NCBI GenBank assembly: GCA_048013815.1 | Contig: CM106585.1 | Span: 2,666,001 to 2,730,000 of the forward strand | Length of the DNA: 64,000 nucleotides | From: Setoptus koraiensis | Lineage: Eukaryota; Animalia; Arthropoda | Direction of reading: 5' to 3' | Shown: in pieces, positions 1-64,000 of the stretch | How positions within the stretch are numbered: the first letter of the stretch is position 1 | How the letters are laid out: each line of letters opens with the position of its first letter | Translations under genes and position numbers: made by a program | The notes under the pieces: model-generated | Told to the model about the DNA's origin: nothing | Databases searched by the model: none | What the model saw: only the letters and a program-made list of their open reading frames with translations

Positions 1-910
1 CGCGACACAAAAATGAAATACGCCGGCGATGCGTATTTTGCGGATTGTCCGCATCCACACGCCGTATGTAGTGCCAAAATGCCAGATTGTATATGGTCAG
101 TGGATGTCGCTTGTGGCTCGCAAGTCACAACGTTTGTGCAAGCTGCTGGCCAGCCAACAAACGAGCGAGGTGTGATTGACCCGTGGCTCATTTTTGTCAC
201 GAGTCACGAGTTGCGACCACGAGTTTTGCAGTCGACCTCTCGTGTTGTGGACGTTGTGCCAGCGGCAACTGGCCCCACACAATCAAGCACAACCAACCAG
301 CGGCTTGATTGGACGACGACACCCCGCACAAGAGTACAAGAGCCAGGTGACACCGTTAGCCGGGGTCACAGTTAACAGGGTCTGTTGTTGCAGTTATTAA
401 TCATGCGTCATCATTTGACATCATGAGCAGTCACAATCAGCAGCAATGTACAATGTGTAACGGATATAATAACGGATAACCCGCGATGACCGGCCCAACA
501 GCTGACAGTGTCATGCCGATCGACCATCGATTTGTGGCATGTGCCCTTGCGTAAAACGTGCAACATAAATGCAACAACCGCAACAGGAAATGGCCATTCA
601 AGTGGCACTCGCCGCTTGCATGATAATATCATGCATGCAAATGATATCATGATGATAATAACGGGCCCAAAACAGTAATAACAATAATGTCTGGCTCGGC
701 CATTTCAATTGTTTTGCGGGTTTTGAACTCTGTGCCCACTGTCACGCCGATGACGATAAGCGCCCCCGTGACTCGCCAGTCATGGCTCACGTCGGCGTGC
801 CCAGTGACCCGCAAGGTCTCGCTACTGACCCGTCAGCTTGCGCCCACCTCTCGCCGACAACAATAGCGGCGCTCCCACTTCGGGCCGGCAATCGTTACAA
901 TTGCCGCCTG

Positions 911-978
911 GCTCCGATCGCGGGCACCGATCGCGCGCTCCGATCGCTGGCACCGATCGCGCGCTCCGATCGCTGGCA
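911..978. repeat. 26-bp tandem repeat (about 2.6 copies) built from CGATCG palindromes
   Basis: gctccgatcgc(g/t)ggcaccgatcgcgc repeated; five CGATCG hexamers. Confidence 0.85.
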
Positions 979-1788
979 ATTATCAATGCGCCCATCATTA
1001 CGCAATGAGGAAGGAATCGTCGATGGGCGCACCGATAATTAGCGGCCAGGGTCGTCGCGAGCTTCGTTCTCGAGTGCAACGCAATTAGCATTTTTTAGCG
1101 TGCTTTCGTTGAATAACCGTGAATTTGGCAACCGCTGCCGCCGACAATGTCACAGACTAATATATGTGAGTTTTCCAGCAATGCGCCACAAACATGCCAA
1201 CGTTGGCAGACGGCGACAATAATCAATTATTGTCGTTTTCTCGCTCATTGATAATTGTATAAAACACTCACTGTTGCCGCATTATTATGTCAGCGACGAT
1301 GGCAAGCTCGCTCAGTCGGTTGAGGGGCGCATTTTCGTCTCGTTGTCGTCGTCTCTTCGTTGCAACCTTCCGATGGCGAGACGGTGCAACAGTGCGGCAG
1401 CGCGACGGTGCAACGGTGATAAGACGATGCGGCGAGCCGTGCCAATATGCTCTGAGGTGCACATGCAAAGCAGCCCTCGATGGAGCGAAACGCATGGACA
1501 TGAGCTCGGCAGAACGGATATATTCGCTGCTGCTGTTGCTGCCGTGAGGCGCTCCACAATTTACAAGCGATATCTCGGCGAGGCTTGTCAAATGCTAAAC
1601 ATAGACAATAAAGAGTTTAGCTGGCTCAGTATTCAAATGCTGGCTGGCTGGCTGGCTGGCTGGCGGCTGATGGTAGCAGCAGTAATTTGATGGGGTGTTT
1701 GTGCGGTCGTGCAATGACGTCAATTTGGAGCATAAATATTAAGTGATACACATCTCTGTATATGTGCTTGCTTGTTATGTGCGCACTT

Positions 1789-1890
1789 GAGGGATATATC
1801 TATACGAGGGATATGTATATACGAGGGATATGTATATATGAGGGATATACATATACGAGCGATGTACATATACGAGGGATATATATGTAA
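1789..1890. repeat. About 17-bp degenerate minisatellite (acgagggatatgtatat), about 6 copies
   Basis: Directly visible tandem units. Confidence 0.8.
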
Positions 1891-4458
1891 TATTTGATGC
1901 CTGTATGTATATATATCCCTCAAACATATAAGCATGTAACTTGCATGATGTAAGGGTATTTATAAATATGTTTACGACTCATGAGAGCTGCTCGTGATAC
2001 CAGATTCACAGGACATTATTACGAGCGATAGGGTGCAAACTTATTTCAGTCGCTGCTGCTCTTTTGCACATGTCACAATTGCCAATTGTTCACACTGGCT
2101 GCCTCGCCACGACGGGTCCCATTCACCTTGCTGCTTCAAGCTAAAAAAACTGACGAATAGTTGATGATAAGCGATAATAATTGTTGATCACAAACAAACT
2201 TTTATCTACTTGCACCCGGCGTAATAATAGCTGCTCTCACTCGTCGTCGTCTGGTCTGTGTGTGTGTTGACATATCTGTCACTTTTGGCCAATCATGCCC
2301 GCCTGACAAGCCTTGCGATAGTGCAAAAAACAACAACACAAACAGCACGAGCTTATTGCCAACGGCAACAATCTCAATTGTCAATTGTGTGCCAAAATGC
2401 AAATATGCAAATATAATGAACAACTCAATGCTAATTAACCAGCCGCTACAACAGCCGAGCAATTATGACAGCTGCTAACGTGCCGTGCCAATCAATAGCC
2501 ATAATAGCAATTATTCATGCTATTATCTAATACTATTATAACACACAGACACACAATACGCGGGCTGCATCAATGTGCCGCAACAACCGAGTTCTTCAAC
2601 TAGATTGTCACCTATTCGAGAACCACCAACGGCAACGAACGAGCGAAATCGACCGACCGACCCGAAGCCGATAAATGGCAGCAGCCAAGGTGAGTAGACA
2701 AGCGGCTCGGTGGCGCATCAACCTTGATATTCTCCGTCGTAGAGCTGAACGAGCTGAGCGATCGGCAATATTGTTGCCAACTTGTTCTGAGCTTACTTCA
2801 CAATTGTCACTTTATTGCCGGCGACTGTGCCGAGCCGACAGGTGGCGCCTCGCCAACGATGGTCCATATCGATTATGTAACATAATTATAAATAACGCAC
2901 ACACACAAGCATGAGTTAGACGAGTCAACCTGTTGGCCGAATGTTTGAATTGATGAGCGGGCTTCGCATGAACAGAGTTTATAAATACCCGACTTGTGCC
3001 GCCGCCGCTGCTGCTGTTAACGGCGATACTACAACAGCAACAACAACAACAACTGCAACTACAACTACAACAGCAACAAGTTGGGTTGCGTCATTTACTG
3101 AACAAGATTAGACCAGGATAAGAGTGACACCAATGGCAGCAGCGGCAGCATAATAATACGGCCAGTTATGTAGTTGTTGTGCCGTTATGTTCAGTGAGTT
3201 ATATGGTTAGTTAGTTAGCTGGTCTGTGGTGCTGGCGGTGGTGCAAATGGTGATGCCGCCGCCGCCGTTGTGATGCAGTTACATCGGCGGCAAACAGTTA
3301 GATGCGCATGTATGTGGCCTTAGCAATTAAAACAAAGACACACACACAACTATAAAATCATCATCACTATTACATAACGGTTAACGGTGTATGAGTGGTG
3401 GTGTTGCGAGTGCATGAGTGACTGAGCCAACTGTAGCTGCGCTGGCCACTGTGACAACAAGAATCTGTCATTTGTTTATTTGTGCTCTATTGGTTAACTA
3501 GGCCTAAACGCCATCAACTTTACCTGTGCTCCGCTTGTGCTTTACCTGTGCTTTAGCTGTGCTCGGCTGGTACCGTCGCCAGTGCTTCACTGGTGGCGGT
3601 GGTGTTGTCAAGCAGCTGCAGCTCAGGTGAGTTGTGGCCGCCTGTGCCGTTTTATGGTTGCCATAGTTACCTGGCGCATTTATATATTGCATTGCCACCA
3701 CAGCGGCATCAACAGCGCCATCAACAGCGCCATCAGCAGCGCCATCAGCAGCGACAACAGCAACAGTGTTACAGTTACAGCATTAACTAACGGCGCAACA
3801 TAACGGTAACTGGTGCCATACGACAAGTGGTTGTTTATTGGCCGCTGGTGCCACAGTCTAGATCAGACTGTGTGCTGTTGCCATTGAATGTTGATCAGCG
3901 ACAGCAGCAGCATCATCATCATTGCCATCGGGCATCTTCTATAGGTATTGTCCGCTGCTCAACAGCAGCAGCACACACACACCAACCATGTCCATTGAAT
4001 TGGAGCCAGCTCACCTAGATCCTCTCCCGAAGCTTGCCGAGCCAGCGGCCAGGAGAAGGATCTAGGTGAGGCGGTTAGTCGGGCCGATGACGCAATGCAA
4101 TCAGATTGATTTGTATTGAATTTCATTTCGTTCTGGCTCACACACACACTCACTCACTCACCTGTGCAAGTACAAGCACAAGTACAAGTACAAGTACAAG
4201 TACAAGTCAAATAATAAAAATAAACCTGACCAACGGTGCTGTCGCCGTCGCCGAGCCAGCAGCGACAACGTTGGCGCCGCCGTGCTCGAATTTAGGTGAG
4301 GTGAGCTAAGGTTAGGGGGGCTCTGCGATGACAGCCATCACAATCCATCTTTTCTCCTTTTTCGCCATCTCCACACTCTTTCTATTTGTGCCTCGACGCG
4401 CTGGCCAAGCTGGCGGTGCTGGCGACGCGGCTTCGGGGCGCATCCTTGCCGCTAAAAA

Positions 4459-4582
4459 CGACGACAACGACAACTGAAACGACGGCGACACCTGAAACGA
4501 CAGCGACAACCGAAACGACGCCGACAACTGAAACGACAACGACAACCGAAACGACAACAACAACTAAAACAACAACAACAAC
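4459..4582. repeat. 18-bp minisatellite (actgaaacgacagcgaca-like), about 6-7 copies
   Basis: gaaacgac recurs with an 18-nt period; one frame reads TETTAT. Confidence 0.8.
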
Positions 4583-5957
4583 GGCGGAGAGTTTCTTCAA
4601 CAACCTTCAATTTCCAATTCACTACCAGCCGTTCAAGTGTGTGTGTGTGTGTGTGTCGCATTGCAGTGTGTGTCGCATTGGAGATGGAGAGTATTGCTTT
4701 GATTGGCGATGATGCAACTAGTTTTGGCGTGTGTGTGTGTTCAACATTGTGTGTGCAGTCGTCACAATGTCAAGTGAGCTCAATGACAGAGTCCAGTTTC
4801 GGGCCAACAGCAACAACAACGGCAGCAGCGACAGCAACGACAACAACGACGGCAACGACGGCAACGACGGCAACGACAACAACGGCAACAACGACAACAA
4901 CGACGGCAACAGGTGACAGTTACTCACACTGCTGGCGCTGCTGCTCCAGTTGGTTATGAGAAGAAAAAGAAAAAACTTTTCTTCTGCTGTCCGCTTCTTC
5001 CACTGGTCGCGCTGGCCGATAGCGGCCACTCGCTATTAATACACCACCGCCACCGACAACGACAACGACAACAACAACAGCTACGACAACAACGACAACG
5101 ACAGGCGCTGTAGCCAGTGGCAGTTAAGTGCCGTGTTGCACATGTTGTGCCGTTGTCCACTTGCCTGCTTGTGTCGGCCGTGCTGCGACGGTTGTCGTCG
5201 TTGTTTCGCCGCGACCAATAGCGACCAGCAACAACAACAACAGCGACAACAACGACAACAGCGGCGGCGGACAGGCGAACGGTGACACAAACACACAAAT
5301 CCGCTTCTTATTTCAATCGGCAGGCACACACAAGCGTAACTTACCGTCAGTGGCCGTGGTTGTGTCAAGCGGCAGCCCCAACTGACAGCAACAAGTGACA
5401 GCAACAATAGCGGCTGCGACACACGCAGCCGAGCCAACCACCTATCTGGACGACACATAGAACACACATTCTGTTGTTCATTGGCAAGCTCGCTGCTCGA
5501 GGCAATGTCACTCGACAGGTAAAGGGGACGGCGGGCGTTTGAAAGAAATTGGGTCATTCACAGACAAACAAGCGGCAATTTCGTTGTAACAATGCGCGCC
5601 TCTCACCTTTGGTTTGGGCAGCGCTTCGGTTCGGGCAGCGCTTCGGTTCGGGCAGCGCAAGTTCCTTCGAAACGAAACTGGCGGGCGTGTTGCGTCACAG
5701 CGGCATTGGCGAGCGCATGTGAACAATCGAACGTCGCCGTCGTCGATACTGCGGATCCGATTGCAGATCCACTGATCTAAATTGGTCTGCGGCTATCACA
5801 TTCATTACCTGCCACAAGCTGCTGCTGCTGCTGCGACAACTTACACAAACAATTCGGGCGAGCAGCGAGCTGCTGAAAGTTGCCCGAAAGTAACGGTGCC
5901 GAGCAAAATTGCGTCTTGCTATTATTAGAGACACACTCGCCGCTGTAGCCGTGAGTT

Positions 5958-6308
5958 GTTGTTGGCTGTTGTGGGCTGTTGTTGGCTGTTGTGGGCTGTT
6001 GTCGGCTGTTGTGAGCCGTTGTGAGCCGTTGGCATGGCCACGTGAGCGGCAAACGGTAACCAAAGCCACAACTCGCTGTCATCCAGTGACAATTGGCGCT
6101 GTGAGATAATTGAGATTTGAATATTCGTTTCGCTGGCTCGGCGCTCGAACATTCACCAACATTCAAACAACGTTGCAGCCGCCGTCGAGCTGTGGCTTAA
6201 ATTAGCTCTGACACTTGTCGCTGTTGTTGGTCGCTCGTCGTTGTTTGTCGCTCGTCGTTGTTGGTCGCTCGTCGTTGTTTGTCGCTCGTCGTTGTTTGTC
6301 GCTCGTTG
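5958..6308. repeat. Two minisatellites: 10-bp (gttgtgggct) about 7 copies at 5958-6032 and 17-bp (gtcgctcgtcgttgttt) about 5 copies at 6229-6308
   Basis: Directly visible tandem units. Confidence 0.8.
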
Positions 6309-7936
6309 CCTGTCGTGTGTCGCTGGCAATGACAACCAAAGCCCGCTTTAGAGATTGTTGTTGCGCAACAATTTTCGCCACCGACCAGAACGCGTGCTGT
6401 GTGCGCAGTGCGCACTAGCCAATTGAATTGTAATTGTGTGTCTGTCTCACCTCTAGCGACTCATTCGATATGCGCGATTGTGCCTACCTGTCGAATCAAG
6501 CGACAGTGCAGTGAGAGGCAGAGGGACAAAAATAACAGTAGTTGCATAACTGATTGTGTGGCGGCCAGCATCGAGCCTAACGAGCGACGACGGCGCCCGC
6601 AACAAGTGAGCTGCTCTGTGTGAAAAGAATAGGCATGCCAAAAGAAGTTGTTAGCGCCGTCAGTTGGCGTTGCCGTTGTTGTCGCTGTTGTCGCTGTTGC
6701 CGTTGTTGTTGCCGCTGTTGTTGGCGTCGCTGTGCCGTTATGTAGATGAGCCGACTCCTTTGCATGTCTTGAAGAGCATGCTATAACGGTGCTGTTGCTG
6801 GCGTGGCCGGCGTTGTTGGCGCTGTTGTTGTTGTTGTTGTTGTTGTTGCCGTTGTTGTCAGGTCATGGCCACTTGCCACTCTATATCCTATTATTGTGCG
6901 CACTCGCTGGCAAGTGGCTCCGACGAGAAGCACAACTTGCCAGCTTGCACACAAAGGCGATTACATAATAGGCAACTATTACGTATTATTAATAACGGCC
7001 TAGGCCATTGCCTAGCCAGAGAGGCTCTCGCTTTCGTCTCGCCGTTGGCTGGCTGCTCGGCTGCTCGGCTGGCTGGCTACTTTTATCTGGCTGCCCGGCC
7101 GGCCGTCTATTTATCAGCCAGTGCGTGTGTGTGTGTGTCTGGCTTCGGTCTGGCTGGCTTCGGTTTGGCTGGCTTCGGTTTGGCTGGCTGCTTTTATCTG
7201 GCTGGCGGCTCGCGCCCAAGCCAGCCAGATAAAAGCCGCCAATGGCAATGGGGAGCGCACGCGCGCCACTGCTGGCAAGCTAGCGTTGGCACGTCGTAAA
7301 GCGGCCGGCTGACGGGCTGGCTGGCTGTGATAAACATAAACAAGTTTCGCTTATCCGATTCGCTCAATAAGCTGGCTTCGTCCGAAAAGGAAAACGTCTC
7401 GCAATTGGCGAGCTTTTCATAGAAACGCGCTCTCTCGGCTAAATAATAATAACCGGCTTTTGGCCAGCGCGCACACACACACAGCCGCCCATTGAGTCAC
7501 CTTACGAGCGAGCAACAAGTGCCTAACAAGTGGCGGCTTTATTTTCGCTTTTATCCGTATTCATTTCGCGCTAATTCTCGAGCTCGTCGGCTCGTTGGCT
7601 GCGACATGAGCACTGAGTGAGCGAAACATCTGACGAGACACACAAGCGCACGGCCGAGCAAACGAGGAAAGATTGAGAGTCTCGAATTGAGAGACTCGAT
7701 TCGAGAGGCAAAAGTGCAAAATTCGAGCGAGCTGCCCATACACACAACAGCGCACAACAGCACACAACAGCACACGACGGCATGCACGGCTCGACGGCCA
7801 GACCCGTCCCGTCCAAAACACCAAAGGAACTCACCTGTTTCCTGTCGACTTTCCTGCAGGACTTTCCTCGCCGGCTGGCTGGCCGTGTTGCGTTGCGTTG
7901 CACGTTCACGTAACGGCGTTGGCACAGTGCGAGCGC

Positions 7937-8035
7937 ATTGTGTAACAGCATTGTATAAGCATTGTATAAGCATTGTACAAGCATTGTATAAGCGTTGCAT
8001 AAGCGTTGTATAAGCCTTGTACAAGCGTCGTACAG
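7937..8035. repeat. 11-bp tandem repeat (agcattgtata), about 8-9 copies, decaying toward the 3' end
   Basis: cattgtataag/cattgtacaag/cgttgcataag/ccttgtacaag units. Confidence 0.85.
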
Positions 8036-8508
8036 GTGAGAGTTGTTAATGTAACGTCAATATAAATATACAAAAATATATTGTTGCGCTCGCCGTGAGC
8101 AGCCGATCTGAGCGGCCGACAGTGACTGTCGGCCACTCTCGCCCATGGCTGTTGCACGTGTGTCGTGTGTGTACGTGTGCGTGAATAGGGCGCCAATTGG
8201 CCGCTCGCAAACGGTTGACTCGCAAACAGTTGACTCGCGAATTGTTGAAAAAGTGGAAAAAGTCGAAAAGTGTTGCGCGTCAGGGTCGATTAGCGGCCAC
8301 TGCACGCCAATTTGTTGTGTGTGTGTTTCGCGTATCGATGTCGGCCCGGCGTCTGGCCGCGAAATCGATGTAAATGTTTACTGATTGGTGTCGCTGGCGC
8401 CGACGGAGCGGCCAGGACGCCGATAGAGCGGCCAGGAGCTCGCCGAGGGCGCCCGCCAGAGAAACAAAGTCGCTGCGGCGGCCCGAGCGGCGCGCACCGG
8501 CCCGTCAC

Positions 8509-8650
8509 GGCAACAACAACAGCACAACAACAACAGCACAACAACAGCAGCAACAACAACGACAACAACAACAGCAACAGCAACAACGACAGCAACAACG
8601 ACAGCAACAACGACAGCAACAACGACAGCAACAACGACAGCAACAACGAC
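8509..8650. repeat. CAA/CAG/CGA compound microsatellite including about 6 copies of 12-bp aacgacagcaac
   Basis: Directly visible. Confidence 0.85.
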
Positions 8651-9829
8651 GAGCGAGCAACTTATCACGACAGCGCCGAACGGCCGTTGATAGGGCCCGT
8701 CTGACAGGCGCTCGATGGGCGCTTGATAGGCGCTCGATAGGAGGAAAGAGCGCGACAGGAAAGGAGAGCCGCTAATTTATCGTACATAGTGTGGCTAGTG
8801 TGGCGCTGGCGAGATTATCTCATTAACTGTTATATTTGGCTGGCTAATTCCGCCAGCCAGTCAAATATATATAATAAGTGAGTCAAATTGGAAACGAGAT
8901 AACGCTCAAGATAGAACCAATTGTCGGCAACCAATCTCGCTCAGCGCTGACGCTTGCGCGCACTCAACGCACTGCAGCCAGCCCGACCAGCTAGTTACGT
9001 AATACCTGTCAACTTGTTTACATGTACACGGCACGCAACGGCCGCTACGTGATTCTTATTATAACAACAACAGCAACAACAACAATTGCCATCATTCATT
9101 TTTGGCAATACGCACAACTGGCTGCTCGGCTGCTCGGCTGGTGTCATGGTCATCCTTTGTTGAGAGCAACAAGCAACAAGTGCGCATGGATATTATGTTG
9201 TATAATGTGTTATATTATGTATTATTATGGTCAATGGCGACGCTGTAACTGCTGCGCTGGCTGCGCCGCCACCTCTGTCCACCTAGCGCGCATACAAACA
9301 AACAATGCTCGCCACACTCACCGACAAACAACGCAAGCGGCGGCACGGGGCGCCCCGCAAACAGGCCGGCGCTGTACGGCTCGACGGGCCGACCCGACCA
9401 ATTCAATGGGAGCTGCTGGCTGGCAGACCCGTGTGTGTGACGGGCGCGCCGCCTAATTGGGCGCCCATCCGACCACACATGCTCACTCACTCACTCACTG
9501 ATCGTGTCGGATTGGTCTGACTCTCAATCTCGCTCTGGCGAGACGGTCTCACAACGGGCCCGTCGCCTGTCCGCTGGCGGCCCGACCGGCGACCCGACTG
9601 GCGGCTCGACTGGCGGCTCGAAGCGGCATCAGCGGCCTGAACGACAACGCGCTGGGGCCCGTTTAGATGCCGACACACATTGGCTCGCTGACAGAGCAGA
9701 AACAATGGACACACAGATCCGACAATGAAATCGAGCGACCGACAAACAAACAAGCGCACTCGATTATCCAGAGCAGGCCAGACGAGCGCGCCAATTAAGG
9801 TGGGCAGCGATCACAATAGCAGCTCATCA

Positions 9830-10364
9830 ATTGTTGTTGTTGATGTCATTTAAGGAGAGCTTTCTCCTGTTGTTGCCGTCGTTGTTGTTGTTGTTGCTGT
9901 TGCCATTGCTGCCGTTGTTGCTGTTGCTGTTGTTGTTGTTGTTGTTGTTGTCGTTGTTGTCGTTGTCGTTGTTGTTGTTGTTGTTGTTGTTGTTGGTGTT
10001 GGTGGTGCCACGGTCATGCCCGCTGCCGCCGCCAGTTCCCAGAACGGCCATTGATGGGCCAAGCCTGATACTGACCATCGTCGTAATGACAAAGCGAGCG
10101 AGTAAAAGAGCGCACAGAGAGAGAGAGGGAGAGAGAGAGTGAGCCAACAGCAGCGACAGGCATGAGTTGCGGTGGTGAGCGACAGGTGAAATGATTTCAA
10201 TATCAAGTGGCGCCGCCCAAGCTCGCTCGCCTGCGCTTGTGTCCGCTCGCTCGGGCTTGCGGCGGCCAGCGAGCGGCGGGTTGCGCATGTGCCCGTCTAT
10301 TTGTCGTTGTTGTTTTTGTCGCTGTTGTCGTTGTTGCTGTCGTTGTCGTCGCTGCTGCTGTTGT

Positions 10365-10397
<33 letters not shown>

Positions 10398-10400
10398 GGT
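9830..10400. repeat. Long (GTT/GCT/GTC)n compound microsatellites (about 9870-10000 and 10300-10400)
   Basis: Directly visible; they generate the poly-N/T/Q/L/V/C ORFs in the track. Confidence 0.9.
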
Positions 10401-11876
10401 TGTGTTGGCGGCGCGCGAGGCGAGCCGCCAGTGCAGATGGACACACAAAACAGCAGCGGCGATTGTCAAGTGGCCGCGACAGAGCGAGCGACTGGCGAGA
10501 AAAGGAAAGTCCCAGTTTGGGCGTCAGTGGCTCCGCTGGCTCGGCTGGCCGGCGCTCGAATGGCTCGAATCAGACTGAGTCACATGAGAGAGTTGGCATG
10601 AGTGCGCTTGTGTGACGTCGCTGCTGACGCAACAAGCGCTGCCCGTCGAGCCGGTCGGTCGGTCGGTCGGTTGGCCGGTTGGCCGCTGCGACGGACACAC
10701 TCTGGCGGCGAGCTGATTTAATTCTAGGGCCGGCGAGCCGGGCGCTCATCAAACTATTTAGTCGCTCAAGCGTGAATCCTAGCCCCATATTGGCGCTGCC
10801 AAGGCAGCGCCGGCCGACATCGTTCTCAGCCGACCGGTCGCCGGCATCGTCTTGCCTCTACGAGGCAGCAGCTTCTATGAGCCAGCTTCTATGAGCCAGC
10901 TTCTATGGCTAGCCAGTGACTGTATGAGGCAGCAGCGGCCGGCGACAAGAGCAACGGCTCTAGTGTGGCGGCCATAGTGTTCGGCCGTAGCGAGCGGAGA
11001 GTATGTCACAAATAATTGGTCATCAAAGTCAAGTTTCTTATAATAGTTTTTCGCTGCCAGTTGTCGTTGCGGTCGCTGGCTAAGCTGTGTGTGTGTGTCG
11101 CGAATTCTAGTTCTCGCTGCCTGTGCTGCCTGCTCCAGTCTAGGTAACTAGTTCACCGCGGCCGCCAGTACCGTTATCGGCGCCAGCGCTGTCATAGGAG
11201 TAGCCCGAAGTAGGCATTTCAAGTCCAACGCGGAGACACTCTCCAGTGTAGATCTCAATTACTGTGACACCGCCGCCGTTACCCGTTCACCTGTTGCCTG
11301 CTCACCTGTTCTCTGGCGCCCGTTAGCCCGCTCACCTGTTGCCGTCGCTGTCGCCGTTGCCGTCGCTGTTGCTGTCGCCGTTGCCGTCGCTGTTGCTGTT
11401 GCTGTTGCCATTCACACACACACGACTGCCTCCCTCTCTATTTAGCTCTCTGTTTATCTGCTGGCTTGTCGCTGCTCGCTGCTCTCGGCTGGCCGCTCTC
11501 CGTTCGCCTGTCTAGCCGGCCTAGCCGGCCGGCTGCGTAGTGGGCAGCTAAATAAAGAACCGCCAAGACGGACCTTGCCAGCAACAGTGGTAGTAGTTAG
11601 TTTTACTGTCACTACCAACGCTGCCAACATAAATTATCCCGGCCGTCACACACACACACACACAGCGCACACACACACACACACTCGCTCGCTGGGGGAA
11701 GACACTGTGCGCTGTGCCCCTGCGCACAATAGTGCACGAGCTTGCGAGTGGCTGCTGTGCCAAACTTGGCCAGCCGAGTCGCTGCTGTGTTATAATTAGG
11801 CAACTGACATGCGCACGATGCCTTCCCCCCCGCCATCGGTCTGATACTTTATGGCTACTGCTAGCCTATTACCTGA

Positions 11877-11908
<32 letters not shown>

Positions 11909-13618
11909 AGAAGTCATTTTAAGCTTGTGCCAGTTCAATGTTAATCATGCCGTCATCAGCAGCGTATCACAGCAGCAGCAGCAGCGAGCATCATCGGCAT
12001 CAACGCAACAACAGCAATTGCGCCAACGACAACAACGACAGCGGCACTAGGCAGCGAGACGCAACAACGACAACAGACGACAACTGTGTCGACAACAACG
12101 ACAACACTTTTAGTGGCGACATTTCCATCGAGACAATCGTCCGTAACGGTCGCAACAACGCGCTACCATAGTTGTGTGCGCGACACACAAACACTCAGCG
12201 GCAGCAGCAACCAACAACAGCAACCAACAACCAACGAACAAAGAAAGTTTCAATTCCGTTTCAGCAAGACATCATCAGTTCGTTATGAACTTATTATCAG
12301 TTACTCGGCAGCTCCGTTGAGGCCAACAAATTGATCAGCAAATCTCTTTCTCTCTCTCTCGCTCACTCTCTGTCTCGTTGTAACCTTAAATGTTTGAATT
12401 ACGTCATCACGTCCACCGACTGCCAGCCAATCGCTCGAATTGTGCTCACACTTGTTAGCCACTAATAGAGAAATAATCACACATAGAGAAATAATCGCAC
12501 ACACAGAGAAATCAAATCACGCCAAAACAAAAAACACAACAAGCGTTACATCATCAAGCGCCAAATCAAGTGTGCGCTCCTGAACACAACTGCATCTTGT
12601 TGCAACAATATTCATCCGCCTGAAGAATACATAATATACACATTTATCCGCTGGCAGACGCATAGCAAAATCAACACATCGGACACAATATCGGCATCTA
12701 CTAAACGGATAGCATTTGTAAGTAGCTATCACACACTCTATTCGTCCAGTGCTCGTCGGCGCCCTCTCTCGCGAGCAGCCGCCAATGGGCCGTCTAGGCC
12801 CAATTTTGGCCCAATCTCGGGCCAGCACCGGAGCACCGAAGCACCGAAGCTTCGGAGCAACGAGGCATCGAGGCATCGCTGGCCGGGTCCCGCGCGGGCC
12901 CGACGAAGCGGCCGCTGCCAGGTGGCGCTGGCAACGCCCCATGCCTGTGGTCAGTGTTGTCTGTAGCCATGAATCTAGTCGCCTTGTGACACTGTTGTCA
13001 GTGGGTCACTTGTTGCTTGTTTGCTCGCGCTACAAACGGCCCAAATTGGCGTTGTCTGGCCTGTTTCGTCGACGGCCATTCGACAGCCATTGTCAAAGTC
13101 GGCGCTGATGAACCGTTTCCACTGACTTTAATTAGCGCCACTGGCTCGCACTGGCTTGTGCCGGCCTAATGGTGCAGCGCACCGACCCACTACTGCGCTA
13201 ATTGACCAGTGGCACACACACACACACACACGCACAAACTGGCTGCTAGTGAGTGGCACGCAAGCACGCGGCAGCACAGGCACGCCACCGGTTGCTGGAA
13301 CATGCAACGACTAATAGCTATTTTGTGTGTTCGTGAGTTCCGTCAGGGGCCGAGCACGGTGCACAGTTGGCGCGGGCCCCTGTCGCGGCTTGCGTGGCAC
13401 AGCGTGGCACAGTGGCACAAGCATTGTGTGACACACACCGGCGATGTCGTGTGCTGGCTGTGCCGCGCTCGCTGCAACCAGGATGCTAAACGGCGACCAA
13501 GAGCGACAGGCCAAAGTAAACCTAAGTAAACCGAAGTAAACCGAAGCCAGCCGAAGAGAAGGCTGCCTCTCGTGACGCTGACAATGCCGCTCGGGCGGCC
13601 GGGCAGAGGCGAGCGGCG

Positions 13619-13690
13619 GAGAGCCGCGGATGGCCGAGGATTGAGAGAGAGCCGAGGAGAGCCGCGGAGAGCCGCGGAGAGCCGCGGAGA
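13619..13690. repeat. 10-bp repeat gagagccg(c/a)g, about 5 copies
   Basis: Directly visible. Confidence 0.75.
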
Positions 13691-15936
13691 GGGAATAATA
13701 GGAACGCTCATGCTGGTAGATGGCACTCGAGCGGCCATTAACTATTGGCATTTTTGCTGCGTCTGTGTCCGTTTAGTGGCGCTTGATCAATTGCATCAAT
13801 AGCGAGATTAACATTGTGTGCCGTTGTGTGTCGGCGCAAGGGCACGAGAGCACAAGTGCGCGTCCCTCGAATCGTTCGAGCCGAATGTGCGCCCGCTCTC
13901 AGTGATCGCTCAATATCTCGGCCCGAGATCTGGCCCGCTGGTGATGCGATCCGCGGCGCGGCGCGCCGCTGCTTTCCGTCGTGCACTCGGCGCAATTTAA
14001 ATAGCCACTTGCCCGGCTCCGGCCGGCCTTATCTTGTGGCGTGCACCGGCCGCTCGCCCTGGCCGCGGCCGGAGCGGGCACAGTGGAGCGCTCGCCTGTT
14101 TTATTGCCCCGGTTGGTGCGGCGGCGGCCGCGAGGACGGGCGAGCTGCCTGCAGGCTGCCATTATCGCAACAGCCAAGATGGAGGACGCGCGTTCGGCAG
14201 CGAGCGGAGGCGGATACTGCAACAGTCTGTGGTCGTGGCTGTTCGCCACCGATGCCGCTTCATGCTTCATCTCGTGGCAAACAGGATGATGGCGCAACAA
14301 GAGATAATAATAACAATAATAATGATGCCCGTCGCCGTAACAGCAGCGCCGTGCTCGTCGCCGCCGGCCACTGGCCGGCCGACTCGGCCGAAGCCAGCAG
14401 AAGCCGGCCAAAGACGGCAGAAGCGGCCGAAGCCGAGGCCAGTGGAAGCCAGATGAAGCGTGTAGGAAGCCGCGCGTCATTATCGCCGCTACCGACCGGC
14501 CCACTGACCGAGCGAGCCAGCGCCGGCAACTAGGCCGTCACGACTTTTACTTGTTGCTGCTGCTGCCGTTGCCCGGCGCTGGTTGGCGCAACAGCGACAC
14601 TGCAGCAGCGACACTGCGACCGCGCTCGCCCGCCGGCACCAAGGAAGCCCCCGAACTCCGGAGCTCGTTGGCTTGTTGGCTTGCTGGTTTGCGTGCGTGC
14701 CCGCCTGCCGGTGCGCCGAAACGCGCAATGCGCGCCGGCACACTGACCCTATGGTCAACGGTTGGCACTCCGGCCACCGCATAATCACTGCCTGTGCCAT
14801 ACACACAAGCGCCGGCCGCTCATCGCCGCCGTGTGTGTGTATTTTTATTTTGCACTGGCCGGGCACTGCCGCGGTGCAAAGTAGTGCCAGCGGTGCCAGC
14901 GGTGCTAGTATAAACAGGAGATGAGCTCTCGTCTCGTGACGCTCGTTCTTTCACGTGGGAACGAACATACCAGCGCACACATCGGTCCCTCTAGGCGCGA
15001 CGCACACACTGGTTCGCGAATGGTTCGCCAGTGGTTCGCCAGTGGTTCGCCGATGGTTCGCGGCGAACCATTCGCGGCGAATCGCGTCGACCTCTCAGAG
15101 GTCACCTTTCGGAGAAGAGCCCGACGAGGTGTACGCTTGCGAGCCCCCCTCGCCGCGCCGCCTCCCCTCTCGAGAACCGTCGGCAGGCCGGTGTGTTGTG
15201 TGTCGTTGGCTTCGGACGCTCCGAATCGGGGCGGCCAGCCCAGCGGATCGCCCAAGGAGAGGAGCACCGTGAGCATGCGCTCATCGCAACGCATCATCAT
15301 CGCCGCGACTGGTGCGCTCACACGCTGCACCAGGCACCAAACTACGTGTGTGTGTGTGTGTATCGCTAGAATAAACTCAAGTTGAGCATAATGTGCAACA
15401 GTTATACGCACATTCAATGGTGACCATTGTGCGGTGGTGCTGTTGCTGCTGCACCATTGTGTGTCCGTGCATTGCACCAGTTGAACGTCCACCAGTGCAC
15501 CAATGCGCAAAGGAACCTTCTCTGCAAACAACTCGCTGCATCAGATTGCATGCTACGAACAATGGCCAGTGGCCAGTGGGCAGCAGCATTGTGATGCACG
15601 CGCTTCAACAGAAAAGAAGCAGATAAATACAACAGTGCGACAGAGAGAGAGAGAGAGAAAGAGAAAATCTTACTTCTGACAATTGCCACTTTTGTCCGCC
15701 GGACAAACTGCTGCATGCCATCACTATCGCTCGCACTGACACAACAGCAACAACAGCAACAACAACCACAACAACACTAGTACCGTAATACATTTGCATA
15801 ATTACTCATTCGCCTCTTCTCGTTTCTCACCTTGCACACAATCATCACCAATCCGACACTTGCATTTGGCCCTGACGTCGCTGCAAACTTCACTTGCGAC
15901 ATCAAATCAAATGCAGGCAACAACAACACAACTATT

Positions 15937-17778
15937 ATGGAGTCTAATATCACATTGTGGCAGTTCCTGCTGGAATTACTAGTTAACACTGAACAATATA
16001 AACAAATTATCACATGGACTAACAACGACGGCGAATTCAAATTAATCAACGCCGAAGAGGTGGCCAAATTATGGGGCCTCAGGAAAAACAAGCACAATAT
16101 GAACTATGATAAATTAAGCAGAGCATTGAGATATTATTATGATAAGCACATTATTAAGAAGGTACAAGGACAAAAATTTGTCTACCGTTTTGTTACAAAT
16201 CATAATATTCCACCACAGCATCATACAAATAATCCTCAGCATCATATTCATTCGCCAACGCACACATTGGCCAACTCTCATCATCAGCCCAATAATAATC
16301 AATTTCAATTGACGTCATCGCCCTCTCATCATAAACCTAGCAACCCGTTTCAGTTGACATCGCCCCCACACAATCATAATAGCACCAACAATCCTTATCA
16401 CCATCCATTGACGTCGCCCTCTCATCATCATTTAACTAGTGGAAACCCATATCATCACCCATTGACATCGCCCTCCCATCTCAATCCTAACCATCCATAT
16501 CAATTGACATCACCCCTATATGAGAGACATTATAACGCTCTATTATTACGCAGCCAGCAACAACAACACCATCATCACTTCCCCACTGAACCGACCGATC
16601 TTTCTAGGAAGACAGGAAGTTGTAGTTCGGTCGCTAGTAGCACTTCGTCGGCTTCACCGACATCAACATCACCACCCAACTCTCCGACCACCACGACTAC
16701 CACAACTTCATTAGCCACTACGACTCAATCAGGTGGTTTGGATATTCACAACTCGATTTTATTGCGTAAGAGACATCGATTGGCGGCCCAACTTAGTTCC
16801 AACAACAGCAACAACAACAATAATAATATTAGTAACAACAACTCGAGCAACAACATCGAGCTGGACAACAACAATAACACAAAGCTGGACAACAACAATA
16901 ACACCAAGCTGGATAACAACAATAATAGCAAGTTGGACAATAATAATAACAGTATTCAATCATCTTTCAGTAGCAACAACAACAGTAGCACCAATAACAA
17001 CAACAATACTAGCACCAACAACAACAATAATACTAGCAACAACAACAATGTCAACAGTAACATAAAATTGGAGAACAACAGTGGCAACAACAACAACTGC
17101 AGCAATATTAATATCAAATCGTCGCCTTCCCCGGCCGAAAATACTAATGCTGACAATGTTGTTGAATATGCCTCATCTACATCACCGATGAATTTAGTTT
17201 CTAACAATTCTCCGCGGGCTACAGCTGCAGATCGTCTTATGCATCGTCTGAATTCATCCTCTACATCAAGCTCGAATTTACCTCCACCACTTACTACTCC
17301 ATTGAATGGCAGTGGACATCATTCATTTGCTTCTCCAATATCTAAGACACCAACTTCGTTGCAGACGCCCGTTATATCACTGAATAGTCCTTTTTTTCCA
17401 AAATCAGCCAGTGGCAATTCGCATCCATTAGCTTTCAGTGGTCAAGGACCACCAACACCATCTGCAGCCCATAGTATGTCATCTTACGCATTAGGATTTT
17501 GTAGCTCACCATTTAATACATCGAGTCCACATTTGTTGAACAATGTTGCTAATCACATTAGCATGAACAATAACAATAACAACCCTGGCGTTTTCTACGG
17601 AGCCTCTCCAGCGACTGGTTCGCCATATACATTCCAATTTCCATCTTCGCCATCGGCCGCCTCAGCAATGGCATCTTTAGGCCAATCCTCCTTGTTTAAT
17701 TCACCTTTGTTATCGCCTCTGTTATTTACTGACCCTCAATCATTGTATGCCAAATCAGTATCACTCCAGCAATGTTAA
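15937..17778 (+). CDS. Elk: ETS-domain transcription factor of the Elk/TCF (ELK1/3/4, LIN-1) subfamily; single coding exon, about 613 aa from [10 protein letters not shown]
   Basis: N-terminal ETS domain [15 protein letters not shown]...[54 protein letters not shown] closely matches ELK3 as I recall it ([12 protein letters not shown]...). C-terminal FQFP MAPK docking motif and many S/T-P sites. The ORF track starts at 15832; ATG 15937 aligns with the family N-terminus. Confidence 0.93.
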
Positions 17779-17895
17779 TTCTAATATTTGACACTTGATT
17801 CTTTTATTATTATTATTATTATTACTATTATTATTACTATTATTATTATTACATGTGAAGATTAATTTATAATTAAGATCGCATAAGCGTCATCA

Positions 17896-17922
17896 AAGAA
17901 TAAATGTTTATGCACAATAAAC
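17896..17922 (+). terminator. Candidate polyadenylation signals for Elk
   Basis: Two AATAAA hexamers 120-145 nt after the stop, downstream of a (TTA)n tract at about 17803-17850. Confidence 0.4.
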
Positions 17923-18568
17923 TACTCCTTTGTTATATGATTGTTTCAACAGGTAGCCGATATTTTTTCATGGCATGATAGCAGTAATATTACAGGAGTA
18001 CTAACTTTGACTTGTCGTTTTCACTATACATTCATCTCGAGCACAGTCTTACTTTCATCAGATGTCAGGAACAACCAGACTTCTGCTTCGATGATACAAC
18101 AGCCGATATATTTTTCCGATTTGTGTGAGGCAAAAGGAAAACGAATTCGTTGAAAAATTCAATATGTGTAAAGTACACTACGAGGTTCATATACTTTGTC
18201 ACATGCAAATACACCAAAACAGCTTGGACATAGCTGGTTATATTCGACCAGCAACGTGAAAAAATGGTCGGTTAGTTAAATAGTTCTTGCGAGGAAAATC
18301 TAGCTTTACATAAACTAGTAACTTCTATCGCAACTTCTGCAAAGAAAATTTTGCTGCTGCAAGAATTATCAACAATTTCTAATGAAAGAAAATTTATTGT
18401 CTGTTTACATGAGGTACATTTTTTGAAAATTGAAAATCACAGAACGTTCGGGGCCACCATCGAACCATTATGAAGTATAGTATCGTGACACAATAGTTGC
18501 TAAATTAATTGTTATGAGATCAGCGGTAACGGTATAAAGTCGTTGGGAGCCTCAAGAAAAAAACTTCC

Positions 18569-21500
18569 TCACTCGAACCCAATTCTTTGTTGTCGCTCTT
18601 TACGCTTCATGCTTCGCCTTATGCCATCGGCTCTTCTATAGGGTTCGATCTTTAATCCAGTGATAAGTATCTAGAGGGAGACAGAATGAATAAACGTTAG
18701 ATTTCTGTAGAGTAATTAATTTTTGATAGGAATCTCGAATGAAAAATTATGTTACTTACATCAAGAGTTCCATGGGAGACTTCCTCTTGTTTAATCAGAC
18801 GTTTTGTTTTCATTGGCGAAATATCACTGTTAGCATTGATGTCGGTCCCCAAAGTGTTATCATTAAGCTGATCTTTTTGGTTCAGCAGTTTTTTCCTATT
18901 GGCTGCTCTCAATGCTTGCTGTTGCTGGATCGTTTGACGCAATTCTTCATCGAATTTGCGTCTTTGGGCCATTTTATTGTCAATTTGACATTGACGGAAA
19001 TTCTTCAACAATCGAAGGAACGTACTAAATAGAGTTGATGATTCAATCATTCGAGAATTTTCGCCAAAATATTGAGCACATTCGCTGAATTCGTTTTGAG
19101 CTTTCTTGATTAGCCCTCTAAACTCTAATATATCACGAGATCTCTCCTTGATAAATGCCTGAAGACGAATTGCTGCCTCATCTATGGCAACTGAATTGTT
19201 TCCGCTAGAGACAGGAGTTATAACTTTATCTACAGAGTAACCGCGAAGCTGAAGTTCTTTGATGCATAAATCCATTCCTTTTTCATACTCGTGAACCTCA
19301 CTGGAAATTGTCTCCAACGAAACACCAGCAGCACGCTCCATATAAATCAATAGGTCATCAAAATTATACGGCATACGATCATTATCTGTATCAAGCGTTC
19401 CTCCGATGCTGTGAATAGGTGATATGCGTTTAGGTAAGCCTTTTGATCTGGCACTCAATAAAGAATCGTTATGAGATTCGGATGTCAAGTTGGCCTTCTC
19501 TTTACTGTCTAGGTTATTCACGATAGTTTCGACAACATAGTGAAGTAAACTTTTCGATCTATCCTGAGTGGATTTCGCATCCATCACCATATCTAATGCT
19601 TGTAATTTGAAGCCATAAGCCGGAGCCGAAGCAAGACTCCTGGAAGAGCTATTAAGATAGTTTCCAAACACTAATAGATATTCCAATAGTATCCTAATCC
19701 CTTCACAAGATCTTAATGAGTTCGATGCGGTCTCTATGAGATTGATTTTGTTTTTGATAGAGACAAGAATGTCTTCATTAGGTTGAGAATTAGAACTCCC
19801 GTTGGCTACTTCTTGAGGAGGGTGAGTTGGAGCAAGATTCTTCATGAAGAACATTATCTTGAGTTTTTGCTCTAAGCGGTCGACTTTAGATAATTGATAT
19901 AAGAATTTGTCTTCATCGGTAAGTTCATTGATGGGCTTGCCCGAAATTTCATACTCTTTATAGGCTTGTATCTCTTGCTGATTAGGGACCATTCTCAATA
20001 AAATTTCAATATTATCTAAAGGTAGATTCTCTATGTCTAAACTATTCAAGTAATGAATAATAGTTTCAGTTTGAACTCCAATTTTCCTCAGGCTAATAGC
20101 CATATTACGTAACCTATTGTGTTCTAAAAATGTAGTTTTCTCAGGCTGCTTGAAACGTTTGGCTGTGCCTACTCCAGCAAGAGATGAATTGGATGAAGCT
20201 GTTGATTGACCAGAGGGATTGTTACAATCGCTTGACGCATGCTTACTAGTTTCACTCTTGTGTCCCAACTTAAATTGTTCCTCGAACTCAGAAAAGTTGA
20301 TTGACTTGACTATTTTATCCTCGTCATGGAAGTCATTAAAGACTGTTCCTCGCACCTAATGAAAGTGGATGATGTTAATAATATTTTGAGTAAAACAAGA
20401 AGAACAAAGTTAATATCAATAGTTTTGCGCCATGATTGCCATTATGCTGTCTAGAGATACCATTATTTGTTGAAACAATCATGTTTTAAAGGAACGAAGT
20501 TTGCCATGCATAATCATGATCAATCAAACAATAGGGTCTGTTCAGGAGATAGTAAGCAAAAAAATACGATTACAATATGAGCCAATGCATCACTAAAGAT
20601 GGAGAATCTTGGCGAAAGCAACACCTTAGATGAAATTTAACAGGTGCAAAAAAAAAGAGCCACATTGAGCCTAAATCTCTGCATCAGGATTGATTATTCT
20701 TGCCTCAGGTTATACTCATAGGCTGACTTTTCTTCGTGAAAGTGGCCGCACATAACATCACAAATATCTTAGAAAGATATAATCATGAGGAGGTGCCGCC
20801 AGAGCGAAACTAGACATAATCGTGATCAAAGGATTCAAATGCAATTAGAAGGATTAAGACACCAAATCAAAGATCAAGTAAAATGGCATTCAACAATCAT
20901 CTTCTACACTCATTTTTCAACTGCCATCAAAATATAAGAGGGCGTTATAAGATAAGATGCAAATAAACTGTAACCTAACAGGATAAATGCACCGATGTTC
21001 GCCACGACACCATGTTCACTCTTCCTTCGAATCAACTATTGTGTCTCTTTTGAATAATGTGTTAATTTATATGTTGGCGAATTGACCAGTGATAACTCTT
21101 TGAAACAACTTTTTCTTTCTCAGGGTCAATTGACTCGTAAGTGTATAGATTATTTACTCACTTGATTTGGCTTAAGTGTTATCCAGTTGAAGGTAGGTAA
21201 TTTATATTTGGTATTAAAAGTTTTCTTAAGAGTCATCATATCACAGTTATTGTTCCCCACAGATATTGAATTATGAGAAATCTCATTATTTATAGTTGGA
21301 AATGTTGGCATCATAGGGGGTTGTGGTGGTTGCTTGATAGAGGAAGTTGTTGATTTCATCACGGATGATTTTTTATCTAGTGTCATCGTAGGATTAGAGG
21401 AAGGAAACGGAGGAGGAGGCGGCGGCGGTGGAGGTGGAGGTGGTGGGAGCTGAAGTCCGGCTTTTTTGTGATCTGTGCGAAGAGAAGTCATAATTCAAAG

Positions 21501-23854
21501 AATGGTAAGGTCATATTAAATAACTTGAACTCTGATAACAAGTGTCGTCTTGAATTCACTCAATGTTTTGAACTTATTCTTATATAACTAATATTCTTAC
21601 CTTGGCTATTCGCAACTGCGATACTCAAACCCGGCATCGGAGGAGGGGGCGGCGGCGGCGGCGGTGGTGGTGGTGGTGGTGGAGGCGCTTGCTTGGTGTT
21701 CGGTGTGCTTGAATCTTTCTTGCAACCTTCATCAAGCTTGAGGTTTAGTTTGTGTCGTGTCTGAACTTGATTGTTATCACAAGGTAAGTTAGCTTTACAA
21801 TTCTGCCTCTCCAGTAAGGAGATTTTAGATTCCAATAGACATTGTTTATCCTTAGCCTCTATCTGACATTTGTCCATCAACCTTTTCATTGAAATAAGCT
21901 CACTTTCTAACGTCTGATTTTTGTTGATCATTTCGTCTCTTTGCTTCGAGACCTCAACCAATTTAGCCTGGATTTTCTCTTTGGCGACAGAAAGTAACGC
22001 CCTGTCTTCATGAAGTTCTTTATGAAGTTGCTCCAAAGTATTGTATTTTTGTTCGCCTTCCTCCACAAGGGTGTACACGTCCAATATGTTGTCAAGATAA
22101 GCATTTATTTGCTTTTGTAAAACTTCAGATTCATTATGCCTCAGCTTGTTTTCAAGATATTCATCTAAACCCAGTTGAGTGAATTCATATTGCAAATGAA
22201 TCCTGAAGTTCCAGTCCCGAACAGAATGAACAATTAGATTTATGAATTGCAGACATGATACCATGAAATCAATATTGAACTTCTCATGATCCTTAAAATA
22301 ATGCATTAAGGTTTCAAACCTTCTCTTTTCCTGACATACTTGTTTGAAATTATCAAATGCAGAAATTATTATTTCATGCCCCCCTTTAACGAGGCAAATA
22401 GCGGCTAGTAACTCTAATACCAGGGACTTAGTTCTCGCTGATTGATGATTCAAACTTAGAACTAAACAGTTGATTGCTTGAGAGTGCTCCATCACTAAAT
22501 TGAAACCATACTTATTGTTCATTATAGCCCTCAGGCACATGATACAGACGTGCACATCATCTGAAACAATACCGAGGCGTAGTTTTTGGCTGTGGTGCTT
22601 TGGGAACATGCTGAGTGAAGAAGTTACTTGATGATTGGTGTCTGACATAGGACTTGATCGGCCATAGTAATGCCCATTCGATAATTGATGAGGCTTCTTG
22701 AGAAAGTTCGAGATAGATTTGGTTGACGTTGAACCATCATTGAGACTGGTTTGGTCATAATTATTATTCAGAACATTATGTTCAAAACCATTAATGAGAG
22801 TTGATGATTCCAATGCATTCTTAACAACACCGTCGAGTTTGCTTCCAGTATTGTTGCTTGCATGATTGTTGTCTTCAAAGTGATTGATTATATTGGAAGA
22901 AGGTTTACCTGCGTTCCATTCATTGATGTGGAAACTTGAGACCGAAAATGACTGTGACCTGGGCCGATAGCTCATTGTCTTATTTGATAATATCTCCTGT
23001 TGCTGCATGATGAGTCGAAAAGTTAGATAATCTACCAAGATATCCAAACCACGATTCGAATCAGATAAGAACTCTCGCACCCATTCTAGTGAGTTTGTTC
23101 TTAATGAAATCTCTAAATCACGCAAGACTTGTGTAGATGTCGCGTCTGCTATCATTCGTCGTCGTTTTGCAGATCTACTGGCCTTGGGATCCAAATAAGT
23201 TAGTAACTTTTCCAAGTAAAATTCCGGCGGTTGCTTCGCAGAAACTTTCTCTTGGTCTTTTACAATCTCCCACTTTCTAGAATTTTCGTAGCTCCATAAA
23301 ATTTTTGATTTCTCTGGTGGCAAATTCATGGTGGCTAGAACTATAGTTCAGAAAAGAAAGACAAAATGTTGAATTCTTGTATTCACGATCAACAGATATT
23401 CCAACGAGCAAACATTATACAACAGGAACTTACCTCTAGTGAATAGTTTTTCTAACTCTTCAGTCTCAGGAATATCATCACTGCTCATGATTCGATTTAT
23501 ACTCATGGGAGCTATAGATGGATCCAGCTTTTGTATCGACAGATGCTGGTCTTTCTGTTTCGTCGGAACACCCATTATATCAGTAGTGGTATTGAATTTG
23601 TAGTTGAAGTTGTTGGACTTGCCATTAGTGAACATACTCTTCAAACGTGCCGATCCTTTATTGCTACCGTTCTTGTTTGAATGCTGTATATCGAAAGTAT
23701 TTGTTGGTGCATAGTTTGCTTGTTTGATTGGCACAACAGTTATATCGAGATTTGCATCAGCAAAAGCCTTCCTTTCGATGGATTGCTGTTGAGAGATCTG
23801 CTTCTTTTTAGTGCCTGAATTTAGTATATCTTCATTCAGTTTGAGCTTAAACAT
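18569..23854 (-). CDS. FMNL: FMNL/Frl-type diaphanous-related formin (GBD/FH3-FH1-FH2-DAD). Exons (minus): 23854-23434, 23340-21601, 21472-21162, 20355-18760, 18670-18569; about 1389 aa if the start is 23854
   Basis: Exons join in frame at GT-AG sites. ELEKLFTR|VLATMNLPPEK...WEIVKDQE, DDVHVCIMCLRAIMNNKYGF, two poly-Pro tracts, FNWITLKPNQ|VRGTVF, GNYLN...AYGFKL, and terminal exon ILITGLKIEPYRRADGIRRSMKRK (FMNL DAD plus basic tail). The start codon is uncertain. Confidence 0.92.
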
Positions 23855-25150
23855 GATTGAACTATCCTATTCCGCTTTTGTATATTGACAGCGATATAAT
23901 ACTTAGATATTTATCATACTCATAATAATCAAATTTCTATTATATCTGATCAATGGTAGTTATTCCCTATATGTGGATTTTTTTACCGATGTCGATAAGA
24001 TGCTCTTGTTTCCGAAGTAGCTTCTATCTTCTGTGCATTCAGCTTACTCATCAAAAATATGTTATCTTTTTGTCCTTGGCACTTTTTTCTTGATGATTGA
24101 AAATAATATCGACTCATCTGCTGCAAGAGGAACAGAATGAGTTGAACTAAATATGACTTAAGTCCGGTGTTGACAGATTGAGAGAATTAGGTGCAAAGAT
24201 TTGTGGAAAATTCTCAATCTATCCATTATTATAAGATCAACAATTACTTTTGTTGAAGATCCTTTTTAGTTGTTATATGTTCGCTAAATCTGACGCGCAA
24301 CGCTTGAAGTTAAATGTGCTGAGACTGAAGGAATTCTAATCGAGGTTTTCATCTTGTGTTCAGGAGATGATACACGTTTGTGGACGTAATATGAGCATTC
24401 GTTCAAGATAAAAAATATACATCAATCATGCTGTTTACGTAACGCTCATGTATCAAGCTAATTATGAGATTGGATTAACTATCGCAATAGACAACTGTTG
24501 CTGAGTGAAGCTTATCAGCCACAATTAGACAAACTTGTGTGACGTATTTGATAATGCCGAGTTTTGATGCGATCTGTAGTGATGTACGACGATGGATAGA
24601 ATTAATAACTTTATATTGATAATCTTAATTGCTATAGTGTGCAGGCTTCAAGTACGATTCAAGTTTCAGAAGTTTATCCTTACTTCTCATTCTACTTGAA
24701 GGCGCAAGGGTGGATGGTGATTCGTATTATGGGTTATATCAAAGTGGTATTTGTCTAAGGCACATGAAGAAATCTGGTATTGTTTTAATTGACGCTAATA
24801 ATAAATGGTAAGGAAGCCAGATAGGTAACAAAAAAGGAGTGCTTTCACTTAATGCAACTTATCTAATCCTTTATAACTTTAGTTTAGTCTGAGATAGAGA
24901 CATACAGAGCTTCTCTGAAGGATTGTTGAGGCAGCTGAGAATCCTGGTCAAATATCTAGCAAAGATTTAATTTCGCAGTGTCAGAGAATGAAGGTGTTGA
25001 AGGTCGCTGACTAACAATAGCAGAACTTGATGAGTTGTTTCGATTTTGATTACGACAGGTGTAGTAGTGACTTCGAATGGACTTTTGTTAATGGCAATAA
25101 GAAGTGAGATCTAATAATCACACATAAACTTGTTATTCATTGAGACTTAC

Positions 25151-25218
25151 AACTATAATTGTTGTTGTTGTTGATGATCAGCAGAGAGCAATAGCAACAG
25201 ATGTTTCAGCTCAACTGA
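25151..25218 (-). promoter_or_regulatory. Candidate initiator and non-coding first exon of the formin gene
   Basis: Minus-strand TCAGTT (arthropod Inr, plus 25213-25218) followed about 65 nt later by a consensus GTAAGT donor (plus ACTTAC 25145-25150). Confidence 0.3.
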
Positions 25219-28200
25219 AACGAATGAGCGAGTGATGCAACTACCGTGTTGAATATTGAACTAACTCTTGATTTAATTGAGATGATTGCAGGTTGCAGAA
25301 AATGCAAACGCATGTATTGTACGTGTTGAGTGATAGTTGTTTTTTCTGTGAATAAGCGTGTGGTGGTGCACCGAAGATTATGATGGCGTCTCGTAATGAA
25401 TTTGATGATTGAATGATGTAAGTACGAGGGTAGGACTTGAGTGATATCACTGTGATGGATAACACACGATTAGGTCGGCTTAGCTTAGAATAGTGTTTGT
25501 GATAATTAGCACATAAATAATGATGACACTTTGTGGTGCATTAATTCAGGCAAGCGTTTCAGTTAGTGATGATGTGTTGTCTAAATGATAATGATTGTGT
25601 CAAGGAAATGTTCGTATGTTTTCAAGACATCGTTTGTAGTATTATTAGTGAAACTGAACAATATATCAATTAAAGTTGTATGACATGTAGTTGTGTGGGC
25701 GTTAATTTTTACGACAAATTGATTTGACAATGACGGTGACATTAGGTTGGCAATTGGACAATATGGCAACTTGGGACGAAGCAAAATGTTGGCTAGTAGA
25801 AGAGTAATACTTGGAGTATAATAACAGCAGAATATTGTTGTTGGCCTAGTGTGGTTGTTAGTAGTAATAATTGCAGTTACTTGTGTGGTATAGCGTATTT
25901 ATGTATGCAAATGTCCATATGATGATTGCTGTTGGTGTAGATAAGATTTACGATGTAAACACATAAAATTATCATCAGTTTATGCGCATGAGTTGACAAT
26001 AAATAATAATAATAATATTGTTATTTTTGTTTTTGTCCCTATAGAGCACACATTAACATAGTGTCCGAGCGAGACTATGTGGCGCTGGCAGAGAGATGTT
26101 GTTGTTGTGGCGTCCGTGTTTGGCGCTATTGGCTACTATTGGCTGTTAGATTTGCTTGATAGATTGCGAATGTATTATTTGTGTGTATAAATATAGACAA
26201 TATTTTACAAGAAGAAAAATATTAATAATGATAATTGAATTGAAAATGCCGTTTGCAATCAACAATTGTGTGTTTGCGTTTGACTTGGCGATTGTAGCAT
26301 TACAATAGTTTGTTGATTGTTGTTCACCGAGCACTCTAACAAGCATGTGTGTTGTTGTGTGTGTGCAATATGATGAATATACACGGCATTATGTTGCTAT
26401 TGCTATTTGGTTGCACTCTGGAATCTAGATTTGTGTTGGCGGTAAGTGAATTGTATTTATCCGATTTCAGTTCCAATTAAAAGGGCCATCTATCTGTCTA
26501 TTTGGCGTATCTGTATCGATTGTGGGGGAACACACACACACACACAAACAAGTTTGATGAATACTATTCATTGAATAGTGGCGATGGTGATAATAAATAG
26601 AAATTGTGATAATAATAAATAATATGATGTGTGTTTCGGGCCGACGAGATTGGTTGTGGCGAAAGGTGTTGCAGTGGCCGGTTGTTGTGCGGCGCTGGTC
26701 GGTATGATGGCGCTGATCATCAGCGGCTGATGGGATGATCGAACGATGCTGGCCGAACCGTCGAACTAACACGACGACATGTGCATGCAATCACGAGCGA
26801 TGCGTCGGTGGCGGCAACGACAACGAGCACCGAATTAATGGCTGTATTCAATTTGCACAAATGCGTTCCGCGTCCAACGCACACACTCTCATGCACTTAT
26901 TTTATAGTTGTGGCACACACATGAATGGCCGAGAATCGAATCGAATTGTTTGCTTGCACTCGCTGGCATGGCTGCTGTTGGTATTAGTGCTATTAAGTAT
27001 TAGTGCACTCACTATAGGATGCTGTTGGATGGACACGACGATTAGGGAATAATTATGGCCGATGGGAGAAACACGCACTGACGAGACACAAGAATGTTTC
27101 AACAGCTCTCACTGTGCCAGAGTGACTCTGGTTGCTGCCATGGCCGCTCTGTCGTCGCGGCGGCACTTGAGTCGCGCGACTCAAGTGTGTGCGAGGCCAA
27201 CGTGTTGCAAGTTGCAGCCCTTGCCACTATCGAATCGCGAGTGGCGCTTGTGAGCCGATCGACTTTTCTATCCTTTTCGTCCCCTGGCCGCCGCTTGCCC
27301 CAACTCGCAGCCAACTGTGCGCCGGCTGTGCAATGGCTGCTGACAACGGCCGCTTGTGACTCACAGGTTGTGAGTCCCAACTTGTGAGTCCCAACCACAA
27401 GTTGCGACTCGCAAGCTGTGACTCGCGAGCTGTGAGTCGGCCAACCACAGTTGAGCCGACTCAATACAGGACGCGCACTTGCGCGACCCTCAATGTTGGG
27501 CCCCGCCCAAGCGCTCGTTGCAGCCGGTCGCTCGTTCGCTCGTAGGGCGGCTTGTGCAACCATTGCAAACAGTCTCGTCTCGTCAAATTGTGTGTGCGTG
27601 CTCAATACCACAATAGCTCTATAGCACAGTGGTACAACAAGCGCTTCCATTGTACCCATTAGTTGGTCTCATCGCAAGGAATTAGGAAGCGTCATTTGTT
27701 TCGGTAGTTAATCATTTGCGCAAGCACAAATACCCTCGACTGTGTGTGTGTCCGACTCTGGCCGGCGCTGTCTAAACGCGCCTGTCCGTCTAAACAAAGC
27801 GAACAATTTGCGACTCCACCGAACGACCGCACTCTGGCTGATTGCAGCGTGCGCACGAGCACTTGCCTCCGTACGACTCGCACGGACTCGACAACACGAG
27901 CGAACAAATTGGCGCACACTATCGAACAAACCCTGGTCACCCGCCAGTGGCATTAGAATAGAATTGTAATGCAATTGCCATTCGAATTAAAATAACCGAC
28001 TCACGGTGTACATTTCATTGAACTCGCCCCCTCTCGGCGGGATCGCGCGTTGCTGTCGTTTGTCCGATGGCGTTTGGAATGCCATTCGCATAAACCTTCG
28101 CAATGCAAAGTTTGCCTGATCCTTTGCACGTCCAGCACGATCAAGCCGCTTGATTCAAGGGCGCTCCACAGATTCCTGCTCCCAGCGGCATTCGCGAAGT

Positions 28201-28385
28201 CTCGGGGTGCTCAGGGAGCAGGAATTTGTGACTGCCAACCCAGTTGTTGACCTTCGGAGCGTTCGCTGTCTCCACAGATCGCGTTCCACATATCGTGGCT
28301 GCCTCTATGGTCCAATGCGTGCAGGTCCGCGTTGTTGGCGCTCTGTCAGTGACGACATTGCATGAATTCGCTCCACAAATTCTGA

Positions 28386-28405
28386 CAGCAACAGCAACAA
28401 CAACG

Positions 28406-28471
<66 letters not shown>

Positions 28472-28472
28472 G
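28386..28472. repeat. (CAA)n microsatellite
   Basis: About 28 triplets, nearly pure. Confidence 0.95.
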
Positions 28473-31400
28473 TCGGCGGCATTGACGTCACATCATTATA
28501 ATCGAAAGCGAAAACAACAATCAATGCATTCAGTGAGTGTAATGAGTTTTGGGTAGTCTCACCGAACAGCTGACAATTTTTGCATACGCGTGTCGCTCGG
28601 TGATGCCGATACAACGACCCGAGCAAACGCCAAACTATTGCCAAATTATCCACCTGAGGCTGGCTCGCGAACAGACAGGCATGCGTCAGCCATTGCCAGT
28701 GAGGCAACCAACATTTTAAATGCCATGTCTCAACGGCTTCCGATTTCAGCGGGCACACGCACACTCCTGTTGAATCACGCAGCTTGAATCACGTCACAGA
28801 GTTCCTGGGAATTCCATAAAGCATGACCACATTTAGTGTGCTGCAGCCTGTACTCTACAGGTAGCAGCGGTATACCTAGGTGGTGGCGATAATTTTCTCT
28901 TGTTGTCAAATCGTGTCGCTTCGTTGTCACTTCGCCACGGTTGTAACTGTCGTCGCCAACAGGCCACTTGCAATCGCTAATTCTAACGCCTGATTGCAAG
29001 ATCACATTGGGTTCGATCAACGGCGACAACAGCTCTAGACAATCAGAGAGGAGAGAATTACCATCAGAGATTGACTACTTGTCGCAGTCTGTCTTACTAC
29101 ATTAACTTTGGAGCTTAAACAAAGAATAACAACACAACCAAACAAACAACAACTTTCACTTATTTCGTTTTTTCGTTCTTCGATATGACGATCCAATTCG
29201 CTCACTTGCGGCCAAATCGCGATACTACTACCTATGGCTACATTTATCACTGCATTGGCACGCTTAAAATGCATTCACCTGTCAAATTCTGTCTCGCTGG
29301 TGTCGTAATAACAACAACAGCAATAAAACTGTACTACCGTTTAGCCATGAGCACGATCTGGGCACACACACGAGGTGTCAGCCTTGAGAGTTGGCTTGCT
29401 CTGACACTTGATATCATTTTACCTGATTGCTCCTCACTTTCAACAAGCAGCAAACAAAAACAATTCAGGCATGGCCACTAATCGGCAAACATGGCGCACA
29501 AAGATTATCTAGTGGCTAATCTCTCTGTGATAATTAAATACTCACAATGGATACAATATAAACACAAACAAAACATTTCGACGAGTCGCATTCTTAGCTA
29601 ATCATTAATAAATGGTATAAATGATCATAATAATAATGGCGATTATAGCATTCAGTTAAATATAGCTAGCCCAAGAGACCAAGATCAACAAAACAATCAA
29701 ACGAACAGACCAGCGTAAATCATTTTGACATTCATATCTGCTTGTGTGTAAACCAATGCGAGCAGATTTATTGACGAACAAATTGACGAACAAACGAACA
29801 ATCGGCCAACAAACTTACGAACGAACAAACAAACGAAATAAATACTAAACATTTAAATAGAATTACCACTAATTTACTGTCTGGGCTTGCGAACGCAATG
29901 CAAACAAATAGCTCGACCCTCATGGATGCAACAGTCTCATTCTCGATGCCCTAATTTTTGTCGTTAATCTAGTTTAACTGAATTCCTACCATAACCGATC
30001 CTAGCTTAACGCAAATGGTCCAATGGTGCCTAATTAAATAATGAAATCAATTAATCAGAAATAAAAATGCTTGACTGGACGGCTATCTATTCATTAATTG
30101 AGGGTGCTCGCGATTACAAAAAGTATACCCTCGATATTATAAATATATATATAAATATGATTTTTTGTTGTTCATTATAATATTGCCGGACCGGTAATAG
30201 TGCCAGTGGTTGCTATTGTGACACGCTTAAGATTAATGGGGCATGCTTCGTAGGTCTTGCATTACATGCGAGCGCTCATTAGGGCTAATTAGAAAACGAG
30301 CGACTTGGCTCTTATATACCATGGCAACATTTTGAAAAAGTTATTATCTAAAACAAGCGACTTTTCCAATGTGTTCACTCATTTACGTTGCTCATGCTGC
30401 TCTATTTAATGTACCGGAACCAATGAACATACACATGCGCACAACTTCCTGTCGGTCTATCGCTGATTGAAGCCATTAATGGGGATCGTATAAAGATCGC
30501 CATGAAAGAAGCGGCAACAAACTTAAGAGAGAGAGAGAGAGAGAGAGATATTGTCACAACTGGCCGATTCATTAATTTCTCTTTTCTTTTTATACCACTC
30601 TCTGACCAATACAATCAGTGGGTGTCCTATGTCATACGCTCGAAGTGTGTCAAACACCTGAGACCCCCTCATCGTATCCCCGTTCGATCATATATCATAG
30701 TAGTGACTTTTAACTTGTATGTATATGAACGTGTGTATGTCAGATTATCACCTGTCAGGCATAATATTTATATTTACTACATTGCACATCGAGGCAACAG
30801 TGTGACAGAACAGCCAGATTGTCGAGTGGGTTGACGATGATCAAATTAACTACCAAGCTAACCAAAGATGATAACCTTGTCTGCTACCTTATTTCCAGAA
30901 ACCAAACTTGTTGACACAAACGAACACAAACAAACACATACAAGTGGGATGATGTTCAATGCTCAACTTGAATTATCCGCACTACTATCTGATGATATTG
31001 TCAAAACTTGGTAGAGATCGAGCAAAGCACTTTGGCAACTCTCTTTTCCTCAACCTGTCACATATCGGTTATTTAGATCAGTGGTAACTTATTTGATTGT
31101 CATAACTTTTTTTCTTCTTCTTTCTCTCTGTCTCTCTCCTCATGTTGCCATTACTGTCTTAACTTTACCTATTTGCTTGTTTGATGGCTCTTGCTTTTTT
31201 TTTGTTTGTACCGCACTCGTGCTACATACAATATATACAACTTGTAATCAGTCGTGTGTCTTAAAATGGGCGTATTTTATAGGAATTCACTCTCAAGCCG
31301 TTGGATATTTTCATGTCAAGTAGGCCTCACTTAGATGGTCATCAGGAAATGATAGTATTAGAGATCAAGATTGACCATTTCATTAGATAGTGATGAAACA

Positions 31401-34400
31401 TGCACATGCAACGCGATAGAGAGAGAGGGAGAGAGACATATTCAGTGCCCGAAGCAAGTTAGCTGTTTTCTCTCTCACTGGGCTTCTCATACTACCACTG
31501 TAGTAAATAACAAATAAGCTCATTAGAGTGCTGGTCGTGATATAATACATTCGGAAACCACATCACCTTTGTTAGAACAACAAACTCTCAATGGGTCACA
31601 CTTCAACCAGGTCTAGGCTAGTTGCTTCGTAGTTCCACATAGATAATGCATAGTTAATGCAAGCGCAGTTAGTGTTGCTGTTATTGGTTGGTCAGGTTAA
31701 GAGAGAAAGAGCTGAAAGAAGAAAACCGAAATGAAATGAAATAAAATAAAAAATGGTAAAAATAAAAGTTATCTAACATTTTTATCACTCGTGAACATCT
31801 AATCATCGTCCATCGGCTAAGTTTGGTCAGATCGCTAACATGGACAATCTTTGTATAATAAGTTAACTAGCAGCTGAATTTCAATGTAGACTTTTGAAAA
31901 TCATCTTCTTTCATCTTGACCAATATAATTTCAGATTGGTTAAGAGGCATAGAGTTAGACCAGTTGATCGAGCAACTGTTGATAGCTCTTGATTATAAAA
32001 CTACCTCTCTCTCATTGCACACAAGTAGATAAAGAACTCGCCACCACTCGATCAATTAATTAATTCGTTCTACTATAGTCGCTTTAAGAGAGTGCTCAAA
32101 CTAATGTGTATCACAAATAACCAATGATTTGAGTCCAAGTCCGTCTGTCGAGCAAATCATGTAGAAATCATTTCTGAATGTAATAAAAAATGAGTGACGC
32201 AAGAAAAACTATTTTTCTATCTAATCGTATATTTTAATTCAATCAATTATGTATCTGAAATGTGTGCAAATGAACAGCAACGCTAACTAGCAACACTAAC
32301 TGGCAACACCAACTAGCAACACTAGAGATCTGGCCTAACCTTTTTGTCCAATAAGAAATACTAGTTTGGCCGTGTTAACCTTGAATGATTGCTAATAGCA
32401 GTATTACTTCTGGCCTATTAGATCATTTCCTTTAATCGCCACGCTACGGTAGGCCTAGTTGTCCTATTGATTGATACATTCATCGAATCGCTATATATGT
32501 ATGTTGTACTAGTATATATTTAGAGATGGAGTGTTAGAAAAAGGGACAAGGCAAGGGAGTTTAAGTTTGAATCAGAGTTCGAGTTCGAATTGGAAGATAA
32601 AATAACGCCAATAATCGATTATGCAAATGGTACAGGCAAGGTTTGAGTAAAAATTCAGTTTGTTTGTGAGACCAATTAGCGGTCTATTTAAAAGAGCTCT
32701 GGGTCTCTTTGGTTTGCTTCACCACCTCTTGGCAAGGTACGACTGGCAAGGTGGAAATAGTAGTAGTAGTAGGTTTAGCAAGTGTGATGCAAATCGTTTG
32801 TTAATAGTTATACTAAAATGAAACTTGCTCAATTTGACAAGCGCCCACCTATTCAAATAAGTGCATCTGAACAGCCAGAACGCATTTGGTGCACAATCCT
32901 AGGGGCAATTGATTTCATAAAGTAATTATTACGCTGGTGGAGATAAACAACGTAACCGATACTGATTAACAGCAATAGCAACATTGCTGATAGTTAATTC
33001 GCAACAATCTAAAACAATTGTTTTGAGCATATACCCGATCAACTGTCAGTAATTGGTTGCTTCGTTTGTGCATACATTACATGTAATATTTCGTACTATG
33101 CGACTCACTATTGATACTTCCTTTATTATTACGAATGCAATTGGCTACCTATCATGAGAACAGTTCCAGTTAGACATGATGCCTTCAATCAAAACAAAGG
33201 CAATCATTTTTATTTCTTGTCTCTGTCTCTATCTAACTGACTTTTTTGATAAATCTTGGCGACAAATGAGCGTCATTTGGATAATCTGTCCTGTAAATAG
33301 TCAAGTAGCGAGTATTAGAATCAAGTGGAAATCCAATAACATGGTAGGAGGTAGTAATTGCAGTATTAGCTGGACGATCCACTTGAAAGCGGGCGGCCGA
33401 ACCTCCCACAATATCTAAGTGCCATTAACTAGCCAATTTTTGTTGCTATCAATTACAATAGATTAAGTTAGTGCTAGATTGATTGATAATATTGGATAGT
33501 CGATAAGGAAGGACGATTGCCGCCCCCATTCTGATAATGCATCTTGATACAGTAAATCAAGAAGGTATATCTGTCTCCGTGTTGGTAGTGACTTTTGTTG
33601 TCTTCGTCCTCGTCGTCGTTGTTGTTGTTGCTGCTGCTGTTGTTACTGTTGTTGTTGTGTAGTGACCAGACACTGAGAATTGTATCGGCTGGTTGGTTGG
33701 AAAAAGTAGAAATTGTAGAAACGAGTCTGTGAGAGCTACTTGATGATAACATAGATAAATGAACAGAAGAAGATAAAGAAAGTGATCCAAGATTATTGAT
33801 CGATAAGCCGAAGCAGTCTGTCTATTCTGTTAACTAAAACCTGGCTCTTTCCTTCATTGTGCAACCTAAATGGACTCATGCCAATGATCAGCCATTTTTC
33901 TCATAGAAATGTGATCATCTTCTCCTTGTCCATTGTTGTTCCTCTCTCTCTCTCGCTCCCCTCTCTCTCTCTCTCTTGGCTATTCTTGCACTAATGGCCA
34001 TCATCAGCTAATGGACAGCTTGCAAAATCGTCCATCGTTTCTACATGCATACCGATGATCACTTTCATTCGATAAACAAAGTAGTGCAATTGCGCAAACA
34101 GCGCAATATCATTGAATAAGTAGTAATTAACATTGTAAGTGCAAGAAGCCTACCGAGCAACCAGTTAATATCGATCAATTGGACCAACATTAAATAGTGT
34201 CTACACAGTGTCGGCTAGTTATTGTATAATCTAGCTTGACACTCAAACAAAAAATAACACACTAACGTCCACTCCAAAGCCTTTATTCTTTTTTTTTACC
34301 GCCAATCCACTACTTTTTGTTACTTTGGCGTTTCTTTTTTTGTTCACATATTTGTCCATTCGCATTCAATTCATTCCTAACATGAATGAAATATTTATTA

Positions 34401-35746
34401 TCATCAGCATAAATCTCTTATGTCCACCAGTTCAAGCACATTGTTGTTCTCGACAGCTCATTGTTATAATTGTGTAAATATGCACGTTTTATAACACTAA
34501 CCTCTATTATGTCAGGTATTCATGTTATAAATTCATGTTTATATCGCATCGGTAGAGCTGGTACACATCCATAATAAATATCGTGATAACATATTGGCGT
34601 GCACTAGGAAAGTAGATCAAGTAAAAGTTTGTTTGATCTTGATTTTGTCTACTCTTCATTCATCATCGACACCTGTTACAGAACTGTTTCTTTTTCTTCT
34701 CTGCTATACCAATGCTTTGTAGGTGAATGTCAAACTCACAAAGTTGTCAGTTTGTCGGTATCTACGAGAATACTCTACTTATACTCAAATCTGAGAGTTC
34801 ATAAACCTATCCAACATTTATAAACAGTCAGATTTGAAGTGTATTTGCCTGTTTGCATACTACACTTGATCAACATTCAAATTTAATTTATCCGACGGGA
34901 CACAGATCGACGGCAATCTTTGTCGGTGAATTTTGTTTTCCATCCTAGTTAGATGATCCGAATGGCAACTGTAGCTACAATTCTTCAACGAAGACATTGT
35001 ATGAGTTACTATGAGATTCAAACCTATTCCAGCGAATTCTTTGTCGCAACAATCGTAAATGCAAGTATCATAGTATTTAATGATATTGCTAATCGATTCA
35101 TTTGAATTATATTCAGAGATGCAGCATCAACTGATGTATTTTTCTGCCATTCTTATGATACAACATTACATTCAACAAACCTATTGCTTGAAGATAGTGG
35201 AACAAAATGCTCGGTTGAAAGATACAAGGATGTCCGAAGTGTGATATTTCGAGAAGCGATCGCAATAATTTTCGAATCACGCACAGATAAAAGAGGCCGA
35301 AGGTCGTCAAATTATAGGTGATCTAACGATTTTTTTAACGAAGCTTAGATCTTTCATGGATAGGGCGTAGAATTGCGCTCGAACCAAGCTAAGTGATTGC
35401 CATGGTAGCTAAAGTATTTAGACCAATCGAGAATCCAGGCTATTACTCGAACCCGGCAAAAGTAGGGATACGTTTTGCCTGGTCAGTTCAAAATCTGAGG
35501 TTTTAAATGAGGGAGGTCCCCTTGTTAGGAACCACTTTAGGTCCGGCTCTAGTTCGACATGAGAATACGAGCCATCAATTAATTAACATAAGATCGAAGT
35601 GAGATGCATTATTGGCCTTCGTTAATTGTCGAAGTTACTGGCGAGGATGGGGAGCTACCCGTAGGTATAGCATTTCTGCACCTCCTCCAATCACTAAAGG
35701 AATTTTCGAGTTCGAAAATGGCGCTTCAATTTTCTGTGGATGACAA

Positions 35747-35760
35747 TTGGCGCGCGAAAA
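35747..35760. promoter_or_regulatory. E2F/DP binding site upstream of MCM5
   Basis: TTGGCGCGCGAAAA (TTTTCGCGCG on the minus strand) about 240 bp upstream of the MCM5 ATG. MCM genes are established E2F targets. Confidence 0.6.
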
Positions 35761-35996
35761 ATCTTTTGTTGTTGTGTGACAATGTAAATGCCCCATATAA
35801 GTGTATCGGAATCAAGTTAAATGCCTGCCAGGTGTTGAGGCCAAACATCGCCGTCCGAATTGATTGTTACTTTTAATAAGCTATTTTAATTCATAAGAAT
35901 TTTTACATTATTACAACGCTATTGCTGGTAAACTTTTTAAATCTACCCATAAAAAAACTCGAACACAAAATACAACTTGTTGATCTAACAACAAAT

Positions 35997-38246
35997 ATGC
36001 CTGTATCAACAAATAATGTCTATCATATGAGTACCTTTGGTGGCGAGCATGCCATGTCCGCCGAGGATGACTCAAGACATCTCAAAGAAAGATTCAGAAC
36101 TTTCCTACGCGAGTACCACGAGGGCAACTACGAGTATAAGTACAGAGATCAATTGAGGGACCACTTTAACCTAGGAGAATACTGGATAGACATTAGTCTC
36201 GAGGATTTAGATTCGTTTGACGAGGTTTTGTCAGACAAGCTCAAGAAAAATCCGACAAAATTGATGGATCTATTCGAAGTAGCTGCAACAGAGGTGGCAG
36301 ATGAGGTAACTCGACCGAGAAAAGAGGGATTTGAAACGGTACCAGACATACAAGTTATGATACACTCGGTTAGCATTGCCACAGGTTTGCGCGACTTGAG
36401 ATCAGATCTTGTGTCAAAGTTGGTCACAGTGTCCGGAATCATCGTTAATGCGTCACAAGTTAAGGCCAAAGCGACAAGTATTACATTACAATGTACAGGA
36501 TGCAGAGATACGGTGGCCAACATCCAAATAAAGAGAGGACTAGATGGATACAATCTACCTAGAAAGTGCCCCAATCGTGACGATTCTGCAGGAACAAGGG
36601 TCAACAGATGTCCTCTGGACCCCTATTATATCATGCCAGAAAAGTCTAAATGCATTGATTTTCAGACGCTCAAATTACAGGAGCTACCCGAGGACATACC
36701 TCAAGGTGGTATGCCTCGTCATCTAAAGCTGTACTGTGATCGTTATTTATGTGACAAGTTTGTACCAGGTAATCGTGTTACCTTGTTTGGTACTTTTGCT
36801 ATTATAAAAGTAGGTAAATCATCATCTCAAAACTCCACAGGAGCTGAGGCAAACGTTAAAGTAGGTTTGAGATCATCTTACCTTCAAGTCATCGGCTACA
36901 AGATTGATACCATGGGACCAGGTCACACTTCAACCATTCCATACACACCAGACGAAGAGGAAGAGTTTAGAATCTTGTCCTCTAGTAAAGACGCGTACAA
37001 AAAGATAACCTCTTCAATAGCGCCGTCCATCTTCGGTTTTGACGATGTTAAGAAGGCAGTCGCTTGTTTGCTTTTCGCAGGCTCTATGAAATTACTGCCA
37101 GACGGTACCCGTCGTCGTGGAGATATAAATGTCCTTCTTTTGGGTGACCCCGGTACGGCTAAAAGTCAAATCTTGAAGTTTGTTGAACAAGTGGCGCCCA
37201 TCGGTGTCTATACATCAGGAAAAGGAAGTAGTGCTGCTGGTCTAACAGCATCTGTCATCAGAGATTCTAGTAACAGGAGTTTCGCCATTGAAGGGGGAGC
37301 TATGGTATTGGCTGACGGTGGTGTTGTTTGCATCGACGAGTTTGACAAGATGAGAGAAGACGATAGAGTTGCCATACATGAAGCTATGGAGCAGCAGACT
37401 ATATCCATTGCCAAAGCAGGAATTACAGTCACATTAAACTCTAGGTGTGCAGTCTTAGCGGCCGCTAATTCCGTCCATGGACGTTGGGATGACTATAGGA
37501 GCGATGAAGATAACATTGATTTTATGCCCACCATTTTGTCCAGGTTCGATATGATATTTGTCATAAAAGACAAGCAAGATTATGCGTCGGATGTTCTCAA
37601 AGCTAAGCACGTTTTTGGTGTACATATTGGAGCTGATTCAATTTCAACTGAACAAAGCTCTGAGTTGTCTCTGGATTTTCTCAAGAAGTATATCGCGTTT
37701 TGTAGATCTAAAGTTGGACCGAGAGTCTCTGAAGCAGCTGGCAAAAAATTGGTCGACAAGTATGTTGAAATGAGGAATGGTCCTCCTCCGACCGAGGGAA
37801 CAACTCAAGAAGAGCAAGATGAACAGAAGAAACATGAGAAGAAATCCGTAATTCCCATTACAGTTAGACAATTGGAAGCTACAATTAGGATCTCAGAGGC
37901 TTTGGCCAAAATGGAACTCAAACCATTTGCGAATGAAAAGCATATCGAAGAAGCTTTACGACTATTTAAAGAGTCCACCTTGAAGGCAGCTCACTCCGGT
38001 CAATTGACCGGTGCCGAAGGCTTCACAACTGACAAAGAAAGAGAAACAATGAACACAATAGAAAAACTTATCAAGAGACGCTTGAGTTATGGCCTATTGA
38101 TCAACGAAGATGCCTTAGTCAGCGAGTTTGTGAATAAGCGTCACGACGTCAGATTGGTCAAGCTAGTGTTAATGCAACTCATCAAGACAAATGTATTAAC
38201 TAGAAAGGGAGCGCCCAGAGGAAAACTAGTATGCTGTCAGAAATAA
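35997..38246 (+). CDS. MCM5: DNA replication licensing factor MCM5, intronless, about 749 aa
   Basis: Zn-binding CTGC...C, FQTLKLQELPEDIPQGGMPRH, Walker A GDPGTAKS, Walker B IDEFDKM, SRFD arginine finger, PITVRQLEA. First ATG is at 35997 (the ORF track starts at a TTG). Confidence 0.96.
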   Translation: MPVSTNNVYHMSTFGGEHAMSAEDDSRHLKERFRTFLREYHEGNYEYKYRDQLRDHFNLGEYWIDISLEDLDSFDEVLSDKLKKNPTKLMDLFEVAATEVADEVTRPRKEGFETVPDIQVMIHSVSIATGLRDLRSDLVSKLVTVSGIIVNASQVKAKATSITLQCTGCRDTVANIQIKRGLDGYNLPRKCPNRDDSAGTRVNRCPLDPYYIMPEKSKCIDFQTLKLQELPEDIPQGGMPRHLKLYCDRYLCDKFVPGNRVTLFGTFAIIKVGKSSSQNSTGAEANVKVGLRSSYLQVIGYKIDTMGPGHTSTIPYTPDEEEEFRILSSSKDAYKKITSSIAPSIFGFDDVKKAVACLLFAGSMKLLPDGTRRRGDINVLLLGDPGTAKSQILKFVEQVAPIGVYTSGKGSSAAGLTASVIRDSSNRSFAIEGGAMVLADGGVVCIDEFDKMREDDRVAIHEAMEQQTISIAKAGITVTLNSRCAVLAAANSVHGRWDDYRSDEDNIDFMPTILSRFDMIFVIKDKQDYASDVLKAKHVFGVHIGADSISTEQSSELSLDFLKKYIAFCRSKVGPRVSEAAGKKLVDKYVEMRNGPPPTEGTTQEEQDEQKKHEKKSVIPITVRQLEATIRISEALAKMELKPFANEKHIEEALRLFKESTLKAAHSGQLTGAEGFTTDKERETMNTIEKLIKRRLSYGLLINEDALVSEFVNKRHDVRLVKLVLMQLIKTNVLTRKGAPRGKLVCCQK

Positions 38247-38278
38247 AAATTCAAACATCTTGGTTGATCGTTTCTTAA

Positions 38279-39109
38279 CTATTGTACATTGATATTGTTT
38301 ATTTTATCCATGTCGTTTGATGATTCTAGAGAAAGTAAAGAATTTTTATTGGGGCACAACAATTGATCGTGTATAAGACTGTGTATGTTAGACAATGTAT
38401 CACGAGCGTCACGCGTGGTTAAGCCACATAAACTCCTAAATTGAACTATATTTTGATTTAGCAAGAAAACACCATTGTTGAATTCTCTGCATTCCCTACT
38501 TTTGAATGATTCTATGTATAATGGGAAATAATGCTGGCTGGTATAATCATATAAAATCAATGATCTTGAACCCAAGTTTTTGATTTGATAGCGTAGTGGT
38601 GCATCCAGGATAGAACTTAACATTAGCAATAATTGTCCGACATAGCCAATAGCCACACTGATCATCTTTTCATCGTGGCCATCAAAATCTTCCGAGCTAG
38701 GTAAATGTATGTCACAAATAGAGTATCCACCTCTCTTATCAGGGAATTTCACAATCGGAAATATGTCAACGAGATCGTTCAGCAACTTACGCCGCCTTGT
38801 GCAAGTTTGTGACCAGAGGCCTTTGAGTTTTTTGCTGGATTCCAGTAACTGATCATTTTTCAGGTTATCAATGAGCTGTTTATTATTTTCAATTAGAGAA
38901 ACTAACATTTTGAATGTCATTTCATGTTTATCACTCGATTTTTTGAATTCATTTAATGACTTTTGTTTTGACGTTAAAACATTCTGTTCGTGATGCAATT
39001 CCGACTTGAGTAACCTACACCGGCATAAGAGCAGTCTGGTATCTTGAATGATGCGCTCATTAGCGGCCAACGTGGTTAACGTTGATAAATCGTAAGTATT
39101 GTTGTCCAT
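38279..39109 (-). CDS. UVRAG: UVRAG/Vps38-like PI3K complex II subunit, short form (coiled coil plus BARA2-like region), 276 aa
   Basis: Coiled coil followed by DIFPI...YSICDIHLPSSEDFDGHDEKMISVAIGYVGQLLLMLSSILDAPLRYQI...GSRS...FPLY...GVFLLNQNIVQFRSLCGL, the UVRAG signature. Confidence 0.8.
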   Translation of the reverse strand: MDNNTYDLSTLTTLAANERIIQDTRLLLCRCRLLKSELHHEQNVLTSKQKSLNEFKKSSDKHEMTFKMLVSLIENNKQLIDNLKNDQLLESSKKLKGLWSQTCTRRRKLLNDLVDIFPIVKFPDKRGGYSICDIHLPSSEDFDGHDEKMISVAIGYVGQLLLMLSSILDAPLRYQIKNLGSRSLILYDYTSQHYFPLYIESFKSRECREFNNGVFLLNQNIVQFRSLCGLTTRDARDTLSNIHSLIHDQLLCPNKNSLLSLESSNDMDKINNINVQ

Positions 39110-39869
39110 CTTTCAGATTGTTTATATCTTAAAAAATGTATATTTTACCGGGATTGCATTGGATAATACATCTTGACGTGTAAGCCATATTGGCGAAAAA
39201 ATGTGCTCGCAGTCAGAATTTTAATTTTATAAAGTAGGTTTGTTAGTTAATTTATTTCTGGGAATCGCGCGAGATTCGAACGGGAAAAGTGATGAAGGGA
39301 GGTTGTCTCTCCCGGCTAGGTACCGGGAGTCGTTTCCCCGGCAAAAATACTTCAATAGGACCTTTCGCCTCTCCCGCTACCCATCCTCCTCCCGTTTTCT
39401 TCTGTCCTCTAATTGTCACAAGTTCATGTCGCGCGGAGTGAAAATAAAAGACGGATTTTTTCATAAAAATACGACGGTAAACGTCGCAAGATTAAAAACC
39501 AAAAATGTATTTCTAACTCGTTTCATATAAATCCGTGTCCTTGTTGCATTTTCAGTTGATATTCTGCTAATCAATGCTGAAATTCATCTAACAATCAATT
39601 CATAGTATCTTGTAAATCTCGCAGCATTTTACCGGGTTTTTCAATACGAAATTGGGTCTGTATTCATTATCAATAGTAAGGGAGACTGCAACAAAACGGA
39701 GCAAGGCGGGAGGTTTCTATGCGAAAATGTCCCACCGAGAAAATCTCCCTTTCCCTTTGCCAAAATCTCCCCGCACCGTAAAAAACTCATTTGTGTTTTT
39801 TCGAATTCAGCGCTCTAGAATTACGAAGAAACATCACGTTTCTGCGCATAAGCCAATCCAAATATCTAT

Positions 39870-39912
39870 AGAAATATCTAGAAGGAGTAGGCATGGTAAT
39901 CCTTCTCGAAAC
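39870..39912. promoter_or_regulatory. Imperfect heat-shock elements upstream of Hsp110
   Basis: aGAAatATCtaGAAg (39870-39884) and cTTCtcGAAac (39902-39912), nGAAn inverted-array-like, 150-200 bp upstream of the ATG. Confidence 0.4.
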
Positions 39913-40064
39913 CTCGATCTTTGAAACATAAGCTACTTTTGGCATAAGGCTTCTGAAGAATCCGAATTAGTCATAACATATTATCAGTTTTAACATACAT
40001 TCTTTTGTATCTCATAAAACCTCATAACAACAGATTATACAATATTATAAATCATACCGAAACA

Positions 40065-42332
40065 ATGACAGCAGCCAGTTGCGGTATATCGCTTGGAAAC
40101 GACAACTGCTATGTTGCAGCCGGTCGAGGTGGCGGAATAGAGATACTTCTCAATGAATACAGTCAAAGATCGACCCCGGCCGTGGTTTCCTTTGGGGATC
40201 AGCAACGTCTTATTGGTGTTGCAGCAACTCAAAATCAATTAATGAACCTCCAAAACACAATCTATAACCTAATGCGTTTGATTGGACGTCAATATAACGA
40301 CTATGTTCAGCACGATGATTCGAATCTACCTTTCCACATCGAAGAGGCACCAGGAGGCCAGATTGCAGTATGTGTTAGGCATAACGGCCAAGAGAGGAAA
40401 TTCACTACTATACAGATTATGGGAATGCTATTGACGAAATTGAGAGAGATTGCCTCTAATGCAACGGATTGTGTATTAAATTGTCCAAATTATTACACGG
40501 ACTCACAAAGGCGCGCTCTTATCGAGGCAGCTCGTATAGCCGGGCTGAACCCACTTCAACTCATACCTGATATGACATCAGTGGCACTCTATTATGCCTA
40601 CTATCGCACATCCAAAGACGATCAAGACCACAAAATCATTGCTTTTATCAATGTTGGTCAATCGAGCACACAAACATCTGTGGTATGGTTTGATACCAAA
40701 AAAGAATTGGTTCGAGTCTTGGCTGCTGACTACGAGGCTAACCTCGGCGGTAGGAACCTTGACGAAATACTGGCCAAACATTTCGTACAGACTCACAATC
40801 TTAAGCTAAGTCGAAAATCACAATTCCGTTTATTGGCAGAATGCCAAAAACTAAAGAAACTTCTGAGCGCCAATTCGAACGAGATCCCCATCAATATAGA
40901 GTGTTTAGAATCCGATGATAAAGACTTTTCGGCTAGAATAGACAGAAATACCTTCGAGGAACTGGCTGGAGATATATTCAGTCAGATGGAAACATGTTTC
41001 GTAAGAACTCTCCAGACAGCTCAGGCAAACTTTGAGCAGTACAAACAACAGTCTGGTCAATCAGGAAAACTCGTCGAACTTATGTTCAAGATTCAGGACG
41101 TGGAGATCGTCGGTGGATCCAGCAGAGTACCTGCAATAAAACGTACCATCCAGAAAGTCTTTGGCCATGAGGCCTCAACAACACTCAACACCGACGAAGC
41201 AGTAGCTCGAGGTTGCGTTTTACAATGTGCAGCTCTGCATCCGGTCTTTAAAGTTAAGCGAGAAATCAAGATATCCGACTATAATCCTTACACTATCAAT
41301 CTTAAGTATTGGTTTCCCAGTGAAAATGGCGGCGAGGAACAAATTTTACAGATCCCCAGTGTTTTCCCTAAAGGCCACCCAATGCCTTTTACACGTCAAA
41401 TAACTTTGACTTGTCAGAGTCTACCTCTAGTTGTGGAGCTTGAGTATGTCACGCCAAATACTGAAACAGCATCTATATGTCAGCTCAGAGTTGTTGCTAC
41501 AGAAGGCTTCGATCTTGAACAATCTACGAAAAAATTAAAGCTGAGAGTTCGACTTGATCCCAGCGGCTTAGTCGGTTTGGAAGAAGCAAGTGTCAAGGTC
41601 ATGGCTACCATTCTTGAAGATGTCGAGGTGCCCATGGAAGTGGACGAAGTCGTTGATCAGCAGCAGGATCCGACTGCTGGGAAACCACAGGACCCGGCTG
41701 GTGGAAAACCGCAAGAGCAGGTTGCAGGCAACCCTCAGGAGCAGGCTGCAGGCAATCCTCAAGACGAGAATCCCGAAAAGGCGCACGATCAGGATGCTTC
41801 TGATAAATTGCAAGAGCAGGCAGCCAATAAGCAGCAAGATCAGGCTGCTCCAAGACCTACAAAAACAGTAAAGAAAGAAAAAGTTATTAGCAAGAATATA
41901 CCTATGGCAATCGAAACTGCGTGGGTGCGTGGTTTCTTCACTCACAATGAAGCGATGGAGCTGCGTGATATAGAGTTGAGTCTTATAGCCAACGACTGCG
42001 AGTGGAAAGGTAAGATGGATGCAAGGAATACATTGGAGGAATTTATATATGATTGGCGCTCTAAGCTAGAATCTACAGAGAACGACCACCTAATCAGAGT
42101 CGACTCTAAGAGCAAGTTCCTTCAAGATATCACGGCGATAGAAAATTGGCTATATGAAGGTGAAGGAGAAGACGAGTCTAAGAGTGTGTACGACTCCAAG
42201 TTATCTACTCTCAAAAAACAATACTTATTGCCTCCTGCACCCCCAAAGCCAAAGGAACCAGAACCTGCCGCAGCTCAGCCTGAGAGTGCTAACGGGGGAG
42301 ACTCAAGTAACACAACTAAGCAAGAAGTCTAA
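40065..42332 (+). CDS. HSPA4: Hsp110/HSPA4-family (Hsc70Cb-like) Hsp70 nucleotide-exchange factor, intronless, about 755 aa
   Basis: GGIEILLNEYSQRSTPAVVSF, VEIVGGSSRVPAIK, STTLNTDEAVARGCVLQCAALHP, acidic insertion in the substrate-binding domain, DARNTLEEFIY...ENWLYEGEGED. ATG at 40065. Confidence 0.92.
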   Translation: MTAASCGISLGNDNCYVAAGRGGGIEILLNEYSQRSTPAVVSFGDQQRLIGVAATQNQLMNLQNTIYNLMRLIGRQYNDYVQHDDSNLPFHIEEAPGGQIAVCVRHNGQERKFTTIQIMGMLLTKLREIASNATDCVLNCPNYYTDSQRRALIEAARIAGLNPLQLIPDMTSVALYYAYYRTSKDDQDHKIIAFINVGQSSTQTSVVWFDTKKELVRVLAADYEANLGGRNLDEILAKHFVQTHNLKLSRKSQFRLLAECQKLKKLLSANSNEIPINIECLESDDKDFSARIDRNTFEELAGDIFSQMETCFVRTLQTAQANFEQYKQQSGQSGKLVELMFKIQDVEIVGGSSRVPAIKRTIQKVFGHEASTTLNTDEAVARGCVLQCAALHPVFKVKREIKISDYNPYTINLKYWFPSENGGEEQILQIPSVFPKGHPMPFTRQITLTCQSLPLVVELEYVTPNTETASICQLRVVATEGFDLEQSTKKLKLRVRLDPSGLVGLEEASVKVMATILEDVEVPMEVDEVVDQQQDPTAGKPQDPAGGKPQEQVAGNPQEQAAGNPQDENPEKAHDQDASDKLQEQAANKQQDQAAPRPTKTVKKEKVISKNIPMAIETAWVRGFFTHNEAMELRDIELSLIANDCEWKGKMDARNTLEEFIYDWRSKLESTENDHLIRVDSKSKFLQDITAIENWLYEGEGEDESKSVYDSKLSTLKKQYLLPPAPPKPKEPEPAAAQPESANGGDSSNTTKQEV

Positions 42333-42391
42333 CGAGATTCCATTATTACAGCTAGAAAATAAATATTACTATTGAATAAGATTCACTTAAA

Positions 42392-43552
42392 TCACATTCT
42401 AGACTTTTTTATCATTCTATGAGCAATCACAACCTTCTTATGAACTTGCTTACATCCTGACTTGGAGTATAGTTCTATCACTGGAGGGGTGTACGACATT
42501 TCATCAGCTACACTATCTACCAACTCTTCGATCTGTTTTTTTTCAGTGTTTTGATCTATTTGCATTTTCGAAACTTCGTCCCTAATACACAACTTCACAT
42601 GTGATCTTTCCATGGGAAGGAATGGAACGAAAACATCAATCAGATATCTCTCAATTATCGAGCTATTCCTTAGTCCACCATCCTCATTGAAAGAACCCAA
42701 TCGGACAATTTCCTCTAGATCTTTAATCATACGTGGGTCATCTCTTTCTCGGCCAGATTTGTATATCTCATAAGCAAATTCATTGAGTTGTTTACCACCA
42801 GTGTTGGATAATAGAATAAATATTGATTTGAAGTAGTTGATACCATCAATTCTTGCGCTGTAATCAACAAATGGATTGAGAACATCTATTATACCTTGGG
42901 GTAACTTGTCGACTTCATCTATGATAATAAGGCTGCGTTCACAAATTTCTACTTGAGTCCTTATCATATCTTTCAATTTTCTGCGATATATTTCCAAATC
43001 TTCGTTATTATCTATAACTGAAGGAAAATCATAGGACGCCATTATCTTGCGTACGAATTTGGATTTCTCTCCGTAAGCATATAAATTTTTAGCTATCAGG
43101 TTACTGACGAAAGACTTTCCTGTTCCAGTCCAACCACTGAAGTACATGACGAGCGCTTTCGGAGGGGTTTCTGCTCTCAAGTGAGCTTTGATTGATTCAC
43201 ATATCGGTTCAATTACAAAAGGTTGACCATGGACCTTCTGATTCATGTCCGTCCTTAGTTGGTCATGGCCTGAGTATCGAATGTAAGGGCCTGTTTTATT
43301 TACAGCTAGTCCGATAAGATCAACATGGTCGCTCCAGATTGATTTGTGATTCCTATCATGACAGCATTCTTGGTATTGACAATTCAACACGTCTTTTTTA
43401 GACACACCATACATCATAGCAACGGTTGCAATAATTCCAGAGGTAATAGAAATTGGTTCAAATGCTGCAACAAGAGTAGTCTTACGTAAAATAAGCACCC
43501 TGAATATAAATAGTAAAATTATTGTCCAAGCGAATCCGTGTTTGGTCCTCAT
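42392..43552 (-). CDS. Torsin: Torsin family ER/nuclear-envelope AAA+ ATPase, intronless, 386 aa
   Basis: Signal peptide and hydrophobic segment (FEPISITSGII), ECC, VHGQP, Walker A GWTGTGKS, Walker B IIDEVDK, FILLSNTGG, FVPFLPMER, C-terminal SKSGCK redox motif. Confidence 0.95.
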   Translation of the reverse strand: MRTKHGFAWTIILLFIFRVLILRKTTLVAAFEPISITSGIIATVAMMYGVSKKDVLNCQYQECCHDRNHKSIWSDHVDLIGLAVNKTGPYIRYSGHDQLRTDMNQKVHGQPFVIEPICESIKAHLRAETPPKALVMYFSGWTGTGKSFVSNLIAKNLYAYGEKSKFVRKIMASYDFPSVIDNNEDLEIYRRKLKDMIRTQVEICERSLIIIDEVDKLPQGIIDVLNPFVDYSARIDGINYFKSIFILLSNTGGKQLNEFAYEIYKSGRERDDPRMIKDLEEIVRLGSFNEDGGLRNSSIIERYLIDVFVPFLPMERSHVKLCIRDEVSKMQIDQNTEKKQIEELVDSVADEMSYTPPVIELYSKSGCKQVHKKVVIAHRMIKKSRM

Positions 43553-43931
43553 TTTGAACTATGTCCTTGAACTTCCTCAAAATGGTTTGTGTGCAAGGTC
43601 TGTTGCAGTTTAGATGAAACATTAGCTGACAAACGTCGTGTACAATTAATTCATAAATAATCAAGAGATTAAGACCCAAAAATAAGTTTCATAACATACA
43701 AGTCGAAAATTCTTGCGAAATAAATTTTTGTTTTTTTTTTATTATAACATGCTGATACTCGTCATGAAGAAATGTGAACACATGGCGAGAATTTGATAAC
43801 ATGAAGGCATAATGCGCGCATGTGAACCACCCCAAACAGAGCTCAGTAACATTGGTGTATTTAGCCACCTAGCATCATCGAAGAAAGTGACATTACCAGT
43901 ATACAAATGATAAATGTAAACCTCTAGTTTC

Positions 43932-45935
43932 TCATTCGTGGATAGGTGACTTGGAGAATGACACCCTCAAATGATTATCCTCGCTGATTTCATAATTATG
44001 CATCTTAATCAGAGCTATTGTAGCATATTCAACAGAATCCAATTTCACCAAGGCCATCTTCCTGCAGAATTCAAAATGGGTGAAAAATGTAAATAACCAA
44101 AGCATGTTAGACGTAATTTTTTACTATGAACTTTTACATCAGCTTGAAAAATTAACTCTTACCTATCTTTGGGGAAAAATTTCAACGTGGCGTAATCAAA
44201 CCCACATTCTTTCTTGAATGCATTGCTTATTTCAACTTCGCTCACTGATGCTGGAATGTTGGACACATGAAGAGTGTTAGACGGTGGATAAATATTGAGA
44301 TAGTTTCTTGAACCTGGTATCTTGAATCTATGTAGAGGCGAATTCGTGAAGTCTTTGGTGAGACCAGCGTCTGATTGATTTCCATCACGTGGCATTTGCA
44401 CTAATTGGTGTTTGCTTTGCGTGACACGGATGGATTTTCCAAAAACTCTTTGCCTGTCGAGAAAACTTTGTGCCACCTGGGCTTGATTTGGCTCGGCCAT
44501 CTGAATGAGAGCGTTGTCTTTCTTATTAAATAAGATTTTTACCCTCATCACGTCACCAAAAACACCTATAGGATTTGTTAGTTTGAGAAAAGATATTGTT
44601 AGTAATGTAACTAATGGAGATTCAGTCCACCCATGTTGTAATGTGCTTAATCTAATACTGTCTATTAGATAAATTGTCATAAAAGTTTCATGTAAGTGTC
44701 TGTGTGTTACTTATTCTACAAAGATGTATCTATACACTAAATGACATACCAAAGAGTGTGAACAAAGCTTCAGGAGTTGCCAACTTTAGATTGGAAGCAA
44801 GTAAGTATTAATAGTGTTTGTTATAGCGGTAGTAGTAGTCATACGTTCATGGTGTGGTATTTCAGATTGATCATAGTGAATCATTTGTGCATGATTTAAC
44901 ATAATAGTGTGATTGTGCAAGGAGATACAAATTATAATAAAATTTAATCAGACATTTTAAGATAAATAATGAAGATAAAAGATTTCCATTCGTATTAATT
45001 ATGAATGTGTGTCAATGACAAGATAGTTTCTGATTGATAAAGAGATAGAGAGAAAGAGGGATGTGAAAGGTATGCTAGTCTTGGGAACTGTCTTGTTTTG
45101 TCTATTATCTCATGATATACTATACCTGTTCGTCTAGATTGGATGCTAAAAGCACTGGTCCACATGGAATCACTCTTTGTTGTTGTTGTTGTTGCTGGAG
45201 TGCTTGCTGTTGGAAACTGTTGAATACCATAGCATATTGATTATGAGCTTGCGATAGACCATGTCCATAAGCAGGCGGAGGCTCTGTACTTTGATTATTT
45301 GATCGTTGCAGAGAAGCTAGAACAGCTGCTGCTAAGGCATTGAATGAAGGATTAGTTGAGGCTAGCTTCAGCATGGGAGCTAAACTGGAGGGGTCTAGCA
45401 GGGGATTAGCGCCGATAAGCGGTTCGAATTGGAGGTCATTATGATTCTTTTGGACACCAACACTATTATGTATACCTCCTCCCATAACGTTCATTGAGCT
45501 TGATGAGCCTTGGGGTAGATTGGAGTTGGTAAAATCTCTAGATTTGTCATTGTTAAATTTAACATTAAGACATTCTAATTTGGAATAATCAATGCGCATG
45601 GTGCAGGCATTTGGATAGATGTTTTGATTATCTAGTGTCGTTTTGGCTATTTGGGCGAACCTGGGTGAATTGAATTGGACCAATGATTGGAATTTTCCAT
45701 TTTTATTAAAAGTCACTATCTTGTCGACCTTGCCAGCATTCGAGAAGACATCATGAAGTGCCTCTAGAGTGATTGGATTCACCATGTTTTCAATGACGAC
45801 CCTTATGACCGAGGTTGGCTCTTCTGCATCTCTGATCCGTTTGCTAATTGGCCCTCCAACATCATTCAATGATGTGCCTGAATCATCTGAGCAATCTTTT
45901 CGTTTAAAAGAATTCGTTGTGGTGAGGCTTTCCAT
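43932..45935 (-). CDS. heph: Polypyrimidine tract-binding protein (PTB/hephaestus). Exons (minus): 45935-45126, 44783-44750 (34 nt), 44565-44163, 44061-43932; 458 aa
   Basis: Exon lengths 810+34+403+130=1377 nt, in frame. RRM2 ([23 protein letters not shown]...[16 protein letters not shown]), RRM3 ([10 protein letters not shown]|[12 protein letters not shown]|[22 protein letters not shown]), RRM4 ([12 protein letters not shown]...PKDR|KMAL...HLRVSFSKS). Confidence 0.93.
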
Positions 45936-47059
45936 GGTTGAATTTAATATTATTCTACAGTATAAATATAATGTATATGTAATAATAAAAAAAAAGTAAT
46001 TTTATCTCTTTCCAATCAAATACTACTCGGGCAGAATAGCAGTGCGAGTAATGGAAAATATTGAAGAGATATTTTTTTTTTATTTTGTCTTGCACAGCTG
46101 AAGTGGCAAGTGCACAATAACTGATAGTATTTACACAGACGAGATACAATCTACAATTTAGATTAGTGACCGAGGGAGATAGGGAGGGCCATACGCATCG
46201 GGGAGCCGCTACCTCCTATCCGCCCGACAGCTGAGAAGGAGTGCTGGGAGTTCATTTCATCGTTTCCATTCAACAGGGAGCCAAAGGCAAACTCCCGGCT
46301 CCCTATTTTAAATCGGACAAAGGGAGGCGGGAGGGGTCCTCCCCCTCCTGTAAAGAGCTCAGGAGGGAGGTAGCGTCTCCTCTGATGACTAATGTAGATT
46401 TTACATGTATATTGGGTGCGCTGTTTACAGATTGCGCACACTAGCTTATAAGAAAATCCGTCGGAGGCGCTGGCGTCGGTCAAAAAGGCACAGCCACCAT
46501 TGGTGCTACCAATGGTACAGTTCGGCCACCATCTGCATATACTGTAGCTTCCACAATTCATTAGCAATATGGCATAAAAATGCACTGTGGTAGTCAGAGT
46601 AGAATTGGCAGTTCAAAAAAGGCACCAGCTTAAAACACTCTCTACACTTGAAAACGGTAATCGTCTTTGTTTTAGTGATCACTGCTAATAACGAACCATG
46701 CTGCATGTGTAGACTCATCTATTTTATTCCTTCTGTGCGTGCTTTTGTGGACACAAAGCTGGCAGCTTTTCTTTGTGCGTATCTTGGTCGGTCTTGTGCA
46801 AGCTGTCTGGATGTTGTGCGGAAAATACATAAAACCATACTGGCACAATATAATGGTTTCGTCTTTTGTGCGGTTCATCCATATACAGAGCACGCACAAA
46901 TAGGCCTTGGTGCGTGTGCACAGATAGTATAAAACAAGTCCTATTGTACCCAGTACAACCAGATATTCTATACAGAGGCTCTTCATTAGTTTGCTTCCAA
47001 ATTTCATCATCGATTGAAAACTATATTCGAATATTGATTTCGAAACGAAATAAACTGAT

Positions 47060-47554
47060 ATGTATGCACTACCTAACAAGACACAACACAAGCTTATAGT
47101 TAAAGTGAGGGGTGGCATATCACAGAAAATAGACTATTTCAATAATCCGACAACTGGTAACAAGAAAAGAACTGATGAACCTACTCCATCAAAGCAATTT
47201 CTAGAGACATCATCGCCATTTAATGATAGCAGCTCTTCATTACCAAAGCCCATATTTCACACTAACACGCATCCATCTAATGGAAAAAAGTCCTTCAATC
47301 ACCGTGCTCACAAGCAACATATATCACCAGATCACCATGAGATGATAAAATATGTTCAACAAACCTGGAAAGGAGTAGAGGAGAATGTTGAAGGTTCTAA
47401 CAGGACAAATGCCAACAAAAGGACAACCTCTCTACTTATAAGTGGGACGTATTATCATAATTCTAATTCGACTAATGCGTTGCCCAATTTCACGCCTTTC
47501 GACCTGGAGACCTTTTGGAATAATAGAATTATGAAGAGGCTCACAGAGGAATAA
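47060..47554 (+). CDS. MCRIP: MAPK-regulated corepressor-interacting protein (MCRIP/FAM195 family), 164 aa
   Basis: N-terminus MYALPNKTQHKLIVKVR resembles MYTITKGPSKLV; central HHEMIKYVQQTWKGVE; C-terminal NFTPFDLETFWNNRIMKRL matches the FAM195 FVPIDLDEWW motif. Confidence 0.78.
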   Translation: MYALPNKTQHKLIVKVRGGISQKIDYFNNPTTGNKKRTDEPTPSKQFLETSSPFNDSSSSLPKPIFHTNTHPSNGKKSFNHRAHKQHISPDHHEMIKYVQQTWKGVEENVEGSNRTNANKRTTSLLISGTYYHNSNSTNALPNFTPFDLETFWNNRIMKRLTEE

Positions 47555-47764
47555 TAAGTTAAGCAAACAAGTTGCTTATCAAATAAAAATATATTAAAGT
47601 CTGCTTGAATTTCAACCGGATAGTTTAGATATGTAGGGTGGTCTTCGTGATGAATTATATACCACCACTTAGTAAAACTAGTAATGTAGTGAGAGCATGT
47701 AATAAAGATTTGCCGAATCCGGCGATTTGACTATACAAAGTAGCTTGTTCTAGGAAGCAAGATT

Positions 47765-48095
47765 CTAAACTACCTCTAGAGTTCTTTTAAGGGTCATCAC
47801 CATACATGAAGCACCGGTGATGCATCAGACTCCGAACACTATGAGTCGGACTAGACAGGAATAGAAAAATGGTACACTTCATTATATTAGGTCTTTACAG
47901 CATGTTAGAGTGTCTTGTGCAGTGAATATTCGGACCAAGCGCTGGGTGATTCGACTCACAGTGATTGTCAACAACATTAAAGTTGCTTCTGCAGACAATC
48001 CCAGACTTTCGTCTTGATGTGGTTAGGATTGATAAAGTCATACCTAAAGTTTAGTTATAGCGACTTTGGATATGTCTATTTAGAGTGTTGATAAA
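47765..48095 (-). pseudogene. Decayed partial duplicate of the adjacent tetraspanin (EC2 to C-terminus)
   Basis: Aligns by eye to 49008-49400: YDFINPNHIKTKVWDCLQKQL*CC* versus YDFTNHDDIKTKGWDSLQKRFKCCG, and MVMTLKRTLEVV* versus MVRTLKRSLEVV*. It has in-frame stops, deletions and no recognisable N-terminal half. Confidence 0.85.
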
Positions 48096-49007
48096 GTTCG
48101 CGACGAAAAATCATGCGAATTAATTCATTTCGTTGCAATCCTTTACCTCAAGTACTTGGATTATTTATTTAGGGTGACAAATCGCAGAGTTCAAGCAAGC
48201 AGACAACCAGTCTGAAAACTGGACAAACTAACAATAACGGCTTTAACCTTGACAAACGACCGTTGCGCGAAATCCTTGATTAATTGAAACGTTCAACGTA
48301 TTAGAATAACCTCCCAATTCATCATTGGGACTGAACGGATACCCGCCAAACCTGACTCCCTCAACCAGTTAAAAAGAAGGGAACTTTGCGAAGGATGAAC
48401 TTGATAAGACGATCTATATCGCACGAGTCCTCGCGGTGGTATAATTTTCATTGTGAATCGATATTTAAATAAATAGATTCGAGTTTGGATTGTCTACCTC
48501 AATCAAAAATGCTGTTAATGTAGAGAGAGAGAGCACGTAATAAAAATTTGTCGCTTCTGGAGCTTTTATTATACAGAGTAGCTTGTGGATAGAAACTTAC
48601 AAGATACAGACGTTTAATTCTTAAAAATGCTCGGGCCTGGTAGGAATTAAGGCTAGCAGGGGTTCACTGTTTTAGAAACAAGAAAAGGAGGAAGAGCATC
48701 ACTTGGATGAATTTTATAAACCTCGATTCGATTCTACATTAGATTATTTACAAGGTGTAGTTTAAGTAGGTAGCGCAAGTTGTTTATCAGAACAGGTGGG
48801 TCACTGCGCTTCAGTATACTAATGGGAAGACAAGGAATTAAAACTTTCAATATCCAGATGAGGTAGTGTGTTCGAAATTCTTCAAGATATAACAGAGACA
48901 TCGGTGAATACGCCATGTTAGGTGAATGGCTTGTAATAACGCTCTTCGAGACATGGCTACTTGAAACTAAGCCTAAGTCATATTTACAATACTTCCAACA
49001 CAAGTTT

Positions 49008-49748
49008 CTAAACTACCTCGAGACTTCTTTTTAGGGTCCTCACCATACATAAAGCACCAACAATACAGGAGATTCCGAATACTATAAGAATGCACAACAC
49101 CATCCTAAATTTGTCGATATTTGCATAGAAAAAATCTATGATAGTTTTGTAACATCCTACTTTAAAGTCGGACTCAACACAGTACTGGAAAACTGGTAAA
49201 CTAGATTCTGTAGGTTCTTTGCAGCATGTTGGGGGTATCTTGTGTAATGAATATTCGGACCAATCGCTGGGTGAATTTACCCCACAACATTTGAATCGCT
49301 TCTGTAGACTATCCCAGCCTTTCGTCTTGATGTCATCATGATTGGTAAAATCATACATAGTTATAGTGGCATTGACAGTTCCTTTGTCTAATTCTTTGTG
49401 TCCCGATTGCTGATCGCTCATTTGAAATGTGAGGGTAACCATCATAATGAGAAATACTACCATCATGAAAATGATTGCTGCATAGAGTGTTAGCGCAGCT
49501 CTAGATTTTTTGACCGCACCACAGAATCCTATAAGGGATAGTAGAGCTATTATGACGCCAGTCCCTGCACCAATAATCGAGATATATGTGTGTACCACAT
49601 TTGGGTGAGAATCGTTGAGACTATCCAAACCGAAATCTCTATCGAACGCACTGATACTGACATATAGCAAATACATTGCTATGGCTGTGACTACAAGATT
49701 CACCGTTATGACGTAATAACGTGAACAACTGTAGCAGATTCGCGTCAT
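49008..49748 (-). CDS. Tetraspanin (CD63/CD9-like), intronless, 246 aa
   Basis: Four hydrophobic segments, GFCGAVKKS after TM2, EC2 with CCG, SPSDW, PPTCC and GCY motifs. Confidence 0.93.
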   Translation of the reverse strand: MTRICYSCSRYYVITVNLVVTAIAMYLLYVSISAFDRDFGLDSLNDSHPNVVHTYISIIGAGTGVIIALLSLIGFCGAVKKSRAALTLYAAIIFMMVVFLIMMVTLTFQMSDQQSGHKELDKGTVNATITMYDFTNHDDIKTKGWDSLQKRFKCCGVNSPSDWSEYSLHKIPPTCCKEPTESSLPVFQYCVESDFKVGCYKTIIDFFYANIDKFRMVLCILIVFGISCIVGALCMVRTLKRSLEVV

Positions 49749-52700
49749 TTTTATAAATTATCTATACCTTGTTAATAATGGTCCTTTGAGGAAGATTAAT
49801 TGGTTTAATCAATGGTTCGTTGGATTTGTAGATGCAATGGTGCTCTTGCATCAGAGGTTGAAGATTTTTTATAGATGATAACTTTGTACCAAAGATATCT
49901 AGATTATTTGACAAATGTTGTATCCTGAGTGATCGATGGTATAATAAATAATACGCAAAATGGTGAGCTTGAAAATGTTTTTGGCAGATCTCTATCACTT
50001 GCTCTCTAAATCTTATAGGAAGTGAGGTATGATATCTCTGGGATTTATCCGGAGAACAGTTTTCGGGCAGTTAATTGGTAGTTTCGATTCGGTTAGGTGA
50101 GCCAATGACTTATTGTGCTATTAGTTGACTATATATAGAATTAAACTCTATAAAGATTGGCGATGTAATGTATGAATATACAAATATAGATAGTATTACG
50201 AAAAAATATAAGATATAGTGATAATTAGACTAAATTGTACTAAATACTTCGAAAATATTGACCATTAGTAAAGAAGTGTGCGTGAAAATAGCTTGAATAT
50301 TTTCTAGGTTCACATGTTAGTATATCATTAATATTATATAAGAGTGGTATTTAGTTGCTCTGTAACGTCTTTGCTTGTTAAACTAGAGTGCAGCTGAGGT
50401 GTCGGAGTACTTGATAACGATGGTGTTGGTAGTCGCCATCCCTACGTACATGTATGTATAGTACATGATGCCCTAAAGAGAGTATGGTCTGCTTTATATC
50501 GATGGTTCGGTTGTGCTGCCCTTGCTCATACAACACACGCTAGAACACACACTCGAAATACAAACAAACATATTATGTAGGTGTATTGGAAAGCACTGGC
50601 GACAGACCATTACTTGATGGACGGATGCTTGTTATTTCTGTATCTAAGAATATGATCATGTCAGTTAGAAATTTCAGCACGATTATGCTATAGTGCCATT
50701 TGGTTTTGATGATCGAAGCAAGCCCATTTTACATCTTGCTTGGTTAGTTGGCATGAGAATTATGGAGCTTTGAAAGAGCGTTGAAAAATCGTTTTTTCAA
50801 TATTAATGAAATTCGACTATCTCAGTGTAGTGGAATTTGCAGTTTATACATTAGCACCGTCAAGTTCATTGATCGTGAATATCAAATGAGAAATAGAAAC
50901 AAAGAAAATTAGCTTCTATGAACAGTATTGATGAAAGCTGCGAAGAGTACCATGACAGAATTTCTTTTTTTTTCGAGGTTTTTCAAAAATTGAAGACTGC
51001 TCGTTGCTAGTTGGCAATCGCTCGCTAGATCGCAATTTTGTGCATATCGATTCATGTGTATCGATTGGGTTGCGAAGCAATTTAATAGCAATCGCGATTA
51101 AAATTTCTTTCTCACGTCATGTGAACTGGTATGTGTTACGAAGTATTGTCGTGCGTAACATGTAGAAAGCACACTGGAGTTCTTCTTTGCATAGACTATC
51201 CAGCATAGACATATCTACTGGTGAGATTCAAGATGAAACACCGTAGACGACTATACGATGATTAGATGATAAGGCAGCAATTTCAGAAATGCTTTTCGGC
51301 AAATCTATTGAGTCATGATGCATTTGTGTGGCTCACTTGATGACTTGAACTGTGCGTAAATTGTAATTGTTCACATATACCAGTTGTTTACGATTAATGT
51401 CTCGAAATATAATTGATGTTTTCATGAACAAGTGATCATTAAATGATTACCAGCGAATCTGAATGATTGTTATCATTGTAGTAGAGAGAGCGAAAGAGGA
51501 AATGGGAATCATAGTTGTCTGCGATGGGAATTGGAGCTTGTGTGATGGAGTGTGTGGTCATTGAGTTGATTAGGAAAATTCATGAGCTTAGAGAAGTGGA
51601 ATGAAATTTGGATTAAGCGAGTTAAGTGGATTGTTGCGCCGGAGCCTGGCGTAAGTTAGAAGAAAGCATATTTAGGCACAAATATTGAGCTTGCGTTCAA
51701 TTTCTGCATGGTGAGCGCTTATATTTCGAGAGATAAATTGGCTCAATGCGAATGAGGATAGCTGCTGATGTGAGCGCCACCACATGGAGTTGCTAAAGCT
51801 GATGATGATAAATTAAGTGATTATAAGTTGATGATGATCGATTTGTGGCTTGCTGGTCTGGGGCATTGTTGATAGGCTTGTTGCGACGGTGCGACTATTC
51901 ACTGTGTTGGGCCATGTAAGCGGTCTGTTGTTGCAGGACCTTTTCTCACAATGAGCCGTCTCTGATATGTTGCTCTGACTGCGCCGGTTGAATGTTGATG
52001 CATCAAGACTAAGAAATGAAATGAAATGAAAAGAAGTAACCTTCTCCACTAACCTGTTTGTCGTTGTTGGTCAATTTGTCGTATTTGTGGCACGACAACA
52101 AGTGTTGTTCCCTTTTGGTGCGAGCTCGATTCGATTGGGTTTTGTACTTGTTTTGGTTTTTTTGAGCGCGGCTCGTATTGCTGGCTTGGGGTGGTACAAA
52201 GTGTGACAGTTTCGACACAGAATGTGAGTTTCGACACAGAATGTGACAGTTTCAATTGTCCAGTGATCGCCGATGAAAATGACAATAGTGACGGAATTTG
52301 AGGTCCTAACTGGTGAATATCGATCAATTGATTATTTTATATTTATAATATTAATTGTGTTTGTGCAAACGATACTAATCTGTGGCCGTTGGGTAATAAT
52401 GTAATAATGTGATAACGTATGGTGGCGACAAATGCGGCTAAACGAGTAGTGCAGGTATGATAATAATTGTGATAATAATTGACAATGAATTTGCGCCGGT
52501 GGCTCTCAATTGATCGAGTGGGGCTTTCTGTGGGGCTCACATCAATTGGGCACAGCGTGCTGAAGGTACACACACACACACACAAACGGAAAGTGACGAT
52601 GTATTGCTGTTGTGATGGCATTCGCTGGTGGCTCGTTCGATGGCGCCGAACTATTCGAGAAGGAACATCTCACACGAGCGTGTGTTTGCTGGCCGACTCA

Positions 52701-54753
52701 CTAAATTTTGTGCAGGCAACAATTGCCAGTGTGTGTTGCTGCTGGCTGCTGTCTGCTGGTGATGATGAGTTTCACGAGTTAGTGTTCGCTTATTTCTGCT
52801 GCTGCTAACTTGCTGGTGTCCATTAACTGTGCCGCACAGAGCGTACAGTATCTTGGAACAATTGTAAACACTAATGGCAGCAGCGCAAATTCGCAGCATA
52901 AATGCGCTTCGACGTGTGTGCTGGTGCGCTTGCTGGCCGGTGCAACTGGTGCACCGAAACATGACGACCGATTCTCTTGAGAACTGTTGTCTGTGTGTCT
53001 GGCGCACACACAATTGCACAGTGCTTGCTACCCCCCTGCGCAGTTGTTGTTGCCCCCGACCAACTCACAGCAGCGGCCATGTTGCAGCGCCGGTTGTGAG
53101 GTTGGCCTCACAAAAAGTTCGATGCTTGTGCGACCATTAGGAGGGGCTTTTAGCATGCTAAAAAGATTACAAGTTTATGAGAGAGAGAGAGAGAAAGAAT
53201 GAAAGCTCGCAAAAAAGTTCGATGTCTCGGCCACTAATCTATCTGGAGCCTTGCTTGTGTTCGCTGTGGACTGGCGCTTTGGTGAGCTCAAGCGACCAGC
53301 TCGGGCAACACTTTATGGCAGCGCTAGACACGACACAAGCAATATTAGCCCATATTAGCCTGCCGCTAATACACTAATACTGTACACGATGGGCTGCCGA
53401 TGCACGACGGTAACGCAATCTTACATTCTCTAGTTACTAGAGAGTCCAACACCAGAAGAGCGCTTTCTCCCCGTGTGTGTGTACGTTATTGTTGCACTCT
53501 CGTTGTAAGCAAATAAACAAAACACAGCCAGCCTGAGCAAGACAAAAGAAACATGATCATAATGATGTTGATTATCGTAACAAATAATTACATAACATTT
53601 GTTTACTTTTCTCTTTATTAGCCCCGTGTGTGTGTGCGTATAATATGCACATCACAGTCTGATGATCAGACTATGGTGACCAGAGTGGCGCTCAACAACG
53701 AGCTCACGAGTTGTTGAGCGAAAGAAAGAAGAATCGCACAATTATCACCGACAAATGGTCAGATGAATATAACAATATCAGTGCATTAGGACTTTGGCCA
53801 ATGCGAGAGTGGAAAAGCAAACAAGAGCTCCGTCACATCCTCCTACTAATTAGAGTCGCTTCAGGTCGTTTTATCCTAACGAGATGACGACAACTATGTT
53901 GCTGCTAATAGTTGGTGTGTGAGTGCAGGCTAGTAACTTACTACTGTACTAATGTAAGAAAATAGGCAAGCCGTGACGCTTTTTTACTCGCCTTGACTTG
54001 TCTTAAATGTCAACACAACTTTGCACAACTACTCGAGATCATTCAACGGAAGTGATAAAGAAAGGTGCAGAAACCACTCGCTGGTCACCGTGATGACGTT
54101 TTTATCCAAATTAAAGCTATTCTAGGCTCTCTTTATCAGCTTACCAGCACAAATTGTGCCTTGCTTGCAAAATCACCACTACCTAACACCTTGTCAGCGC
54201 AGATTGTTAAAATGATTATAAGAATTCATTTTTGTTTAGATTCACTGATAGCCAATGGTAGATCCCAGACGAATCAGCGGATCGGCTATCATCCATCACC
54301 AACTTGGCGTTAAGCTAACCGCCAACAGCCATTTAGTGGTCACAATATCACATACGATACAATGAGACTCTCCTTAATGTTGGAAGCATTCGCAATGATG
54401 GATAAATGAGACGAACGTCTTGTTTATGGTTTATTCCTCAAGTCAAACATGAGATAATAGCTTAGAGATTGTTGTAGTCTCACTAATCATAGAATAATTC
54501 AGGAACTCTTGGCAACTTGGAAATGTCAGTAATCCTGTAGTGGACTTGCGAGCAACATTTGACATCCTCACATTACATATAAAACGGCAGCTGTATGTCG
54601 TTTCCATAATGAGTATCACAGATACTACTACTGATGACATCTATGCAATCGTCTGTTTAATTACCTATATATATAAGTTGTTTTATTTATCAAACAAACT
54701 CAGGCTACTACTGACACTCATGAAATATTTAATTGATTGTGTTGCCAGTCTTA

Positions 54754-54757
<4 letters not shown>

Positions 54758-54815
<58 letters not shown>
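54758..54815. repeat. (CT)n microsatellite
   Basis: About 27 dinucleotide units. Confidence 0.95.
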
Positions 54816-54819
<4 letters not shown>

Positions 54820-57800
54820 CGACTTCCACTCGACTCATCTACCAACACACAACATCGGAGCCACACTTTATAGCAGATGAAATAGAATCTATCATTATAT
54901 ACATCGTTATTGCAAATGAGATGAAGGCACACTCCGGCTAATGGATAATATAAAGATAGGCACACTTTTTTTTATTTAGGATATCTAGTTAGGAAACACT
55001 GTCGCACTTCACATGAGCGAGAACGAAGAAAACCTCCTGATGATTGTCAATCGGCTTGCTCCAATCATTGTTTTTGATTGCTACAGTGTATGTCTACAGA
55101 GCTGGCATAGTTATTGCATGTGATAAAAGCGTCGTCTGGCAGAATGAGAAGCCTTGTTCTAACAATTTGTTATTTTGAAACAAGCTTTGCTGCAAACCGA
55201 TGCAGGCTAGTGCTGAGACGCTTTTTTGGATTCGTCATCAACAGCACTGTGGTGACACCCGTAGATATAATCCATTTTTTGCTGCCTCAACTGGCGAAAG
55301 CCTCAACAATAAGTGACAGATGTATAGTAATTCTATTGTTCAGCTTGTTTTAGATTTGTTGGTTGTGTAGAAAACTATTATTATACGGAAGCCTAGATAT
55401 CATCGATACCTTATAGATCACGCCCAACAGTCTTAAACTTTACAATCTAGTCAGTTCGGATTTCAAGTGATCAAACAGGTGGAGTTCTTGGCAAACTGGT
55501 TGGATTGTTACATATTTATTCATGGAATGTCTTGAATCTTACAAAAGAGCCAGCTTATGTCAAAAGAATTGGTTTTGCTAGCAAATACTCCTGCAACAAC
55601 AAGTGTCTTGTTGTGTGTTGAATGACTTCTCTCATGAGGGCAAGGCTTCTTACCAAAGTTGTCCTGCTGTTGCTGTTGTTTGCGTTGCCATCTTGCCAGC
55701 ATCCTCGCGACTTTTCCCTAGCAAGGCAAGTATTTGTGGAAGAGTAATCGCTTGGACAAGCTGGGCCTAAATATATTTATTGATATCAATGAACGACGGT
55801 TGGGTGCTAGCTTAGGTGAAAAATCGAGACGATTTAATTTGCGGTCGAAAGAACAAACCCTCTAACCAATCTATTGCCAACCACCACCTCCACAGGTAAC
55901 ATAAACAAGCATAACAATAAATCTTTCTCAGTTTCGAATCAAATGGCAGGCGTGCCTTTGCACTGCTTAATTACTTTCAACATCACACGACGCCATTCTG
56001 TCATAGTTTAGAATGGAACACAACCGAAATGTAGCTGCTTGTCTTGGCCGATTAATGAATTGAATAATAGCCCCGAAAGCATGTCTCATTTTTTTTTTAT
56101 CGCTAGTCGAGCAGTCAGGTTGTTGTACCCAATAGAGTTATGGATGGCTCAATAAGATTAATGTTTGCAACACCAGGAGCTAATATTAATAGCCAACATG
56201 ATGTTAATGACAAATTTCTTCTTGTTCGTTCCAATGGTTATATATATAAATGGGTGCATTGAGAGAGTTGAACAAAGTTTTCTCTCTCTACTCTTGACCA
56301 ATCACACTGGTCAGTGTGCGAAAAGCCGCCGTTTCTGTCTGTTTAACAAAGAGACACATCCGTGAAATCATCTGTCGTCGTCAGTTGGCACTCATTCTCT
56401 TTTGTCCTGTTTACGAGGACAAAACAGTATAAAATGTACTGTTTTATCGTTGTATTAACACTACAGCTACAACAGAGTTACTACCGACAACAACTCGCTT
56501 TCGAGTTGTACCGACAATGCCAAGACATACTGTTTTCAGAATGGTTAGGTAAACAATGCGCGTTTTTGGAAGCCAAGAGCTGGCAGCAATTGGTAATTGG
56601 GTGATTGGTTGCGTCAATTGAATAGTTATTGAAACAAAACTTTGTGAATAGTCACTGCTTGCTGCATAGTGCTTTTAATGTTTAATGTATATGTTGTTGG
56701 CTGTGATGATGAATAAATACACTTGTACATACACCACACCACTCCAGACTAGACCAGGCCTAAAAAACAATCCATTCAGGTGTGAGCGGAAACGACCAGC
56801 TAGCATCGATGATGGTTATTTATGAAATAAGTTTTCATCTATTGATGGACGTGAGACGAGAAAGCAAGAACCCCTAAGGCCAATACCATCATTTGTAACA
56901 ATGTTCATTGAGAATCAATCGTCCAGACACTAGGAATGACGTAGACATAGATAGATATAGATAAATATCAGCATATTGCATCAAGTAATCGCTTCTTAAT
57001 CTATCCAACACACTATTAATAAGCTAAAGCTACATGGAATCAAATGAACAGATGGACAAGAAGATAAAATTAAAGCAACGAAGAACAAGCACAATCAAAG
57101 ATTTGATAGTTGTTGTTGCTGTTACATAATACATTGCATCAGCAGCTAAGCTAATCTTGTGACTTGCACACAATCGTTGAGGGGTGCAGCAGCAAAGGTT
57201 GTTCTTCTACAATGAACTTGTTGTTGCTGGTGCCGCCATCAAAACAGAATCATCGTGCGAGTTCCTAGAATAGTTGGTAATGTGAATAACGAATCCAATG
57301 AAACGTTGTAGGCAAATTTATTGGCTTGACCGTGAAATAAGTGTGCTGAGTAGAACTGAACGACAGAGTTTACTAGTGATATCAGGCAATTACCTGCTGT
57401 TTTTCTATTCTCATTCTTTCTTTGCCTTCTACAAATGCGAAACATCTTATAATATCAACTTGAACAACATTGGATGTTTCTCTTCGTCTATGTCCGTCTC
57501 GTTGGACATGAACAGTTCGTACAGGCAACCCGAGTCGACCTGTTTCTGCAATAGAGTGGTCATGACGTGAAGTGTAAGACTCACCATCATGTATTATTAT
57601 TACCATTATTATAGTGCTGGCGCCACATTTACTGCCAGCACCACCATGTTTCAGATAATTGCCTCACGTGTCTAGCATAACTATCTCCCTATTACAATTC
57701 CTAGTAACCACTCTACTGGACATATACACAGAATCTAGCGTTGAATCATGCAACAGTTGTTGACTTGCTAACGATTATTATAAGCACTGTCCAACAGCTA

Positions 57801-58747
57801 ACGTCATCATAGGCATCATCGATTTTGCTCTCTATTACTTGGTTGGCAATCTGAAATGTTCCGCATCACTTTCCGACCTTTCACTCTCACAACAAACGTG
57901 TTTGACCGTATCTAACCTATTGGTTGCGATGAAAGTAGTCATCAGTAACAATAATTGCGATCCTACTCATGCTATCTAGGCATCAATGTCAATTCTCTCA
58001 CTGAAACATACCAAAAGTCAAGTCATCTTATAACTTCTCTGATCACCTCACCTGAAATTAGTTTGCCGATTAGCTGATTTTCGAGTACATCTTGGTTGAG
58101 CCTTCTCCATTAGCAATTGACATATCAAAACCGCGAGGTAATACACAAAGCTAATCTTCCAACGATCAGTTGTCAGATGATTTATCAAAATGATGGATTT
58201 CTACACAATTGTCCCAGTAGATGAGAAACCGCCGAGTGATTTTAATTTGTCAATCCCCATAGATTAATGAGTGAGGATAGTGTGAACGATTGAACATTTG
58301 CTGTCTCCGTGTTTACTTTTGTTTCTCGACTCTCTTCAACTTACTATTCTGCCTCAGAATAGTAAGTTCTCTGATGGTATATAAATGAATTGACGATCTA
58401 CCATTGGCATTATACCATTGTTTTGCTCCGCAAAGTACCTCTGACAGATGGCGGGGTTTATTCGAGAAGAGCATAGACTGAAAAAGTGTAGATCTTCTTG
58501 GGAAGAACGTTTGCGTTGACTTGAGTGAATTTATTTATAATATTTATAAGTTATTTATACTGATTTTTTGGACGATCAGAAAGTTGAACTTTGAATTAAA
58601 AATATTCTAAACTGATCAAGACCGACGCCAATGGACAGCCGTTCATAATTTATATCGCTGACTTGATCACAACCATGTCACATCTGCCTGATTGATTGTC
58701 GACAGAAGCTTAGCAGTTACTAAACAGAATAAACTGGATGCTAGAGA

Positions 58748-60860
58748 TCACACTGCGTCTTCAACCGACATCAACAATGGATTGACATACTCAAAACCCT
58801 CAAATTCACTTTGATCTATTCTCTTCATCTCTTCATCGTTATCTGGAGTAAATCTAACTTCTTCACTTGTGAAAGTTGGGTCGAAATGTGTCAAGTCTCG
58901 ATCAGTTTTGCACTCAGGTTTGTATGGCGGTGTGACTTGCCGTCTTTCTAGTAGATCCCAATTTATAGGACGGAAGAATTCGTGTTCTGTTATCTCCCTA
59001 AATCCAATGCCCGGTTTACAACCTAGTCTCTCTGCTGGATCTTTTTTCAGGAATGCTTTAAGAATATTTTGAGCCCTAACGTGAATAGTCCTAGGTATAC
59101 GGATGGCTTTCTCGAGAATGATTTGGAATAAAAGATCCTCGGAGTTATTTTCTTGAACGGCTTGCTGATCGAACGGCGATCTTCCCGCTAACATTTCATA
59201 CAACAAAACTCCTAAAGCCCACCAATCCACGCTGAAATCATATTCCTCTCCTCTGAGCAATTCCGGTGATATGTAATTCTACATATTTTAATTAAATAAC
59301 GATCATCAGTTAGTCGAATCAAAGTCATGTGAAAGATTGATGATAACGAGAAATAATAATTATTTTTACTTACCGGTGTTCCACAGAATGTTTGAGTTTT
59401 CTCGCCATCTCTTATTCCTTCTTTGCACATTCCATAATCAGTAAGCTTGATGTGACCTTCGTGATCCAAGACAACGTTGTCTAGTTTTAAATCTCGATAA
59501 ATGATACCTCTATTATGTAGGTAGTTGAGGGCTAATGATATTTCAGCTGCATAAAATCTAGCATGGTCCTCATGTAACTTTTTATTCCGTTGCATGTGGT
59601 ACATGAGATCTCCTCCACGCACGAACTCTATTACGAAGAATAACCTGTTGATGAATAATAATGATATTTCAAGAAGAATGTGTTAAGATTATGTTATTAC
59701 GGGTCTTTAGTCAACTATCAAAATCTGTGTTCTTATCAACTAAAAGTTACAACGTACCTGCTATTATTTTGGAAGCACGAATGCAATCCTACCAAAAATG
59801 GGTAATTTGAAGCCAGTTCATAGACATGTTTCTCTGTTTGCACCCAATCAATGTCGTCGTCTCCAAGAAAGATTTCTTTCTTAATAACTTTCATCGCATA
59901 AATACGTTTCGTTGCCTTGAGTTCTACCATGAGCACCTTTGCATAGCTACCCCTTCCTATGACACGCAGCAATTCGAAATCCTCTAGCTTATATTGGGGC
60001 TGTTCATCTACGTCACCCTTTTCCATGTCTATGCTTTGCTCGTTGGCACCTACAGTGGATGCAGTTGGGGCCGCATTGGCGCCATTATGGTAATTTGTTG
60101 TGGCGCCGGCAGCGGCTCTGGAACGTGAATTAGTTTGATGACTATCATTGTAAGCCTCATTAGCACTACCTTGATGATGATAATGATCTACACCTTTTGT
60201 GCCTAAATATTGCTGAGCCTCCCATGGGGCTCTATTTTGGTGTTGTGAGGCTTGTTGTAGTTGAGGATGATGGATATCGTTTTGACCGCATGGCATTTTG
60301 CACAATTTGTGACATTTCTTATGTACCATTAATTTACAATTTTGACACTTGAATCCGCACCGGCCCAGACCCCATATTCTGTCGTGACAATAGGCACAGG
60401 AGGCCTTCCTGTTAAAACGTTTAGGATCATAAATGTGACCATAGATAATATATTTGGTTTTTTCACGCCACTTTCTAGCACCGCGTCTATATATGGTGCC
60501 ATCTTCGCCTTGGCAGGGCATGCCGGGCATTAGTGGCTGCGATGAGAATATGTACAATTGAATTTCTCGTTCTGTCTTATTTGATTGATTATTACATAAT
60601 GTCAGCATTTCATCTAGTTCCTCTTGACAAGACAACAGGCATGCGTCGCCTTCGTCGTCTATCCATTTCATTGTGAATTTTTGCAATTGATTCAATTGTT
60701 GATTTGTTGTTAATACTCTCTGTGAATTACAAATATCCCTAACTTCGTCAATTAATTTCTCCAACGTTATGTTCGGGTCAATATATGTGACCATGTTGAT
60801 TTTATCATTTTGTTGGTACCTGTAGATTACTCTAACTTTAAGCTCGTCTCTGGCGCTCAT
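58748..60860 (-). CDS. aPKC: Atypical protein kinase C (PKC iota/zeta). Exons (minus): 60860-59758, 59644-59374, 59278-58748; 634 aa
   Basis: Exons 1103+271+531=1905 nt, in frame. PB1 ([10 protein letters not shown]), pseudosubstrate [10 protein letters not shown], one C1 domain, [31 protein letters not shown]|NYISPE, hydrophobic motif FEGFEYVNP. Confidence 0.96.
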
Positions 60861-63800
60861 GATGAAAATAGTTTTGCGCTGCGGCTAAATTAATACTAGA
60901 GATTGAGTTGGAATAATGATAGTAATAATAATATATAGTTGTGTATATAATATATTACAAGCAGGCTGGTTATAAATAATGGCAAGTCTTATTGGATAAT
61001 TGATTTAAATAATGGTAATAATGATAATAATAATACTGGCAATAGTAGTTCATGCGTTACGATTGATAGGGATTGGCTAGATGGGCAATAGTGATATCCG
61101 TGCTGCGTCTGCGTCTGTATGTGTGTGTGTGTGTGTAAGTGTGTTCACTACAAATCGATGGAATAATAACAATATTACAATAACGATGTACGACTGCCGG
61201 TGTGATAATAATGTGTGATGATGATATTAAAAGTAACAATAATAATAATGATAAATTGATAATTATAATAGTTGATCAGGTAATAATAATTTAACGTTTG
61301 TCAGACTACCACAATGATATCAGACAGTGGTCAGTATACATTGTGCTGTGTCGGCGGTGCCAGTAGAAGCCGTAAAGCATCAGGTGCCTCGTTCGCCGTA
61401 CACTCACACGTACTAGCAGTGTTCGAATCGAAATAATATGAATCTGATATGCTGCCGCTGCAACTTCTCTTCCCCGCAACAGTACACTAGTTTACCCGGC
61501 AATTTCAAATTGAGTCGAATTTAATTTCTTTCAGAGGGAGAGAAAAGTATCTACACTGTAGGTTTGCAGCAACGATTAGTTGCCATTTCAAGCGATTCAC
61601 CCTAATTCACTTGTCTCGTGTTGGTGTGCTGTTGCATAATAATAGTAATAGTAATAAATATTTATAATAATACCAATTCCAACTACTTCGAGTGATTGAA
61701 TGCACTCGGTGGATCCAATCATTCGTACTGGACTGTAAGCACAACAACAAGTGTGTATGGGCCTGTCTGAAAAATATTCTTGTGCCAATGCTAATGCAGC
61801 CAGCCAAGGTGAGAGCTCACACAGGTGAGAGTGGCGTTCGAGAAGAATGTCTCACTCAAGCTTCTTCCATCACACACACACACACACCTGTTGAGCTGTG
61901 TCTTCTTTATTTTGCTTGTTAGCCGGCCATTATACATATTATCGAATATGGCCATCGTGTGCACAATCGCACAACTTCTCTCTTCAGCATGAACAGAGGA
62001 ATCAGTCACAGGTGAGTTGATGATTGCGCTCACTACATTTCATGAATATAACAGCTAATCATAGATTACGCTCACAGGATGCCCGATATGTCGTTCAAGA
62101 ACTGTTAGTTCCTGCTTAAAACACCCGATTTCTTAAGGAATCCATTCTCGATATTTACCGATTCTGAAAAGGCAATCATGTTGAGTTCAATAATGTAAGA
62201 CTGTAAATCTGATCATTTGCCCTAGAAATAAACTAGAAAAGATTGTCGTGTTTGTTTAGTTTCGAATTGGATGAGTTTTGATTCTATTCTCAAGCCAACA
62301 CTCTTCTAGCAATCGAATAATCGTTCATTAATCTACAACCGAATCAAACTAGAAAGGATTCATCGGTATCGAGGCTTGATTCAGTGGTAGAATGGTCAAT
62401 ATATAGTGACGCAGCATAACTAGTCGTGGTCCTATGACGGCCCATAATGATAAGTAGCGATCTACGTTTTTTTTTTCTGATCTCTAATACTCGGCTCAAA
62501 AGAATCTATTGGTTGTTGACAGAAATATTTCGGGCTTGAGGCTGAAAACTGAAAAGTTTATTTGGGGCTTGTCAGTTATAGACAAACAATCATATTTCGC
62601 CTTGAACAGATTCTTGTGCCTCCATCGCATACCTGCCACAGAATAGAGAAATATCGACTGAATGCAGAAAATTGGAAAATAGTTTTTTCGATCTTGAGGA
62701 CTGATTTGGTTGGGGCTATCAATCGATCAGCGATTAATAACTTCAAAGAAATATGAACAGTTGGATCTGAACCTCTATATATGCTTCTTCGTCGTCTTAT
62801 TCTGCTCTAACGCTAGAAAATGCCATAATGTATGAGTCCGATGAAAAGTTTTTCAACTTCTTATGGTGTCTTGCCTCGGCAGGTTTATTAGGATATTATC
62901 ATCAGTTGTCCTTGCTTAAAATCAGCACTATTAGTGATGATTTGGCTGTCAACAGTAGAAGAGAAATTTCTGATCATGGTTCGGATAATAGGATGACAGG
63001 CAACCGAAAAGAATCTATTCTATCTGTAGATAATGTCTCGGCGATAGCAAATTCTGGTAGGTAGTTACTGTTAATCCGGAAGATAACGAGGGCGTATGAT
63101 ACGCGGGCCAAAATAAACAATCGACATTGAATTTAAACAAGATCTAGAATAAGGGTCAACCGTGGATAAAAATACCATTTGTATTGTTACCAGGTGATAA
63201 ATTGTGTTGGCACCCCGAGAAACAAACAAAACACAAGATTTTGTAAATAGTGAATTTCATTCACTGATATGTGTGCCTACAGTTACTGCTAAGTTGTTCT
63301 TGTGTGCCCATAATATTTGGTACAGTTTTGAATTATTCATATGCAACCAACTCCGACTGCATTAAGGCGTTTTATTCATTCAAAGAATTCAATCTGAGTA
63401 TAGTCTTATCGGCACCTTTCGAGCATACATTGTTATTGGTGTGTGCTTTCGTCCACCTTCTTCTGGAATTGAAAAAGCATATATCCAACATATTATAAAC
63501 AAGTTACCCCTCAGACCACACATTTATGTTTTTCAGTTGTCTGAGACGAAATTTAGACTGAATGGTGCCAAAAATAGATGCGGTGATCAATTATTTATAA
63601 TGCACCATTGTAAATTTAATTCATGTCTAGATGCATTACTGAGAACAGCGTTAGTAAATATTGTCGTGTAGTGTTAGCAGGGGGCACTAGATGGGCTCCT
63701 TCTTGACTTGCTTCCTCTCGCGAAATGTCGGTTACAAATTTGTTAGTGTTGTTATGTTAATTTACAACAATTGTGTTTGCAACATTAGATACATACTTGG

Positions 63801-64000
63801 AAAGGTTTTATTCAAATATTAATTTACCATATAATAAATCACAATGACTGAGCGAATTGAGCAACTAATGAGCTGGGTATTTTCAAGTGTTGGTAAAAAT
63901 TGTCCAGGCAATCGAGACGATCACGCAACCATAGAGTGCCATTTCTTAACTAAACCATACATGTCGGACTCAATAGAAAAAGATTTCATGAAATTGTTTG

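Follow-up and report, generated by a model that had tools for sequence, protein, structure and literature searches.

Control of PTB levels through skipping of exon 11 in its own transcript is a textbook case of splicing-coupled mRNA decay. The window analysed here, a whole 64-kb stretch of mite DNA, carries a PTB gene with an exon of the same length, which raises the question of whether the mite exon belongs to the same kind of switch and how old such a switch could be. PTBP1 exon 11 and PTBP2 exon 10 are both 34 nt long (PMC1940037), and the autoregulatory AS-NMD switch at human PTBP1 exon 11 is credited to Wollerton et al. (2004), as cited in PMC1940037. Within the literature that we searched, autoregulation of this exon 11 type is described only for vertebrates.

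The mite gene is organized as follows.

45935-43932, minus strand: PTB/hnRNP-I gene, four coding exons and three introns
45126..45935, minus strand: exon 1 coding sequence, 270 codons, with the N-terminal basic stretch, RRM2 and the RRM2-RRM3 linker (ORF; Pfam RRM_8/RRM_1)
44784..45125, minus strand: intron 1, 342 nt, GT...AAG
44750..44783, minus strand: micro-exon (exon 2), exactly 34 nt, start of RRM3 (sequence; orthologous loci)
44566..44749, minus strand: intron 2, 184 nt, GTATGT...TAG, ending in ctatag
44163..44565, minus strand: exon 3, remainder of RRM3, linker and most of RRM4 (Pfam RRM_5, 7e-20; tblastn)
44062..44162, minus strand: intron 3, 101 nt, at the ancestral position FFPKDR|K
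43932..44061, minus strand: exon 4 coding sequence, end of RRM4 and stop codon (ORF; tblastn)

The start ATG lies at 45935-45933 and the stop codon at 43934-43932, which corrects the initial annotation. Members of the PTB / hnRNP I family carry RRM1-RRM4, with RRM3-RRM4 as a didomain. Pfam and tblastn searches with PTB proteins detected RRM2, RRM3 and RRM4 in the mite gene, and tblastn with the same proteins found RRM1 nowhere in the 64-kb window. With RRM2-4 in place of the four RRMs of the family, the mite protein is, on these domain matches, a three-RRM derivative that is orthologous to PTB through RRM2-4. The protein encoded by exon 3 shares 60-69% identity with animal PTBs. At codon positions 1 and 2 the gene matches that of L001, a close relative, with 97.5% identity, as against about 80% at position 3, which indicates purifying selection on the PTB protein. 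The PTB exons were used as separate queries in the protein searches, and no spliced PTB transcript product was among the matches. A single PTB gene is seen within the window, so any loop operating here would be autoregulatory. In human cells, repression of exon 11 needs RRM3-4 and not RRM1-2 (PMC10342978), and the missing RRM1 need therefore not break such a loop.

The micro-exon itself can be read directly from the minus strand. Exon 1 ends in phase 0 (...GAA CAG) before the donor gtatag, and the micro-exon has GT-AG borders, being preceded by ctaaag and followed by the donor gtatgt. It enters in phase 0, encodes 11 codons plus the first base of a Gly codon, and leaves in phase 1; this Gly codon is split by intron 2 and finished by the first two bases of exon 3 (from 44565). 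The acceptor is AAG, and only 57% of the last 40 nt of intron 1 are pyrimidines. The initial annotation had proposed an exon of exactly 34 nt at 44783-44750, with a weak AAG acceptor, a poor pyrimidine tract, an exonic CUCUU and a CU tract at 45060-45039 in the upstream intron, and each of these elements is present as described. It had also named the use of other splice sites, giving a different exon length, as a way for its reading to fail; the sequence gives 34 nt, and the same boundaries recur in more than 60 loci. The corresponding residues of human exon 11 we take to be RVTPQSLFILF-G, with which fish predictions (P0168, P0172) are consistent. The orthology of the micro-exon to vertebrate PTBP1 exon 11 and PTBP2 exon 10 is near certain.

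Two close relatives (L001 and L008) also have a 34-nt exon here, with matching codon position and phase, as do two other intron-poor PTB genes (L006/L007 and L010), L009, a wasp (L011), the limpet Lottia (L012) and a nematode (L014). The comparison of exon-intron structures suggested earlier thus came out in favour of a shared exon in mite, insect, mollusc and nematode. Of 65 independent invertebrate metagenome loci, 62 have an AG placed so that the exon measures exactly 34 nt; the 65 loci had been retrieved with a pattern that does not include the acceptor, so the 34-nt exon is more than chance. At the level of gene structure, this distribution shows that the micro-exon, its phase and its position at the RRM3 start are ancestral to bilaterians. 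The tick locus L013 is uninformative, since the first exon of its annotation is spurious and the range examined does not reach the micro-exon. A tree of the exon-3 proteins, with long branches, did not resolve the placement of L006 and L010 relative to the window, and three independent mite lineages are therefore not claimed. Synteny was followed through MCM5 (P0012, P0032), but conservation of gene order does not extend to that distance, and no PTB was found in L002-L005.

If the micro-exon were skipped, exon 3 would be read from its first base as GTG TTT TTG GTG ACG TGA, that is, VFLVT followed by a stop.

44548..44550, minus strand: TGA in the shifted frame, reached if the micro-exon is skipped

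In silico, the stop at 44550-44548 falls 385 nt upstream of the last junction (exon 3/4, 44163), as had been calculated before and as the reading frame confirms. The distance from this premature stop to a later exon junction exceeds 50 nt, and intron 3 supplies the sole junction downstream of the stop. Predicted skip products also terminate after 5-9 codons in L006, L009 and L010, while of 19 metagenome loci, 11 reach the stop within 5-8 codons and 6 after 33-44, and the other 2 have none within 50 codons. If the EJC rule of vertebrates also applied in mites, for which it is not established, the skipped mRNA would be a target of NMD. Four poly-A/oligo-dT RNA runs that share the species label with runs holding part of the window's DNA contained no reads on 43600-46600 and are probably host-plant libraries; for the mite, we infer rather than observe actual skipping, NMD sensitivity and dependence on PTB.

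The sequence around the micro-exon is conserved to an unusual degree.

44700..44950, minus strand: near-invariant block surrounding the micro-exon, 248 of 252 columns (98.4%) identical to L001

This measure of flank conservation compares two close species only (about 91% CDS identity), between which four-fold sites are 80-82% identical in PTB and 66% in torsin, intron 3 is 59% identical and intergenic DNA 60-70%. The upstream part of the block departs from these neutral references with binomial P values of 7e-13 to 3e-17. Intron 1 is 94% identical, above the coding exons (91%), and the first ~50 nt of intron 2 are 98% conserved. The flanking introns are thus conserved beyond the neutral level, and this pairwise alignment shows strong purifying selection on the micro-exon flanks. 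Micro-exons often need conserved flanks merely for their inclusion, which is a point against reading the block as part of a switch. The AG-free zone of intron 2 is an ordinary 43 nt and begins just before TACTAAC at 44604-44598.

Intron 1 differs from intron 2 in this respect, and four of its elements are relevant here.

44786..45029, minus strand: AG-exclusion zone, 244 nt, upstream of the micro-exon
45039..45060, minus strand: CU-rich tract, 22 nt, the best pyrimidine tract of intron 1 (23/25 pyrimidines in its best window)
45030..45032, minus strand: CAG directly after the CU-rich tract, in the window's species only
44959..44983, minus strand: U-rich tract, 20/25 pyrimidines, within the AG-free zone and about 200 nt from the micro-exon

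No AG-free run on either strand of the window exceeds the 244-nt zone (rank 1 of 7228), in which 6.8 AG dinucleotides are expected and 0 observed (mononucleotide shuffles, P=1e-4). The same zone contains 20 CT dinucleotides, and the contrast of 0 AG with 20 CT indicates that the avoidance of AG is strand-specific. By itself the zone in the mite is not diagnostic. We accordingly downgraded it from decisive evidence and relied instead on a comparison across phyla with a matched control. The AG-free zones of four other intron-poor loci measure 292, 730, 374 and 625 nt and fill 71-100% of intron 1; before exon 3, the zones in intron-poor loci measure 43-106 nt. Across 37 distinct invertebrate loci outside mites, the zone upstream of the micro-exon has a median of 180 nt and reaches at least 100 nt in 33, whereas at the next exon of the same genes, used as the control, the median is 21 nt and 1 of 19 reaches 100 nt. 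Among 40 loci, 24 have their best pyrimidine tract within the first third of the zone; in L001, L008, L006 and L010 it sits near the zone's 5' end.

The 22-nt CU tract is a candidate binding site for PTB and/or U2AF, although it could be an ordinary pyrimidine tract. In the relatives L001 and L008 it marks the 5' end of the AG-free zone, and they have no AG at the place of the CAG; in the window it stands just upstream of the zone, with the CAG in between. This CAG may be a decoy or an alternative 3' splice site, use of which would lead to a stop after 5 codons (frame read by hand), and its location between CU tract and micro-exon does not fit simple scanning from a branch point upstream of the CU tract. 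Within the zone, TTAAT at 44998-44994 precedes the U-rich tract, and the two together are a candidate distant branch point with its pyrimidine tract. A nearer branch-site candidate, TATAAC at -38, is weak. L001 and L008 preserve the weak AAG acceptor, and L010 has a weak AAG too. Enrichment of PTB motifs is not convincing, with counts of UCUU, CUCU and UCUCU in the two flanking introns that exceed those of shuffled sequence marginally at best (P 0.04-0.3); by the same shuffles, intron 2 has no outlier among PTB-motif counts.

The surroundings of the gene are almost devoid of introns, with single ORFs for MCM5 (774 aa), Hsp110 (775 aa), torsin (386 aa), ATG14 (276 aa) and tetraspanin (246 aa). 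PTB has at least 13 introns in Lottia and 3 in the mite, and those that the mite gene keeps are the two flanking the micro-exon and one downstream of the would-be stop. L010 retains the equivalent three positions, while L006 retains both flanking introns, one downstream intron at a different ancestral site and an extra linker intron. The eriophyoid Aculops has kept introns preferentially at the 5' ends of its genes (PMC7738191); contrary to this bias, the 5' 810 nt of the mite PTB are intron-free. The earlier proposal that these introns were selectively kept agrees with the pattern of intronless neighbours and only the flanking introns and one downstream intron left, but the case for selection behind it is suggestive and unproven.

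These observations raise the possibility, which we put at an even chance or marginally better, that the micro-exon is part of a working PTB feedback switch in the mite. With its weak AAG acceptor and few pyrimidines nearby, the micro-exon would be reliant on far-upstream signals located in the long AG-free intron 1, the CU-rich tract included. Abundant PTB could bind these distant sites, and probably the conserved flanks too, and block recognition of the micro-exon. Exon 1 would then be joined to exon 3, giving an mRNA that encodes RRM2 and five further residues only. Such an mRNA might be degraded, given an exon junction 385 nt downstream of its stop, or might simply yield no functional protein, and either outcome would amount to negative feedback on the PTB level. 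The need for the switch could in turn explain why two flanking introns and one downstream intron survived near-total intron loss in what is probably an eriophyoid genome.

The main competing explanation, which we regard as a substantial minority possibility, is that the micro-exon is constitutive and always included. The conserved flanks and the AG-free zone would then serve as enhancers or safeguards for a 34-nt exon with a weak acceptor, and the introns would have survived by chance or because their loss brought no advantage. It is in keeping with this explanation that no skipping was observed in the four RNA runs, which gave 0 reads at the locus, that CU-motif counts are not clearly enriched, and that the two flanking introns are adjacent, so that their joint retention is less improbable than that of two independent introns. 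C. elegans ptb-1 is listed as having an alternative exon that creates no PTC and is not smg-sensitive (PMC2265522), although it may be another exon. A constitutive exon would, however, gain from a stronger acceptor, yet the weak one has been conserved among the close relatives, and the zone architecture is specific to intron 1 across phyla (180 vs. 21 nt). Large AG-exclusion zones in human are strongly associated with alternative splicing, and it was this feature that first led to the suspicion that human PTB exon 11 is alternatively spliced (PMC1431707). The set of retained introns is also exactly what an AS-NMD switch requires.

It is very unlikely that the block instead represents something else hosted by the intron, such as a snoRNA, a miRNA, another ncRNA or a DNA-level regulatory element, which would explain both the conservation and the intron retention. 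Intron-poor genomes often keep the introns that host snoRNAs, and ATGAT and CTGA in the block loosely resemble C/D boxes, but these motifs are merely 4 nt apart. We rejected a structured RNA or snoRNA because Rfam gave no match at gathering thresholds in the window, with hits of chance level only in 44500-45200 (E of at least 1.6), and because a folding signal is absent on both strands (z -0.51 and +0.12). Conservation is centred on the micro-exon and extends into both introns, the strand-specific avoidance of AG is what a splicing signal in the PTB transcript would produce, and long AG-free zones recur across phyla without shared intron sequence. More improbable still is a wrong gene model, with other splice sites in use and an exon that is not 34 nt, or with the locus a decaying copy. 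The RNA runs yielded no transcript evidence that would speak against such an error, but only the 34-nt model holds RRM3 in frame, giving the LFTLFG|V(Y/F)GDV of all PTBs; the boundaries are identical across loci, and the difference between codon positions attests to purifying selection.

There is also a broader and more tentative proposal, to which we give rather less than an even chance. The 34-nt exon, the intron with a distant branch point and the downstream "licensing" intron may together be an unproductive-splicing feedback switch of the bilaterian ancestor, of such importance that it is one of few intron sets to survive the eriophyoid intron purge, in which it became ultraconserved. Should this be true, PTB autoregulation would be among the oldest known animal AS-NMD circuits and the mite locus its minimal natural form. 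The loci compared here show the same 34-nt exon, with its AG-free upstream intron, in nematodes, molluscs and mites and in annelid-like and insect contigs, and show that this micro-exon and its near-invariant flanks have persisted in a genome from which almost all other introns are gone. The cross-phylum exon and the retained mite introns make the age of the PTB circuit directly testable. With about 1.0 kb between the donor of exon 1 and exon 4, the locus is a very compact natural minigene, suited to dissecting the interplay of distant branch point, weak acceptor and PTB binding. It also offers a concrete example for the question of which introns intron-poor eukaryotes must keep, and why.

Autoregulatory introns of yeast ribosomal-protein genes are introns retained in a streamlined genome. 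The mite introns resemble them in that an intron would be kept because the gene product regulates its own splicing, which is a functional analogy only; in yeast, the regulated step is intron retention or blocked splicing and not the skipping of a frame-shifting micro-exon.

The closest parallel is PTBP1 exon 11, which has a branch point at -351, verified by mutation, and a 381-nt AG-free zone (Gooding et al., 2006; PMC1431707). Both exons are 34 nt long and sit at the RRM3 start, and skipping of either leads to an early stop before a further junction. Both have a long upstream zone (human 381, Fugu 590, mite 244, relatives 292-730 nt), a pyrimidine tract at its far end and an extended conserved upstream region. 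For the human exon, skipping, NMD and dependence on PTB have been demonstrated; for the mite exon they are predicted. The mite PTB furthermore lacks RRM1, its genome has lost nearly all other introns, and in the window's species an AG lies between CU tract and micro-exon.

PTBP2 (nPTB) exon 10 is likewise an orthologous 34-nt exon whose flanks are conserved above the level of synonymous sites, with a zone of 438 nt (PMC1431707) and a predicted branch point at -389. It is repressed by PTBP1, a case of cross-regulation between paralogues, and lies within an ultraconserved element (Spellman et al., 2007; PMC1940037). The mite exon also shares two features with exons that have distant branch points, namely a zone of at least 150 nt and a best pyrimidine tract near its upstream end (just upstream of it in the window), an arrangement that is rare in human, where it is found in about 1 in 160-400 introns (PMC1431707).

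The PTB/hnRNP-I gene, as read from the sequence, lies on the minus strand at 45935-43932 and contains three introns, two of which flank a 34-nt micro-exon.

Parts of the PTB gene
45935-45126, minus: exon 1, 270 codons encoding a basic N-terminus, RRM2 and the linker, ending in phase 0
45125-44784, minus: intron 1, starting gtatag and ending ctaaag
44783-44750, minus: micro-exon, exactly 34 nt, or 11 codons plus one base
44749-44566, minus: intron 2, starting gtatgt and ending ctatag
44565-44163, minus: exon 3, which finishes the Gly codon
44162-44062, minus: intron 3, interrupting FFPKDRK between R and K
43934-43932, minus: stop codon in exon 4, the 3' end of the CDS

Each exon was used as a separate query in database searches; Pfam matches were to RRM_8/RRM_1 in exon 1 and to RRM_5 in exon 3 (7e-20). 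The minus-strand reading bore out the 34-nt micro-exon proposed in the initial annotation, and the CU tract (45060-45039), the exonic CUCUU and the AAG acceptor were all found as described there. In the frame that opens at its first base, exon 3 encodes VFLVT and then reaches TGA at 44550-44548, 385 nt upstream of the last junction, which agrees with the premature stop previously proposed to follow skipping. The original observation is confirmed. A CAA/CAG run at 45169-45204 (minus strand) encodes poly-glutamine in the RRM2-RRM3 linker; it was flagged as a repeat, and reads are cut there.

A 34-nt exon at the identical codon position and phase can be found in the close-relative loci L001 and L008, in two further intron-poor PTB genes (L006/L007 and L010), in an insect-like contig (L009), and in the wasp Trichomalopsis (L011), the limpet Lottia (L012) and the nematode Mesorhabditis (L014). 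Metagenome contigs were scanned with a degenerate pattern limited to the last 25 nt of the exon together with GTA. Of the 65 loci recovered, 62 have an AG at the position that makes the exon exactly 34 nt. Two others (L023 and L063) appear to have an acceptor (CAG or AAG) 3 nt further in, giving an apparent 31-nt exon in the same phase, a one-codon variant; one locus was a chance match. The human exon presumably encodes homologous residues, and two ORF-type fish protein predictions (P0168 and P0172) are consistent with such residues in the vertebrate exon. The micro-exon is almost certainly equivalent to the vertebrate exon, and its orthology with the vertebrate switch exon is very probable.

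Identity to the syntenic relative L001 is 94% in intron 1 and reaches 98.4% (248/252 columns) in the block 44950-44700, which has the micro-exon at its centre and extends over both introns. Coding exons are ~91% identical and codon positions 1+2 97.5%, while four-fold sites are 80-82% identical in PTB and 66% in torsin, intron 3 is 59% and intergenic DNA 60-70%. Intron 1 is enlarged to 880 nt in L008, which is more distant than L001, and the last ~60 nt upstream and first ~45 nt downstream of the micro-exon are nearly unaltered. These alignments indicate that the flanks of the micro-exon are under purifying selection. Neither Rfam nor folding (z -0.5 and +0.1) supported a structured RNA hosted in the conserved block.

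AG is absent from the 244 nt ahead of the micro-exon, where ~6.8 would be expected from base composition. No longer AG-free run exists in the 64-kb window on either strand (rank 1 of 7228). The 244-nt zone holds 20 CT, and the avoidance of AG is therefore strand-specific.

AG-free zones in the window and four other PTB loci
Window: 244 nt before the micro-exon (71% of intron 1); 43 nt before exon 3
L001: 292 nt before the micro-exon (84%); 80 nt before exon 3
L008: 730 nt before the micro-exon (83%); 106 nt before exon 3
L006: 374 nt before the micro-exon (80%); 51 nt before exon 3
L010: 625 nt before the micro-exon (100%); 93 nt before exon 3

The zone ahead of exon 4 in the window is 60 nt. 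Yeast-like branch-site motifs lie by the starts of the short zones in intron 2 (TACTAAC, 44604-44598) and intron 3 (TCTAAC, 44114-44109), both on the minus strand; the intron 1 zone is 4-6 times longer and has no motif of the TACTAAC/TCTAAC type at its start. Within intron 1, the best pyrimidine tract is at -280 in the window, just upstream of the zone; in L001 (-292), L008 (-721), L006 (-328) and L010 (-552) it lies close to the zone's upstream end. A canonical-looking 3' splice site, CAG at 45032-45030 (minus strand), directly follows the 22-nt CU tract and lies between it and the exon, 246 nt upstream of the latter. It occurs in the window's species only, with no AG there in L001 or L008; its use would lead to a stop after five codons, and it could be a decoy acceptor, likewise unproductive if used.

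By itself the mite zone is not diagnostic, and the comparison was therefore moved to the metagenome loci, which are mostly non-mite (annelid-like, termite-like and other invertebrate contigs). Ahead of the 34-nt exon, the median zone length over 37 distinct loci is 180 nt, with at least 100 nt in 33 and at least 150 nt in 27. The best pyrimidine tract falls within the first third of this zone in 24 of 40 loci. Zones ahead of the following exon in these genes have a median of 21 nt, a single one of 19 attaining 100 nt. This difference argues that the unusual 3' splice-site architecture is a property of the 34-nt exon across phyla.

The annotated Lottia PTB gene has at least 13 introns. In the window's gene, one intron lies on each side of the micro-exon and the third, at an ancestral position, downstream of the would-be stop. 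L010 retains the three equivalent introns (the downstream one at L010:~4708-4755), and L006 retains both flanks, a different ancestral downstream intron (L006:8409-8469) and one linker intron. In all three intron-poor genes (the window's, L010 and L006) at least one intron persists beyond the would-be stop, although its ancestral position varies, consistent with a requirement for an exon junction downstream. Random retention of three out of 13 introns would include both flanks with a probability of ~0.04, a figure weakened by adjacency and shared ancestry. Retained introns in Aculops are skewed to the 5' ends of genes (PMC7738191), whereas PTB in the window is intron-free over its 5' 810 nt.

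As the initial annotation noted, the neighbours lack introns: MCM5 (774 codons), Hsp110, torsin, ATG14 and tetraspanin are each a single ORF. The window probably comes from an eriophyoid mite, a group in which >80% of genes are intronless (PMC7738191). The initial annotation's claim that the flanking introns were selectively kept accords with these single ORFs and with both flanks being among the three retained. A frame-shift switch working through junction-dependent decay would require exactly the introns that were kept, which is suggestive of selective retention and not proof of it. The best named matches of MCM5 are ticks and mites (59-61%), and ~30 relatives in Logan, JGI and ENA assemblies are 70-81% identical. 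G+C shifts abruptly at ~16 kb, from 50-58% in 1-16000 to 37-45% in the remainder.

We propose that PTB would bind the CU tract and the conserved flanks, that bound PTB would repress the weak micro-exon, and that PTB would in this way lower its own productive mRNA. A functioning feedback switch of this kind at the mite locus is predicted with about even confidence; that the micro-exon is instead constitutive is a somewhat less probable alternative. Several observations count against the switch: CU motifs show marginal enrichment at most, the CAG lies between CU tract and exon, a weak near branch-site candidate is present at -38, and the 50-nt junction rule for decay comes from vertebrates. RRM1 is also absent. 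Beginning ~40 residues ahead of RRM2, the CDS has a basic KRK...KRIR stretch there, and tblastn searches using four PTB proteins found no RRM1 anywhere in the 64-kb window; L001 and L008 have the same appearance, and the intron-poor genes L006 and L010 retain the domain. Exon 11 repression in human cells, however, requires RRM3-4 (PMC10342978), and a lack of RRM1 would not necessarily disable the switch.

RNA runs X8, X11, X12 and X13, labelled 'organism A' like DNA runs carrying part of the locus, gave zero reads at 43600-46600. 'Organism A' is probably the host plant, with the mite a contaminant in the DNA libraries, which would account for the zero; a published two-chromosome eriophyoid assembly was obtained from tree sequencing data (PMC11879100).

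Our literature search recovered vertebrate work and, for invertebrates, no account of the exon or of its AG-free intron; the only alternative exon listed for C. elegans ptb-1 is a non-PTC one (PMC2265522), and heph is unmentioned in a Drosophila NMD survey. In human PTB, a 381-nt AG-free zone precedes exon 11 and mutation confirmed a branch point at -351; the zone is 438 nt in nPTB exon 10 and 590 nt in Fugu (PMC1431707). Mite intron 1 resembles this layout in its long AG-free zone and distant pyrimidine tract. The known architecture of PTB exon 11 is now extended to invertebrates, and a minimal form of it survives in an intron-purged genome.
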